Source: Candidatus Nealsonbacteria bacterium (lineage in GTDB: Bacteria > Patescibacteriota > Minisyncoccia > Minisyncoccales > RBG-13-36-15). From it: a DNA stretch of 64,000 nt. Shown here one piece after another: positions 1-64,000 of the stretch. A model generated the notes under the pieces. It worked only from the letters and a program-made list of their open reading frames with translations, was not told the origin of the DNA and did not search any database. Position numbers and translations under genes: made by a program. Position 1 is the stretch's first letter. Every line of letters begins with the position of its first letter. Location of the stretch: contig DRFQ01000009.1 of NCBI GenBank assembly GCA_011050465.1, forward strand, positions 64,334-128,333. The letters are read 5' to 3'.

Positions 1-41
1 TAATAACCGAAGGGTTGATTCAATAAAATCAGATAGATGAA

Positions 42-72
42 AATCAAGCCCATTCTCGGGCTTGATTTTTTT
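42..72 (+). terminator. Intrinsic terminator for a gene ending upstream of the window
   Basis: Stem atcaagccc (43-51) pairs with gggcttgat (58-66) and is followed by a T-run. Confidence 0.6.
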
Positions 73-190
73 AGCAGAGAACTTGCTTTTTCAAAAGAAT
101 AAATGTATGATTAAAGTAGAGACTCTAAGGGTTTTGGACTACAAATAGTTTCCCAATCATCATAAAGGAAAATACTCAATAATACTATTT

Positions 191-454
191 ATGATACCAA
201 GATTCAAAAAAGCTCGAAAAATTATAAGCCCAAACTTCAAAAAAGAGCAGTTTTTGGAGGAACATAATAGGCTGTCTCCTGCGAATCTTAAGGCCACGCT
301 TCCTTTACTTTCTCGTTTTAGAATAGATAAAACATCACTCTTTAAAGATGATTACTGGCCCATAGATAAACTTCGGAGACCGTTTATTTTATGGCTTACT
401 TCTTTGCAATTAAGAGAAAAAGAAGATATCAATAAGAAAAAAAATATAAGCTGA
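191..454 (+). CDS. Hypothetical protein (87 aa, basic)
   Basis: ORF bracketed by two intrinsic terminators. No recognisable motif. Confidence 0.35.
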   Translation: MIPRFKKARKIISPNFKKEQFLEEHNRLSPANLKATLPLLSRFRIDKTSLFKDDYWPIDKLRRPFILWLTSLQLREKEDINKKKNIS

Positions 455-464
455 TTAAATAAAC

Positions 465-496
465 AAAAAACCCGCAATATTCTTGCGGGTTTTTTG
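465..496. terminator. Bidirectional-looking intrinsic terminator
   Basis: aaaaaacccgcaatattcttgcgggtttttt: stem cccgca/tgcggg with an A-run before and a T-run after. Confidence 0.7.
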
Positions 497-532
497 TTTT
501 AGTAGCGTCCGTTCCAATAAAAACTCGTTAGG

Positions 533-586
533 CCCTCCCAGCCGAAGCACCGAGCACATAACATTTATGTGCTCGGTTTAGGAGGG
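533..586 (+). repeat. Nested GC-rich hairpin
   Basis: Outer stem ccctcc (533-538)/ggaggg (581-586). Inner 11-bp stem accgagcacat (549-559)/atgtgctcggt (567-577). Confidence 0.5.
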
Positions 587-638
587 CAGGAAGGCGGCCC
601 CGCACAAAAGCTAAGCCCGGCGCCAGATCCGAGCCCAG

Positions 639-728
639 CACCAGAGCGAAGCTCGGTGCTGGACCAGTCCCGAACTGAACTTCGTTCTAGTTCGGGGCTT
701 TATGCGGGGTAAATTTTTTGGTAGAATC
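639..728 (+). repeat. Family B intergenic cassette, copy 1 (hairpin 669-696, then ttttttggtagaat)
   Basis: Near-identical to 15091-15168 and 18091-18180. It ends in a TGnTAGAAT extended -10-like box 25 nt before the ATG at 754. Confidence 0.8.
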
Positions 729-753
729 AAATAAAAGCCTCGAAAAAAAACTA

Positions 754-3700
754 ATGCAGCTAGACTTAAAAAAACTAAACAAAGAGCAAAAAGAGGCGGT
801 GATCCACAGCAAGGGGCCGCTTTTGATTGTGGCAGGATCTGGAACCGGGAAAACAACGGTGATTACCCAAAGGATTGCTTATTTGATTGAAAAGGGGATG
901 GCCAAACCGGAAGAAATTTTAGCTGTTACCTTTACTGAGAAAGCGGCCGAAGAAATGGAGGAAAGGATTGATAGGCTTTTACCATACGGTTACGTTGATT
1001 TATGGATTTTAACTTTCCATTCTTTTTGCGAAAGAGTTTTAAGAGACCACGCTCTGGACATTGGTCTACCGGCCGATTTCAAGATTTTGGAACCGACGGC
1101 GGGATGGCTTTTGGTGCGTCAGAACCTGGACAAGTTTGAACTTGATTATTACAAGCCCCTGGGCAATCCGACTAAATTCATTCAGGCTTTAATTTCTCAT
1201 TTTTCCCATTGCAAAGATCAGGAGATTTACCCCGAAGATTATTTGGAATACGCCGATAAATTAAAAACCAGAGACGATGTGCCGGAAACTCAAGAAACAG
1301 AAAGGATAAAGGAAGTGGCCAATGCCTTCCACGTTTATCAAAGATTGCTTCTGGAAAATAGCTCTTTAGACTTCGGAGATTTGATAAATTACTGTCTGAA
1401 GCTATTTAAAAAAAGGCCTTTGATTCTGAAAAAATACAGGGAAAAATTCAAATACATTTTAGTTGACGAATTTCAGGATACTAATTGGTCACAGTATGAA
1501 TTGATAAAGATTTTGGCGGCGCCCAAAAACAATCTGACCGTCTGCGCTGATGACGACCAGGCGATTTACCGCTGGAGGGGGGCGTCTTTTGCCAATATTA
1601 TCCAATTTATAAAGGATTTCCCGAAAGCAAAACAAATATCTTTGGTTAAAAATTACAGGTCTGCCCAGAATATCCTGGATTTGGCCTACAAATTTATAAA
1701 AGCCAACGATCCCGATCGGCTTGAATACGTGAATAAAATCAATAAAAAATTAATTGCAGACAATAAGGGGAAAGGAATAATTGAGCATATCCACGCCAAA
1801 AGTCTGGACGAGGAAGCCGGGAAAACAATCAGGAAAATCCTGGAAGTTTTAAAAAAAGATAAAGAGATAAATTACAATGATATTGCTATTTTAGTTAGGG
1901 CGAACAACGCGGCAAATTCTTTCACAAAAGCCCTGGAAAGAGCGGGTCTGCCCTATCAATTTTTGGCTTCAAAAGGGCTTTATGCAAAGCCCTGTGTTCT
2001 GGACGTTATTTCCTATTTCAAACTTTTGGACAATTACCACGAAAGCCCGGCGGTTTACAGGGTTCTGAATCTGCCCTTTTTGGGAATTCCCTACGATGAT
2101 ATAGTGAAGCTCACTCAATATGGCCACCGCAAAACAAAATCTCTTTACGAGGTGATGGAAGAGCTCCCTTTGGTTTCCGGGATATCTAAAAAAACGCAGA
2201 GAAAAACCGCTTTTATTCTGAGCTTGATTAAGAAACACATCGCCCTTTCGCGGGAGAAAGCGGTTTCGGAAATGCTGATAGCTTTTTTGAAAGATTCCGG
2301 CTATTTGAAATATCTGGTGGATAAAGACGATAAAGAGCAGATTGATATTCTCAACCAGTTCTACAAAAGAATAAAGAATTTTGAAGAAGCCGCGACAGAG
2401 CCAAATTTAAAGAATTTCATGGAAGAAATAACTTTTGAAATAGAATCGGGAGAAGAGGGGAAGCTTGAGTTTGATCCCAAACAGGGTCCGGATATGATAA
2501 AAGTGATGACCATTCACGGAGCCAAAGGTTTGGAGTTCAAATATGTCTTTTTGGTCAATATGGTGGACAAAAGATTCCCGACCATTGAAAGGAAAGATTT
2601 AATTGAGCTTCCCGAAGAATTGATTAAAGACATCAAGCCCGAGGGAGATGTCCATTTGCAGGAAGAAAGGAGGATTTGTTACGTGGCGATGACTAGGGCC
2701 AAAAAAGAGCTTTATTTCACTTCAGCCGAGGATTACGGCCTGGTGAGGAAAAAGAGATTGTCGCGATTTTTGATAGAAATGGGCTATAAAGATAAATCCG
2801 AAACCGACCGGACGCGAAACGGACTCCCCGGAGGGTTGCATTCGCCAGATCGAGCGAAGCGAGGGACTCCCCGGAGGGTTGCATCCAAAAACAGTTTGCT
2901 TGCGCCATCTTTCATTAAAACTGCCCCTTTCGCCGAAGTAGCTCTCGCCTCGCCGAAGCCTTCGGCGAAGCGCGGGTCGGCTACGAAGGGTAAAAGAAAA
3001 ACAGGATCAGACTATCTTCCCGGACATTTTTCTTTTTCCCAACTGGCCGCTTTTGAAAAATGTCCCCTGCAGTACAAATTAAATTTTATTTTAAAAGTTC
3101 CCATCAAAGGCAAGGCTGTGTTCTCGTTCGGAAAAACAATGCACAACACTTTTTATAATTTTTTGAAATACGTAAACGAAAACAATAAAAACAATCAAGG
3201 CAATTTGTTTGGTTTTGCCGCCTCTTCCGCGAAAGAGGCGAGCCTCGCCCTTTCGGGGCGGGAAGATAGGTTGAGATTAAATGATCTGATGGAAATTTAC
3301 GAAAAAAACTGGATTGATGAATGGTACGAAAATAAAAATCAAAAAGAAGAATACTACAAGCTCGGCAAGAAAATAGTTAAAGATTTTTACGAAGAATTTG
3401 TAAAAAATCCGCCGAAGATTTTAAAAATTGATAATACCCTTGCTTTAGAAATGCCGTTTAATTTGAAAATAGGAGGGCATACCTTATACGGCGTAATAGA
3501 TAGAATTGATGAAACGGAAGGGGGAGTGGCGATTATTGATTACAAAACAGGAAATTCGAAAGAAAAATTGGTCTTGAGCGACAAGGAACAATTATTAATT
3601 TATCAAATAGCGGTTGAGGAGATTTTTAAAATAAAACCGAAAGAACTAATTTATTATTATTTGAACGACGGCAAGAAAGCGTCTTTCCTGGGTTCGGATA

Positions 3701-3834
3701 AGGAAAAAGGTCGTCTTAAAGAAAAAATCATTCAGGAGATCGAAGAAATAAAAAAGAGCGATTTTAAGGCAACGCCCGGCTGGCAATGCGGATTTTGCGA
3801 CTTTAAAGATATCTGTGACTTCGCAGAAAGGTAA
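754..3834 (+). CDS. UvrD/PcrA-type superfamily 1 helicase fused to a C-terminal PD-(D/E)XK nuclease with a Cas4/AddB-like four-Cys cluster
   Basis: Walker A GSGTGKTT, DEFQDT, the VKNYRS and TIHGAKGLEF helicase motifs. C-terminal IIDYKTG plus Cys residues (EKCP ... WQCGFCDFKDIC). The start is moved to ATG 754 because the track start at 718 overlaps the -10-like box. Confidence 0.85.
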   Translation: MQLDLKKLNKEQKEAVIHSKGPLLIVAGSGTGKTTVITQRIAYLIEKGMAKPEEILAVTFTEKAAEEMEERIDRLLPYGYVDLWILTFHSFCERVLRDHALDIGLPADFKILEPTAGWLLVRQNLDKFELDYYKPLGNPTKFIQALISHFSHCKDQEIYPEDYLEYADKLKTRDDVPETQETERIKEVANAFHVYQRLLLENSSLDFGDLINYCLKLFKKRPLILKKYREKFKYILVDEFQDTNWSQYELIKILAAPKNNLTVCADDDQAIYRWRGASFANIIQFIKDFPKAKQISLVKNYRSAQNILDLAYKFIKANDPDRLEYVNKINKKLIADNKGKGIIEHIHAKSLDEEAGKTIRKILEVLKKDKEINYNDIAILVRANNAANSFTKALERAGLPYQFLASKGLYAKPCVLDVISYFKLLDNYHESPAVYRVLNLPFLGIPYDDIVKLTQYGHRKTKSLYEVMEELPLVSGISKKTQRKTAFILSLIKKHIALSREKAVSEMLIAFLKDSGYLKYLVDKDDKEQIDILNQFYKRIKNFEEAATEPNLKNFMEEITFEIESGEEGKLEFDPKQGPDMIKVMTIHGAKGLEFKYVFLVNMVDKRFPTIERKDLIELPEELIKDIKPEGDVHLQEERRICYVAMTRAKKELYFTSAEDYGLVRKKRLSRFLIEMGYKDKSETDRTRNGLPGGLHSPDRAKRGTPRRVASKNSLLAPSFIKTAPFAEVALASPKPSAKRGSATKGKRKTGSDYLPGHFSFSQLAAFEKCPLQYKLNFILKVPIKGKAVFSFGKTMHNTFYNFLKYVNENNKNNQGNLFGFAASSAKEASLALSGREDRLRLNDLMEIYEKNWIDEWYENKNQKEEYYKLGKKIVKDFYEEFVKNPPKILKIDNTLALEMPFNLKIGGHTLYGVIDRIDETEGGVAIIDYKTGNSKEKLVLSDKEQLLIYQIAVEEIFKIKPKELIYYYLNDGKKASFLGSDKEKGRLKEKIIQEIEEIKKSDFKATPGWQCGFCDFKDICDFAER
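2798..2990 (+). repeat. GC-rich repeat block embedded in frame in the helicase-nuclease linker
   Basis: A 21-nt perfect direct repeat ggactccccggagggttgcat lies at 2821-2841 and 2864-2884. The palindrome cgccgaagccttcggcg is also present. GC is far above the flanking coding sequence. Confidence 0.7.
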
Positions 3835-3931
3835 AATATTTATCCTAATCCAATAGATAAGATAAACTCCTTTAGAAATTATGAGAATAAAGAAAAAATT
3901 TAGAGAAAGCAAATTTCTAACGGGGTAAACC

Positions 3932-5122
3932 ATGGAATTGTTTGTTGATAAAATTTTTTCAGTGTCGGAGTTTATCGCCCTTCTTAATATTGGGCTGAAA
4001 AGCTCCAAAGCGAAGATTATAGGGGAGGTTGGGGAAGCAAAGGCTGGACCGACAGGTCATGTTTATTTTACTTTGAAGGATGAAAATGACCAAAGTATAA
4101 TGAAGTGTATAATCTGGAAATCAAGATATAATTTATATGACATAAAATTGCAAGAAGGGATGAAAATTATGGCTTACGGCTACCCCGAAATATATCCGCC
4201 TTCGGGAAGGTTGTCTTTTATAGCCGAAACGATTGAGCTGGCGGGGGAGGGCGGATTAAAAAAACAATACGACGAACTGAAGAAAAAACTGGAGAAAGAG
4301 GGTATTTTTGCCGAAGAGAAAAAGCGGCCCGTTCCAAGATACCCGCAGAGAATCGGAGTTATCACTTCTAAGCAGGGCGCGGTTATGGCCGATTTTCTTA
4401 ATAATATAGGGAAATTCGGTTTTAAGATCAAAATGATTGATTCCCGGGTTGAAGGCCAAACAGCTACCAGAGATTTATTGGCGTCAATAAAAACGTTCAG
4501 AAAACAAGATATAGATGTTCTTGTCATAATCCGCGGAGGGGGATCATTGGAGTCGTTGATGCCGTTTAATAATGAATTATTGGTCAGGGAAGTGGCTAAT
4601 TTCCCGGTTCCGGTAATCGCAGGCATCGGACACGACAAGGACGAGCCGCTTGTTGCCTTGGCGGCCGATGTTTCAGAATCCACCCCGACCGCCGCTGCCA
4701 ATCTGCTTAACGAATCATGGGAACAAGCTCTGCTATTCTTGGAAAGATACGAAAGAAATATTATTGATCGCTATGAAATGATCTTAGACAATTACAAGGC
4801 GATTGAAAACGAATTAAAGATTTCCCTACGTAATTTTAAAAACGCTTTATTAAATGCTAAAATCAGCTTGAGAGACTCGTTGAATAAATCTTTGTCCGGA
4901 TTCAGATCGTTATTATTGGCAGTTAATCAAAAGCTGGGACAGGCGGAAAAAGCTGTTTTTTTTAATAATCCGGAGCGCCAGATTCGTCTGGGATACAGCA
5001 TTGCCAGTTGCGACGGAAAAATAGTCAGACGAACGGGAGATGTCAAGATCGGGAAAAATATAGACATTAAAGTAATAGACGGGAAAATTATTTCAGAAGT
5101 TAAAAATATAAACAAAAATTAA
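3932..5122 (+). CDS. xseA: Exodeoxyribonuclease VII large subunit
   Basis: N-terminal OB-fold signature (GHVYFTLKD ... IIWKS). Length and the adjacent small subunit gene fit. Confidence 0.85.
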   Translation: MELFVDKIFSVSEFIALLNIGLKSSKAKIIGEVGEAKAGPTGHVYFTLKDENDQSIMKCIIWKSRYNLYDIKLQEGMKIMAYGYPEIYPPSGRLSFIAETIELAGEGGLKKQYDELKKKLEKEGIFAEEKKRPVPRYPQRIGVITSKQGAVMADFLNNIGKFGFKIKMIDSRVEGQTATRDLLASIKTFRKQDIDVLVIIRGGGSLESLMPFNNELLVREVANFPVPVIAGIGHDKDEPLVALAADVSESTPTAAANLLNESWEQALLFLERYERNIIDRYEMILDNYKAIENELKISLRNFKNALLNAKISLRDSLNKSLSGFRSLLLAVNQKLGQAEKAVFFNNPERQIRLGYSIASCDGKIVRRTGDVKIGKNIDIKVIDGKIISEVKNINKN

Positions 5123-5126
5123 GATT

Positions 5127-5369
5127 ATGGCTGCTAAAGAAAAATTAGATGCAAAAAATTTAAACAGCAACCTTAAACGTCTCGCCAAGATTACCGAGTG
5201 GTTTGACAATCAGGAGGAAATTGACGTTGAAGAAGGATTGAATAAAGTAAAAGAAGCGGTTGGGCTTATCAAAGTCAGCAAAGAAAGACTTAAAGCTATT
5301 GAAAACGAATTCGAGGAAATCAAAAAAGAGATAGATATTGAGGAGGAAGAAGAGAAAGAAAAACGTTAA
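5127..5369 (+). CDS. xseB: Exodeoxyribonuclease VII small subunit
   Basis: 80-aa helical acidic protein immediately after xseA, with the typical L..L..I...L......L..A layout. Confidence 0.75.
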   Translation: MAAKEKLDAKNLNSNLKRLAKITEWFDNQEEIDVEEGLNKVKEAVGLIKVSKERLKAIENEFEEIKKEIDIEEEEEKEKR

Positions 5370-5450
5370 ATCGGAAGTTGAACTTTCGACATTCCACAGG
5401 TTATTACTCAAACTTAAGGTGACTGTCACCCGGGAGCGTAATATGGATTT

Positions 5451-6008
5451 ATGGACTTAAAAGAAGAGAAAAAGCTCATTCAAAAAGCTAAGCAAAATCC
5501 AGAAGTTTTTGGTAGGCTTTACGAACAACATTATCCAAAGATTTTTGGCTATATTTTAAAAAGGACTGCCAATTTTGAAATTGCCCAGGATATAACTTCA
5601 GAGACGTTTTTTAAGGCCCTAAAAAAGCTCTGGCAGTTTCACTGGAAAAATATTCCATTTTCCTCTTGGCTTTATAGAATTGCCAACAATGAAATTGCTA
5701 ATTACTTTAGGAAAAATAAGCATAAACCAGTTCCATTAGAGAGCATCCCAGAGCCATTTTCTACTTCAAATTCAAATCCTTCAGCTGATATTCTTGAAGC
5801 TGAAGAAGAATTAAAAAAGCACCAAGATTTTTTAGTGCTTCAGAAAGAGATTTCCAAATTGTCCGCTAAATATCAAGAAGTAATCATCTTAAGATTTTTT
5901 GATAAAAAACAGATTAAAGAAATCGCAGAAATTTTAGGGAAAAGAGAAGGAACAATAAAATCTTTACTCCATCGAGGTTTAGAGAAATTAAGACAATCTG
6001 TGGAATAA
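5451..6008 (+). CDS. ECF-type RNA polymerase sigma-70 family factor
   Basis: Region 2 (FFKALKKLWQF ... WLYRIANNEIANYFRK) and a region 4 HTH (IKEIAEILGKREGTIKSLLHRGLEKLR). Confidence 0.85.
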   Translation: MDLKEEKKLIQKAKQNPEVFGRLYEQHYPKIFGYILKRTANFEIAQDITSETFFKALKKLWQFHWKNIPFSSWLYRIANNEIANYFRKNKHKPVPLESIPEPFSTSNSNPSADILEAEEELKKHQDFLVLQKEISKLSAKYQEVIILRFFDKKQIKEIAEILGKREGTIKSLLHRGLEKLRQSVE

Positions 6009-6110
6009 ATGCAACTTTTTTAGATCCGACGCGTTTTATTAAAGAGTATGGAAGAATACTCGTTAAAGGTCGGAAAATAAGAAGTTGTATTGCCTGAAGT
6101 ATTCGGGGTT

Positions 6111-7679
6111 ATGAAAAAAGAAGAATTAGAGAAAAAATTAGAAAATATTAATTTACCTCACATTGAGATTCAAAGCCATCAACAAAGGCTAAAAATGGCT
6201 TTGCTTAACTCTGGATATTTTAAGGAAAAAATTATTATGTCTTGGACTAAAAAATTAGTTCCCGCTGGAATTGTTCTGGCTTTAGTCGTAGTTTTAGGCG
6301 TTACCGTCGTTAACCCAAAACTAATAGAAGCTAAAGCAATGGCAATAGCCAAAAATGATCCCCAAATTCAGAAAATAATGAAAGAAACAGGAGCCGCTAT
6401 AAGAGAAGTTAAGATAAAAGAAGGTAAGGGTTATGTGCTGTTTACTCTCCCCGAGGATAGATTACCTTTATCTTTAGAAGAGGTAGCAATTAAAAGTGAG
6501 AAAGGTGAAATGGAATTTTTCGTTGGCACATTGGTTCTGGTAGACCTTAAAGAAAAAAGAGTAGACAACGTAGAGATACTTACGGAAAGCACTATTCACA
6601 GCGTTCAGCTAACAGACGAGGAAAAGGCAAAGGTAATTGGGATTGCGAAAAACGATCTTAATGTTCAGGAAATGATCGGTGAAATTACAAGTACCGACGT
6701 TGAGATAAATGTTAAGCCAACACAACTATCAAGACTCTTTCTAGAAGAATATGCCGATGGATTCAGGGTATCTTCATGGCTACAGGAGGAAAAGAAAGCA
6801 AATGTGGTTCTTAAGATCAGTGGACAAGAGGAACAAAAGGTAATCACAGTGAATCTTACTCAGGAAAAAGTAGAGAGTACAATGTCTATCGGTACAATTA
6901 GACCCATTATTAGAGAAATTGGAAAAATTCCTCCTTGCGGTCTTTCTTTAGGAGGTGTTGATATAGTTTTTGGGGACATTAATCTAGATGGATATATAAG
7001 CAAGGCGGATTCTCAGCTTATCTTGGAGTATGTTGTTGGAAAACAGACCTTGACCTGGGAACAATTAAAAAGAGCTGATGTAGATGGTAATAAAGATATA
7101 GACAGCGTGGATGCCATGTTTATCTTGCAGTATGCGCAAGGACTTAGAAAGACATTCCCTGTGTGTGAGGTTAAAGAAATAGTACCACAACCACTACCAC
7201 TACCACAACCACCAATAACCCGTAGAGTACCACCCTGCGGTTCTTTTGGAGACGTTGACAAAGATGGTTTTGTCACGGACAAAGACTCGAACTTAGTATT
7301 AAGTCATGTTGTTGGAGATGTAGAATTGACAGAGGACCAGAAAAAGAGAGCTGATGTAGACAACGATGGAAAGATAACCTCTGTAGACGCCCTCTTTATA
7401 TCGCAGTATATCAAAGGATTAAAAGATACTTTCCCGGTATGCAGCAAAAAACCCGTCTGTTCGGGTCTCGGAGATGTTGATAACGATGGTTTCATAACGG
7501 CCATAGGAGATTCTCAGTTAGTTTTGAAGTTTGATGTTGGGCTTGTTAGATTAACTGACGAGCAGAAAAGAAGAGCAGATGTTAATGGGGACGGAAACGT
7601 AAACAGCGTAGATGCTATGCTTATCTTGCGGTCTGCACAAGGAATGGGGGACGATTTATGGGTTTGTAAAAAATGGTAA
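6111..7679 (+). CDS. Single-pass membrane protein with two PepSY-like repeats and three Cys-bracketed dockerin-like modules; putative anti-sigma partner
   Basis: TM helix LVPAGIVLALVVVLGVTVV. Three modules of paired EF-hand-like loops (DINLDGYISKAD/DVDGNKDIDSVD, DVDKDGFVTDKD/DVDNDGKITSVD, DVDNDGFITAIGD/DVNGDGNVNSVD). It sits directly downstream of the ECF sigma gene. Start set at ATG 6111. Confidence 0.7.
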   Translation: MKKEELEKKLENINLPHIEIQSHQQRLKMALLNSGYFKEKIIMSWTKKLVPAGIVLALVVVLGVTVVNPKLIEAKAMAIAKNDPQIQKIMKETGAAIREVKIKEGKGYVLFTLPEDRLPLSLEEVAIKSEKGEMEFFVGTLVLVDLKEKRVDNVEILTESTIHSVQLTDEEKAKVIGIAKNDLNVQEMIGEITSTDVEINVKPTQLSRLFLEEYADGFRVSSWLQEEKKANVVLKISGQEEQKVITVNLTQEKVESTMSIGTIRPIIREIGKIPPCGLSLGGVDIVFGDINLDGYISKADSQLILEYVVGKQTLTWEQLKRADVDGNKDIDSVDAMFILQYAQGLRKTFPVCEVKEIVPQPLPLPQPPITRRVPPCGSFGDVDKDGFVTDKDSNLVLSHVVGDVELTEDQKKRADVDNDGKITSVDALFISQYIKGLKDTFPVCSKKPVCSGLGDVDNDGFITAIGDSQLVLKFDVGLVRLTDEQKRRADVNGDGNVNSVDAMLILRSAQGMGDDLWVCKKW

Positions 7680-7702
7680 GTATTTCCAGCTAGAAATATT
7701 GA

Positions 7703-7745
7703 AAAACCCAAAAGCCCGTGTCGAACGCGGGTTTTTGGGTACTTT
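7703..7745 (+). terminator. Intrinsic terminator
   Basis: Stem acccaaaagcccg (7706-7718)/cgcgggtttttgggt (7726-7740). Confidence 0.65.
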
Positions 7746-7778
7746 GCCCGGATTTTATTTCGGGAATTCTGAATTTTC

Positions 7779-7807
7779 TTGATTTATTTTTTAAACTATG
7801 CTACAAT
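7779..7807 (+). promoter_or_regulatory. Candidate sigma-70 promoter of the atp operon
   Basis: TTGATT (7779-7784), a 17-nt spacer, then TACAAT (7802-7807). Confidence 0.45.
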
Positions 7808-7926
7808 TCTTTTCTGAAGGGTAAAAATGTCCGAAAATAACAATAATATAGACAGTGATCATCTATTCGCTAACATAAAAAGTCTAAGCTTGAGGTTAAG
7901 TTTAGTTTTTTTATTATTCCATAGTT

Positions 7927-8178
7927 GTGAACCAAAAAAGAGAAAAAGATAAAAAAGAGAGAGCGATTTTTCTGAAAACCCTTAGCTTAGCCTGGGAATT
8001 GGGATATATTATTGTCATACCGCTTGTAATATTAGCTGCAGGTGGTCGGTTCTTGGATAATAAATATGACACTTCGCCGATTTTCTTAATGTCAGGTATT
8101 CTTTTGTCGATATTGGTTTCCGGGATATTAGTTTTTAAAAAAGCTAAAAGAATTTTAGAAGACATTTCGAATCAGTAA
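7927..8178 (+). CDS. atpZ: AtpZ/AtpI-like small membrane protein of the F-ATPase operon
   Basis: GTG start. Two TM helices with the LGY.IV.P...... G..LD motif. It is the first gene of the atp cluster. Confidence 0.6.
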   Translation: MNQKREKDKKERAIFLKTLSLAWELGYIIVIPLVILAAGGRFLDNKYDTSPIFLMSGILLSILVSGILVFKKAKRILEDISNQ

Positions 8179-8182
8179 AAAT

Positions 8183-8920
8183 ATGAATATTTCTTTTTTT
8201 CCTGAAAGTTTAATAAAAATTCAAGGATGGCCGATAACAAATACCTTAATAATGGCCTGGTTGGCCATGACGTTCTTGATTGTATTTAGTGGTTTTGTTA
8301 CCAGGAGATTAAGAGAGGTGCCGGGAAAAGTCCAATGTTTAGTGGAGGTGTTCATTGAGGAGATGGTGTCTTTTATGACAACCGTTACCGGAGATAAAGA
8401 GAAAACAAAAAGGTTCTTCCCTCTGGTGGTTACTTTTTTTCTCTTTATATTAATTTCAAACTGGATGGGAATCCTGCCAGGAGTTGGTTCGGTGGGTATC
8501 AAAGCAGTCCATGAACAACAAGAAACAATTATTCCATTATTGAGGTCAACGAACAGTGACCTCAATATGACTTTGGCCTTGGGGATTCTTTCTGTGATTG
8601 CCGTGCAAATTTTCGGGATTATAACGGTAGGGTTTTTCAAGCATGCTTCACATTTTATTTCTTTTAAAAGCCCTATTGATTTTTTTACCGGAATTCTAGA
8701 GATTATTTCCGAAATGGCGAAAATTATTTCTTTCTCTTTCCGTCTTTTTGGCAATATTTTTGCCGGAGAAGTTCTTATAACATCAATGTTTTTCTTAGTT
8801 CCCTTATTTGTTCCTCTGCCGTTTTTATTCCTTGAAATATTTGTCGGATTTATTCAAGCTCTTGTTTTTTCAATGTTAACACTGGTTTTTTTGACGGTCG
8901 CCACCAGCAAAAATCATTAA
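8183..8920 (+). CDS. atpB: ATP synthase F0 subunit a
   Basis: Conserved SFSFRLFGNIFAGE motif containing the essential Arg. Polytopic membrane protein. Confidence 0.9.
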   Translation: MNISFFPESLIKIQGWPITNTLIMAWLAMTFLIVFSGFVTRRLREVPGKVQCLVEVFIEEMVSFMTTVTGDKEKTKRFFPLVVTFFLFILISNWMGILPGVGSVGIKAVHEQQETIIPLLRSTNSDLNMTLALGILSVIAVQIFGIITVGFFKHASHFISFKSPIDFFTGILEIISEMAKIISFSFRLFGNIFAGEVLITSMFFLVPLFVPLPFLFLEIFVGFIQALVFSMLTLVFLTVATSKNH

Positions 8921-9002
8921 TAATTAATTAAAGTAAAGTTTTAATTTTATAAATAAGTTAGTTGTTCTTTAAAGAACCTATTTCAGAAAATTAAAACTAT
9001 AA

Positions 9003-9236
<234 letters not shown>

Positions 9237-9241
9237 TTTAA

Positions 9242-9748
9242 ATGGGAGATTTATTCGGTAAACTTGGCATTGATTGGAAACTGCTTTTATTCCAAGTGGT
9301 TAATTTTCTTATTTTACTTTTCCTTCTGAAGAAATTTCTATATAAACCGATTTTGAATCTTTTGGAAAAAAGACAAACAAAGATTCGAGATGGACTGAAA
9401 AAGGCCGAAGAATCTGAAAGAGAATGGCAGAAAATTAAGAAGATTAAAGAAAAAGAAACGATGAAGGCTGAAGAAAAAGCAGTCCAAATCATAGCAAAAG
9501 CAAGGCAAAGCGCCGAAGCAAAAGAAAAAGAAATTTTAGAGAATACCAGCTTGAAGACAGAAAAAATGATCGAAGAGGCAAAAATTAATATTTCTATGGA
9601 AAGAGAGAAGATAACGGATGAGATAAAAAAAGAGATGGCAAAATATATAATTTTAGCCGCAGGAAAAGTTTTGGGAAGAACATTAAAAGAAGAAGATGAG
9701 AAAAAAATAGCCGAAGAAACGCTAAATGCTTTAAACAAAAATGCCTAA
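9242..9748 (+). CDS. atpF: ATP synthase F0 subunit b
   Basis: N-terminal TM helix followed by a long charged coiled coil. Operon position fits. Confidence 0.8.
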   Translation: MGDLFGKLGIDWKLLLFQVVNFLILLFLLKKFLYKPILNLLEKRQTKIRDGLKKAEESEREWQKIKKIKEKETMKAEEKAVQIIAKARQSAEAKEKEILENTSLKTEKMIEEAKINISMEREKITDEIKKEMAKYIILAAGKVLGRTLKEEDEKKIAEETLNALNKNA

Positions 9749-10136
9749 TAAAATTATTCCAAAACAATACGCTGTTTTGCTTTATGAAATAACTAAAGAT
9801 TTAAGAAAAACTGAAATTAAGGAGAAAATTTCTAAATTCGTTGGATTTTTAGTTAAGAATAATCATTTAAGCTTGGTCGATAAAATAATCGGAGAATTCA
9901 AAACTTATACAAAAAAACAGGAAGGAGTTCAAGAAGTTGAACTGGTATCAGCAAGGCCAATAGGTATTAAAATTCGTCAGCGGTTAATAAATATTCTAAA
10001 CAGGGAAAACAAGATTGAGTTAAAAGAAAAGATAGATCCTGGATTATTGGGCGGAATGGTCATAAAAATCGGAGACACAATGATAGACGGCAGTATCAGG
10101 AGAAGATTAAGTATACTGAGCGATAAATTAAAATAA
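9741..10136 (+). CDS. atpH: ATP synthase F1 subunit delta (short, 131 aa)
   Basis: C-terminal IDPGLLGGMVIKIGDTMIDGSIRRRL signature. Overlaps the end of atpF by 8 nt. Confidence 0.75.
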   Translation: MPNKIIPKQYAVLLYEITKDLRKTEIKEKISKFVGFLVKNNHLSLVDKIIGEFKTYTKKQEGVQEVELVSARPIGIKIRQRLINILNRENKIELKEKIDPGLLGGMVIKIGDTMIDGSIRRRLSILSDKLK

Positions 10137-10142
10137 ATAATA

Positions 10143-11681
10143 ATGGATAAAAATTATATAATCGAAACATTAAAAAATCAGTTAGAGGGGTATAAGCCAA
10201 AAACCGAAGTGGCAAATATCGGGAATGTTATAAAGATAGGGGATGGGATAGCCACTGTTTCCGGGCTCTCTAACGTTATGGCGGCCGAAATGCTTGAGTT
10301 CGTAACAAAAGAAGGAAGCGTTTTTGGCATGGCTTTAAACCTTGAAGAAGATCAGGTTGGCGCAATGATTTTAGGTGACTTTAGTAAGATTAAAAATGGT
10401 GATTTGGTAAAAAGTACAGGTAGAGTTTTATCAGTTCCGGTAAATCGTTCACTCATCGGCAGAGTCATAAATCCTTTAGGAGAACCGGTTGATGAGAAAG
10501 GCCCCATTCCTTCAACTAATATTGAATATTATCCAATTGAAAGAAAAGCTTTTGGCATAGTCGAAAGAGAACCGGTAAACACTCCGATTCATACCGGCAT
10601 TAAGGCTATTGATTCAATGATTCCGATCGGAAGGGGACAGCGAGAATTGATTATCGGCGATAGACAGATTGGAAAAACAGCCCTTGTGGTTGATACGATT
10701 ACAAACCAGATTCAAGATACAAAATACAGAACTCCTATTTGTATTTATGTGGCTATCGGCCAGAAAGAATCTAAGGTTGTAAAAATTGTCGAAGAATTAA
10801 AGGCCAGAGGAGCCATGGATTATACAATAGTTATTTCGGCTCCAGCTTCTAGTCCAGCCGCTCTGTGGTTTATTGCTCCTTATGCCGGCTGCGCTATCGG
10901 CGAATACTTTATGGATAAAGGCGAAGATGCCCTGGTAATTTATGATGATTTAACAAAACATGCCTGGGCATACCGACAGATTTCATTGCTTTTAAGAAGA
11001 CCGCCCGGTAGAGAAGCTTATCCTGGAGATGTCTTTTATTTGCATTCAAGGTTATTAGAAAGAGCGGCTAAGCTTAACAAAAAACATGGAGGAGGGTCTT
11101 TAACTGCATTGCCGATAATCGAGACCCAGCTTGGCGATATCTCTTCTTATATTCCGACAAATGCTATTTCAATTACTGATGGCCAGATTTATCTGGAATC
11201 TGAGCTTTTCTATCACGGCATAAGGCCTGCTCTAAATGTTGGACTTTCTGTTTCTCGTGTGGGTTCTTCGGCTCAGACTAAAGCAATGAAGAAAGTATCT
11301 TCTAAGTTAAGGTTGGAACTTGCCCAGTTTAAAGAGCTTCAAGCCTTTGTTCGATTCGCGTCAGAACTTGATGAACCCACTAGAAAGAGAATCGAGAGAG
11401 GACAGCGACTGACAGAAATTCTAAAACAGCCTCAATATGCACCAGTTCCTTTTGAAAAGCAGGTTTGTCTAATATATGCGGGTGTCAACGGCTATTTAGA
11501 TATTCTTCCTTTAGAGAAAATAAAAGATTTTGAAGACAAATTATTTCGCTATCTCGAAGATCGTCATCAGCAGGATATTTTAGATAAAATTAGAGAGACG
11601 TCTGATTTATCAGAGGAGGTAGAGAGCAAGCTTAAAGAAGCAATTCAATTTCAAGTTAATGAATTAATAAAAACAGGGTAA
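10143..11681 (+). CDS. atpA: ATP synthase F1 subunit alpha
   Basis: Walker A GDRQIGKT plus [12 protein letters not shown] and [21 protein letters not shown]. Confidence 0.95.
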
Positions 11682-11685
11682 ATTA

Positions 11686-14009
<2,324 letters not shown>

Positions 14010-14012
14010 TTT

Positions 14013-14252
14013 ATGTTCCCATTGTTCATTATTGCTTTAGATAAAGTCTTATTTGAGGGAAAAACCAACTCTGTAACTCTTCCCGGTTCAGAGGGGGAAT
14101 TAACTATTCTAAAAAATCATATACCGTTAATTACTCCATTAAAGAAAGGTAATATTAAACTCAAAACCAAGAAAGAAGAATTGAATTTTAGAATCAACGG
14201 TGGCGTCCTTGAGGTTAAACCCGAAAAAGTAGTAGTTTTAACAATTCCTTAA
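14013..14252 (+). CDS. atpC: ATP synthase F1 subunit epsilon, N-terminal beta-sandwich domain only (79 aa)
   Basis: The sequence VTLPGSEGELTILKNHIPLIT..K.G is typical of the epsilon N-domain. The ORF stops before the usual C-terminal helical hairpin. Confidence 0.75.
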   Translation: MFPLFIIALDKVLFEGKTNSVTLPGSEGELTILKNHIPLITPLKKGNIKLKTKKEELNFRINGGVLEVKPEKVVVLTIP

Positions 14253-14262
14253 AAAATCAGAC

Positions 14263-14288
14263 AGGTTCGAGTCCTACCACTGGAACCA
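14263..14288 (+). other. Orphan tRNA 3'-end fragment (T-loop, T-stem 3' strand, acceptor 3' strand, CCA)
   Basis: AGGTTCGAGTCCTACCACTGGAACCA. The T-loop TTCGAGT is identical to that of the intact tRNA-Lys at 59129. No matching 5' half lies upstream. Confidence 0.55.
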
Positions 14289-14333
14289 TTTTCAGTTGTT
14301 AGTAGATAGTTTTTAGTTGTTAGTTAACTTTGT

Positions 14334-14378
14334 TAATCGCCAACCTGTCCGTCTATGGAGGAGAAGGCTGTTTTTTGC
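14334..14378 (+). repeat. Family C repeat copy (atcgccaacctgtccgtYtRtggaggagaa)
   Basis: Matches 17573-17603. A weaker relative occurs at 16137-16190. Confidence 0.6.
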
Positions 14379-14485
14379 TAAGATTAAGTTATAAACAAGA
14401 AGAAAATTATTGAAAATATTAGAAGCTATAAAAGAAAACGATAATCTTTATTTAAGCTGCCTTAAAAGTGTATCGGAAGTAAAAT

Positions 14486-15091
14486 ATGAATAAAATCTAT
14501 ATTTTTTTTATATTAATAATTTTAATTTTGGGGGGTTATTTTTTCATTGTCCAAAATAGGGGAGAGGAATCCATGGACCGTAATATTATAACTCCGCTCG
14601 ACACTAATATGATTGCGACAATGCAGACTAATTTTGGTGAGATTAAATTAGAGCTTTTCTCGTCTGATGCGCCAAAAACAGTCGAGAATTTCATTAAGCT
14701 TGCTGAGTCAGGTTTTTATGATGGCGTAAAATTCCACCGAGTGATTAAAGGGTTTATGATTCAAGGTGGCGATCCTCTCAGTAAAGACAATGCTTTGAAA
14801 GATAGATGGGGAACAGGGGGGCCCGGCTATACTTTCTCAGATGAAATCCACTCAAAGAACCGTAATGTTGTAGGCACCATTTCCATGGCCAATGCTGGAC
14901 CAAACACAAATGGCAGTCAGTTTTTTATCAATACTAATGATAATAACAGTCTCGATAACAAGCATACTGTTTTCGGTAAAGTAATAACAGGGATTGATAT
15001 CGTTGAAAATATTGAAAATGTAGCCACAGAAGGTCCGGACCGTCCGGTCGATGATGTAATTATCGAAAGTATTAAGATAACAAGCAACTAA
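14486..15091 (+). CDS. ppiB: Cyclophilin-type peptidyl-prolyl cis-trans isomerase with an N-terminal membrane anchor
   Basis: FHRVIKGFMIQGGDP, SMANAGPNTNGSQFFI and HTVFGKV motifs. N-terminal hydrophobic helix. Confidence 0.9.
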   Translation: MNKIYIFFILIILILGGYFFIVQNRGEESMDRNIITPLDTNMIATMQTNFGEIKLELFSSDAPKTVENFIKLAESGFYDGVKFHRVIKGFMIQGGDPLSKDNALKDRWGTGGPGYTFSDEIHSKNRNVVGTISMANAGPNTNGSQFFINTNDNNSLDNKHTVFGKVITGIDIVENIENVATEGPDRPVDDVIIESIKITSN

Positions 15092-15168
15092 GCACGGTGC
15101 TGAACCAGCCCCGAACTAGAACGAAGTTCAGTTCGGGGCTTTATGCGGGGTAAAGTTTTTGGTAAGAT
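15091..15168 (+). repeat. Family B intergenic cassette, copy 2 (hairpin 15109-15138 is inverted relative to copy 1)
   Basis: The flanks are colinear with copies 1 and 3. The central hairpin is the exact reverse complement of 669-696. The copy ends in tttttggtaagat, 23 nt before the ATG at 15192. Confidence 0.8.
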
Positions 15169-15191
15169 AGAAAGCAAAATTTTATTCTAAT

Positions 15192-15902
15192 ATGAATCAG
15201 AGAAAAAAAAGAAAATTTATTATTGCTTTGGGTGGATCAATTGCCTTTCCGGAAAAAATAAATACTTCCTTTCTTCGGAAGTTTTATCTGTTTATAAAAA
15301 AAGAAATTAAAAAAGGTAATAAATTTATTATTGTGTGCGGAGGAGGGAAGATTACCAGAAAATATCAGAAGGCTGCTTCAAACATAACGAAAGTTTTAGA
15401 TGAGGACAAGGATTGGCTGGGAATTCATGCTACTCGCCTCAATGCCCATTTTTTAAGAACATTATTTAGAAAGGAAAGTAATGAGGTTGTTTTTGACAAT
15501 CGCTTTAAGCTTAAAGGGTTCGGAAGATACTCAATAATAATTGGATCTGGGTGGGAGCCAGGTTGGTCAACTGATTTTGTTGCTATTCAAATTGCCGGAG
15601 ATTTTAAGATTGACCATGTTATAATTTTAGGGAAACCCGCCTATGTTTACACCGCTGATTTTGAAAAAGACAGGAAAGCACGACCTATTAAGAGATTGAC
15701 CTGGAAAGATTATTGTCAACTTATTCCTTCTGACTGGAAGCCGGGCCTTAATACTCCGGTTGATCCTATGGCAGCAAGGCTGGCGGAGAGAAAAAATATT
15801 AAGGTTATTGTGGCCAATGGGAAAGATTTAAATAATCTGGGAAAGATTTTAAAAGGCGAGGAATTCGAAGGAACTATTTTATCTCGGCAGTCAGATATAT
15901 AA
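15192..15902 (+). CDS. pyrH: Amino-acid-kinase-fold UMP kinase, archaeal-like type
   Basis: The sequence IIALGGSI ... IVCGGG ... G.EPGWSTD is typical of the short archaeal-type uridylate kinase. Confidence 0.65.
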   Translation: MNQRKKRKFIIALGGSIAFPEKINTSFLRKFYLFIKKEIKKGNKFIIVCGGGKITRKYQKAASNITKVLDEDKDWLGIHATRLNAHFLRTLFRKESNEVVFDNRFKLKGFGRYSIIIGSGWEPGWSTDFVAIQIAGDFKIDHVIILGKPAYVYTADFEKDRKARPIKRLTWKDYCQLIPSDWKPGLNTPVDPMAARLAERKNIKVIVANGKDLNNLGKILKGEEFEGTILSRQSDI

Positions 15903-15925
15903 AAAAATTAAAACCAAATAAGTCT

Positions 15926-16123
15926 ATGGATATTTTTGACATCATTTTGATTGGCTTAATTATTAGCCTGTTCATATTTCCTAAATTTATTTGTGAGATA
16001 TATTATAAACTTTGGAGCAGGATCCCGCTTGTTAGAAAATTTTATAATAGAAAGACTTGTATTCTGTGTTTTAGAATAGAAGGGATAATTCTCTCAATTA
16101 TTTTGTTGTTTAAATCGTTATAA
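15926..16123 (+). CDS. Small two-TM membrane protein, hypothetical
   Basis: ORF with two hydrophobic segments. No recognisable family. Confidence 0.35.
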   Translation: MDIFDIILIGLIISLFIFPKFICEIYYKLWSRIPLVRKFYNRKTCILCFRIEGIILSIILLFKSL

Positions 16124-16203
16124 ATAAATCCATTCCAAATCGCCAAGAGGGCCTCGCCCGTAGGGCTATGGCTGAGAGCGGTTTTTTGATACAGTAAATT
16201 AAT

Positions 16204-17466
16204 ATGAAATACGACGTGGCAGTGATTGGAGGAGGTCCTGCCGGGATGATTGCGGCAGGAAGAGCAGGCGAGACAGGAGCCCGCGTTATTATAATTGAAA
16301 AAAATAATATTTTAGGCAAAAAACTTTTAATTACCGGAAAGGGCAGGTGCAACATCACTCAAGCCAAATTTGATGGCAAGGATTTAGCTGATAAATTTGG
16401 AAGAGAGGGCAGGTTTTTATTGTATGGATTTTCTGTTTTTGGGCCCAAACAAGTTGTTGATTTTTTTGAAAATTTAAAACTGAAAACAAAAATAGAAAGG
16501 GGTGGAAGAATTTTTCCAAAAAGCGACAAAGCGAGTGATGTTTTGCAGGTCTTGAGAAGCCGTCTGATTAAAAACGGAGTCAAAATATTAGCGGGCAAAA
16601 CGGTTAAAAAAATTATTAAAAAGAATAATAAAATAGGAGCTATTGTTTTAGAGAACGGAGAAGAAATTACTGCTGATAAATATATTATTGCAACCGGAGG
16701 AAAGTCATATCCAACCCTCGGATCTAGCGGAAACGGCTTTGGGTGGGCAGAAGATTTGGGACATACAATCGTAGAATTAAAGCCGGCATTGACTCCAATA
16801 AAAATAAAAGAAAGATGGCCGAAGCAGGCGCAGGGATTAAGTTTAAAAAATGTTTTAATAATCGTTTATCAAAACAATAAAAAGCAGGATAGTAGATTTG
16901 GAGAATTGCTTTTTGCTCATTTTGGAATAACCGGCCCGATTATTTTGGATGTCAGTAAAAAAGTTGGAGAGCTTTTAAATCCGCCGGCAGCCAGAGGAAA
17001 AGTTAAGATGACCCTGGATTTAAAACCAGCATTGGATTTTGAAAAACTAGACAAGAGATTGCAAAGAGATTTTATAAAATTTAAAAAGAAATTATTCAAG
17101 AATTCTTTGAATGATTTGCTTCCGAAAAAGCTTATAAATATTATCGTGAAGCTGTCTGGTATTGATGAAAATAAATTAGTTGATGAAATCACAAAAAACG
17201 AACGCCATAAATTAGTAAAATTACTAAAAGGAATGGAAATGACACCTGTGGAATTATTAGGATTTGATAAAGCAATAATCACTTCCGGGGGAGTTTCTTT
17301 AAAGGAAGTAGACGCTAAAACAATGAAATCCAAAATAATCGATAATTTATATTTTGCAGGCGAAATACTTAATCTTGATGGGCCTACGGGAGGGTATAAT
17401 TTGCAGGTTTGTTGGAGTACGGGATATGTTGCAGGGAATTCCGCAACCAAGTTCTCTCGGCCGTAG
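16204..17466 (+). CDS. HI0933/YhiN-family NAD(FAD)-utilising flavoprotein
   Basis: N-terminal DVAVIGGGPAGMIAA dinucleotide fold, GKGRCN, and the C-terminal FAGEILNLDGPTGGYNLQ.CWSTG signature. Confidence 0.8.
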   Translation: MKYDVAVIGGGPAGMIAAGRAGETGARVIIIEKNNILGKKLLITGKGRCNITQAKFDGKDLADKFGREGRFLLYGFSVFGPKQVVDFFENLKLKTKIERGGRIFPKSDKASDVLQVLRSRLIKNGVKILAGKTVKKIIKKNNKIGAIVLENGEEITADKYIIATGGKSYPTLGSSGNGFGWAEDLGHTIVELKPALTPIKIKERWPKQAQGLSLKNVLIIVYQNNKKQDSRFGELLFAHFGITGPIILDVSKKVGELLNPPAARGKVKMTLDLKPALDFEKLDKRLQRDFIKFKKKLFKNSLNDLLPKKLINIIVKLSGIDENKLVDEITKNERHKLVKLLKGMEMTPVELLGFDKAIITSGGVSLKEVDAKTMKSKIIDNLYFAGEILNLDGPTGGYNLQVCWSTGYVAGNSATKFSRP

Positions 17467-17512
17467 GCCTATGGGCAAGGCGGACGGATACAGTAACTTT
17501 ATTCAAGGTCCC

Positions 17513-17548
17513 TAGTCAGCGTAGTATTGAGGCCGACCGAGAGGCCTA
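17513..17548 (+). repeat. Family D repeat copy (ctagtcagcgYagtatYgaggccgaccgagaggcc)
   Basis: Second copy at 23226-23262. Contains an aggcc/ggcct hairpin. Confidence 0.6.
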
Positions 17549-17659
17549 ATTGATAGAATAGCAGACACAAAAATCGCCAACCTGTCCGTTTGTGGAGGAG
17601 AATGTTTTCTCCGCCGTAACGCTATGAAGGCGGGTGGTTTTTTAGTATAATAAGGGAAT

Positions 17660-18067
17660 ATGGAAGAGAAAGAATCTTTAAAAATTATAGAGCCAAACCC
17701 CAAGCCCATTCGTTTATTTTTCTTTTGGGCCGGAATAATCGCCACCATCGCATATAGAATAATTATTATATTAAATTTGTATAGTCCTCTGTGGGTAAAG
17801 ATTGCCTGGTATATTGGCACCATTGGCTTTATTCTTTATTTTGGCCATCGTTTTAATATTGCCAGGAAAAAGGCAAAATTGATTCAAGATTATAAGCTGG
17901 TTGAAGCTATAGATAATTCTGATATTGATCCGCAAAAGAAGCTAGCCCTTCATTATCTGGCCAAAACCACGGTAACCTCAAAATCAAGATGGAACGCAGG
18001 AATTATCTTCATCTTCTCTTTTATAGCTTTACTCATAGGTATTTTCATGGATATCTATGGTATTTAA
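17660..18067 (+). CDS. Hypothetical integral membrane protein (135 aa)
   Basis: Three hydrophobic helices in a clean ORF preceded by tagtataat. Confidence 0.5.
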   Translation: MEEKESLKIIEPNPKPIRLFFFWAGIIATIAYRIIIILNLYSPLWVKIAWYIGTIGFILYFGHRFNIARKKAKLIQDYKLVEAIDNSDIDPQKKLALHYLAKTTVTSKSRWNAGIIFIFSFIALLIGIFMDIYGI

Positions 18068-18090
18068 ATGAACAATCTTCTAATTTTGTC

Positions 18091-18180
18091 GCACCAGAGC
18101 TGAGCACGGTGCTGGACCAGTCCCGAACTGAACTTCGTTCTAATCCGGGGCTTTATGCGGGGTAAATTTTTTGGTATAAT
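18091..18180 (+). repeat. Family B intergenic cassette, copy 3 (ends in ttttttggtataat)
   Basis: Near-identical to 639-728. The right arm of the hairpin is mutated (aatccgggg). A TGGTATAAT extended -10 lies 32 nt before the ATG at 18213. Confidence 0.8.
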
Positions 18181-18212
18181 GCAATAATGAAGCAAACAAG
18201 ATAAAAACAAAT

Positions 18213-18560
18213 ATGAAATTTTCTCTTAAAACAACCAATTTAGAATTAACTCCTGATCTTTCCAGTCATATTGAGACAACGATGAACAGTTTGGATAAAT
18301 TTATTGAGAATGCGGATTCAGTTGTCCGGGCCTGGGTGGAGATTGGTCGAATTTCTCAACACCATAGATCGGGAAAAATCTATCGAGCTGAAGTTCAGGT
18401 TCATTTACTCGGAAAATCAGTGCGTTCCGAAGCAGTAGCAAAGACAATTTTCCAGGCCATTAATGAGGTGAAAGACGAATTGCAGCGGGAATTAAAACAA
18501 TATAAAGGAAAAAAAATAGCCGAACGAAAAAGAGGAGGCAGAAGAAATTTAAAAAAGTAA
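18213..18560 (+). CDS. hpf: Ribosome hibernation-promoting factor / RaiA family
   Basis: The 115-aa sequence has the typical pattern MK....TNLELTP.L..HIE..... L.KF.. and ..AEV.V. Confidence 0.8.
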   Translation: MKFSLKTTNLELTPDLSSHIETTMNSLDKFIENADSVVRAWVEIGRISQHHRSGKIYRAEVQVHLLGKSVRSEAVAKTIFQAINEVKDELQRELKQYKGKKIAERKRGGRRNLKK

Positions 18561-18575
18561 TTAAAGGAAGAATTC

Positions 18576-18722
18576 ATGGGCAATAAAACAATTCAAAAAT
18601 TTAAAAAGCCAGGTAAACGACCAATTATTAAACGCTTAATGCCTCGACGTAAGCCCTCTCGGCTCAAAGGAAAAGTGCAGAACGTTGGCATTAAACCGGT
18701 TCAGAAAAAGAAAAAAAGATAA
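18576..18722 (+). CDS. Candidate 48-aa lysine/arginine-rich small protein (not in the ORF track)
   Basis: ATG is preceded by aaggaag at 5-nt spacing and lies 16 nt after the hpf stop. The ORF is followed by a terminator. Translation: MGNKTIQKFKKPGKRPIIKRLMPRRKPSRLKGKVQNVGIKPVQKKKKR. Confidence 0.4.
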   Translation: MGNKTIQKFKKPGKRPIIKRLMPRRKPSRLKGKVQNVGIKPVQKKKKR

Positions 18723-18749
18723 AGCTTATAAAATGAAAAGCCCATCGCT

Positions 18750-18800
18750 GGGACGTAAAGTGCCCCGTGGGGACCACGTCCCTTTACGGGGCATTTTTTA
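18750..18800 (+). terminator. Intrinsic terminator with interleaved (pseudoknot-topology) stems
   Basis: Stem gccccgt (18762-18768)/acggggc (18786-18792) is followed by a T-run. A second stem gggacgt (18750-18756)/acgtccc (18776-18782) interleaves with it. Confidence 0.55.
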
Positions 18801-18988
18801 TTTCAGATTGATGAACTATTTCCAATCCCTATTTGAGCGCGGTCTACTCCGAGTTTACCTGTGGTGAGCTTGTGGAATCCATCGGAGGGTTCGGAGAGAC
18901 TGAGCCGGGTCAGTCGACATTGAATCAATCTAGAGCCACCGCCCGAGAGCTGTCAGCCTTGGGTTTTGCTATTCTGATTTTAATAAAT

Positions 18989-19061
18989 AAGAGGATGGCT
19001 AAGGCCAAACCTCTTTTTTGTTTGTCTTGAGGCGGAAAGAATAGTAAAATAGTAGAAAGAT
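18989..19061 (+). promoter_or_regulatory. Family E terminator-plus-promoter module, copy 1
   Basis: Hairpin aagagg..cctctt plus a T-run, then TTGTCT (19022-19027), a 17-nt spacer and TAAAAT (19045-19050). Repeated at 31890-31963; the promoter half also occurs at 20678-20720. Confidence 0.6.
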
Positions 19062-19083
19062 ATAAAGACCAAGCAGATTTAAA

Positions 19084-20121
19084 ATGTCCTCTAATTTTAA
19101 AAAAGAAAAATTAAAATTAATTTTACTCAAAATGTCAAAGTTGGTTGAACCGACAATCAGAGAGCTTTTATCTTCCCGTCTTGATAAGAAAACTCAAGAG
19201 ATCTCTAATTATCAAATTTTGACTGGTGGGAAGAGATTAAGGCCAGCCCTAGCAATAATATCCTGCCAATTACTTGGCGGAAAGGTAAAAGACGTTTTAT
19301 ATCCGGCAGCCAGCTTGGAAATTCTCCACAATTATACTTTAATTGTTGATGATATGATAGATAATGGTGTTTTAAGAAGGGGAAGACCTACACTTTGGGT
19401 AAAATTTGGGCAATCTATTGCTCAATGTATAACCATCGATTATGCAGCCTTTCTCTTTCAAGGAGCAATAAGGTCAAGAGAGCCAATTAAAATTTCTGAG
19501 CTTTTAGCTGAGACAATACAAAAACTGGTAGATGGTGAAATTTTAGATATTTTATTTGAGCAGACAGGGAGAACTGAAGAGCCATATGTGGCAAAGAACA
19601 GATATAAAAAAATCACTGAAAAAGATTATTTAAAGATGGTCAGCAATAAAACAGCTTCTTTATTCCAGACCAGCTGTGAGATAGGTGGAATTTGCGCTGG
19701 GGCTAAAAAAGAAAAGATAAATGCACTCAAAAAATACGGATTTAATTTAGGGATGGCTTTTCAAATTCAAGATGATATTTTAGATATCTTTGGAGAAGAA
19801 AAAGCTTTTGGCAAAAAAGTAGGTAAGGACATTGAAGAAAGAAAAGGAGGAAACATAATCATTCTCTTTACATTAAAAGAGTTAAATTCGATTAATAAAA
19901 AGAAACTCTTAAAAATATTAAGAAAAAAAGGCAAAATAACTAAAAGAGATATCAAAGAAACGATAAGCTTAATTAAAAAAACTAATAGTTATCAAAAAGC
20001 CTCTTCTTTAGGAATAAGCTTCTCTCAAAGAGCTAAAAATGCTTTGAGAAATTTGCCTCAAAATGAATGGAATATTATCTTAAAGAACCTGGCAGATTTT
20101 ACTGTTGTGAGAGAAAAATAA
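19084..20121 (+). CDS. Polyprenyl diphosphate synthase (GGPP/short-chain type)
   Basis: First Asp-rich motif LIVDDMIDN and second FQIQDDILD, plus GKRLRP. Confidence 0.9.
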   Translation: MSSNFKKEKLKLILLKMSKLVEPTIRELLSSRLDKKTQEISNYQILTGGKRLRPALAIISCQLLGGKVKDVLYPAASLEILHNYTLIVDDMIDNGVLRRGRPTLWVKFGQSIAQCITIDYAAFLFQGAIRSREPIKISELLAETIQKLVDGEILDILFEQTGRTEEPYVAKNRYKKITEKDYLKMVSNKTASLFQTSCEIGGICAGAKKEKINALKKYGFNLGMAFQIQDDILDIFGEEKAFGKKVGKDIEERKGGNIIILFTLKELNSINKKKLLKILRKKGKITKRDIKETISLIKKTNSYQKASSLGISFSQRAKNALRNLPQNEWNIILKNLADFTVVREK

Positions 20122-20129
20122 ATTAAATT

Positions 20130-20591
20130 GTGTTCAAATATAGTATTATGAAGACTGCCCATAAAACAATTGAATACCAAACCAAAGGCCTATTTGATTT
20201 TATTGATATCACCGATGAAGTAAAAACCTTTCTAAAAGAAAGCGAAATTAAAAATGGCCTTATTAATATCCAAACCCTTCATACTACGGTTGGCCTCATC
20301 CTTAATGAAAACGAACCCCTGTTAATTGAAGATATCAAAGCCCATTTAGAAAGAATCGCTCCCACTACCTTAAAATATAATCACGATGACTTCGGCAGAA
20401 GGACAGTAAATATATGTGATGATGAATGTATTAATGGCCATTCTCACTGCAAAGCCATTCATTTGCCGGTTAATCTCACTTTAAACCTTATTAATGGAGA
20501 AATTCAGCTTGGCCAATGGCAGAGAATTTTATTCGTTGAGCTGGATAAAGCTAGAAAAAGAAAAGTCCAAATTCAGATTATGGGAGAGTAA
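20130..20591 (+). CDS. yjbQ: YjbQ/UPF0047 family protein (secondary thiamine-phosphate synthase-like)
   Basis: The motifs NIQTLHTT.GL.LNENEP and HDDF ... NGHSHCKA are typical of the family. An alternative ATG start lies at 20148. Confidence 0.75.
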   Translation: MFKYSIMKTAHKTIEYQTKGLFDFIDITDEVKTFLKESEIKNGLINIQTLHTTVGLILNENEPLLIEDIKAHLERIAPTTLKYNHDDFGRRTVNICDDECINGHSHCKAIHLPVNLTLNLINGEIQLGQWQRILFVELDKARKRKVQIQIMGE

Positions 20592-20614
20592 AGAATAGAT
20601 ATTATTACGATTTT

Positions 20615-20647
20615 CCGCCCCGGCTTCGCCGGGGCGGGTTTATTTTT
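20615..20647 (+). terminator. GC-rich intrinsic terminator
   Basis: Stem ccgcccc (20615-20621)/ggggcgg (20631-20637) followed by tttattttt. Confidence 0.7.
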
Positions 20648-20677
20648 AATGATTTTTGGTGCCTTTGGCGAAGCTTT

Positions 20678-20720
20678 ATTTGTCTTAAACCGAAAATGGT
20701 AGTAAAATAGTAGAAAGATT
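20678..20720 (+). promoter_or_regulatory. Family E promoter half, copy 3
   Basis: TTGTCT (20680-20685), a 17-nt spacer, TAAAAT (20703-20708), then agtagaaagatt directly abutting the ATG, as at 31964. Confidence 0.55.
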
Positions 20721-20939
20721 ATGGATTTCCAAGAAATTCAAAAAAAAGTTGTTGAGAACGTTTTCAATTATGGTAAAAAATACAATGTTGAGATTGACGA
20801 GGACTTTGTATTATTTAAGCTATATGAAGAAGTAGGGGAGTTGGCACAGTCCGTTTTAATCCACAGAAAGAAGTGTAGGCCCGAGAAATACCTTTCAGAT
20901 GAAAAATCAAAAGAAGAATTAGCACACTGTTTAATTTAG
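20721..20939 (+). pseudogene. MazG-like nucleotide pyrophosphohydrolase, C-terminally truncated fragment
   Basis: The KLYEEVGELAQ motif (the EExxE metal site of MazG-type all-alpha NTP-PPases) is present. The ORF stops at ELAHCLI, where the second helix pair should continue. Confidence 0.5.
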
Positions 20940-20962
20940 CAGTAAGATATAGCGAATATTGG

Positions 20963-21406
20963 TTGGACGGAAATTCTAATAAGGTTGCGGAACAAAATAC
21001 TTTTTTTGACGCAACCCCGGCCCCAGTCATAGTAAATTTTAACGATCTTTGGGAGACATTTAAAAGGATATATTCGAAAAACAGATCCGTTTATAAAAAA
21101 GTATTTAAAAATAATGTATTTAAAAAATTGGAAATTCTATACCACACAAATGAAAAAAATGTGAACTTTGACATAAAATTATGGGTGCTAATTTTATCAA
21201 CCTATCTTTATGCTTATAAAAATGCGAACGCTCAATCAAGGAAAAGGCTGATAGATTCTCTGCCGGCTCTTTATTTAGGCAGAATCTCTTGCTTTGTTTT
21301 AGAAACTTCATCTATGAACAAAAATCAAGTTGAGAAAAAAATTATTAATGATCTTAAATATTTTAAAAACGAAAAAGAAAAATTGAGAACGCTCTGGATT
21401 AAATAA
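20963..21406 (+). pseudogene. 3' remnant of a GT-A glycosyltransferase paralogous to the C-terminus of the 24450-26183 product
   Basis: Only the C-terminal helical domain is present (LWVLILSTYLYAYKN ... LPALYLGRISCFVLET). It is colinear with HWTTALSLFLKYCYKR ... in the full-length gene. No catalytic domain lies upstream. Confidence 0.5.
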
Positions 21407-21872
21407 ATTTAATCACGTTAAGCGGATAACTCACGTTTTTTGAGAGATCTTCTAGTATTTGATAGGTAGCTTTTGATCTTAGCTTCTTATGATTTGCAAG
21501 TTTTTGAATTTCCTCGAGACTCAACCAATTGACCCTAAGCACATCTTTTGCAAATTTCCCCTTTTTCCCCGAAGTTAATTTCCCTAAAAAATTAAATCGA
21601 ACTGTCAACCCAGGCATATCGTCCCAATAAAAATAATATATATTTATAAGACTTTCTATTTGGCAATCATATCCGGTCTCTTCTTTTGTTTCTCTGACAG
21701 CAGCATCAAGAAGATTCTCGTTTAACATGACTTTTCCTGAGGGAAAATTCCAAAGATTTCTTACTTCCTTTTTCGCCTCTTTGATTAATGCATATTTACC
21801 GTCTTTCTGGATAGCGACAGAGCATATAATATTAACTATTTTTGATTGGTTTAAGATAGATCTTTTTTCCAT
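21399..21872 (-). CDS. NUDIX hydrolase
   Basis: Nudix box GKVMLNENLLDAAVRETKEETGY. The start is moved to ATG 21872 because the track GTG at 21890 lies inside the IS terminal repeat. Confidence 0.8.
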   Translation of the reverse strand: MEKRSILNQSKIVNIICSVAIQKDGKYALIKEAKKEVRNLWNFPSGKVMLNENLLDAAVRETKEETGYDCQIESLINIYYFYWDDMPGLTVRFNFLGKLTSGKKGKFAKDVLRVNWLSLEEIQKLANHKKLRSKATYQILEDLSKNVSYPLNVIKFI

Positions 21873-21884
21873 TTTTTGTTTTAG

Positions 21885-22885
21885 ATACACACTTTTGGCG
21901 GTTTGGTTAGTTAATAATTTTAAGCATTTGATTCGGCGTCTTTCCGTTAAGTCCGCAATGTTTTGTGTCGTTGTATTCCATATTCCACAATCTTAATTTG
22001 TATCTTAGATCTTCGAAAGATTTAAATTCAGTTTCATCATAGAATTTCTCTTGATCTTCTCTGTGAGATCTCTCTACAAAACTGTTCTGCCGGGGTTTGC
22101 CCGGGTCAATCAAATGGTGGGGTATGCCCAATTCCTGGCAGAGTATATCGAAGGGGTGCAGCCTCGGGTTTAAAGGGTCTGTGCTTTTATTATATCCTGT
22201 ATACCTGTTGGTGAAACAAGAAGTATTATCTGTCTTAATTGCTTTAATTTCAAAGTTGGCAATGGCTATTAGTTCTCTCAAAAACCTTATCGCGCTGAGA
22301 TTGGAAGCATCCTCGTATGCTTGCAAATACCTCCACCTTGAGCCGCAATCTATGGCTGTAAATTGATAATATCTCTGCCCTTTTATCTTATCTGGAACAT
22401 ATTTTACATCAATCTTTACCAGCTCACCCTTCTTTAAAGGAATTCTAACATATTTGTATTTAATCTTCCTTGTCCTGTATTTTCTGGTCAGTCCTTCATT
22501 TTTAATTATCTTCTGGATAGTTTGGTAATGTATGTTTATTCCTTCTTCCCCTAAGTCTCACTGCACTTTCAAGGCGCATTGCTTTTTCTCTTTTCTCAAT
22601 TCAATAATTCTTTCCTTTATCCTGATGGGCGTTTCTTTGGGATTTGTTTTGGGCCTTGTAGATTTCGGTTCCAATCCCTCCTCTCCGTATATCTTGTAGT
22701 TATGCAGCCACCTTTCTAATGTTCTTTTAGCGGTAGGGACACATTTTGGCGGCGTTCGTAATGCTTACTTCTTTGTTCAAAATGGGCAATATCCATCTTA
22801 ACCGTTTCTCTTTAATTGTTTTGGCCATATTTACACACATATACCGAAACTATATCAGCTTCGGTAAAACCCGCCATATGTGTAT
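21885..22885 (-). mobile_element. Decayed IS481-family-like insertion sequence (about 1 kb)
   Basis: Imperfect terminal inverted repeats: atacacacttttggcggttt (21885-21904) versus the reverse complement of aaacccgccatatgtgtat (22867-22885). They enclose an rve-type transposase reading frame. Confidence 0.6.
21907..22828 (-). pseudogene. IS481-like DDE (rve) transposase, disrupted
   Basis: The N-terminal HTH part MAKTIKEKRLRWILPILNKEVSITNAAKMCPY is followed by a frameshift. An in-frame TGA follows (ALKVQ*DLGEEG). The frame then continues YYQFTAIDCGSRWRYLQAYEDAS into the 139-aa ORF, which carries IKTDN and VERSHRED. Confidence 0.7.
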
Positions 22886-22970
22886 ATACATTACCATATT
22901 CTCTTGAAGAATAACATTTATTGTGATATAACCTTTAAAAACTTAGATGTATTATAAACCAAACTGATGA

Positions 22971-23180
22971 ATAGTCAAAATATCTGTTGCTTTTATAGAA
23001 AAGAAATATCAACGCTTAGGAATAGGAAAGGAGATGGCTAATAACTTAACGGATTGGTTTAAAAAAAATAAGACAAGTTACATAAAGATTTCAGTTCATG
23101 TAAAGAATAAAGTGGGTGAAAGCTTTTGGAGAAAAATTGGATTTAAAGATTTTATGAGATCAATGAATTTAAAAATATAA
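22971..23180 (+). pseudogene. GNAT acetyltransferase C-terminal remnant
   Basis: The frame reads SVAFIEKKYQRLGIGKEMANNLTDWFKK ... FWRKIGFKDF, which contains the acetyl-CoA motif Q/RxxGxG. No N-terminal half is present, and the fragment lies next to the IS end. Confidence 0.5.
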
Positions 23181-23225
23181 AAGAGGATCTAGATTTTCTA
23201 GTTTCCAAGTACTTAATCCCCGGTA

Positions 23226-23262
23226 CTAGTCAGCGCAGTATCGAGGCCGACCGAGAGGCCTT
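23226..23262 (+). repeat. Family D repeat copy
   Basis: tagtcagcgcagtatcgaggccgaccgagaggcc matches 17513-17548. Confidence 0.6.
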
Positions 23263-23355
23263 CGATTTGAGTCTTATCCCTGAAGGCTAAATTTGACAAA
23301 ATTACAACGAAACGATATAATTATGGCAGTTCATCGAAAAAAAGGAGGTGTAAGA

Positions 23356-24141
23356 ATGGAAAAGGGTATGTACCGTGTAACGTTTACGGCAATACCGGGA
23401 ATTCCTCTAATTCAAGAAAGAGATGATCTTGGTAGTATTATCGTAGAATGTGCGAAATCAGCGGGACTGAAGTTTCAGGACAAAGACATTTTAGTCGTGA
23501 CTTCAAAAATTGTTTCGAAAGCAGAGAATAGACTGATTTCTTTGAAAACCGTCCAACCCTCAAGGAGAGCACATAGGGTAGCAGAAATCAGCGGTAAAGA
23601 TCCGAAAATCGTTGAGCTGATGATGAAAGAAGGGAATTTCTTAGAGGTCAGGCACGGTGTAATTGTAACAGTTCATCGTCTCGGATTTATCTGCACGAGT
23701 GCCGGCATTGATAAAGCAAATACTGGTTATCCAGAAGAAGAGCTTGTCAGTATGCTCCCAGAGAATCCTGATAAGAGCGCAGGGAGAATACGAAAGAAAA
23801 TCGAAGAACTAACTGGTAAAAAGATTGGAGTCTTAATTAATGATTCCCTTGGTGTGCAGTATCGAAATGGCTCCATTGGGATGACGGTAGGACTTTCCGG
23901 GTTTCCTGCCCTTCTAAGAAGTAGTTCAGGTAAAGACCTCTATCAAAAAAAACGAAATATATGTATCTCGTTTGCCGATGAGATTGCTGCTGCCGCCTCG
24001 CTTCTTATGGGACAGGGCAATGTCGGTATACCGGTAGTACTAGCGAGGGGGTTAAGGTATCCAAGGAAAAGCGGACATCTCAGAGACCTTATTGCTGCCG
24101 AGCAGATTAAGAATGGTCTAAAAAAGAAAAAGGGCGTCTGA
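23356..24141 (+). CDS. CofE-like F420-0:gamma-glutamyl ligase family protein
   Basis: Motifs ILVVTSKIVSKAE, GFICTSAGID.AN, LINDS.G...R.G..G...G.SG, and EIAAAASLLMGQG..G.PVV..RG. Start chosen at ATG 23356, behind AGGAGG. Confidence 0.7.
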   Translation: MEKGMYRVTFTAIPGIPLIQERDDLGSIIVECAKSAGLKFQDKDILVVTSKIVSKAENRLISLKTVQPSRRAHRVAEISGKDPKIVELMMKEGNFLEVRHGVIVTVHRLGFICTSAGIDKANTGYPEEELVSMLPENPDKSAGRIRKKIEELTGKKIGVLINDSLGVQYRNGSIGMTVGLSGFPALLRSSSGKDLYQKKRNICISFADEIAAAASLLMGQGNVGIPVVLARGLRYPRKSGHLRDLIAAEQIKNGLKKKKGV

Positions 24142-24232
24142 AAATTGTAAGATGCCCTCTTTTTATTCTTATTTATAGAATGGATGCGGTTTGAGTTGAA
24201 CTCAGATAATATGCCCCTGGCTTGCTCCTTTG

Positions 24233-24261
24233 TTGACATAGATTTTTAACCATTTTATAAT
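24233..24261 (+). promoter_or_regulatory. Consensus sigma-70 promoter
   Basis: TTGACA (24233-24238), a 17-nt spacer, then TATAAT (24256-24261). Confidence 0.65.
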
Positions 24262-24351
24262 AAAAAAGACATCTCTGGAAGAAATTGATAGGGCAGAAAT
24301 TTCTTATGGTTTATATAGGAAGCAATAAAACCGAATAAGTGGTCTAACTTT

Positions 24352-24453
24352 ATGTATTATTTTGCTAAGATGAAAATACAAATTAAACGGATCGACATAG
24401 CGCCCAAAGGGGCGTTTTATACTATTATCAGCAATTTGGATAAAAGTTTATGA
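24352..24453 (+). CDS. Candidate 33-aa upstream ORF translationally coupled (ATGA) to the next gene
   Basis: The ATG at 24352 is in frame to a TGA at 24451-24453, which overlaps the ATG at 24450. The ORF spans the gcgccc/ggggcg hairpin. Confidence 0.25.
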   Translation: MYYFAKMKIQIKRIDIAPKGAFYTIISNLDKSL

Positions 24454-26183
24454 GACTCTACTTAGTCCGCCATGGACAAACAATCGAAAATATAAAAAAA
24501 ATAACCATGGGCCAAAAACATGGTAAACTTACTTATACTGGGATTAAACAAGCAGAGCTTTTAGGAAAGCAATTAAAAGGTTATGATTTTGACATTATAT
24601 ACTGCTCTGATTTAAAAAGAGCTTCTGACACTCTAAAGAGAGTAAAAAAATATCTACCCAAAATACCGGTGATTTATACGAAAGATTTAAGAGAAACAAA
24701 ATTGGGTGAACTTGAGGGAAAAAGATGGGATAAAATTTCTATGGAAGATATCCCCGGAGATTTCATGACCAGAAAAGCTAAGGGGGGAGAATCGCTTCAA
24801 GGGGTTAAAAAGAGGATAAATAGGTTTATAAATCTGCTGAACAAAAATCATGCCAATGATAAAGTTTTAATCGTTACCCATGCAGGTACAATAAAGATGT
24901 TTTTATCCATCTTGCAAAAAATTCCAGTTAAGAAAATTTTTAAGACAGTTGATTTAAAAAATACAAGCATTTGTGAAATAGAAGTAACTCCTAGTGAAAC
25001 TAAAGTTTACTATATAAACAAGACAGATCATCTAAACAACAAAAAAATAGATATCATTGTTGGGTTACCTTCGTACAACGAGGAAGATTCTATTAGAAAG
25101 GTTTTAGAAACCATTGATAAAGGGTTAAAAAAGTTCTATGATCCGCACAAATGCTTAATTGTAAATTTCGATAGTGGTAGTAAAGATGATACTAAATCTG
25201 TTTTTTTGAATACAGAAACAACTTGTCTAAAAAAGTATTATAATACCGGCAGAAGATCTCGCGGAAAAGGCATAAATCTTATCAAACTGTTTAATCTCTG
25301 TGTGGAGTTAGATGCAGAATATATAGCTACTATTGACAGTGATATATACACAATAAATGAAAACTGGCCGAGACTTCTCTTGCAGCCATTGATAAAAAAG
25401 AAGTGTGATTATGTTGTGCCAGTCTATACCCGTAATAGATTTGAGGGTAGTAACACCAACCACTTAACTTATCCTTTGATCTACGCCATATTCGGAGTTA
25501 AGATTAGGCAGCCCATAGGGGGTGATTTTGGATTAAGTAAAAAATTTTGTAAATTTTTATTAAAACAGCCATTAATAGAATCAACCCTAAAATATGGTAT
25601 AGATATCTTTATGACCTGCCATGCTGTCGGTGGAGGATTCAAAATAGCAGAATCTTATCTAGGGAGAAAATTTCATAAACAAAGTTTTCCTAAAATAGTG
25701 CCAATGTCTAAACAAATATTATCCTCAGCAATACATACAACCAAGATTTATCAAAGTAAAAAGAGAAAAGCCAAACCTGAAATAATTAAAAGTAGAAGAA
25801 GAATAAATATTGATCGACTAAGTATGTATTCTCACAAAAGAAAAGTTCCCACATTATTAAAACGAATGAAATTTGAATTTATTAAAAATGAAAAAGATTA
25901 TCAAAAACTTCTGGGTAATTCTTTTGTACCCATATCTGAAGTGATAAGAAGTGGAAAACCTATTATATCGGATAAACATTGGACTACAGCCTTATCGCTA
26001 TTTTTAAAATATTGCTATAAAAGGAATTTTGACGAGAAGTTAATTCCTTATATTACTAATTTAGTAATACCAATTTTTATTTGGCGTGTAATATCGTTTT
26101 GGGTAAAAATTGAAAAAGAAAAGCCACAAAAGATTGAGGCTATGATAGAAAAACAAGCTGAATTATTAAAACGCAAACTTTAA
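24450..26183 (+). CDS. Fusion protein: histidine phosphatase (PGAM-like) domain plus GT-A fold glycosyltransferase with a helical C-terminal domain
   Basis: N-terminal LVRHGQT ... THAGTI (RHG/H catalytic pattern). From about residue 200: IVGLPSYNEEDSI ... NFDSGSKDDT ... TIDSDI ... QPIGGDFG. Confidence 0.75.
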   Translation: MRLYLVRHGQTIENIKKITMGQKHGKLTYTGIKQAELLGKQLKGYDFDIIYCSDLKRASDTLKRVKKYLPKIPVIYTKDLRETKLGELEGKRWDKISMEDIPGDFMTRKAKGGESLQGVKKRINRFINLLNKNHANDKVLIVTHAGTIKMFLSILQKIPVKKIFKTVDLKNTSICEIEVTPSETKVYYINKTDHLNNKKIDIIVGLPSYNEEDSIRKVLETIDKGLKKFYDPHKCLIVNFDSGSKDDTKSVFLNTETTCLKKYYNTGRRSRGKGINLIKLFNLCVELDAEYIATIDSDIYTINENWPRLLLQPLIKKKCDYVVPVYTRNRFEGSNTNHLTYPLIYAIFGVKIRQPIGGDFGLSKKFCKFLLKQPLIESTLKYGIDIFMTCHAVGGGFKIAESYLGRKFHKQSFPKIVPMSKQILSSAIHTTKIYQSKKRKAKPEIIKSRRRINIDRLSMYSHKRKVPTLLKRMKFEFIKNEKDYQKLLGNSFVPISEVIRSGKPIISDKHWTTALSLFLKYCYKRNFDEKLIPYITNLVIPIFIWRVISFWVKIEKEKPQKIEAMIEKQAELLKRKL

Positions 26184-26242
26184 AATTAAAATTTTTTTAA
26201 AAATGTATTTTACTAATGGGCTTATGCCCGTTTTTTATTACA

Positions 26243-28066
26243 TTATATATTTTTATATTTAATCTCTTTAGCTGTTTTGTATAGCTGATTTATAAAAACA
26301 GTTCTCTTATAAGCTTCTTCAAAGCTAACTAAATTAATATCTTTTTTACCCGTCAGTAAATATTCAGAAAGTTTTTTGATTAAAATATTGTGACCATTAC
26401 CGTAAACTGGAGAATTTTTGACTTCGGGTTTAAAATCTACATCACATTTATCTTTGAAAGAAGAATAAAGTAATTCATTTAAAGCAACACCCCCAATTTT
26501 AATAGATCCCCGTTCAAAAATGACAAAAATACTACTCTCTAAATTGCGAGGCACCGACGAAACAACTACTTCCAGATTGAAAATAGTATCACCTGATTTG
26601 AATTGTGCTAAAAACAAATCCTCGGTATTGATTTTTTTGTGATAAATTTTCTTCCTAAATGAGTTAATTACTTTCACTGTTGATTTGGGAGAAAAATTTT
26701 CCATCATAATATCAATTATATGTATTCCTTGGTTAAACAATATCCCACCTTCAAGTTTTTTCTTGCCTCGCCAAGACTTTTTGTAATAATCTTTATCTCT
26801 AAACCATCTGACATTACCAAAAATATATAAAATCTTACCCGTTTTTTTACTATTGATTAATTTTTTTAAAAATAAAATTGGAGGGTTAAAACGGTTCTGA
26901 AAAACTACGAAGATATTTTTATCATAATTTTTAATTTTTCTAATTTCGTTCGCTTCTTTTTCATTTAAACAAACGGGCTTTTCGCATAAACATTTCTTAT
27001 TAGAACGCAAAGCTTTAATTATCATATCCTTATGTGTATGATGGGGAGTACAAATATCTACAACATCAACATTTTCAATCAGCTCCCCTAAATTACGAAA
27101 ATGTTCTTCACCGACTGAGTTCATTTTCTTTTTATCTATATCAAATACTCCTCCTAATTCTGAATTTTTATCAGCCTTAATTGCTAGTAAATGTTTCTTT
27201 AATATTCTTCCGCAACCGACTATCCCATATCGTATTTTTTTATTACTTAAAATCTCTTTCAATTCATTTATTGAATTACCCGAATCACGATATCTATTCT
27301 TTTTATTAGTATGAGTTTCAATAGAAAAAATTAAGTCTTTATCAGCAAACTTTTTAATTGAGGAAAGGTGTTTTTTGTAGTTAATATCACCCGCGCCCAC
27401 AGGAACGTATTCTTTTTTCGTTTGCGAATAGTCTTTAATGTGTACATACCGGATATATTTACCTAGTTTTACAATATCTTTATCCTGGAGTTTTTTTCCT
27501 TGTTTATAAAGATTACCTATGTCCAACAATACTCTCAAATGTTTAGAATTGTATCTTTTGACAGCTTTATACAAACTATCTACTGAATCAATATTGCAAG
27601 CAGGTTCATTTTCTAAAAGCAATATTTTATTTTTCTTTTTAGCTAAATCTAACAGTTTTTCTATTTCTTTATCAAGATGTTTTATTTTAAAGTCTTTGTA
27701 TTTTAAGAAAGAAAAAACCCTAATATATTTTGTTTTAAAAATATCAGCGATAATAAAGACTTTCTCATAGTCAGCTTTACTTTTATTATTAAAGCCAAAG
27801 CTATCAATTTTAATATTGCCTACCTTTTTAGCTTTTATTCCTGAAGGATACCACTTCAAAATAGGAGAAGCTATACATGTTACCTTAATACCATTCCTAT
27901 TTAAGTAAATCGCCAATTTTCTTAGTACTGGCAAGGGTATATCTAAGACATTTTTACCGTTAATTGATCTCAAGTCGACATTCTTTATTTTGTGGAGTTT
28001 TAAAAACAGAACAACCCGTTTTGGGTCATCACTTATTTCATCATTAATTATTGAAATTCTCTTCAT
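26243..28066 (-). CDS. Fusion protein: xylose-isomerase-like TIM-barrel (sugar-phosphate isomerase/epimerase or dehydratase type) plus Gfo/Idh/MocA oxidoreductase
   Basis: The N-terminal half has the barrel pattern (LENEP ... DIGN ... HIKD ... SIETH). The C-terminal half begins IRYGIVGCGRI (Rossmann fold) and carries the EKP motif (CLCEKPV). Confidence 0.7.
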   Translation of the reverse strand: MKRISIINDEISDDPKRVVLFLKLHKIKNVDLRSINGKNVLDIPLPVLRKLAIYLNRNGIKVTCIASPILKWYPSGIKAKKVGNIKIDSFGFNNKSKADYEKVFIIADIFKTKYIRVFSFLKYKDFKIKHLDKEIEKLLDLAKKKNKILLLENEPACNIDSVDSLYKAVKRYNSKHLRVLLDIGNLYKQGKKLQDKDIVKLGKYIRYVHIKDYSQTKKEYVPVGAGDINYKKHLSSIKKFADKDLIFSIETHTNKKNRYRDSGNSINELKEILSNKKIRYGIVGCGRILKKHLLAIKADKNSELGGVFDIDKKKMNSVGEEHFRNLGELIENVDVVDICTPHHTHKDMIIKALRSNKKCLCEKPVCLNEKEANEIRKIKNYDKNIFVVFQNRFNPPILFLKKLINSKKTGKILYIFGNVRWFRDKDYYKKSWRGKKKLEGGILFNQGIHIIDIMMENFSPKSTVKVINSFRKKIYHKKINTEDLFLAQFKSGDTIFNLEVVVSSVPRNLESSIFVIFERGSIKIGGVALNELLYSSFKDKCDVDFKPEVKNSPVYGNGHNILIKKLSEYLLTGKKDINLVSFEEAYKRTVFINQLYKTAKEIKYKNI

Positions 28067-28070
28067 GTTA

Positions 28071-28940
28071 TCAAAATTTTTGTAGAATCTTTATTAGCCT
28101 TTTCTCTATAAGTTTTATATTGACTTTTTTTAAATCGTGACCAACCCATAATTTAAAAGCACTGATTGCTTGGTAAATCATCATATCAAGACCAGAGCAA
28201 ACTTTGCCCCCTTTTTTTTCGGCATCCAATAGAAATTTTGTCTTATAAGGATTAAATATAGCATCAAAGAAATATTTACCCTTTAAATCACCGATTTTGT
28301 TAAAAATTTTCTGGTTAACTATTTCTTCATTTGACTTTGGGAACATTCCAACAGGAGTGGCATTTATAATAATATTTGATTTTCTTAAAAATTTCTCTAT
28401 ATTTTCATTATTTAACTTCACCGCATTGATTTTTTTATTTGATTTTACTGAAATGTCATCGGAGACTTTATTTGCCTGTTTTATATTAATATTGAGAATA
28501 GTAATATTTTTACATCTTTTATATAGCTTATATATGATAGCTCTAGCGGCTCCTCCCGCACCAAGGACAACTATTTTGTCATTTCCCCCAACTTTTTTTA
28601 ATTTTTTTTCTATGGCTAATATTGCTCCCTTTGCATCGGTATTGTGGCCAATGAATTTGTTATTTTTAAAAACAACGGTGTTGACTGCCCCAATTTTTCG
28701 AGCTGCGCCGTCTATCTTGTCCAAATATTTAATAACGCTTATCTTATAGGGTAGTGTTATGTTTACACCCCTGAATTTAAGATTATTTAAAGAACTAAGA
28801 GAGGTTTTTAGCTCGGATAATGACTCTACTTCGATTTTTAGATGAGCATACTCTAAACTAGCAGTTTCGGCCAACATTTCAAATAATGCTGGTGATATAC
28901 TGTGATCTACTGGCTTACCTAATAATGCAGAATAATACAT
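28071..28940 (-). CDS. aroE: Shikimate/quinate 5-dehydrogenase family protein
   Basis: Motifs GKPVDHSISP, GVNITLPYK, GAVNT, NTD and LGAGGAARA. Confidence 0.8.
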   Translation of the reverse strand: MYYSALLGKPVDHSISPALFEMLAETASLEYAHLKIEVESLSELKTSLSSLNNLKFRGVNITLPYKISVIKYLDKIDGAARKIGAVNTVVFKNNKFIGHNTDAKGAILAIEKKLKKVGGNDKIVVLGAGGAARAIIYKLYKRCKNITILNINIKQANKVSDDISVKSNKKINAVKLNNENIEKFLRKSNIIINATPVGMFPKSNEEIVNQKIFNKIGDLKGKYFFDAIFNPYKTKFLLDAEKKGGKVCSGLDMMIYQAISAFKLWVGHDLKKVNIKLIEKRLIKILQKF

Positions 28941-29091
28941 AGTATTTAGCTATTAATTTAAAATTATTATGTTAAAATATAGCATTTTTAGATCAAAAAG
29001 TCAACTAACCAACTATTGACAATAGGGGCTTTAATGTGCTATTAATTATTTAGGATGAACCTTAAAAATCAAACATAGAGGAGGTATAACA

Positions 29092-30300
29092 GTGCTACAG
29101 ATAACGGTTACTAACAGTAATTTCAGCATGGACAGATGTAAAGTCGAAATAGTTGAAAGGAAAGGCATCGGTCACCCTGATTGCCTCGCAGATGGAGTGG
29201 CGGAGGCCATTTCTGCGGAATATTCTCGCTATTGTCTGGATCAATTTGGCGCTGTCTTGCATCATAACGTTGATAAAATAGCTTTTATCGGCGGTGAAGC
29301 GAGTGTTGGCTTTGGGGAGGGCGAAATGATTACTCCGGTAAAGTTAATACTCAATGGAAGAATGAGCGTGAGTTTTGGTGGGAAAACAATTGACTATGTT
29401 GAAATACAGAAAAAAGCCGCTAAAGAATATCTTCAGTCGGTTCTTCCTCATTTCAACGTAGAAGAATGGTTAGGGTTTATTACTCTGACTAATTCTTTTT
29501 CCCATCTTTCAACTTGGTTCAAGCCGATGTCATTAGATGATATTCCAGATTACAAAAAGCCACATGCAAATGACACAGCATGCTGCGTTGGCTACTGGCC
29601 ACTATCATTGACCGAAACTTTGGTCCTCGAACTGGAAAATTTCTTTTATTCTGAAACCGGAGAACCCCACTTTAACTTTATTGGACAAGATATCAAGATT
29701 ATGGCGACAAGAAGAGGTCGCCGTATTGATGTCACGATGTGTATACCATTCATATCTCTTGAGACACCGAACCTTAACTTTTATAAGGAGCAATTAACAG
29801 AGATAAAGACCATGCTTCTAGATAAAAGCCGTGAGGTGTTGGGTGACGAGTATGAGGCATCTTTGGAGATCAATACAGCAGATAATCTAATCGAAGGTGA
29901 CTACTACTTGTTACTTTCTGGAACCGCCTTGGAGGGTGGCGAAGAAGGGGCTGTGGGTCGAGGAAATAGGATTAATGGCCTTATTCCTTGTATGAGACCC
30001 TATACAATGGAGTCTCCTTTCGGCAAGAACCCGAATTACCATGTCGGTAAAGTTTATGGATATCTAGCTAACCAAGCGGCGAAAGCAATTGCTGAGGAGC
30101 TAGAATGTGAGTGCTGCGTTTACATTGTTACAGTAAACGGAGATTCATTGAAGCCACCAAGGCATCTCATCGTGGACCTTGATCAGCCGCGTGATTCTTC
30201 CGCGGTTAATCGAATACTTGAAAGAGAAATTTTGGAGGCCGACTATCTTTCAGCCCTTGTTCGTAAACAGGCGATATCTCCGAGATTAAGGAGGCGATAA
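29092..30300 (+). CDS. Archaeal-type S-adenosylmethionine synthetase family protein
   Basis: ERKGIGHPDCLADGVAEAIS ... LHHNVDK resembles the N-terminus of archaeal MAT. Length is about 400 aa. GTG start behind GGAGG. Confidence 0.7.
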   Translation: MLQITVTNSNFSMDRCKVEIVERKGIGHPDCLADGVAEAISAEYSRYCLDQFGAVLHHNVDKIAFIGGEASVGFGEGEMITPVKLILNGRMSVSFGGKTIDYVEIQKKAAKEYLQSVLPHFNVEEWLGFITLTNSFSHLSTWFKPMSLDDIPDYKKPHANDTACCVGYWPLSLTETLVLELENFFYSETGEPHFNFIGQDIKIMATRRGRRIDVTMCIPFISLETPNLNFYKEQLTEIKTMLLDKSREVLGDEYEASLEINTADNLIEGDYYLLLSGTALEGGEEGAVGRGNRINGLIPCMRPYTMESPFGKNPNYHVGKVYGYLANQAAKAIAEELECECCVYIVTVNGDSLKPPRHLIVDLDQPRDSSAVNRILEREILEADYLSALVRKQAISPRLRRR

Positions 30301-30302
30301 TT

Positions 30303-31265
30303 ATGAGTAGCCAAGCAAAGTTTCTCTGCAGTTTATGGCAAGGAAAACACGGTGTAGATATCTACAGTAGCACACAGAGGATACTTCCTTCGTTAAAAAA
30401 TGCCGACTTAGTGGCGTTTATTCCTGGCTATACCTGTAAGCAAGATCTAATTAATGCTGGCTACTCGATTTGCTACTACGACCAGGAAAAATTTTCATTA
30501 ACCTGCTCAGCAGATAACAAATCGGTTGTAGTCACTGGAGACCTTGAGCTGATCGTGAATGGCGAGGTCATTCCGTATCTTGCTTACGCCCTCTTAGAGA
30601 TGCAAAGACAGGCAGCAGGACAGACTAGCGTACATACGGCAGCTGTGTCACTAAATGGGCGAGGTGTGCTCCTTATGGGTAAAGAAGGGGCAGGCAAGAC
30701 GTCGATGGCTCTTCATCTCTGTTGCGAATACGGATACAAGCTAGTAGCAAACGATATTGCGATTATCGGCTATGATAGAGGCCAAACCTTCATTTATGAG
30801 GGAACCAAATTCTTCTGGTTGAGGCTTGATCCAATGGAAAAGCATCATCCAGATCTCGTTAAATTCTTCCTTTCTTCCGGTGATAGAGACCCATGGACAA
30901 ACCGAACTATTGTGCACCCCCATCAAATAGGAGTGGAGATTGAGACCGAAACAGTACCTATCGCTGCCGTATTCTTCTTACATGTTTACGAATCGGCGGC
31001 GAAGTTACACGTTGAAAGATCGCTGAATAGGTGGCCCCATTTGTATTTGTATGAGAATTTCTCGAGATATATCCGTCGAACTTGTTCGCCAATGATGGGC
31101 GGAAAAGACTTTCACTACCTTGCTTATTTACCCTCACTAGATACTCCCGACTTTCATGCCAACCGTGTAAAGATCATAGACCATTTCATTGAAGATATTG
31201 GTATTTACTATGTGGCTGGGCAATTAAAGGACATTGGAAGTACAATTAACCAAGCGATTTCCTAA
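30303..31265 (+). CDS. HPr-kinase-C-terminal-like P-loop protein
   Basis: HTAAVSLNGRGVLLMGKEGAGKTSMALHLC..GYKLVANDIAII matches the HprK-like pattern H.S.V...G.G.L..G.SG.GKS..A..L...G..L..DD. AGGAGG SD. Starts 2 nt after the preceding stop. Confidence 0.6.
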   Translation: MSSQAKFLCSLWQGKHGVDIYSSTQRILPSLKNADLVAFIPGYTCKQDLINAGYSICYYDQEKFSLTCSADNKSVVVTGDLELIVNGEVIPYLAYALLEMQRQAAGQTSVHTAAVSLNGRGVLLMGKEGAGKTSMALHLCCEYGYKLVANDIAIIGYDRGQTFIYEGTKFFWLRLDPMEKHHPDLVKFFLSSGDRDPWTNRTIVHPHQIGVEIETETVPIAAVFFLHVYESAAKLHVERSLNRWPHLYLYENFSRYIRRTCSPMMGGKDFHYLAYLPSLDTPDFHANRVKIIDHFIEDIGIYYVAGQLKDIGSTINQAIS

Positions 31266-31390
31266 CCATAAGAAGGGACACTAAGATGGTTAATGCCGAC
31301 AGACAAAAAAGTAGACAAATAGATGGTTGAAAAAATTGACATCAAACCACAAAGTTCAGTTGTACCTACAACAACTGATCACTTCTTAAA

Positions 31391-31425
31391 GGGTAGTCGT
31401 CTTTGAACGATTACCCCTTTTTATT
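31391..31425 (+). terminator. Intrinsic terminator
   Basis: Stem gggtagtcg/cgattaccc followed by ctttttatttt. Confidence 0.65.
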
Positions 31426-31451
31426 TTGTAAATTTCTGATATAATTTGGTT

Positions 31452-31853
31452 ATGAGATGCTTGTTTTGCAACATAATTAAAGGTCAGAAGGAAGCGTTCA
31501 AGGTTTGGGAAAACCGTGATTTTATATTGTTTCTTGATGTAAAACCAATCAATCCTGGCCACGTCATTCTTATTACCAAAAAATACATAAGGGATGTATT
31601 TTCTGTACCAGAACCGTTGTACGGCAGAATGTTTCAAACAGTGAAGAGAATTGCTCGAGTGTTGAAAAAACTCACATCAGCGAAACGCATCGGGCTAGCA
31701 ATTGAGGGTTTTGGAGCTCCACACGTCCACATCCACTTGGTACCTGTCAATAAAGGAAACGAACTTAACCCATTAAGAGCAAGGAAGGTTGCGGAGAAAA
31801 AGCTACGGAGTATGCAAAGTGAATTTGCCAGCCGCTTCAAAAGATTAAAGTAA
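31452..31853 (+). CDS. HIT (histidine triad) family nucleotide hydrolase/transferase
   Basis: HVHIHLVP triad and the N-terminal CLFCNII motif. The ATG lies only 6 nt after a TATAAT box (31440-31445), so the mRNA may be leaderless. Confidence 0.85.
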   Translation: MRCLFCNIIKGQKEAFKVWENRDFILFLDVKPINPGHVILITKKYIRDVFSVPEPLYGRMFQTVKRIARVLKKLTSAKRIGLAIEGFGAPHVHIHLVPVNKGNELNPLRARKVAEKKLRSMQSEFASRFKRLK

Positions 31854-31889
31854 AGACTTAGTTTTTCTTATTGGCGGATTTGTATAGAT

Positions 31890-31963
31890 AAGAGGATGGC
31901 TAAGGCCAAACCTCTTTTTTGTTTGTCTTGAAACGGGAATAGTAGTAAAATAGTAGAAAGATT
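31890..31963 (+). promoter_or_regulatory. Family E terminator-plus-promoter module, copy 2
   Basis: Same hairpin and T-run as 18989. TTGTCT (31923-31928), a 17-nt spacer, TAAAAT (31946-31951), with the leader agtagaaagatt abutting the ATG at 31964. Confidence 0.6.
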
Positions 31964-32947
31964 ATGATAATCAATAAAATCTTAAAACAACTTACGCCGG
32001 AGAGGGTGAAAAAAGAGGTTGAGGCAATTCAGAAAATTAAGCTGCCGCCGAAGCTTCAAAAATGGGTAAAGGAATACGAAAAAGTAGGGGATAGGGATGA
32101 GTTTATTTGGAAGTGGACATATAGGATTGTTCAAATAATTACTTTACCTACTATAATTAGAAAATATCAGAAATCTGTATGGGAGATTAAAACCTTAATT
32201 TTGATTATGTTTGCAGTTCTCTTAAATGATGCTGCTGATAAATTGCAAAATAAAGTTCTTTTAAATGAATTAATGAAAATTCCATTTTTGGAAAACTGTA
32301 TAAAATTTGGCTATTTAAATCAAAAAGAGAAAAAATACCTTTTTTTTACTAAAAAATTGTGGAATTATATATCGCATACAATAAAAAGATACCCGCGATA
32401 TAAAGAATTTAAAGATATTTTCAATTTTGACATCGTTCAAGTCCTCAGCGGCTCCCAGCACGACTATCTTATTACAAAAAATTATTATTTTATTAATAAA
32501 ACGGAGTATTGGCTGTACCCACCTCACACCATGGTGGCTATAGTCAGTGGCATGCTTGATTTAATGTGTTCTTCTAAGTTCAATATTCAAGAGTTGAGAA
32601 TAATAAGAGAAGTTCTCTGGCAAGCTCAAAAAATGGCAAGAATTGGTAATTGGCTCAGTAGCTGGAAAAAAGAAATAGAAGAGGAAGATTTTACTAGCGG
32701 GGTTTTTGCTTATGCAATAGATTCTGGTGCGTTGTCTGTTAATGATTTCAAAAAGGAGAATAAATTAGAAATTATAAAAAAGATTGAAAGTTCAAAAATT
32801 GAAAAAAAATTATTAAAAGAGTGGGCACAGTGTTACGATGAGATCAATAATCTCAATAAAAAAATAAAGTCAGTTGATGTTGAAAGATTTCTTTTTGGAT
32901 TAAAGAAATTACTTGTTTCAGAATTAAGTTGCCAAGTATATAAGTAA
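31964..32947 (+). CDS. Hypothetical protein with class I terpenoid-synthase-like motif pair
   Basis: N88-D-A-A-D92 follows a hydrophobic helix. N229-W-L-S-S-W-K-K-E237 fits the N/D-x-x-x-S/T-x-x-x-E pattern 141 residues downstream. Confidence 0.35.
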
Positions 32948-32956
32948 ATTTTTTTT

Positions 32957-34567
32957 ATGTTTGAATTTACTTTAATCAACAAAGCTGTTCTCCTTTTAGT
33001 CAATACTATTGGCCTTGGGATGGCTTTTTGGATTTATTTTACTAATCGGAAAGCAAGGATTAATCAACTATTCTTTTTAATGACAATTTTTGCTCTCCTA
33101 TGGATTACTTTAGTGTACTTTGCGAGTATTTCAACTAACTCATATCAAGCTATTATTTTATCGAGATTATCTTTCGTGCCAGTATATTTATGTTTGGGTA
33201 GTATGTACTTTTTTACAATTTTTTTTCCAAGGAAAGAAAAAAGATCTCTTTTTTTAGATGTAATTGTTTTAGCTGGGCTAATTGGTCTTTCCTTTATTAC
33301 AGTTTTTACTAACCTCCACGTTAAAAATGTTGTGTTTAAGGCATGGGGAGTTTCTCCTGTGTTAGGAGAAGGAAATATTCTCGTATATTCAACAATATTC
33401 TTGATAATCGTTTTATTTTCGGGAATACTTTTTCAAAAATATTTTAGGCTCTCAACAGAAGAAAAATTTAGGACTCAATATTTCTTCTTTGGCTTCTTTA
33501 TTTTTGTTATAATGAACCTTATTTTTAATGTATTTTTAGCTTCGAAATATACAGATTTTCCTTATTATCTTTTTGGTAACTATTCTGTAATTTTTCTCCT
33601 AGGCTTTACTGCATATGCTATCGTGACCAGAGAACTTTTTGGTATCCGCGTAATTTTAACGCAAGCATTAGTAGGAATAATCGCTGTTTTACTTTTGGCG
33701 CAGGCAGTAACTGCGACCGAATGGTTAGAGTTTTCCTGGAAATTCGCTCTGTTTTTGTTATTCATAGTATTCGGTTATTTCTTGATTCAGAGTGTTATTC
33801 GAGAAATCCAGCGGAGGGCGGAGTTGCAGAAGCTTTATGAACAGGTTGATAAATTATCGCGGGCGAAATCCGAGTTTATTTCCATTGCCTCCCATCAATT
33901 AAGAACACCTTTAACCGCTATTAAGGGTTATATTTCAATGCTGATTGAAGGAACTTATGGTAAATTGACAGGGAGAACCATTCCTCCTATGGAAAAAGTT
34001 TATCAGAGCAATGAAAGATTAATCAAATTAGTCAATGATTTGTTGCATGTCTCAAGGATTGAAAGCGGAACATTGAGAATAGACCTTCAGAAAATCTCGC
34101 TGGAGGACATAATTTCTTCGGTTGTAGATGAATTAAAAATTAGGGCTGACGAAAGAAAAATTTATCTGAAATGGGAAAAACCTTCAAAACCCTTGCCTGA
34201 GATTACGGTGGATGCAGATAAATTCAGGCAGGTTATTTTAAATATCATTGATAATTGCATAAAATATACAGAAAAAGGCGGAATAACGGTAGAAACTGAA
34301 CAGAAAAAATCTTCTGTGAAACTTCCTCAGGGTTCAATTCTCACTGTGATTAAAGATACCGGAGAAGGAATGACCGAAGAGGAGATAGAAAAGATGTTTG
34401 AGAGTTTTTCTCGCGGCAAGGCTGGAGCAAAACACTGGACTGCCGGAACAGGCCTTGGCCTCTATATCGCCAGGAAATTCACTGAAGTCCATGGCGGCCG
34501 AGTTTGGGCTGAGTCTCCAGGCGAAGGCAAGGGCTCAACCTTTTATATTGAACTGCCGGTGAAATAA
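32957..34567 (+). CDS. Sensor histidine kinase with a multi-TM N-terminal domain
   Basis: About seven or eight TM helices, H-box SIASHQLRTPLTAIKG, N-box IIDNCIKYT, and G-boxes DTGEGM and GTGLGLYI. Confidence 0.9.
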   Translation: MFEFTLINKAVLLLVNTIGLGMAFWIYFTNRKARINQLFFLMTIFALLWITLVYFASISTNSYQAIILSRLSFVPVYLCLGSMYFFTIFFPRKEKRSLFLDVIVLAGLIGLSFITVFTNLHVKNVVFKAWGVSPVLGEGNILVYSTIFLIIVLFSGILFQKYFRLSTEEKFRTQYFFFGFFIFVIMNLIFNVFLASKYTDFPYYLFGNYSVIFLLGFTAYAIVTRELFGIRVILTQALVGIIAVLLLAQAVTATEWLEFSWKFALFLLFIVFGYFLIQSVIREIQRRAELQKLYEQVDKLSRAKSEFISIASHQLRTPLTAIKGYISMLIEGTYGKLTGRTIPPMEKVYQSNERLIKLVNDLLHVSRIESGTLRIDLQKISLEDIISSVVDELKIRADERKIYLKWEKPSKPLPEITVDADKFRQVILNIIDNCIKYTEKGGITVETEQKKSSVKLPQGSILTVIKDTGEGMTEEEIEKMFESFSRGKAGAKHWTAGTGLGLYIARKFTEVHGGRVWAESPGEGKGSTFYIELPVK

Positions 34568-34588
34568 ACAAGTAAATATTTTCAAACA

Positions 34589-34616
34589 AAAAGGAGCGGC
34601 CGAAGGCCGCTCTTTA
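34589..34616. terminator. Bidirectional terminator between convergent genes
   Basis: 8-bp GC stem gagcggcc/ggccgctc with a gaa loop, flanked by A-rich and T-rich runs. Confidence 0.7.
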
Positions 34617-34617
34617 G

Positions 34618-36270
34618 TTAGTGTTGAATTGGTTGCCAAGCCGGTCTGCTTCCCGACTCGACAATATTCCTTAAATCGGTGCCGTCAATGTTAACCGCAT
34701 AAAGCGGGGGATTACCCGAGAAAACAAGAGAGGTTCCATCTGGAGAGATATCTATGCCATTGTAGCCGGAAAATTTGGATATAAGTTTAGGTTCTTTTCT
34801 TTCTTCCAATAACCAGAGGCCAGAACTGCTGAGAGTAGGTTCTACTTCAACGATAGATGAAGTAAGTCTCCAGCAATCCTCTGGAAAAGAGAGAATTACC
34901 TTTGCACTCTCTTTGGTCCAATACACATCCATTAATTTTGGTAATATGCCCCCACACCATCTTGGCTCATAAGATATGTCGAGTATGGTTTGAGAGGATT
35001 TTGAACCGAGATCGAAAAGCTCATAAGTAAGCTTACCTAATCCTTGTCTGACGAGAACGCGAGCTAATCCTATTTTCTGACCATCTGGTGACCAACTCAG
35101 AAAGATAGGATTTGCTACTGCCCCGAGTGTATTTGACCAAATTAATTCTTTTTCGAGAGCGTCAATATTCATCATCCAAACAGCGGTACCTCTCATTCCT
35201 GTTTGGATATCAATGAAGTTATCATCGATATAAGCTATTTTTTTGCCATCCGGGCTCCAGATCAATGCATTGACTTCAAGTGAGACTCCCAGCTCTAATC
35301 TTTGATATGTCTGCTGAATTGGAAGAGTCTTTGAAGAACTGTTCTCAAGATCAAAGATTGCGAGACTCAGGTTGGAAAATTCACCCTCCCAATAGAGGAA
35401 CTGCTTTCCATCTGGAGATAGTTCCATAAAAGGTTCCTGTTTTATCTGTGTTTCTTCGCCTGTTTTAATATTAATAAGAAACACTCCTTCTGAATCCATG
35501 CCACCGCGATTGTAGAGAATTCGTTTACCATCCGGTAGCCATTCAAATGTCATAACTGATCCAGTAAGGAGTTTTCTCTGCCCAGTGCCGTCACTATTTA
35601 TAAGATACAAATTTGAATCCTGGCCAATATAAGCAATTCTTTCACCTGAAACTTTTGGCAGCAGGGCATTATCTGAGACATAGCTTTCACCTTCGATTGG
35701 AACACCATCCGGCGTTTTAGCTAAAACATCAGCATCAGAAAAAGAAATCTGGATAGATTGGGTATACCAATGCCATTTATCTTGAGGAGTTTCCTGGACT
35801 TGGAAATGCAAATGGGCACCACAGACATAGCCTGTACTATCAGCTCGGGCAATTTCTTGCCCTTGTTCAATTAATTCACCTTCCTTAACTGTTACTGAGT
35901 TGTACTGGAGATGAAGGTAAAGAGCAGACGTTCCATCGCCGTGATCAATAATTACATAATTAACATGACCGATGGAACTTTCATCACAGCCTCCTGTATT
36001 TGAATTATCCTTGACAGCGAAAACTGTACCTGCTCGACTGGCGACCATGGGGTCTCCATCCGTTAGAGTAAAATCAAAGGCATATATTCCATATCCTCTG
36101 AAATGCTGTTTACCATGAGAAAAAGAGCCGAAATTTCCTTGACGTACTGTATATTCCTTTCCCGCCGGATAAGGAAGTTTGTGAGGACTTTCTTGGGCAA
36201 AGCTTAGAGTTGAGCTGGTGAAAAAGAAATGAAGTACTATCACTACTGCTAGCGTTAATTCTCGGATCAC
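34618..36270 (-). CDS. Secreted M23 (LytM-type) metallopeptidase fused to a TolB-like beta-propeller
   Basis: Signal peptide; HxxxD (HGDGTSALYLH) and HLHFQV motifs. The C-terminal part has repeated SPDG/LPDGK..I.Y propeller blades. GTG start behind GGAGG. Confidence 0.8.
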   Translation of the reverse strand: MIRELTLAVVIVLHFFFTSSTLSFAQESPHKLPYPAGKEYTVRQGNFGSFSHGKQHFRGYGIYAFDFTLTDGDPMVASRAGTVFAVKDNSNTGGCDESSIGHVNYVIIDHGDGTSALYLHLQYNSVTVKEGELIEQGQEIARADSTGYVCGAHLHFQVQETPQDKWHWYTQSIQISFSDADVLAKTPDGVPIEGESYVSDNALLPKVSGERIAYIGQDSNLYLINSDGTGQRKLLTGSVMTFEWLPDGKRILYNRGGMDSEGVFLINIKTGEETQIKQEPFMELSPDGKQFLYWEGEFSNLSLAIFDLENSSSKTLPIQQTYQRLELGVSLEVNALIWSPDGKKIAYIDDNFIDIQTGMRGTAVWMMNIDALEKELIWSNTLGAVANPIFLSWSPDGQKIGLARVLVRQGLGKLTYELFDLGSKSSQTILDISYEPRWCGGILPKLMDVYWTKESAKVILSFPEDCWRLTSSIVEVEPTLSSSGLWLLEERKEPKLISKFSGYNGIDISPDGTSLVFSGNPPLYAVNIDGTDLRNIVESGSRPAWQPIQH

Positions 36271-36287
36271 CTTCCTTACCTCCTCTT

Positions 36288-36824
36288 TTAATCTTTTGTA
36301 CAGAACATCTGATAGAATTCTTTATTTTTCTGTGAAATCAGAGTATCAGGTACTAAAAGAAGCCATTGGCAGAATCTTTCATCACCCTCCCAAGCTATCT
36401 CCCAGGCTTGATTCATTCTTCGAAACAGAAAAGCCACACCTTCAGTGCCTATATATTCCCGCGTGCTTTCGAAACGAGCTGCGGTTCCGATGACTGCCCA
36501 TTCTTCTGTCATATTCAACTGTTCAATGCTCACAAATTGACCCTTCTCTTTAAGGGCGTTGCCCATTGAAATGAAATCCTCATTATTATAAATTGCTTCT
36601 TTAATTTCTTTTTCCACTTCAGGATCAATTTTCCCCGCAGGTACATTCCAGATAATTCCGGGTGGGGGAGTGATTTCTTCTTCAGCAGGCGTTACTTCAG
36701 GAGCATTAATTTCTTCAGAAATTTCTTCTTTTTCCGGCCAGGCGAAAAAGATGGCCAGGCCAACAACTATCAAAATAGTAACTATCGCTGGAATCCAGAT
36801 TTTTGGTGAAATTTTCCTCATCAT
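36288..36824 (-). CDS. Membrane-anchored hypothetical protein
   Basis: N-terminal TM helix and an acidic linker. The ORF ends 17 nt upstream of the M23 gene start, with similarly elevated GC. Confidence 0.5.
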   Translation of the reverse strand: MMRKISPKIWIPAIVTILIVVGLAIFFAWPEKEEISEEINAPEVTPAEEEITPPPGIIWNVPAGKIDPEVEKEIKEAIYNNEDFISMGNALKEKGQFVSIEQLNMTEEWAVIGTAARFESTREYIGTEGVAFLFRRMNQAWEIAWEGDERFCQWLLLVPDTLISQKNKEFYQMFCTKD

Positions 36825-37263
36825 TTTCTTATTCTACCTCCTTTCAGGGTTTCGAACAATCCATATTCAGTTTTTGAAGAGCTGATTTATTTATAACTTG
36901 TTCGCCAGTATTTGTAAACGAAAGAAGCTTTCAAATAAAGAAAAATCTATTACAATAAGTCCAATGAAAAGAATTCTCAACAAAGAAACTCCAAAATACT
37001 TAGAGAAAAAAGTGAAAACCCGAACAATTAGAGATTTTTTCAAAAGCTAAAACCTTACCTTTTTCCATTGAAACTTCTGGTTATGAAGGGTAAATTGACT
37101 TTTATTTTTAAAAGAATTAAAATTAAGAACAACATGAGAAAAAGTAAAAAAGACAGAAGAAAACAGAGACTTAAAAAAAGATTGCCTAAAAATATCTTCA
37201 AAACAAAAAGATAATGTTTTTTTTGAGTTTCAAGAACTGCCTTAAGAAGGCGGTTTTTTGATA

Positions 37264-37345
37264 TTCGCCCGAGGATTACTTGTCCTGCCGCCCCTGGTAG
37301 TAGGGGCGGGAGTTTATCGAAGGATTGTCTCGGGTTTTTTGTTGT
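37264..37345 (+). other. Long GC-rich compound hairpin ending in a T-run
   Basis: Outer stem cccgag/ctcggg and inner stem ccgcccct/aggggcgg, followed by tttttt. Confidence 0.4.
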
Positions 37346-37415
37346 GTTAAAGTAAACCCAGTAGAAGAATTTCGAATGAAAAATTTAGAAATTTCTTTAC
37401 TGGGTGAATATAAAT

Positions 37416-37622
37416 ATGAGAAAACTTTACAAAAGTAAAGAGAATAAGATTCTCGCTGGAATTATTGGTGGCATCGGAGAGTATTTGAATGTGGACCCTG
37501 TTATTCTGAGGGTTGTTTGGATTGTAATAGTTGTCTTTACCGGCTTTGTACCAGGCATTATTGTCTATCTGGTTGCTGGTTTTGTTGTGTCCGATAAGCC
37601 AAAAGAAATAACGAGTAAATAA
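37416..37622 (+). CDS. PspC-domain membrane protein
   Basis: LYKSKENKILAGIIGGIGEYLNVDPVILRVVWIV is the PspC domain signature. Confidence 0.8.
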   Translation: MRKLYKSKENKILAGIIGGIGEYLNVDPVILRVVWIVIVVFTGFVPGIIVYLVAGFVVSDKPKEITSK

Positions 37623-37686
37623 GATAAAAGACAGTTAGGTAGTTCAATAAAGGTCTTTTATTAAAGAAAACCTTAGATTTATAATA

Positions 37687-38973
37687 ATGAGACTATCATT
37701 CATTATTTTTATATTAATTGCTGTTTTTTTTATAGCTGTTTATCCTTCAATGGCTTTGGCTTTATCTCAGGAAGAGCAAACAAAATTAGACGAATTACTC
37801 GATAAACTAATTGATATTTCTTTAGCCCTTTCTTTGCTTCAGAAACAAGTTGAAGAACTGATCAATTCTTCCCAACCCTTATACCATTTAAATTTGGGCG
37901 ACTATTTAGAAGATTTCTTTAATGACCAGGGAATTATTTTAAATGAAAATGACTTTCTAGAATCTACAGAAGATCCTTATCTTGATTTCGCCAAAATATT
38001 AAATCTAGTTTCTTCTTCTTACCGAAGCAATGAAAAAATAACCCAAAGGAAAGCTGGGCAAATATCAGAACAGTTTTTTTTGATTAAAGATAAATTACTT
38101 CTTGATGGGCTTTATGGAAAAATTGACATGCACGAACATTATCGGTCTGGCGGCGATATAGGAGAGTTTTTGAGGGCGGCGGGAAGCCTGGGGATTTCCA
38201 AAATAATTTTTGTGCCAACGGGTATGGGACCGGATAATCAAGGCTATAAAATACACCAAAGCTTTTTAATTAGATATATTAAAAAATTATATCCTGAAAA
38301 GATTATTCCTTTTTGTACTATTGACGAAGCAGATCCTAAAGCTGCAGAAGTCTTTGAGGAATGTCTTAAAAGTGGGGGAGAGGGCTTAAAACTCCTTGGC
38401 GGTCATCCCAGTTTTTATGATGAACCTCTTAATTCAGAGAATATGTATAAGGTTTACCAAATAGCAGCCGAATATCAGGTCCCGATTTTGGTTCACGGAA
38501 GCATTATCAATGTTCCAGAGACAAAGAGTCAGCTTGAACAAGTTTATTCAGATTTCCCCGAAGTAACCTTTATCCATGCCCATTATTGCTCTGCAATTTT
38601 TAAAGGTATTAATCTCGATCAATGCGCTCGGCTTTTAGACAAATACCCTAATTTATATATTGATCTTTCAATGGGCGGGGGTATTAAAAGATATCACCGT
38701 TATTTGAGAGAAGACTTACCCAAAATAAAAGACTTTATCTTAACCTATCAAGATCGAATTTTGTTTGGTTCAGATATTATTTTAGATCAAGCCCGCTATA
38801 AAGATCAAGATTGGCTTTACCAAAGAATAAGCTGTGATCTTAATTTGCACCAACTGAAAGAATATACTTGTGATTTTGGCGAAAAAGATATTTTGCACCA
38901 AGGATTCAATCTGGAAGAGCAGGTGCTTAGAAAACTCTATTTTGAAAACCCCAAAAAAATCCTTAATTTTTAA
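37687..38973 (+). CDS. Membrane-anchored or secreted metal-dependent amidohydrolase-fold protein
   Basis: N-terminal hydrophobic helix; DMHEHY, LVHG, HAHYCS and GSD motifs spaced as in TIM-barrel amidohydrolases. Confidence 0.6.
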   Translation: MRLSFIIFILIAVFFIAVYPSMALALSQEEQTKLDELLDKLIDISLALSLLQKQVEELINSSQPLYHLNLGDYLEDFFNDQGIILNENDFLESTEDPYLDFAKILNLVSSSYRSNEKITQRKAGQISEQFFLIKDKLLLDGLYGKIDMHEHYRSGGDIGEFLRAAGSLGISKIIFVPTGMGPDNQGYKIHQSFLIRYIKKLYPEKIIPFCTIDEADPKAAEVFEECLKSGGEGLKLLGGHPSFYDEPLNSENMYKVYQIAAEYQVPILVHGSIINVPETKSQLEQVYSDFPEVTFIHAHYCSAIFKGINLDQCARLLDKYPNLYIDLSMGGGIKRYHRYLREDLPKIKDFILTYQDRILFGSDIILDQARYKDQDWLYQRISCDLNLHQLKEYTCDFGEKDILHQGFNLEEQVLRKLYFENPKKILNF

Positions 38974-39012
38974 TTGCCAACCGAAAAGGAGCCGGAAAAA
39001 GATTATTTTATC

Positions 39013-39207
39013 TATACCCCGTAGGAAGACGCAAGGATTTTCGTGAATAACAATAAAGGTAAAGAATTCAAGATTAGTTTCCCAGAAAGAATAGCTGAAA
39101 TATTTTCTACTGAAAATCCAATATTATCTTTTAAACCGTGAATTATATAATTATCTAATGGTTAAACATAATAACAACGGAAAATATTTAACTTCCTACG
39201 GGGTATA
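39013..39207. repeat. MITE-like unit bounded by 16-bp perfect inverted repeats
   Basis: tataccccgtaggaag (39013-39028) is the exact reverse complement of cttcctacggggtata (39192-39207). The AT-rich interior is 163 nt. Confidence 0.6.
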
Positions 39208-39995
39208 TGAAAATTTCTCTAAAAAGAAATAAAATTCCGATCATAATTATTGGAATTTTAATCATTATTAGTTTAAATTTTTATCAGGGAGGAATTAAAA
39301 GTTTCTTCTATTCATTTTCATCACCCATTCAACAATTTTTTTGGCAAAAAGGAAAAGGAATATCTAATTTCTTTGAGACAATTATTCGAATAAACACAAT
39401 CAAGAAGGAGATGGAGAGTCTTAAATTAGACAATCGAAGCCTACTTTCTGAGATTGCTTCTTTAAAAGAGATTGAAAAAGAGAATAAAATACTAAGAAAG
39501 GCCTTAGAGATTGGTCTCCAGGAAGAATATAGTCTTGTGTTTGCTGAAATCATTAGTAAGGATTTTAATGAAGATTATATTCTAATTGATGAAGGATCCA
39601 CAGCCGGTATTGTTGAGGGGCAGCCTATAATTACCGAGTCTAAAATTGTTTTAGGAAGAATCAGTGAAGTTTATGAAGGTTTTGCAAGAGTGATGCTTAT
39701 TTCTAATAAAAAAAGTTTCCTGGATGCTAAAATTCAAGACAAAGAAATCCGGGGAGTTGTAGGAGGTAAGGGGAACCTTAGCTTGTCTCTAAGCCACGTT
39801 CTCCGAGATCAAGAGATTCAAGAAGGAGATTTTGTTGTAACAACTTCTTTGGGGGAAATTTTCCCAAAGGGACTTCTGGTGGGAAAGGTTGGAGAAATAA
39901 AAAGGAGCGATATTGAACCTGTCCAAGAAGCTAGTCTTGCGCCTTTTTTTGACTTAACTCAACTAGAAAATGTTTTTATTATCTCAAAGTTCTAA
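39207..39995 (+). CDS. mreC: Rod shape-determining protein MreC
   Basis: N-terminal TM helix, a coiled coil, C-terminal beta domains (GIVG.V ... GG.FP.G..VG.V), followed by mreD and a PBP2 gene. Confidence 0.85.
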   Translation: MKISLKRNKIPIIIIGILIIISLNFYQGGIKSFFYSFSSPIQQFFWQKGKGISNFFETIIRINTIKKEMESLKLDNRSLLSEIASLKEIEKENKILRKALEIGLQEEYSLVFAEIISKDFNEDYILIDEGSTAGIVEGQPIITESKIVLGRISEVYEGFARVMLISNKKSFLDAKIQDKEIRGVVGGKGNLSLSLSHVLRDQEIQEGDFVVTTSLGEIFPKGLLVGKVGEIKRSDIEPVQEASLAPFFDLTQLENVFIISKF

Positions 39996-40001
39996 AAGAT
40001 A

Positions 40002-40523
40002 ATGAAAAAATTTCTGTTTTTAATTCTAATTTTATATGTTATATCTTTAGCCCAGACAAGTTTTTTTGTCCCTTTTTCTATATCTGGGGAATTACCAAAT
40101 CTTATTCTAATTTTTGTTATCTTTTTTGTTCTCTTGGAAGATCCGAAAGAAAATCTTGGTTTTTTCGTATCCCTTTTTGGGGGATTATTTATTGATATTT
40201 TTTCTAGCCATCTTTTAGGCACAACAACTATTTTGCTATTAATCACGGCCTTTCTTTTGAAAAAATTAAGTTATTCTTTAAAGAAAATGACTTTTTTTTG
40301 GTTTTCTCTTTTATCTCTGGCCGCCTTAATTTTTTATAAATTATTTTTGGATTTTATTCTTTATTTCATACAGGAACCCGCTTTAAAAATTGATTATTTT
40401 AGAATTAGCCCCGGAACGTTATTGTCAGTTGAGTTAATCTATAGTTTTGTCTTACTTTTAGTTGGTTTTCACCTCATTGATTTCTTTAAAAAATATGTCC
40501 GCTTTTTATCCAAAAAAACCTGA
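40002..40523 (+). CDS. mreD: Rod shape-determining protein MreD
   Basis: Polytopic small membrane protein between mreC and PBP2. Confidence 0.7.
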   Translation: MKKFLFLILILYVISLAQTSFFVPFSISGELPNLILIFVIFFVLLEDPKENLGFFVSLFGGLFIDIFSSHLLGTTTILLLITAFLLKKLSYSLKKMTFFWFSLLSLAALIFYKLFLDFILYFIQEPALKIDYFRISPGTLLSVELIYSFVLLLVGFHLIDFFKKYVRFLSKKT

Positions 40524-42486
40524 TTCTTCTTCCCAGAGCTTTCTTAAGAACAAGAAAGTAAAAATATCTTCCAGCGAAGAAATTGAGCCTCAGGAAATTT
40601 TTTTAGACAGCTTAGCCAAAAAAAGAGAGGAGGAACTAGATATATCTGAGAAGAAATTTGAAATCCCTCTTTCAAGAAAAATTATTCTGGGGTGTTATTT
40701 TTCTTTCTTGCTGCTAATCTTGGTTTTTCTTGCCCAGACCTTTTATCTTCAAGTTGTAAAAAATGAGGATTTATCTCTTTTAGCTCAAGATAACAAGACA
40801 AGATTTTTTTTAATTAGGCCCAATAGAGGAGTAATTTATGATAAAGTTGGCTATCAACTTGTTTTCAATCAGCCAAGTTTTGATTTGGTCTGCGACAAAA
40901 GGGATTTTCCATGGAAGGAAGAAGAAAGGTCCAAGATTTTAACTAAGCTTTCGCAGATTATCAATAAAGACATAGAAGACTTAAGAAGCCAGATTGAAAC
41001 CTCAGAATTGCTCCAAGTTTTAATTACCGAAAACTTAGACCAGGCAACCTTAATTTTGTTAGAAACAAATCCAATTTTTTCTGGGAAAGAGAAGAATTCT
41101 GTCTGCCGGGTAGAGATGAATACGATAAGAGATTATATCTCAGGGACCGATTTTGCTCATTTGATCGGCTATGTTGGAAGAGTGAGCAGTAAGGAAGAAA
41201 TTGAGAACTTAACAGATTATTCAATTGCAGATTATATAGGGAAAACCGGCCTAGAAAAATCCTACGAAAAGGTCCTCCGAGGAAATCCTGGAAAGCGGGA
41301 AATTGAAAAAAATGTTCTGGGACAGACTCAATTAGAAAATCTAATTTCAGAACCAGAAGATGGAAAAAGTCTAGTTCTTTGGTTAGATTCTGATTTACAA
41401 AAAAAAATTACAGCAGAGCTTAATTCTATGCTTAAACAAAGCGGGGCGAAAGCAGGAGTGGGGGTAGCCATTGATCCGAAAACCGGAGGAATTCTGTCCT
41501 TAGTCAGTCTTCCGGGCTTTGATAATAATCTTTTCAGCAGGGGAATAGACATAGAAACCTGGCAAGATCTTTATAATAATCCCTATAAACCTTTTTTTAA
41601 TCGGGTAATTAGCGGGGAATATCTTACAGGTTCGACCATCAAACCCTTAATTGCGGCGGCTGCCCTAGAAGAAAATTTAATTGACCCTCAAAAACAAATT
41701 TTAGCCCAAGGTTATATTCAGGTTCCTCATCAATACAACCCTGAGATTATCTACACCTATAAGGACTGGAAGGTTCACGGCTGGACAGATATGAGAAAGG
41801 CCATTGCTGATTCGGTTAATGTTTATTTCTATACTATCGGGGGTGGATACGAAAATCAGGCAGGACTGGGGCCCACAAGAATAAAAAAATATTTAGAGCT
41901 TTTTAGCTGGGGCCAGAAAACAGGGGTTGATCTTCCCGGAGAAAAAGAAGGTTTAATTCCTGATCCTGCCTGGAAGGAAAGAGTTATTAATGAGAACTGG
42001 TACGACGGGAATACCTATCATCTTTCGATTGGTCAGGGTTATCTTCGTATTACTCCCTTACAAGTTGTCACAGCTTTTGCGGCTATTGCTAACGGTGGAA
42101 CCATTTATCGGCCTCAGGCTGTCCAGAGAATTGTTGTGGGTTCGGCAGATTCACCTCAAGCAGCTGAAGAAGTTAAGCCGGAGATTATTAGAAATAACTT
42201 TATTAGTTCTGAGAATCTTGAAATTGTCAGAGAGGGGATGCGGGAAGCAGTTACTTACGGATCTTCGGTGATTTTAAACGCTTTGCCAGTCAAAGTTGCA
42301 GCAAAAACCGGGACAGCTGAAACTGACAAAGAAGGTTATTATCATAACTGGGTAACAGTCTTTGCCCCGTATGAAGACCCTCAGATAGTCTTAACAATTA
42401 TGGTTGAAAATGTTCAAGAGGGTATGGTGGTGGCCCTACCCGTTGCCAGAGAAATCTTAAAGTGGTATTTCACCCCCGCACCATAA
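40495..42486 (+). CDS. mrdA: Penicillin-binding protein 2 (class B transpeptidase)
   Basis: SxxK (GSTIKP), the SxN region and KTGTA. TM anchor. Start set at ATG 40495, overlapping the end of mreD. Confidence 0.9.
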   Translation: MSAFYPKKPDSSSQSFLKNKKVKISSSEEIEPQEIFLDSLAKKREEELDISEKKFEIPLSRKIILGCYFSFLLLILVFLAQTFYLQVVKNEDLSLLAQDNKTRFFLIRPNRGVIYDKVGYQLVFNQPSFDLVCDKRDFPWKEEERSKILTKLSQIINKDIEDLRSQIETSELLQVLITENLDQATLILLETNPIFSGKEKNSVCRVEMNTIRDYISGTDFAHLIGYVGRVSSKEEIENLTDYSIADYIGKTGLEKSYEKVLRGNPGKREIEKNVLGQTQLENLISEPEDGKSLVLWLDSDLQKKITAELNSMLKQSGAKAGVGVAIDPKTGGILSLVSLPGFDNNLFSRGIDIETWQDLYNNPYKPFFNRVISGEYLTGSTIKPLIAAAALEENLIDPQKQILAQGYIQVPHQYNPEIIYTYKDWKVHGWTDMRKAIADSVNVYFYTIGGGYENQAGLGPTRIKKYLELFSWGQKTGVDLPGEKEGLIPDPAWKERVINENWYDGNTYHLSIGQGYLRITPLQVVTAFAAIANGGTIYRPQAVQRIVVGSADSPQAAEEVKPEIIRNNFISSENLEIVREGMREAVTYGSSVILNALPVKVAAKTGTAETDKEGYYHNWVTVFAPYEDPQIVLTIMVENVQEGMVVALPVAREILKWYFTPAP

Positions 42487-42706
42487 CGAGGATTTTCGCT
42501 AAACCATTAAGGGCTTGACGACGAGAGGATGCGTTTCATGAATTCGCATATCCTCGTTTGGTGTGGAGGTTCACCAGATAATAATTTTTAGTATTTTATT
42601 GACAAAAAACCATCCTAAAAGGAGGTTTTTTATTTTGACCACGTAGAAAAATTTTGACGGGGTTTTGACCCAAGAGGTAAAATCAGTTAAAATACAGAAT
42701 AAGAAC

Positions 42707-44173
42707 ATGGGACATCTTGGAGATATCAAAAAAACTCGTTTAAGGAAGTTAGAAGCCATGAAAAAAGCTGGGATTTTAGCTTACCCAGAGAAAACCAAAA
42801 GAACTCATACAATAAGAGATAGCTTAGAAAGCTTTGCCACGATCTCCCGTTCAAAAAAAGAAATAGTTTTGGTGGGTCGTATTAGAAGCATTAGAAAGCA
42901 TGGGGGATCTACTTTTTGCCATATTGAAGATGGTACAGGAAGAATCCAGGGTTTTTTCAGGAAAGACAGATTGGGCGAGAAGGGCTATCAGTTCTTTCTG
43001 GATAATTTCGATATCGGCGACTTCATTGAAGTGAGAGGAGTTTTATTTAAGACCAAAAAAGGAGAAAGAACCATCGAAACTAAAGATTTTAAAAATTTGG
43101 CAAAGACCCTTCTACCTTTACCTGAAAAATGGCATGGATTGCGAGATATTGAGGAAAGATATAGAAAAAGATATTTGGATTTAATCTTTAACAAAGAAGT
43201 TAGAACAAAGTTCGAACTCCGCTCAAGAATCATTCAGACAATCAGAGAGTTTTTAGAAAAAGAAGGATTTTTGGAGGTAGAAACTCCTATTTTACAGCCA
43301 ATTTATGGAGGAGCTAAAGCCAAGCCCTTTAAAACCCGCCTTAACGCCTTAAATCTTGATTTATATCTGAGAATTTCTCCCGAACTTTATCTGAAAAGGT
43401 TGATAATTGGCGGCTTTGAAAAAATTTATGAGATTGGCAAGTGTTTTAGGAATGAAGGAATGGATAAATCTCACAATCCAGACTTTACCATGTTAGAATT
43501 TTATTCAGCTTACGCTGATTACAAAGATTTAATGAAGTTAACAGAAAGAATGTTCGAGTTTTTACTTAAAAAGACGTTTGGAAGTTTAAAAATTAAATAT
43601 GGGACCAAGGTGATAAATTTTAAAAACCCTTGGCCAAGAGTTGAATTTTCTCAAATACTAAGAAGATATACAAAAATTAATATAGAAGAAATTCATCCAG
43701 AAGCCCTTAAAAAAGAAGCAAAAAATTTTGGCATTGAGATTGAAGAAGGGGAACAAAAAGCAGAAATTGCAGATAAAATTTACAAAAAATTCTGCCTGCC
43801 AAAAATCTGGCAGCCAACTTTTATCATTCATCATCCCCTGGGAACTTTTCCTCTAGCTAAACAATTACCGAATAATCCTTCAAAACTGGCTAATTTCCAA
43901 TTGGTGGCTGCCAACTGGGAATTAATCAATGCTTTTTCAGAACTTAATGATCCGATAGAACAGAAAAAAAGATTTGAAGAACAAGAGAAATTTTACAGGA
44001 AAGGGCTCGAGGAAGCTCAGAGGCAGGATCCAGACTTTTTAGAGGCTTTAGAATATGGCATGCCGCCTACTGCCGGTTTTGGAATGGGCATTGACAGGCT
44101 GGTAGCTCTACTTACAAATTCTTATTCTCTTCGGGAAGTTATTTTATTTCCGACAATGAAACCTAAGCAATAA
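42707..44173 (+). CDS. lysS: Lysyl-tRNA synthetase, class II
   Basis: OB-fold N-domain and class II motifs (FLEVETP, FRNEG, GMGIDRL). Start set at ATG 42707. Confidence 0.95.
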   Translation: MGHLGDIKKTRLRKLEAMKKAGILAYPEKTKRTHTIRDSLESFATISRSKKEIVLVGRIRSIRKHGGSTFCHIEDGTGRIQGFFRKDRLGEKGYQFFLDNFDIGDFIEVRGVLFKTKKGERTIETKDFKNLAKTLLPLPEKWHGLRDIEERYRKRYLDLIFNKEVRTKFELRSRIIQTIREFLEKEGFLEVETPILQPIYGGAKAKPFKTRLNALNLDLYLRISPELYLKRLIIGGFEKIYEIGKCFRNEGMDKSHNPDFTMLEFYSAYADYKDLMKLTERMFEFLLKKTFGSLKIKYGTKVINFKNPWPRVEFSQILRRYTKINIEEIHPEALKKEAKNFGIEIEEGEQKAEIADKIYKKFCLPKIWQPTFIIHHPLGTFPLAKQLPNNPSKLANFQLVAANWELINAFSELNDPIEQKKRFEEQEKFYRKGLEEAQRQDPDFLEALEYGMPPTAGFGMGIDRLVALLTNSYSLREVILFPTMKPKQ

Positions 44174-44251
44174 ATTGCTCAATTGTTATATTGTCAAATT
44201 GTTATATTGTTCATTAAATCAATTCAGTTCAGCAATGTAGCAATGTAATTC

Positions 44252-45499
44252 ATGCTAGACATAAAGTTCATTCGAAAAAGTCCACAAATTGTCAAAGAAG
44301 GCTGTCGCAAAAAACATGTCAAAGTTGATATTGATAAGCTTTTGGCAATTGATAAATATATAAGAAGATATCGCCAAGAATATGAAGGCTGGAAATCACA
44401 AATAAATAAACTAAGCAGATCTAAACCAGATGGCAAAGAAATAAAAGAAGCAAAAAATTTAAAATCTAAAATTAAGGGTCACGAAACCAAAATAAAAGGC
44501 TTAGAAAAAGAATTTCAGAACTTAATGCTTCAGATTCCAAATTTACCACTCGAGGATATTCCTGTTGGAAAAGATGAAAAAGACAATGTAGTCGTGAAAG
44601 AAGTGGGGGAGAAGACGAAATTTAATTTCAATCCCAAAGACCATTTAGAAATCTCTGAAAAATTAGATTTAATTGACATAAAAAGGGCAGCTAAGGTTTC
44701 CGGGACCAGATTTGGTTTCCTGAAAAAAGAGGCAGCTCTACTTGAATTTGCTTTAATAAATCTTGCTTTTGATACTTTAATTAAAGAGGGCTTTATACCA
44801 ATTGTTCCGCCAGTCATGTTAAGGCCGGAAATGGCTCAGGGTATGGGTTATTTAGAGCAAACCGACGATGAAGAAGCTTATTTTCTACCAAAAGACAAAT
44901 TATATTTAACCGGAACTTCAGAACAATCAATTGGAGCAATGTATGCAGATGAAACTTTTCAAGAAAAAGATTTACCGAAAAGATACGTTGGTTTTTCTAC
45001 TTGTTTTCGAAGAGAAGCCGGGGCTTATGGAAAAGACACTAAGGGAATTATGCGGGTTCATCAATTTGATAAAGTTGAGATGTTGAGCTTTTGTCATCCG
45101 GAGAAATCTCGTAAAGAGCATCAATTTTTATTATCTTTAGAAGAAAAATTGATGAAATCTTTAAAAATTCCTTATAGGGTCTTACAAATGTGCACAGGAG
45201 AATTGGGGATGCCGGCTGCTGCAAAATACGACATTGAAGCCTGGATGCCATCTGAAGGTCGCTATAGAGAAACTCATTCTACTTCAAACTGCACCGATTT
45301 TCAGGCGAGACGTTTAAACATTCGCTATCGAAATTCCAGAACCAAAAAATTAGAATTTATTCATACCTTAAACGGTACTGCCTTTGCTATCCCGCGTACC
45401 CTGATTACCATCATTGAAAACTATCAGCAAAAAGACGGAAGCATCAATATCCCTAAGGCTCTCCAGAAATATTTGAAGTTCAATAAGATTGGGAGATGA
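44252..45499 (+). CDS. serS: Seryl-tRNA synthetase
   Basis: N-terminal coiled coil MLDIKFIR, motifs FRRE.G..G.DT.G..R.HQF.K.E, and TLNGT..A..R. Confidence 0.95.
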   Translation: MLDIKFIRKSPQIVKEGCRKKHVKVDIDKLLAIDKYIRRYRQEYEGWKSQINKLSRSKPDGKEIKEAKNLKSKIKGHETKIKGLEKEFQNLMLQIPNLPLEDIPVGKDEKDNVVVKEVGEKTKFNFNPKDHLEISEKLDLIDIKRAAKVSGTRFGFLKKEAALLEFALINLAFDTLIKEGFIPIVPPVMLRPEMAQGMGYLEQTDDEEAYFLPKDKLYLTGTSEQSIGAMYADETFQEKDLPKRYVGFSTCFRREAGAYGKDTKGIMRVHQFDKVEMLSFCHPEKSRKEHQFLLSLEEKLMKSLKIPYRVLQMCTGELGMPAAAKYDIEAWMPSEGRYRETHSTSNCTDFQARRLNIRYRNSRTKKLEFIHTLNGTAFAIPRTLITIIENYQQKDGSINIPKALQKYLKFNKIGR

Positions 45500-46272
45500 C
45501 AGAAAAAAAACTCTTAATCAATGATTTGGAAGCTAATTATAAAATATCTGGCGAAGGCCAGTTAGTTTTAATTTTACACGGCTGGGGAGGATCTTCTGTG
45601 TCCTGGCTTTTAGTTCAAAAAATATTAACTGAAAAAGGATTTAAAGTGATTATTCCCGATTTCCCGGGTTTTGGTAAAAGCACAACTCCTCAAAAACCCT
45701 GGACAGTAGATGATTATGTTCGGTGGTTTAAAGATTTTATTGAAGAGATGAAAATTAGAGAACCTTTTTTCTTGTTGGGCCATTCTTTTGGAGGAAGAGT
45801 AGCAATAAAATTTGCTGTGGATTACCAAGAAAAAATAAAGTCTTTGATTTTATGTTCTTCAGCCGGTATCAAACCAGATAAAAATTTTAAAATTAAAATG
45901 TTCTATTTTTTCGGTCGAGTAGGGGATTATTTATTTTCTAAAGGGCCTTTTCTGAAATTTAAAGACAGAGCCAGAGATGCTTTTTATCAAATCATTCGCC
46001 AAAAAGATTATCTTAAAGTTAAGGGAACTATGAGAGAAACCATTAAAAAAATTCTAGCTGAAGACCTTTTTGGCTATCTTGCTCAAATTAAAACTAAAAC
46101 CTTAATTCTTTGGGGCAAAACAGACAAAATAGTGCCTGTAAAATATGCTTATATTATGAAAGAAAAAATTTCTAATTCGAAGTTGATCATTTTACCTAAG
46201 ATTGGCCACAGTCCTCATTTAGAAACCCCGGAAAAATTTACTAAGGAAATTTTACAGTTTATTAAATTCTAA
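45496..46272 (+). CDS. Alpha/beta-fold hydrolase
   Basis: HGWGG oxyanion region, nucleophile elbow GHSFGG and a C-terminal GHSPH. ATGA overlap with serS. Confidence 0.8.
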   Translation: MTEKKLLINDLEANYKISGEGQLVLILHGWGGSSVSWLLVQKILTEKGFKVIIPDFPGFGKSTTPQKPWTVDDYVRWFKDFIEEMKIREPFFLLGHSFGGRVAIKFAVDYQEKIKSLILCSSAGIKPDKNFKIKMFYFFGRVGDYLFSKGPFLKFKDRARDAFYQIIRQKDYLKVKGTMRETIKKILAEDLFGYLAQIKTKTLILWGKTDKIVPVKYAYIMKEKISNSKLIILPKIGHSPHLETPEKFTKEILQFIKF

Positions 46273-46278
46273 TCAGAC

Positions 46279-47976
46279 ATGTCATTCAATATTTTTCATA
46301 TTTTAGCGATCTTTTGGCTGATTCGTACTGTCAAAATTATTCTCTTTTATCTTTATCTTTGGCAGCTGAAAGAATATCACATTGGCAGATTTTTCGATCA
46401 CTTCCGAACCGAGAAAGGAAAGAAGACTCTTTTTCATAAATTGAATTTTTCGAAAATTCTCCTTCTTTTCTATTTTCTTTCTTTTCCTTATTTCCTGATT
46501 TATCTAACCAATTTTCCTTCGTTGAATCTTATTCCTTTTATTTCCCCTAAAATTATTTTTTTAGTTTTATATTATCTTTTCCCCTTTTTACTTCTAGTTC
46601 TTTATCTTTTCGAAGGACTAAGAACTTTTTTAGATTTTGCTAAAAAGAGAATAAAAATTCCCGTTATAACGAAAAAGATGATTTTTCTGATATTTTCTGT
46701 AATAATTTTCGAAGTCGGTGTAATTTTCTCTCTTCTTTATTTCGAGAAAGATTTAAATTTTTTCGTTTTCTGGTTATTAATTTTTGACCTATCTTTACCT
46801 TTAATTATTACAGTAATTGTCTTAATTTTTCAGCCCTTTGCAGTCCTTTCAAAATGTCTAATTATCAGAAAGGCAAAAAGAAAAAGAGAGATCTTTAAAA
46901 ATCTTCTGGTGATCGGTATTACTGGTAGCTATGGCAAAACTTCGACTAAAGAATTTTTATATACAATTTTGTCTCGAAAATTCAATGTTTTAAAAACAAA
47001 AGAGCACCAAAATTCAGAAATTGGAATTTCCCAATGTATTTTAAAAGATTTGAAGCCCGAGCACGAGATTTTTATTGTTGAGATGGGAGCCTATGGCCGG
47101 GGAGGAATTAAATTACTTTGTGATATTGTCAAACCAAAAATTGGAATTTTAACCGGAATAAATGAACAGCACCTTGCCCTTTTCGGTTCTCAAAAAAATA
47201 TAATTAGAGCAAAATATGAATTAATTGAGGCTTTGCCCGACAATGGTTTAGCAATTTTTAATGGAGACAATAAATACTGCTTAGACCTTTATAATAAGAC
47301 GGAGAAACCAAAGAAAATTTCCAGTTCTCGGCCAAAACCATCTAATTTTATCCCCGGTATCTGGGCAGAAAATGTTATTGTTCAAAGAAATTATGTCTTT
47401 TTTAAAGCTTGTACCCCAGAGGAATGTATCAACCTTAAGGTATATTTATCTGGAGACCATTTTATATCTAATTTATTAGCTACAATTTATGTAGCTCAAG
47501 AGTTGGGGATGAAGACTGAAAAAATTGTCGAAGGTTGTTTTAAAATTGAACCAGCCAAGAATACAATGAATCTTTTTAAGGGAATAAACGGCCTAATAAT
47601 AATTGATGATTCTTATTCGGCTAATCCAGAAGGAGTGATTGCTGCTTTAGATTACCTAAAGGTTTATGGAGGCAGAAAAATGATTATCATGCCCTGTTTG
47701 ATTGAATTAGGCAGAACGGCAAAGGAGATGCATAAGAAAATCGGGGAGAAAATTGGAGAAACTTGCGATGCGGTCATTGTGACAACCAAAGATTATTTTC
47801 GGGAAATTGGAGAAGGATTCCTGGAAAAAGGGAAAAAAGAAGAAAATGTTTTGTTTAGCGAAGACCCAAAAGAGATTTTCGAAATAATAAAAAAATTTTG
47901 GGGTCCCGGCGATATTGTTCTTTTAGAAGGCAGAGTACCGAAAAAATTAATTGACTTTTTAGTCAATAGTAAATAA
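46279..47976 (+). CDS. murF: MurF-type Mur ligase with an N-terminal polytopic membrane domain of about 190 aa
   Basis: GITGSYGKTSTKE P-loop, EMGA and DDSYSANP. Residues 1 to about 190 form five or six hydrophobic helices. Confidence 0.8.
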   Translation: MSFNIFHILAIFWLIRTVKIILFYLYLWQLKEYHIGRFFDHFRTEKGKKTLFHKLNFSKILLLFYFLSFPYFLIYLTNFPSLNLIPFISPKIIFLVLYYLFPFLLLVLYLFEGLRTFLDFAKKRIKIPVITKKMIFLIFSVIIFEVGVIFSLLYFEKDLNFFVFWLLIFDLSLPLIITVIVLIFQPFAVLSKCLIIRKAKRKREIFKNLLVIGITGSYGKTSTKEFLYTILSRKFNVLKTKEHQNSEIGISQCILKDLKPEHEIFIVEMGAYGRGGIKLLCDIVKPKIGILTGINEQHLALFGSQKNIIRAKYELIEALPDNGLAIFNGDNKYCLDLYNKTEKPKKISSSRPKPSNFIPGIWAENVIVQRNYVFFKACTPEECINLKVYLSGDHFISNLLATIYVAQELGMKTEKIVEGCFKIEPAKNTMNLFKGINGLIIIDDSYSANPEGVIAALDYLKVYGGRKMIIMPCLIELGRTAKEMHKKIGEKIGETCDAVIVTTKDYFREIGEGFLEKGKKEENVLFSEDPKEIFEIIKKFWGPGDIVLLEGRVPKKLIDFLVNSK

Positions 47977-47977
47977 T

Positions 47978-49237
47978 ATGATTGGTAATTTTCGACCAAT
48001 TTCTATATCGCTTTCGCCAAACACCGAAAAAGATGATATTGACTTAGCTTTAAAATTAATCTTCCAACCTTGGCGGTGGAAAGAAGGAAAAGACATTGGA
48101 ATATTAGAGAAAGAGTTTAAAAAACATTTTGGAACAAAACATGCTGTCTCTTTTAATAGTGGCCGCTCGGCTTTTTTAGCAATTTTAAAGTCACTTGGTT
48201 TACAGGAAAATACCGAGGTTTTACTTCAGGCTTTTACTTGTAATGCAGCCGTAAGTCCTATTTTGTGGGCTAATTTAAAGCCAGCTTATGTTGATTGCAA
48301 GAAAGAAACTTTCAATATTGACACAGAAAATTTACAAAAAAAAGTTACTCAGGCAAGTAAAATTTTAGTAATTCAGCATACTTTTGGTTTGGCAGCCGAA
48401 ATGGAAAAGATTTTAGAAATTTGCCAAAGGAATAATCTAATTTTAATTGAAGATTGTGCTCATTCTTTAGGAACTAGTTATCGGGGGAAAAAAGTAGGCA
48501 CCTTTGGCAAGGCTGCTTTTTTTAGTTTTTCTCGAGATAAAATTATATCCTCAGTCTACGGCGGAATGGTGATAACTGATGATGATATTCTGGCTAAAAA
48601 ACTTAAAGAATTTCAAGAAAAAGTAAGTTATCCCTCAAATTTTTGGATCTTTCAGCAGTTACTTCATCCAGTTCTGATGAGTTTTTTAATTTTGCCTACC
48701 TATTCTTTTTTAAGGCTTGGCAAAACATTATTGAGCGTTTTTCAGTGGCTCCAGATTTTGTCAAAAGCTGTTCATTGGACAGAAAAAAAAGGAAAAAAAC
48801 CAGGTTATTTTCCAAAAAAAATGCCAAATGTTCTCTCTTTTCTTGCCTTAAATCAACTAAGAAAACTTGAGAGATTTAATAACCATAGACGCAAAATAGC
48901 TAATTTTTATTACAATAATTTAAGAAATACTTCTTTCGAGTTGTTAGAAAAAAGTGAGGGCCAAGTTTTTTTAAGATTTACAATAAAACACTCAAAAGCT
49001 CATCAAATTATTAAAAAAGCTTGGCAGGAAAACATTTTAATAGGGGACTGGTACACAACTCCTATTGCCCCTCATGATACCAATCTGGAGAAAATGAAAT
49101 ATATTTCTGGAAGTTGTCCAAGAGCTGAAAAATTAGCCAAAGAAACTCTAAATTTACCAACCCATATTAATATTTCGCAAGAGGAGGCTAAAAAGATTGT
49201 AGATTTTCTGATTCGAGTCACTCATCTTTATTTTTAA
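47978..49237 (+). CDS. DegT/DnrJ/EryC1-family PLP-dependent aminotransferase
   Basis: FSFSRDKIISS (PLP lysine) and DCAHSLG. A hydrophobic insertion is present (FWIFQQLLHPVLMSFLILPTYSF). Confidence 0.75.
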   Translation: MIGNFRPISISLSPNTEKDDIDLALKLIFQPWRWKEGKDIGILEKEFKKHFGTKHAVSFNSGRSAFLAILKSLGLQENTEVLLQAFTCNAAVSPILWANLKPAYVDCKKETFNIDTENLQKKVTQASKILVIQHTFGLAAEMEKILEICQRNNLILIEDCAHSLGTSYRGKKVGTFGKAAFFSFSRDKIISSVYGGMVITDDDILAKKLKEFQEKVSYPSNFWIFQQLLHPVLMSFLILPTYSFLRLGKTLLSVFQWLQILSKAVHWTEKKGKKPGYFPKKMPNVLSFLALNQLRKLERFNNHRRKIANFYYNNLRNTSFELLEKSEGQVFLRFTIKHSKAHQIIKKAWQENILIGDWYTTPIAPHDTNLEKMKYISGSCPRAEKLAKETLNLPTHINISQEEAKKIVDFLIRVTHLYF

Positions 49238-49242
49238 TTCTT

Positions 49243-49274
49243 AACACATTTATGACGGCCGTCATAAATGTGTT
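49243..49274. repeat. 32-bp perfect palindrome
   Basis: aacacatttatgacgg is followed directly by its reverse complement ccgtcataaatgtgtt. Confidence 0.8.
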
Positions 49275-49289
49275 ATATGTCTATGGGTT

Positions 49290-50324
49290 ATGGGCTTTAA
49301 AATTAGAGAAATAAATAATAAAAAAGTCTGGGAAGAATTTTTATCGAGGACTAATGAAAAGACCTTTCTACAATCTTGGAACTGGGGGGAATTTCAGAAA
49401 GTAACGGGAAATAAGATTTGGAGATTGGGGGTTTATACAGAAGATAATTTATTGGGCTTAACTTTGGTTATTAAGATTACAGCTAGGAGGGGAGTTTTTT
49501 TGTTTTGTCCGCACGGGCCAGTTATCAAAGAACAAAAAACAGAGAACAGAAAACAAATTTTAAGAGAGTTTATCAATGTATTGAAAGAAATTGCCGGGGA
49601 AGAAGGGGCGAGCTTTATCAGAATTGCTCCGATTTGGGAAAGAAACCGAGAAAACATTAAAATCTTCAAAACTCTGGGATTCAGGGAAGCCCCTATTCAT
49701 ATGCATCCTGAGTTAACCTGGATGTTAGATATTACGCCGGACGAAGAGCAACTTTTAATGCAAATGCGCAAAACCACTCGTTATTTAATTCGCCAGGCCC
49801 AGAAGAACCCAGATGTTATAATTAGCAACAGTCAGAAGTTAGACAATGTTGAAAAATTTAATGAACTTTATCAAATAACAGTTGATCGACACAATTTTAT
49901 TCCTTTTTCGTTAGACTACCTCAAAAATGAAGTCTCAGCATTTTTATCAGATAATCAGGTAGTAATATTTTTAGGTAGATATAAAGAAGAAATATTAGGT
50001 TCTGCTATTGTAATCTATTGGCAGGGAACTGCTTTCTATCATCAAGGAGCTTCATCTTTAAAATATCCGAAAATTCCCGTATCTTACCTTTTACAATGGG
50101 AAGCCATTAAAGAAGCCAAAAAAAGAGGTTGCAAAATTTATAACTTCTGGGGGATTGCTTCAACTGATTCTTCAAGGCATCCCTGGGCGGGTCTTACTTT
50201 ATTTAAGAAAGGCTTTGGCGGATATGAAAAAGAATATGTTAAAACTCAGGATTTACCACTATCGAAAAAATATTGGCTAAATTATTTTGTCGAGAAATTA
50301 AGAAAAACCAGAAGGGGATTATAA
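49290..50324 (+). CDS. FemAB/FemX-family peptidoglycan branch aminoacyl-transferase
   Basis: FLQSWNWGEFQ, RKTTRYLIRQAQK and YHQGAS, plus the C-terminal L..FK.GFGG. Confidence 0.8.
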   Translation: MGFKIREINNKKVWEEFLSRTNEKTFLQSWNWGEFQKVTGNKIWRLGVYTEDNLLGLTLVIKITARRGVFLFCPHGPVIKEQKTENRKQILREFINVLKEIAGEEGASFIRIAPIWERNRENIKIFKTLGFREAPIHMHPELTWMLDITPDEEQLLMQMRKTTRYLIRQAQKNPDVIISNSQKLDNVEKFNELYQITVDRHNFIPFSLDYLKNEVSAFLSDNQVVIFLGRYKEEILGSAIVIYWQGTAFYHQGASSLKYPKIPVSYLLQWEAIKEAKKRGCKIYNFWGIASTDSSRHPWAGLTLFKKGFGGYEKEYVKTQDLPLSKKYWLNYFVEKLRKTRRGL

Positions 50325-50401
50325 ATGTTAAAAGTGGAAGTTTAAACATTTATAAATTAAAGGTTGGAAAAGAATAAGCGACAAAAGAGGTTCTAATTTC
50401 A

Positions 50402-51238
50402 ATGATTACCAGGAGATTTAGAAAACCTTACCGGATTAGAAAGAAAAAATCGATTTTACGCAATCGATTTTTTTGGCTAGGCATTATAATCATTATTATT
50501 GCCGGAGCTATTTTTTATTTTTTATTTTTTTCAAAGACTTTCCAGATTAAACAAACTATTGTTACCGGCGAAGAAAAGGTCTCAGAAGAAAGTCTTAAAT
50601 TATTAATAGAAAAAAGGTTAGAAAATAGAATATTGTTTTTTAAGACAAGAAGCCTTTTCTTGGTTAACTTAAATGGAATAAAAGATGATATTTTAGATAA
50701 CTTTCCCCAGATAGCAGAAGTTAAAGTCAGTCAAAGTTTCCCTGATACTATTAATATTATTGTAGTAGAAAGATTGGATTTGGCAATTTGGTGCCAAACA
50801 GAACATTGTTTTTTACTTGATAGAAAAGGAATAATTTTTGACTTAGTTAGAAATGACATTTCTACTGAATCTGAGAAGGTTCCGGGCGAAATTGTTTTGA
50901 CAAAGATTATAGACAGAAGAGATATAAGTTCTTTTAATTTGGGAGATCAAATCATTGAAGAAGATGTTTTAGTATCGATTCTCGACATTAAAAAACACAT
51001 AAAAGGAAATCTTGAAATAGAAATAGAAGAGTTTGTTATTCTTAATCCAGGAAGGTTGAACGTTAAAACCGCCGAAGGCTGGGAGATTTATTTTGATCTT
51101 CAAAAGGATATCTCCTGGCAGCTGACAAAATTAAATTTGGTTTTAAAAGAAGAAATCCCCCCGGAAGAAAGAGGGAATTTAGATTATATCGAGCTAAGGT
51201 TCACCAGGGTCTACTATAAATATAAAGCAGGAGATTAA
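50402..51238 (+). CDS. ftsQ: Cell division protein FtsQ/DivIB
   Basis: Basic N-terminus, TM helix, POTRA (I..I.V.G......I), and position after the mur/fem genes. Confidence 0.75.
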   Translation: MITRRFRKPYRIRKKKSILRNRFFWLGIIIIIIAGAIFYFLFFSKTFQIKQTIVTGEEKVSEESLKLLIEKRLENRILFFKTRSLFLVNLNGIKDDILDNFPQIAEVKVSQSFPDTINIIVVERLDLAIWCQTEHCFLLDRKGIIFDLVRNDISTESEKVPGEIVLTKIIDRRDISSFNLGDQIIEEDVLVSILDIKKHIKGNLEIEIEEFVILNPGRLNVKTAEGWEIYFDLQKDISWQLTKLNLVLKEEIPPEERGNLDYIELRFTRVYYKYKAGD

Positions 51239-53118
51239 TCAATATAATATACGAAAATTGAGTAGCCGATTTTTTTTATAAGTTTGTATTTATCAAGCCA
51301 GAGATAATATCCTACAGGTTGGTCAAAGCCATAAGCTGGTTGGCCTTTTCCTCCCTGCAAAAGAGTAACAGATACCGCCAGATAGCTTCCCTTGGGAAGC
51401 TTTTTTGGATTCCACCTCCCCTGCCAGGGCCTAAATCTTTTGCCCAAATAATACGTTGTATCTCCTCCACCGAAATAATCAACGTAAATTTCATTAATTC
51501 CTTCTTTTTCTATCCACGTTTTTAATCTCTTTAAATCCTGGCCCCAGTCTAGATTGGAATCAACAGCATAAGTATGGCCATTATTTGGCCCGCCGACTGT
51601 TTCATTGAAATAAGAAAGAAAATGAGGATAAGTTTTTATAACCGAAACAGCCTGCCAGAGAATTAAAATAATTAAAATTGAGTATTTAATAAGTTTGAAC
51701 AGGCGATTTCTTTCTGTTTTTAATAAAACAATGATCCCGCCGCCGACCAGAATATAAACAAAAGGAAAGGTGGGAAGCAGGTGTCGGACGCCAATGTTTA
51801 AGTTGCTGCTTAAACTTGTTCCCCAATATATCAGAAGCCAAACCAAGAAAACAAATTCAGTGAAGTGATCTTTTATCCAATTTCTAAGACGGGAAAGAGT
51901 TTGCCTCCAGGACATTCGGCTGAGCCCTTCGGCAGTGAGCTCAGGACGAACCTGCTCAGTCGAAGCCAAAAGCCTCTTTATTGAGTAAGCGACGAAAAGC
52001 AAAGTTATCAAAGTTAAAATATGAAAAGCCAAGGGTTCCTTAATAATATAAACAATAGGGAAGTATTGAATCCAGCCTGCAGCTGAAATTTCTCCTAAAA
52101 AGTAAGTAGTATTACCGCCGGCCGCCCTTCCTGTAGCCATAAAAACACCTAAAAAATAATGACTCCAAGGCTTTAGAATCGGACGTTCTGCCATCCAACC
52201 GACAATTTCTGCGGGAGTCCCCAGTTTCAAGGGAAGATTAGGCAAAATATTATTAAGGGGATGGTCTTTTAAAAACTCTTGAGCATAATCTTCTATCTTT
52301 TCTGTGGGTAAGTTTAAAACATGATATTGGTATACAGGCCAGATTAAAAGAAAAGCAATGATAAAAACCAGAATAATCTTTACACCATAAGAGAAAAATT
52401 GTTTAATTTTTTCTTTCTCAACTTTAAATATTATCCAAAGAAAGAAGATAATGATAAAAAGAGGAAAGAGAAGGATTAAAGAGAATTTTAAAAGTTGAGC
52501 TATTGCAAAAGCAATACCAGCTAAAATAATATTCTTATAAGTAGGGGTTTTTAAGAATTTTAGAAAGTAGTAAATACCCAGAACTGCTCCGGCCGCCGCG
52601 GCGACATCTGTGGTGACCAATCTGCCGTGAGCGAGAAAATTAGGTGAGAAAACAAACAGAAACAAGGACAGAAGCGCAGCCTTGTTTCCAAAAAGTTTTC
52701 TTGTCCAGAGGAAGATAAACCATCCTAAAAATATCAATAATAAAATCATGGGCAGCCTCGACCAGAATAAGATTTGGTCAGGATCGTTGCCTGAACGGTA
52801 TAAAAATTGATAGGCAAAATCGAATTGATGCCACCAGACAGGTTTCTCGTCTTGAATCCAAGATGAATCATCTTTTGGGAAATTAAGATTTAGAAACAGA
52901 AGCGGGATAGCAGCAAGGTCTTTGATTAATGGGGGATGCTCCGGATTAAGCCTCATATCCTTTTGAGTTAGATAGGAATAGCCAGCTGAGACATGGGCAG
53001 TTTCGTCAAAAGTAAAAGAATCCTCGAGTATACTGAAAATAGCCATCAAGAACATAGATAGAAGCAATATTCCAGCGATAATATAGGTCAAGTCATTTGG
53101 AGACCTCAATTTTGACAT
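51235..53118 (-). CDS. GT39/PMT_2-type phospholipid-carrier-dependent glycosyltransferase
   Basis: FDETAHVSAGYSY ... NPEHPPLIKDL loop-1 motif in a polytopic membrane protein. Confidence 0.8.
   Translation of the reverse strand: MSKLRSPNDLTYIIAGILLLSMFLMAIFSILEDSFTFDETAHVSAGYSYLTQKDMRLNPEHPPLIKDLAAIPLLFLNLNFPKDDSSWIQDEKPVWWHQFDFAYQFLYRSGNDPDQILFWSRLPMILLLIFLGWFIFLWTRKLFGNKAALLSLFLFVFSPNFLAHGRLVTTDVAAAAGAVLGIYYFLKFLKTPTYKNIILAGIAFAIAQLLKFSLILLFPLFIIIFFLWIIFKVEKEKIKQFFSYGVKIILVFIIAFLLIWPVYQYHVLNLPTEKIEDYAQEFLKDHPLNNILPNLPLKLGTPAEIVGWMAERPILKPWSHYFLGVFMATGRAAGGNTTYFLGEISAAGWIQYFPIVYIIKEPLAFHILTLITLLFVAYSIKRLLASTEQVRPELTAEGLSRMSWRQTLSRLRNWIKDHFTEFVFLVWLLIYWGTSLSSNLNIGVRHLLPTFPFVYILVGGGIIVLLKTERNRLFKLIKYSILIILILWQAVSVIKTYPHFLSYFNETVGGPNNGHTYAVDSNLDWGQDLKRLKTWIEKEGINEIYVDYFGGGDTTYYLGKRFRPWQGRWNPKKLPKGSYLAVSVTLLQGGKGQPAYGFDQPVGYYLWLDKYKLIKKIGYSIFVYYID
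51907..51967 (+). repeat. Family A GC-rich element, in-frame intragenic copy
   Basis: The 61 nt are identical to 61325-61385. On the minus strand they encode ASTEQVRPELTAEGLSRMSW within the GT39 protein. Confidence 0.85.
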
Positions 53119-53123
53119 AGAAT

Positions 53124-53255
53124 TTAGAAAATTAAAATAAAGATTAAAGCAAAAATTAAGTCCAAGACTTTAGAAAAGATAATAATAAGAAGAATTCCTC
53201 CTAAAATTATTAATAGTATTCTTAGTTTATTACCCATTTCTGTTTTCATTTTCAT
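53124..53255 (-). CDS. Candidate 43-aa single-TM protein between the two GT39 genes (not in the ORF track)
   Basis: Its ATG (53255-53253) overlaps the upstream TGA stop as ATGA. Its stop lies 5 nt before the next ATG. Translation: MKMKTEMGNKLRILLIILGGILLIIIFSKVLDLIFALIFILIF. Confidence 0.4.
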   Translation of the reverse strand: MKMKTEMGNKLRILLIILGGILLIIIFSKVLDLIFALIFILIF

Positions 53256-54865
53256 TCTATTCTGTAAAGATAAAAGCTGTTTGTTTCTATAACTTTTCCT
53301 TGGGGAAATTTCTTCCGAAGCTCATCAAATAGTTTTCCGTCATATAATGGTACAATTATAGTTTCTTTTTGATCCGTTTCAATTTTATTTAAATCCTCAG
53401 CTTTTACATAGATTGAACGTGGCTGATTGAATTTAGCAGCTTCAATGAATATAACGGTTTGAGCCGGGATCGAAATTCCATAGAGAGGTACTCCGGGTTC
53501 GTTTACTATTACATACTTTTTAATTTTAGAAGGTAGAGAATTAAGGTAGTTTCCGATTGTTACATAATTCTTAGAAAAAGCCTTTTCTACTTCTGAGTTT
53601 TTGGCCCAGTTATAAAAATATTTATTAAATTCAGAATAGCCAGTAAAAACAATGAACAGTAAACAAAGAACAAAAAGCAACTTCGGCTTTTTGATTATAT
53701 TTTTTAACCATCCATAGATTACTAAACCTCCGATTGCGGCAAAAATATAGACTACCGGTATTACTCCAATTACTCTTAGAGCATGAGGAACCCCTTCATA
53801 GGTTAAAACGCCAGGCAAAAGCATAGCAAAGAACCAAATGAACAGTAAACAATAAACAGTAAACAGCGGGTAATTTTTAGTTTTGATTGATTGAATTAAG
53901 TGTCTGATTGATAAAACAATACCAATTAGAAATAAGATTCCTATTGGCCAGAAGAGCATGGGGGATCCTGCAAAATTATGACGCCAATTTGGATCACCGT
54001 AAAAATTGAACATTCCCAAATGCTTAACAAGGCTTTCTCCAAAAGCCATAACTGGACTTTGTTGAGAAAAAATAGAAACTCCAGTGGCCCGACCAATAAA
54101 ATCTCCAGGATTCTGTAAAAAATAAATCCCAATCGGCAGAGCTATTAAAATAATTACGACTAAAAAAACATTAACCTTCCACCAGCCGTCTCGTAAATAT
54201 ATTTTTTTCCAGAGAATCCTGCCCCAGCCAATTTCAGACCTTTCTTTTTTTAAATATTCTATAAATTTTAATATTAGAATTATAATTATGATAATGACAG
54301 CCATTCGAAAAGAAATATAAGTATAGAAACCTATTCCCCAGAAAATACCAGAAAAAATAAAGTTTGAAAGCTTCTTGGTCCGGAAGGCCTTCATTAGAAA
54401 ATATAAGCCAAAAACCAAGACGAAGGGAACTAAAATTCCCCGGAAGCCAATTCTGGAAAAATTAGTGTGCCAGAAAGAAATAGCCAGGAAAAAAGAAGCT
54501 AAAAGGGCAATAGCCGAATGATTAAATGGTTTTATGGCTAAATGACTAAATAGTTCCTTGGTTAGTAAATATAGACCAAGGACAGTGAGTATCCCAATGA
54601 TTGCAGTAACGATTTTTAATGACCAGACAGAAGCTCCAAAGACAGCAAAAGATAAGGCAACTAAATTAATAAAAAGGCCTTCGCGGCCGTTATTGTCCGG
54701 ATAAAAAACTTTAAGATTGCCGGTTCTCAAAACTTCTAAAGCATTATTTCCATTGATAGCCTCATCGGGATAGAGCCCTGGTGGAATAGAATCTAACTGC
54801 CAGAGTCTAAAAAAAGAGGCGATAACCAGAATAAGCAACAAAAATAATAATCCTTTATTCTTCAT
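53252..54865 (-). CDS. GT39/ArnT-like membrane glycosyltransferase
   Basis: PPGLYPDEAINGNNAL N-terminal loop motif and more than 10 TM helices. Confidence 0.8.
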   Translation of the reverse strand: MKNKGLLFLLLILVIASFFRLWQLDSIPPGLYPDEAINGNNALEVLRTGNLKVFYPDNNGREGLFINLVALSFAVFGASVWSLKIVTAIIGILTVLGLYLLTKELFSHLAIKPFNHSAIALLASFFLAISFWHTNFSRIGFRGILVPFVLVFGLYFLMKAFRTKKLSNFIFSGIFWGIGFYTYISFRMAVIIIIIILILKFIEYLKKERSEIGWGRILWKKIYLRDGWWKVNVFLVVIILIALPIGIYFLQNPGDFIGRATGVSIFSQQSPVMAFGESLVKHLGMFNFYGDPNWRHNFAGSPMLFWPIGILFLIGIVLSIRHLIQSIKTKNYPLFTVYCLLFIWFFAMLLPGVLTYEGVPHALRVIGVIPVVYIFAAIGGLVIYGWLKNIIKKPKLLFVLCLLFIVFTGYSEFNKYFYNWAKNSEVEKAFSKNYVTIGNYLNSLPSKIKKYVIVNEPGVPLYGISIPAQTVIFIEAAKFNQPRSIYVKAEDLNKIETDQKETIIVPLYDGKLFDELRKKFPQGKVIETNSFYLYRIE

Positions 54866-54914
54866 TAAAGTATTCTAACAAATATGGATTAAAAAATATA
54901 GTGAATTTGTTTTC

Positions 54915-54944
54915 TTGACAAATTATTATGGACGTTTATATAAT
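54915..54944 (+). promoter_or_regulatory. Near-consensus sigma-70 promoter with no obvious gene directly behind it
   Basis: TTGACA (54915-54920), an 18-nt spacer, then TATAAT (54939-54944). Confidence 0.5.
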
Positions 54945-55229
54945 AAACTATCTGGCAGCGGAAAGACTCGGGAATGGAAAGTACAACGGAAAAAACAGTT
55001 CCTTTTTTCTGAAAGGCTTCGCCATGATTCTTGGGTGGAGTTTTTTGTTATTAATCATCGATGCGGGAGGTTGACGGTTAATTTTTATTCGTGTAAAATA
55101 AAATGAGTATTCTTGACTTTTACTCCTAAATAAACAACATAATCGCTTAAAATAAAAAGTTTAAAGTTTGGCAATTAACCCGTTCGATAGGCTCAGGGCT
55201 AATCTTGAGTGTAATCGAAGGATTGAAAA

Positions 55230-55784
55230 ATGGAAGGGAACACCGAAGAAAAAAATAAAAGAGAAGACAATAAAAAAGAAAAAAAATTAAGCGTTGATGA
55301 ACCGAAAGAAAAATTGAAAGAATTTCAAAGACTAGCCGGTGAGTATTTGGCTGGTTGGAAGCGTTCGAGAGCCGACCTATTGAATTACAAAAAAGAGGAA
55401 ATGAACAGGATTTCAGAGGCTCTAAAATATGCCAATAAGGAGTTAATCTTAAAAATATTATCAGTCTTAGACACTTTTGATTTAGCAGAAAAGAGACTAC
55501 CGGCAAATTTAAATAATAACGAACATATCAAGGGAATTTTTCAAATAAGAAATCAACTGCAAGATCTTCTAAAAAATCAAAAAGTAGAAGAGATAAAGGT
55601 ACTGGGGGAAAAATTTGATCCAAATTTCCAGGAAGTCATAGAAGAAGTAGCAGTAAAACCCTTCTCCTCTGAAGCTTCGGAGGGCAGGGATAAAGAATCA
55701 GGTCTTGTCATTGAGGAAGTTCAGAAAGGATATTTATTACACGGCAAAATTTTGAGGCCAGCTAAAGTGAAAGTTTCAAAATAA
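55230..55784 (+). CDS. grpE: Nucleotide exchange factor GrpE
   Basis: Motifs YLAGWKRSRADLLNYKKE, DTFDLA, FDPNFQEV and QKGY, upstream of dnaK. Confidence 0.9.
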   Translation: MEGNTEEKNKREDNKKEKKLSVDEPKEKLKEFQRLAGEYLAGWKRSRADLLNYKKEEMNRISEALKYANKELILKILSVLDTFDLAEKRLPANLNNNEHIKGIFQIRNQLQDLLKNQKVEEIKVLGEKFDPNFQEVIEEVAVKPFSSEASEGRDKESGLVIEEVQKGYLLHGKILRPAKVKVSK

Positions 55785-55821
55785 ACAAAGTATATAAAAT
55801 TTTAAAGATAAAATAAATTAT

Positions 55822-57744
55822 ATGGCAAAAATATTAGGCATTGATTTAGGAACCACTTTTTCAGCTATGGCCGTGATAGAAAGTGGAGAACCTAAAATTG
55901 TTGAAAATAAAGAAGGAGCCAGGACAACTCCTTCAGTTGTAGCTATTACTAAAACCGGCGAGAGATTAGTAGGAGTGGTAGCTAAAAGACAGCAGATTAC
56001 TAATCCCCAAAACACAATTTTTTCAATAAAAAGGTTGATGGGACGACGATTTTCAGATTTAGTGATTCAGCAGGACAAAAAGCTCTTGCCTTATGAAATA
56101 AGAGAAAGAGAAGACGGGGGAGTTGAGGTAAGGATAGGAGATAAATGGTACACTCCTCCTGAAGTCTCAGCTATGATTTTGCAGAAGTTAAAGCACGATG
56201 CTGAGGAAAAATTAGGAGAGAAAATTATCGATGCTATCATTACCTGCCCTGCTTATTTCGATGATTCGCAGAGAAAAGCAACAAAAGTGGCGGGAGAAAT
56301 CGCAGGATTCAACGTTAAAAGAGTGATCAACGAACCCACCGCCGCCGCTTTGGCTTATGGGTTAACAAGAAAGAAAGAAGAACAAATTGTTGTCTATGAC
56401 TTTGGGGGAGGAACTTTTGATATTTCAATTTTAGACGTTGGGACAGATACGGTGGAAGTTAAGGCAACCGGCGGCGATACGCACCTGGGTGGAGATGACT
56501 TTGACCAAAAAATAATGGACTGGGTGGTAACCGAATTTAAAAAAGACCAAGGGATTGATTTATCGAAAGACTCTTTGGCTCTACAACGGATTAAAGAGGC
56601 TGCCGAGAAAGCTAAGATTGAATTATCAACAACCCTGGAAACAGAGGTCAACATTCCGTTTGTCACTTCAGACGCCTCAGGTCCTAAACATCTTTATTAT
56701 AAACTAACAAGGGCTCAACTTGAGAATTTGGTCAAAGATTATATTGAACAATCCATTGATCTTGTCAAAAAAACCCTAAAAGAGTCAAAACTTGACGTTA
56801 AAGATATTGATGAAATAGTTTTAGTGGGTGGTCAAACCAGAATGCCAAAAATTCAGCAAGAGCTTAAAGATTTTTTCGGCAAAGAAGCCCATAAAGGAAT
56901 TAATCCCGACGAAGTGGTAGCAATTGGAGCTGCAGCCGAAGGAGGAATTTTGGGGGGAGAAATTAAAGAAGTATTGCTTCTGGATGTTACCCCTCTTTCT
57001 TTAGGTATTGAAACCATGGGACAAATCAGTACAGTTTTAATCCAAAAAAATACAACCATTCCCACTTCTAAAACTCAAATTTTTTCTACCGCCTCCGATA
57101 GTCAAACCACAGTCGAAGTCCGTGTTTTACAAGGAGAAAGGTCAATGGCTACTGACAACAAAACCTTGGGAAGATTTATTTTAGATGGTATTCCTTCTGC
57201 TCCTCGGGGAATTCCCCAAATTGAAGTTACCTTTGATATTGATGCAGACGGTCTATTAAATGTTTCAGCTAAGGATAAAGCCAGCGGCAAAACGCAGTCA
57301 GTAAGAATTGAGGGTTCTTCCGGTCTTTCAAAAGAAGAGATAGAAAAAATGAAAAAAGAGGCAGAAGCACATACAGCCGAAGATCAGAAGAAACGAGAAT
57401 TAGTAGAAGTGAGAAATTCAGCCGATAATTTAATCTACACCACAGAAAAAACCTTGAAAGAATCAGGTTCTAAGATGAATCAAGATTTAAAAAAAGAGAT
57501 TGAAGGAAAAATAGAAAATTTGAAAAAAATAAAAGAGGGTGATACTATAGAGGAAACAAAAAGCAAGATCGCAGAATTATCTCAGGCTATTCAAAAGGCA
57601 GGAGCTGAATTATACCGTCAGACCAAGGAAGAGAAGTCAGCCCCAAAAGACGATGGCTCCGACTCGGAGACGGGGCAAGAGCCTCGCCAAGGGCGGGATG
57701 AGAAAAAGCCAGAAGCTGAGGAGGGGGAGTATAAAGAGAAGTAG
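55822..57744 (+). CDS. dnaK: Chaperone DnaK (Hsp70)
   Basis: Motifs GIDLGTTFS, DFGGGTFDIS, VLVGGQTRMP and DVTPLSLGIET. Confidence 0.97.
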   Translation: MAKILGIDLGTTFSAMAVIESGEPKIVENKEGARTTPSVVAITKTGERLVGVVAKRQQITNPQNTIFSIKRLMGRRFSDLVIQQDKKLLPYEIREREDGGVEVRIGDKWYTPPEVSAMILQKLKHDAEEKLGEKIIDAIITCPAYFDDSQRKATKVAGEIAGFNVKRVINEPTAAALAYGLTRKKEEQIVVYDFGGGTFDISILDVGTDTVEVKATGGDTHLGGDDFDQKIMDWVVTEFKKDQGIDLSKDSLALQRIKEAAEKAKIELSTTLETEVNIPFVTSDASGPKHLYYKLTRAQLENLVKDYIEQSIDLVKKTLKESKLDVKDIDEIVLVGGQTRMPKIQQELKDFFGKEAHKGINPDEVVAIGAAAEGGILGGEIKEVLLLDVTPLSLGIETMGQISTVLIQKNTTIPTSKTQIFSTASDSQTTVEVRVLQGERSMATDNKTLGRFILDGIPSAPRGIPQIEVTFDIDADGLLNVSAKDKASGKTQSVRIEGSSGLSKEEIEKMKKEAEAHTAEDQKKRELVEVRNSADNLIYTTEKTLKESGSKMNQDLKKEIEGKIENLKKIKEGDTIEETKSKIAELSQAIQKAGAELYRQTKEEKSAPKDDGSDSETGQEPRQGRDEKKPEAEEGEYKEK

Positions 57745-57768
57745 CGCTCAGCAACGAAGTCTCAAAGT

Positions 57769-57830
57769 ACCGACCCTCAAAATCCCAGGACATTCGGCTG
57801 AGCTCAGTCGAAGCCCGAGATTTTGGGGTC
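57769..57830 (+). repeat. Family A GC-rich element, short intergenic variant
   Basis: accgaccctcaaaatcccaggacattcggCTGAGCTCAGtcgaagcccgagatt. Stem gaccctcaaaatc/gattttggggtc. Confidence 0.8.
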
Positions 57831-57957
57831 TGCGTTCTCGGCTTCTCGTCCGCCTTCGGCGGAACCATGCCGATGAGCCTGCGAAAGCTACTTTAAAACT
57901 TGTTGCCTCGCTTAGAGATTATTCGTATATGCGTAATAATTCGTAATTCGTAGGGAT

Positions 57958-59019
57958 ATGAAAGACTACTATCAAATTTTAGGTGTTTCTCGGGGCGCTT
58001 CTCAAGACGAGATTAAAAAGGCTTATCGAAAGTTGGCCCATAAACACCATCCCGACAAAGGCGGGGATGAAAGAAAGTTTAAAGAAATAAACGAAGCTTA
58101 TCAGATTCTTTCTGATAAAGAAAAGAGGAATCAGTATGATAGATTTGACCGAGTCTTTGAAGGGGCTGGAGTAGGTCCAGATTTTGATTTTGGAAATGTT
58201 TGGGGCAGATCTGGAGAGGGAGTCGAGTTTGATTTAGGAGAAATGTTTGAAGAATTTTTTGGATTTACAAAGACGCGAGGAGATTTAAGAAAAGGCAGAG
58301 ATATTGAGATGAATCTTGAAATTCCTTTAGAATATACTCTTTTGGGACAAGAGAAAAAAATTTCTTTATATAAAATGCTTTCCTGTTCAAGGTGTCAAGG
58401 ATCAGGAGCTGAACCTGGTACGCCTGTTAAGGAGTGTTTCTCCTGTCGGGGAGCGGGTGAAGTTCAACAGATAAGAAGAACTTTTTTTGGCTCTTTCACT
58501 AAACATATTATTTGTCCTGAGTGCAATGGTGAAGGGCAAAAACCGGAAAGGCCCTGCAATGTCTGTAAAGGAGAGGGAAGAATTAAAGGAAATGATAATA
58601 TTAAAGTATTTATTCCGGCTGGCGTAGATTCAAATCAGGTAATTAAAATTAACGGTAAAGGAGAAGCTGGAAGAAGAGGAGCAAAATCCGGAAATTTATA
58701 TGTCAGAATTTTGATTAAACCACATTCAATCTTTCAAAGGAAAGGAGATAACCTATATCTGAAAATCCCTGTTTCTTTTTCTCAGGCCGCTCTAGGAGAT
58801 GAAATTGAAATTTCTACTTTAGAAGGAAGAAAAATTTTATTAAAAATCCCACGAGGCACAGAGTCAGGAAACATTTTAAGAATTTCTCAAAAAGGAATTC
58901 CTCGTTTTTCTGGCCATGGGAGAGGTGATCTTTATATTGAGCTTAGCATTAGAACCCCAAGAAAATTAACAAGAAAGCAAAAGGAATTATTAGAAAAATT
59001 GAAAGAAGAAGGAATATAA
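57958..59019 (+). CDS. dnaJ: Co-chaperone DnaJ
   Basis: J-domain DYYQILGV ... HHPDK and four CxxCxGxG zinc-finger repeats. Confidence 0.95.
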
Positions 59020-59128
59020 CTATTGTTTCTCAACGGAAGTGCTAAATCCTAATTTTTAAATCCTGATGCCACAAATCCTTCGGATTAGGGTACGAGGCAG
59101 ACACATCCCAATGACTAAAATTTTAAGA

Positions 59129-59201
59129 GCCCCGCTAACTCAACTGGTAGAGTATCTGCCTTTTAAGCAGGAAGTTGGAGGTTCGAGTCCTCCGCGGGGC
59201 A
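59129..59201 (+). tRNA. tRNA-Lys (anticodon TTT), CCA not encoded
   Basis: Hand-folded cloverleaf: acceptor GCCCCGC/GCGGGGC, D-arm ACTC/GAGT, anticodon stem TCTGC/GCAGG, loop CTTTTAA, T-arm GGAGG-TTCGAGT-CCTCC, discriminator A. Confidence 0.9.
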
Positions 59202-59265
59202 CATAAAAAACAGCACTTTCACAAAAAGACAATAGTACCTTTACGAGAAAGGAGGTAAGACAAGG

Positions 59266-59937
59266 ATGAGACTACAAGATGCTGTACTTTTTCCTAAAGA
59301 TCCCGTAATTTGGCCTGATGGTTTTCTTCCCATTCAAGGATGGGACCAAAGAATACAGATAAGGCTGCCGGTCGCTATTGGCAGTTTTGATGAAATACGG
59401 GTCGCACAAGCCATGTCTCAGAAAACTATCGAAATGATGACGAACTCGGGAAGTCAGCTTCTCTTTAAAAAAATCAAAATAGAAATTCGGGAAAGGACGT
59501 ATTGGCTTGCTTTACAAATTGAACCACAAGGATTTATTATTTTTGACCCGCCATTAGAATCGAGATCTAAAAAGCAGAAATCCAATGCCGTTTATTACGC
59601 TGCTAGCGAGAAGTGGGGATTATTGGTTCAATATATCCCTCCTGACTCTAGGACATCTTCTCATGACCATTCAAAGTCAAGATGGATCGAAACAAATCAT
59701 CCTCTTATCGGCGGGGCAAAATTGTGTACCTCCGAGAATCGACAGCAACAATTGACGTACCATTTAACAATGGCTAATCCGATCAGCCCGGTGATAACAC
59801 CAAGAGTTATTCATCAGATATCGACAGATGACCAACCCCTTTTGAATATCATAGAAATCACAGGAGATCCAGACTGGTTCAAAAAATGGAAAAACGGAGG
59901 AGGGCATACCTTCGAAACGTTCCCGCAACAGCCTTAA
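59266..59937 (+). CDS. Hypothetical protein, possibly cupin-like
   Basis: Strong AAGGAGG SD and its own terminator (59953-59987). The C-terminal half has H-D-H ... E and P...H spacings reminiscent of cupin motifs. Confidence 0.4.
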   Translation: MRLQDAVLFPKDPVIWPDGFLPIQGWDQRIQIRLPVAIGSFDEIRVAQAMSQKTIEMMTNSGSQLLFKKIKIEIRERTYWLALQIEPQGFIIFDPPLESRSKKQKSNAVYYAASEKWGLLVQYIPPDSRTSSHDHSKSRWIETNHPLIGGAKLCTSENRQQQLTYHLTMANPISPVITPRVIHQISTDDQPLLNIIEITGDPDWFKKWKNGGGHTFETFPQQP

Positions 59938-60050
59938 CATCTTGTCGAAAAAAATACCTGAGTTATTCCTAACGGAATAACCAGGTTTTTTTGTAATATA
60001 ATATGAGAAAGTATAGACGTCGCCTCTTAATTTTGTTATAAATAATTACA

Positions 60051-61277
60051 ATGCAAAAGCGAATATTTTTTGGTTTTTTAATTTTGGCTTCATTGACAAG
60101 TTTTAGCTTTGGAATTTTAGTTGGCAGGACAACAGTCGAACCAAAGATAATTTTTGGAGTCATAAACCCTGAGGAAGGAAAATCTCAAGAAGTCGATTTC
60201 TCTCTTTTTTGGAGGGTTTGGGCAAGTATTCAAGAAAAATTTGTTGACGAAGAAAAATTTGACTATCAAGTAATGCTTTACGGTGCTATTTCCGGAATGG
60301 TAAATGCCTTGGATGATCCATATACTGTTTTTTTTAATCCCGAAGAGGCCAAAAAGTTCAAAGAAGATGTTTCTGGAAAATTTGAAGGAGTCGGCATGGA
60401 GGTCGGAATAAGAAAAAACGAATTAACAGTTATTGCTCCTTTAGAAGGAACACCGGCTCAAAAAGCGGGACTAAGGGCTGGAGATAAAATTATAAAAATT
60501 GGAGACACGATTACAGGTGAGCTGACAATTGATGAAGCGGTTAGTTTCATTAGAGGGCCAAAAGGAACAGAAGTAACTTTAACAATTTTTCGAGAAGATT
60601 GGGGAATACCAAGAGAAATTACGTTAATTAGAGAAGTAATTGAAATACCTTCATTAAAATGGGAATTACTCGCCTCGCCAGGCGAAGCCGGTGGGAAAGA
60701 ACCCGATATAGCCTATATAAAGCTTTATCATTTTCATGAAAAGGCTGGAGTTGATTTCAAAAAAGCAGCTTTTGACATTTTAGAAAGCCCAGCCAAAAAA
60801 ATAATTTTAGATTTAAGAAATAATCCAGGAGGTTATTTAGAGATATCTCAAGATATTGCTGGTTGGTTTTTAGAAAGAGGCCAAGTTGTGGTCATTGAAG
60901 ATTTTGGCGAAGGCAAAGAGAAAAAAGACTACAAAGCCGGGGGGAATGAACTATTCTTAGAATATCCCATGGTAATTTTAATCAATCAGGGATCGGCTTC
61001 AGCCTCTGAAATTTTAGCTGCTGCTCTTCGAGATAACCGTGGCATTAAAATCATTGGAGAAACTTCTTTTGGAAAAGGCTCTGTCCAGGAATTAGAAGAT
61101 TTACCAGAAGGATCATCTTTAAAGGTTACAATAGCCAAATGGTTAACTCCAAAAGGTGATATTTTGACTGATGTTGGTTTGGAACCAGACATCAAAATAG
61201 ATATGACCGAGAAAGATTACGAAGAAGAGAAAGACCCTCAGCTTGAAAAAGCTATAGAGATAATTGAACAATTATAA
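60051..61277 (+). CDS. ctpA: S41 carboxy-terminal processing peptidase with a PDZ domain
   Basis: PDZ region (GTPAQKAGLRAGDKII), catalytic GSASASEI, and LRNNPGG. Confidence 0.9.
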   Translation: MQKRIFFGFLILASLTSFSFGILVGRTTVEPKIIFGVINPEEGKSQEVDFSLFWRVWASIQEKFVDEEKFDYQVMLYGAISGMVNALDDPYTVFFNPEEAKKFKEDVSGKFEGVGMEVGIRKNELTVIAPLEGTPAQKAGLRAGDKIIKIGDTITGELTIDEAVSFIRGPKGTEVTLTIFREDWGIPREITLIREVIEIPSLKWELLASPGEAGGKEPDIAYIKLYHFHEKAGVDFKKAAFDILESPAKKIILDLRNNPGGYLEISQDIAGWFLERGQVVVIEDFGEGKEKKDYKAGGNELFLEYPMVILINQGSASASEILAAALRDNRGIKIIGETSFGKGSVQELEDLPEGSSLKVTIAKWLTPKGDILTDVGLEPDIKIDMTEKDYEEEKDPQLEKAIEIIEQL

Positions 61278-61308
61278 AGTTTATCGTTCGGTTGCCGAGC
61301 CGCAAATC

Positions 61309-61393
61309 ACCGACCCTCAAAATCCCAGGACATTCGGCTGAGCCCTTCGGCAGTGAGCTCAGGACGAACCTGCTCAGTCGAAGCCCGAGATTT
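61309..61393 (+). repeat. Family A GC-rich element, long intergenic variant
   Basis: Its ends match 57769-57822, with 30 extra nt between CTGAGC and TCAGTCGA. The core is identical to 51907-51967. Confidence 0.85.
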
Positions 61394-61445
61394 ACAAACC
61401 GGTCGCTCAGCTCCCTGTAATTGCTGAGCAATTAAGCATAGGGTT

Positions 61446-61721
61446 ATGAGAAAAAGAGTTATTATTTTAGTATCAGGGTTAGTACAAGGAATATTTTATC
61501 GATCTAATACTCTGGAAAAGGCTAAAGAGTTAAATTTGACAGGTTGGGTGAAAAATGAGTTTTCAAGTTCTGTGAAAATTGTGGCCGAAGGGGAAGAAGA
61601 AAATTTAGAAAAATTAATTGAATGGACAAAACAGGGCCCCGCTCTTGCGAAGGTTGATAAAATTGAGGTAGAATGGGAAAGAGACAGGGGAAAATTTAAG
61701 GATTTCGAAATTAGATATTGA
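61446..61721 (+). CDS. acyP: Acylphosphatase
   Basis: 91 aa with VSGLVQGIFYR and GWVKN motifs. Confidence 0.85.
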   Translation: MRKRVIILVSGLVQGIFYRSNTLEKAKELNLTGWVKNEFSSSVKIVAEGEEENLEKLIEWTKQGPALAKVDKIEVEWERDRGKFKDFEIRY

Positions 61722-61731
61722 ATTAAGAATT

Positions 61732-62178
61732 ATGAAAATCATATTACTAAAAGACGTTGAAAATTTAGGAAAGAAATATGAAGTAAGAAATGTTAAGGCA
61801 GGCCATGCCAGAAACTTTTTAATTCCAGAAAAATTGGCAAAACCAGCGACAAAAGAAGCCCTCAAATGGTTAGAAGTCCAAAAACAGATTTCAACAAAAA
61901 AAGTTGAAGAAGAATTAAAAGGAGTTCAGGAATTAGCTTCTAGTATTGACGGGCAAGAAATAATGATTAAGGTTAAAGTTGGCGAGAAAGATCAGCTTTT
62001 TGAGTCAATTACTCCTCAAAAGATTTCAGAAAAATTAAAAGAATTGGGCTTCGAAATTAAGAAGAATAAAATCTTACTTGAAGAACCTATTAAAGAACTG
62101 GGTGAATTTCCGGTCAAAATTAGACTTGAACACAATTTAGAATCTGAAATAAGAGTAATTTTAATCCAAGAAGAATAA
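61732..62178 (+). CDS. rplI: Ribosomal protein L9
   Basis: MKIILLKDVENLGKKYEVRNVKAGHARNFLIP. Confidence 0.9.
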   Translation: MKIILLKDVENLGKKYEVRNVKAGHARNFLIPEKLAKPATKEALKWLEVQKQISTKKVEEELKGVQELASSIDGQEIMIKVKVGEKDQLFESITPQKISEKLKELGFEIKKNKILLEEPIKELGEFPVKIRLEHNLESEIRVILIQEE

Positions 62179-62184
62179 TAGCCC

Positions 62185-62276
62185 CACGAATTACCGATCA
62201 GTGCGAATATACGAAGCAACCCTACGGAGAGTTGCTTTAAGTAACAGCGTAGATTCGTAGATATTCGTAATTTGTG
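62185..62276 (+). other. About 90-nt imperfect compound hairpin in the pyrG leader
   Basis: Outer stem cacgaattac (62185-62194)/gtaatttgtg (62267-62276). Inner pairings cgaatat/atattcg and gcaac/gttgc. Confidence 0.5.
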
Positions 62277-63933
62277 GAGGAGAATACTTATAACACGATT
62301 TATTTTTATATCGGGGGGGGTAATGTCGGGTATCGGCAAAGGAATAACAACGGCCTCAATTGGAAAAATCCTTCAGAGTAAAGGGTTCAAGGTTACGGCT
62401 GTTAAGATTGATCCTTATATTAATGTCGATGCCGGAACAATGAATCCCATTGAACACGGAGAGATTTTTGTAACCGAAGATGGAATAGAGTGTGATCAGG
62501 ATATTGGGAATTATGAAAGATTTTTAGATTTGGACTTAACCACCGACAACTACATTACTACGGGTAGAGTCTATCAAGCCGTGATAAACCGGGAAAGAAA
62601 TCTCGGTTACGGAGGAAGATGCGTTGAAGTTGTTCCCCATATCCCCCTGGAGGTAATCTCCAGAATTAACAGAGTAGCCAAAAGAGATAAAGCCGAAATT
62701 GTTCTAATCGAAATCGGAGGCACAGTGGGGGAATATCAAAATATGTTATTTTTGGAAGCAGCTCGTATGATGAAACTCTCTCAACCAAGAGGGGTTCTTT
62801 TTATATTGGTAAGTTATTTGCCTATACCCAAAATTATAGGAGAAATGAAAACAAAACCCACACAATACGCTGTAAGATCTTTGAATATGGCCGGTATTCA
62901 GCCAGATATCATTATCGCCCGCTCTCAGATTTCTGTTGATGAACCAAGAAAAAGAAAAATTTCTCTTTTTTGTAATGTAGCGTTAGAAGACGTTATCTCC
63001 GCTCCCGACATTGAATCGATCTACCAGGTACCTGTTAATTTTGAGAAAGATCAATTGGGTAATCGAATTCTAAAAAAGTTTGGGCTAAGAGCAAGAAAAA
63101 ACAACCTAAAAGATTGGGCCAATTTAGTTAAGACTATAAAAAGAGCAAAAAAGCCGGTAAAAATTGGTATAGTTGGAAAGTACTTTGAAACAGGCAAATT
63201 TACCCTTATGGATTCTTATATTTCGATAATTGAAGCAGTAAAGCAGTCCTGTTGGTTTCACAAACGGAAGCCTGAAATTCATTGGTTAGGATCAGAAACA
63301 TACGAAAAAAATTCTCAATCAGTAAAGAAATTGAAAGATTATGATGGAATTATTGTGCCAGGTGGGTTTGGAGACAGGGGAATAGAAGGAAAAATAAAAG
63401 CTATTGAATATTGCAGAAAAAATAAAATTCCCTTTTTTGGTCTTTGCCTGGGAATGCAGTTGGCAGTAGTAGAATTTGCCAGAAATGTCTGTAAAATTAA
63501 GAAAGCTTGTTCGGTTGAATTTTCCAAAAATTGTAAGTCTCCGGTGATTGATGTAATGCCGGAGCAAAAAGCTCTAATATCAGGAAAAAGATATGGCGGA
63601 ACAATGAGGTTAGGAATCTATAAATGTAAAATAAAGCCCGGAACAATAAGTTTTAGAGCTTACAGCACTAATCCGGAGTTGAAAAGCATAACAGTCTCTG
63701 AACGCCACAGGCATCGATACGAACTGAATAATAACTTCAGAAAGGTCTTGGAATCCAAAGGAATGATAATGGCCGGCATCAATCCAAAAAGGAATCTTGT
63801 TGAAATTATTGAAATATCAAATCATCCTTTTTTTGTGGGCACTCAATTTCATCCTGAGTTTAAATCGAGGCCGTTAAACCCCCACCCTTTATTCAAAGAA
63901 TTTATAAAAGCCTGCCTCAAAAAATCAAGCTAG
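62272..63933 (+). CDS. pyrG: CTP synthase
   Basis: FIFISGGVMSGIGKGI, a glutamine amidotransferase domain (GLCLGMQ, HRHRYE). No in-frame ATG precedes the conserved N-terminus, so the start is TTG 62272 or a non-canonical codon near 62290. Confidence 0.9.
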   Translation: MWRRILITRFIFISGGVMSGIGKGITTASIGKILQSKGFKVTAVKIDPYINVDAGTMNPIEHGEIFVTEDGIECDQDIGNYERFLDLDLTTDNYITTGRVYQAVINRERNLGYGGRCVEVVPHIPLEVISRINRVAKRDKAEIVLIEIGGTVGEYQNMLFLEAARMMKLSQPRGVLFILVSYLPIPKIIGEMKTKPTQYAVRSLNMAGIQPDIIIARSQISVDEPRKRKISLFCNVALEDVISAPDIESIYQVPVNFEKDQLGNRILKKFGLRARKNNLKDWANLVKTIKRAKKPVKIGIVGKYFETGKFTLMDSYISIIEAVKQSCWFHKRKPEIHWLGSETYEKNSQSVKKLKDYDGIIVPGGFGDRGIEGKIKAIEYCRKNKIPFFGLCLGMQLAVVEFARNVCKIKKACSVEFSKNCKSPVIDVMPEQKALISGKRYGGTMRLGIYKCKIKPGTISFRAYSTNPELKSITVSERHRHRYELNNNFRKVLESKGMIMAGINPKRNLVEIIEISNHPFFVGTQFHPEFKSRPLNPHPLFKEFIKACLKKSS

Positions 63934-64000
63934 TCGTCTTTCACTTCTCCTCTTAATTATGAAATAATTGCCTACTGTTCACATACAGCAAGAGGGCTGA

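Follow-up and report, generated by a model that had tools for sequence, protein, structure and literature searches.

Two short sequence units, here named P and U, recur in the analyzed window, a 64,000-nt stretch of a contig from Candidatus Nealsonbacteria, which belongs to the Patescibacteria (CPR). They are probably ultra-small mobile modules, which insert at their own centers without target duplication, stack into one another and, once combined, move as whole composites. P is 27 nt long (GACATTCGGCTGAG^CTCAGTCGAAGCC, where "^" marks the central bond); U is 30 nt long (YCCTTCGRCAGTGAG^CTCAGGACGAAYCTG) and is located, in the window, at the central bond of P. Both were defined by cross-locus comparison: the boundaries of P were set by comparing filled and empty sites, and by the restoration of a host module upon removal of exactly P. 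Unit boundaries, the central bond, both orientations, empty alleles, the lack of target duplication and in-frame copies within coding sequences are all directly visible in the compared sequences.

The window has a GC content of 36%, carries almost every gene on one strand and includes genes for ATP synthase, GrpE-DnaK-DnaJ, Mur and Mre proteins and tRNA synthetases. P is present three times, once bare (copy A) and twice filled with U (copies B and C). The relevant features are:

57770-57832 (+): outer hairpin "shell" of copy A, gaccctcaaaatc ... gattttggggtc, with P in the loop at CCAG^CGA
57789-57815 (+): copy A, bare P, with its center CTGAG^CTCAG empty, in the dnaK-dnaJ spacer
61298-61328 (+): left shell part of copy B, homologous to 57758-57788 by repeat-family comparison
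61329-61385 (+): copy B, 57-nt composite P+U, between an S41 peptidase gene and an acylphosphatase gene
61343-61372 (+): U in copy B, CCCTTCGGCAGTGAG^CTCAGGACGAACCTG, at the exact center of P, in (-) orientation relative to the commoner metagenome form
61386-61393: right shell part of copy B, cgagattt, with divergence beyond
51911-51967 (+): copy C, the same 57-nt P+U, in frame in a minus-strand GT39/PMT_2 gene
51925-51954 (+): U in copy C, identical to the U of copy B
51235-53118 (-): host gene of copy C, glycosyltransferase family 39 (PMT_2), 627 aa (homologues found, 574-623 aa)
18900-18917 (+): CTGAGCcgggTCAGTCGA, intergenic singleton, with 14 bases (6+8) in common with P

The window contains three instances of the left half of P, CAGGACATTCGGCTGAGC, where chance would give 0.02. 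For the looser pattern CTGAGC-N(0-30)-TCAGTCGA, four instances were counted (0.00 expected by chance): at 57798-57811 (no insert), at 18900-18917 (4 nt), and at 51920-51963 and 61338-61381 (30 nt). Copies B and C feature 100% identity across 61 nt (61325-61385 and 51907-51967), while their flanks are unrelated, indicating that the composite moved as one unit.

P alone is predicted to fold into an 8-bp stem with a 4-nt loop. Its layout may be written as GACA-TTCGGCTG-AGCT-CAGTCGAA-GCC, where a 4-nt unpaired head is followed by the stem, the loop and a 3-nt tail. P+U composites generate nested hairpins, when analyzed by DNA folding. Around copy A, the shell arms gaccctcaaaatc and gattttggggtc pair with each other: the 63-nt DNA fold reaches -14.1 kcal/mol (z = -3.5), a value equaled by none of 200 shuffled sequences. 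The shell is common to copies A and B, extending over 46 nt on their left side (91% identity) and over 22 nt on their right side. The copy-B sequence is also found in independent assemblies of the same species (L017-L019, L023). In a related species (L054) the two genes flanking copy B overlap by 4 nt; the 168-nt spacer which hosts copy B is thus added DNA.

Two further observations concern this neighborhood. To the right of copy B (61400-61435), the palindrome GCTCAGC-tccctgtaatt-GCTGAGC is found; a 22-mer of it is also located just upstream of dnaJ in the related species (L054:1-22), so that the palindrome represents a further dispersed hairpin module. An open reading frame at 59266-59937 (+), located between tRNA-Lys and the S41 peptidase gene, encodes a 223-aa protein with no match in Pfam; a search of 5.8 billion sequences yielded four relatives only.

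An earlier note on this DNA had arranged the four sites in a single series, sharing fixed ends around a central insert of variable length. Its coordinates and sequences agree with the window at all sites, and three of the sites (A, B and C) indeed belong together. The shared ends and the 30-nt separator of the two long copies, as well as the flanking stem of the short one, are those described there. The site at 18900, presented as a variant with a 4-nt insert, must be removed from the series. Its flanks (agaCTGAGC and TCAGTCGAcat) lack the "cgg" and "ag" context of the other copies, its fold is no better than those of shuffled sequences (z = -0.28), and no second copy of the region was found by blastn-short in about 400 kb of retrieved DNA. 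A "4-nt insert class" was rejected on these grounds, and it is doubtful that the site is even a degenerate relative of P.

The comparison of filled and empty sites shows how the units were acquired. Copy C is absent from all ten aligned GT39 homologues, one of them at 95% identity, where the corresponding 19 aa are missing. A strain with 96.3% DNA identity features, at the same position, a single gap of exactly 57 nt. Without P+U, the flanks of copy C, GTTTGCCTCCAG^AAAAGCCTCTT, are as long as the empty allele, GTTTGCCGCCAAAAAGGCCTCTT, indicating the absence of a target duplication. The insert adds 19 aa in frame to the glycosyltransferase, read as LASTEQVRPELTAEGLSRMS. Three substitutions within 12 nt distinguish the junction from the empty allele; alternatively, the junction could be read as a 58-nt insert accompanied by a 1-nt deletion and one substitution.

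A second pair of alleles documents the insertion of P on its own. In two contigs from Pirellulales-labelled MAGs (L006 and L007), homologous coding stretches differ by exactly 27 nt, GACATTCGGCTGAGCTCAGTCGAAGCC, inserted between GCTTCCAG and CCCGTGCC; 9 aa are added, again with no target duplication. At 11 other loci, removal of exactly P restores a host module of the form CTGAG^NNNN-YCGAAG, in (+) orientation in 8 cases and in (-) orientation in 3, and three of the rejoined 16-mers are found uninterrupted elsewhere in the data. A different trace of these repeats is seen in Logan short-read contigs of the same species, two of which (L020:1-90 and L024:1-163) stop exactly at copies B and A, respectively. 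This indicates that the micro-repeats fragment k-mer assemblies, as true repeats should.

The state of the center of P was evaluated by two different surveys. In the scan of a genome collection, only the left arm was fixed, and the length of the insert was left unconstrained: nine true hits were obtained, two in Patescibacteria and seven in Pirellulales-labelled contigs, and all contain the bare 27-mer, in one case with a single extra base. Two more matches, in GC-rich contigs, are due to chance. In the scan of metagenomes, both exact arms were required, with 1 to 31 nt between them; 27 contigs were retrieved, with inserts of 13, 24, 25, 26, 27 and, mostly, 30 nt, the last class comprising about 15 distinct loci. 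Scans of this kind are blind to non-central insertions, longer inserts and diverged copies, so that the conservation and the centrality observed are partly built into the sample. A scan of IMG/VR yielded a single, viral-labelled contig, with an additional 14-nt insert. In this contig (L026:13050-13350) P, with its duplicated left arm, lies within an array of GGCTCGCTC with a spacing of about 36 nt. Plasmid and phage collections contained nothing relevant: a 29-nt match in Agrobacterium is due to chance, and phages gave none.

The inserts thus fall into discrete length classes (13-14, 24-27 and, mostly, 30 nt), as asked for in the earlier note, and are related modules rather than a continuum of unrelated sequences between the ends. 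Those of 24-30 nt are modules of the type TTCGG..GAG^CTCA..CGAA, while the 13- and 14-nt ones are duplicated left arms, an indication that slippage also shapes these loci. Besides U, seven further insert sequences, ranging from 13 to 27 nt, are found at the same central bond. The superfamily may be more widely spread, as "LSLSKG/PFDKLR" pseudo-peptides in many environmental genomes.

Both orientations of U are represented at the same bond of P, one by 9 distinct contexts and the other by 6. Oppositely oriented copies show a mean of 23.2 matches out of 30 (up to 29 out of 30) after reverse-complementing one of them, and 16.6 out of 30 as written. Since only 10-22 of the 30 positions of U match its own reverse complement, the two orientations are truly distinct. 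U also exists independently of P, as a 29-nt copy is found in a different host module, at AAG^CTCAGG (L039). At many loci, P+U lies in turn within the center of a third module, as in cttgtcCTGAG^[P+U]^tttaTCGAAGG (L028), giving three levels of nesting. The architecture proposed in the earlier note is therefore real: the center of the element is where a discrete unit of its own family inserts. As for the process, which was there ascribed either to self-targeted insertion or to hairpin-primed expansion, the former is retained; the latter is disfavored by insert arms which differ from those of the host, and by a unit which is asymmetric and found inverted.

When the flanks of 35 distinct copies of P are aligned on the insertion point, position -2 is A in 30 of them, position -1 is G in 31, position +1 is C in 28 and position +2 is T in 17, defining AG^C(T) as the preferred step. 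This step coincides with the apex of the host hairpin in the shell of the window, in the CACGGG..CCCGTG hairpin of Pirellulales, in the basic module and in P itself. That both orientations occur would be explained by AG^CT being a palindrome. As composites spread in one piece, many of the copies do not represent separate events. The identical 27-mer is found in contigs of 34-59% GC, bearing different phylum labels; some of these MAG labels may be wrong.

Copies of P are not confined to spacers: 10 of the 35 are located in open frames with a length of 268 aa or more. The element is read there in three different frames, and its copies lie on either strand. For six of them the host was confirmed by Pfam as MetRS, AspRS, PpsA (PEP synthase), SufBD, a sugar epimerase or ZnuA, and in several hosts the Pfam domain match is split or lengthened. 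In the window, the open reading frame of an AddA-like helicase-nuclease (718-3834) contains two in-frame GC-rich inserts, at 2818-2883 (66 nt, 22 aa) and 2923-2982 (60 nt, 20 aa), both missing from nine homologues at 79-86% identity. The former features a 20-nt direct repeat flanking 24 nt, the latter nested palindromes. They belong to sequence families other than P and U, indicating that in-frame palindromic insertion is a general habit of this genome. Module-like peptides are also observed elsewhere: the PEP synthase (L035) and epimerase (L046) hosts contain further ones, some at a distance from the P site (for example, SLSLSQGKLQ in PpsA) and some adjoining it (for example, LRQSQGRLLRQ). 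Several independent micro-insertions per gene seem likely in these two hosts.

Three other families of repeats are present in the window. The first, 97 nt long (638-734, 15079-15175 and 18091-18187; 69-92% identity), consists of a GC-rich hairpin (CCCCGAACT..AGTTCGGGG) and, after it, an A/T-rich tail that terminates in ..TTTTTTGGTAGAAT; as every copy immediately precedes the start of a gene, the family has the appearance of a dispersed cassette of hairpin plus promoter. The second, 86 nt long (18976-19061 and 31877-31962, with a partial copy at 20675-20750), is found directly before a gene in each case, and features a hairpin resembling a terminator (AGAGG..CCTCTTTTTT), with a promoter-like TTGTCT-17-TAAAAT after it. 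The third is a 36-nt repeat (17512-17547 and 23226-23261; 94% identity), CTAGTCAGCG.AGTAT.GAGGCCGACCGAGAGGCCT, with a GGCC..GGCC hairpin.

Different explanations may be considered for the relationship between short and long forms. The long form could be ancestral, the short one deriving from it by precise loss of the inner 30 nt, either because the palindrome is unstable or by slippage at the GAG/CTCAG repeats. Long palindromes are indeed prone to deletion, the polarity between copies A and B cannot be set from the shell they share within the window, and the half-module inserts of 13-14 nt show that the center does undergo slippage or partial deletion. For the A/B pair taken by itself, loss is conceivable; as an account of the whole series it is nevertheless unlikely, given the bare 27-mer in every true hit of the left-arm-only scan, the seven other insert sequences at the same bond and the insertion of bare P itself, documented by host restoration and by the L006/L007 pair; moreover, the presence of U in both orientations and in a host other than P needs at least two independent entries. 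A growth of the arms by snap-back synthesis or tandem duplication, with no separate unit involved, is very improbable. It would fit the resemblance between inner and outer arms (TTCGGC..TGAG, CTCAG..CGAA) and the simple duplicated left arm of L030 and L026; yet it predicts arms identical to those of the host and a single polarity, while the 30-nt unit is asymmetric, is inverted relative to an asymmetric host, resides in another host too (L039), and has arms differing from the host ones by indels (GCAG versus nothing, GGA versus T).

P could also be a functional structured RNA, or a protein-binding site, whose apical loop tolerates extensions and whose copies are kept for their function. The strict conservation of the 27-mer across contigs of very different GC content would be in agreement with this, although exact-match retrieval is in part responsible for it; the spacers hosting copies A and B are transcribed, with both copies in sense orientation, and insertions in apical loops are typical of structured RNAs. 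On the other hand, copies occur within coding sequences on either strand and in three frames, they are missing from near-identical strains and homologues, and no terminator-like tail is present. Rfam 15, run on the window and on one Pirellulales locus, reported tRNA alone at the gathering score, and only sub-threshold chance matches at the permissive E-value limit. A conserved function is therefore quite unlikely as the reason for the distribution of P. Chance similarity or an assembly artefact, for which only the shortness of the motif might speak, is hardly credible in view of the expected counts of 0.02 and 0.00, of the sequence identity between ENA, NCBI and Logan assemblies, made from different runs, and of the reading frame kept by copies inside genes. 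Other candidates were discarded: a ribozyme or riboswitch (hammerhead-like CUGA..GAA), for which Rfam reported nothing relevant; a role of copy A as intrinsic terminator or promoter, no terminator-like site being present; capture of restriction fragments at blunt AG^CT, as the unit ends are not CT.../...AG; and site-specific recombination between two cores, which would give chimeras, not nested units.

Under the preferred reading, that of mobile modules, P and U would represent a superfamily of GC-rich, imperfectly palindromic, non-autonomous DNA modules. A unit would enter, in either orientation and without target-site duplication, at AG^C(T), usually the apex of an existing palindromic module. 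As its own center, CTGAG^CTCAG, would supply the target step, units could enter one another and generate nested hairpins, and the nested composite would then travel as one piece. In the window, a bare P would thus have entered the loop of the dnaK-dnaJ hairpin (A), a paralogous hairpin would host a P carrying U (B), and the 57-nt P+U would have been recently copied into the glycosyltransferase gene (C), where it would be tolerated because 19 codons are added in frame. Gene conversion between filled and empty copies of P may help the spread of U.

Mobilization would occur in trans, by an enzyme recognizing an extruded hairpin or single-stranded DNA. The absence of duplication, the short target motif and the dependence on hairpins recall the single-strand HUH/Y1 transposition of IS200/IS605 and RAYT-REP systems, so that "peel and paste" of the HUH/Y1 type may be the best analogy for the chemistry. 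No Y1/HUH transposase was found by Pfam among the predicted proteins of the window (about 45 ORFs), and approximate IS200 TnpA and RAYT (YafM) queries gave no match by tblastn, a search of low sensitivity, in about 400 kb of retrieved DNA. The sole related Pfam match in the window is to the rve_3 integrase core, in an ORF at 21907-22326 (-), probably a fragment of an IS3-type transposase. A bolder version, in which P and U are self-homing, "fractal" mobile DNA, with an apical AG^CT in CTGAG^CTCAG recognized by a dedicated structure-specific enzyme, spread across phyla and routinely remodeling essential CPR proteins by 9-30 aa in frame, is possible, and we put it forward only tentatively.

Several known elements resemble P and U in part. 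IS200/IS605 elements insert without target duplication beside a short specific motif and need DNA hairpins; both of their ends have a separate hairpin, their polarity with respect to the target motif is fixed, and the genome contains a TnpA gene. P and U share with them the lack of duplication (in two filled/empty pairs), the preference for AG^C(T) and the hairpin, but have one hairpin only, with no TnpA found in the window or in the retrieved loci. Both polarities are observed at host modules, although the preferred AGCT is itself palindromic. As cited in the literature, IS1397 and other insertion sequences have REP or palindromic units as their preferred target: these are full insertion sequences with transposase genes, whereas the incomer, in the case of P and U, is a palindromic unit of the same family. 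MITEs differ in size (70-300 bp, versus 27-57 nt), and by their terminal inverted repeats, target-site duplication and parent IS, since P and U show no duplication in the two filled/empty pairs and no parent IS was seen. The GC clusters of yeast mitochondria are short, palindromic, GC-rich sequences in an AT-rich genome, optional among strains and sometimes in frame within a gene (var1), features which liken them to P and U; they are organellar, a short target duplication has been reported for them, and we know of no self-nesting series among them.

The SDRs of Nostocaceae, reportedly described by Elhai in 2008, are said to be dispersed repeats of 21-27 nt, divided into families SDR1-8, the mobility of which was shown by orthologous loci. 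As far as summary descriptions allow a comparison, P and U are similar to them: at about 20-27 nt, such repeats look mobile but are far too short for any coding capacity. In the summarized account of PMC5861425, SDR5 uses the palindrome HIP1 as insertion site, and SDRs are reported in Nostocaceae only.

The build of tagged REPs is the closest to that of P: according to Di Nocera et al. 2013 (PMC3733652), members of the GTAG and CGTC super-families are 20-40 nt long, and consist of an unpaired 4-nt head (GTAG, or CGTC/TGTC/CCTC), a stem of 8-9 bp whose first two pairs are A/T, a loop of 4-5 nt and a tail of 3 nt. P, at 27 nt, features the same succession of head, stem starting from two A/T pairs, loop and tail. 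Some REP units are intragenic and some REP families are found within other palindromes, and CGTC REPs have no dedicated transposase (PMC3733652); copies of P are likewise found inside genes and inside other palindromes. The differences are that P begins with GACA and ends with GCC, with no GTAG or CGTC/TGTC 5' tag on either strand, when read with the tag at the 5' end and the 3-nt tail at the 3' end; that P modules are nested, unlike the head-to-head doublets of REPINs; that no RAYT was found among the window proteins or, by the low-sensitivity tblastn search, in the retrieved loci; and that the same 27-mer is present in contigs of different phylum labels, in a family which inserts into its own center.

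Classic RPEs are about 100-150 bp long, form ten sequence families and are restricted to Rickettsia; RPE-4 and RPE-6 correspond to short CGTC REPs (PMC3733652). They resemble P and U in being palindromic repeats located in frame in housekeeping genes, where a peptide is added and the gene is left intact. P and U differ in the length of the units (27-30 nt, 57 nt for the composite), in being stacked, and in their presence in Patescibacteria and other lineages, and have no sequence relation to RPEs. No description of such modules was found in the literature on CPR bacteria, SDR work being covered by summaries. On the whole, we rate P and U as REP/SDR-like micro-elements, particular in their insertion at their own center, in their stacking to three levels and in their presence across contigs of 34-59% GC and different phylum labels.

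If truly mobile, P and U would be among the smallest transposable entities known, and would provide a simple rule for building long composite hairpins, where each unit carries the target of the next one. Repeats of this kind break short-read assemblies at exact positions. Their in-frame insertions alter housekeeping proteins of minimal-genome CPR bacteria, such as a glycosyltransferase, MetRS, AspRS and PpsA, and have a bearing on protein evolution, on the odd low-complexity segments of CPR proteomes and on gene calling. The identity of the 27-mer across contigs so different in GC content and phylum label points to either horizontal spread or a conserved recognizing enzyme; such an enzyme would be the main prize of the P/U system.
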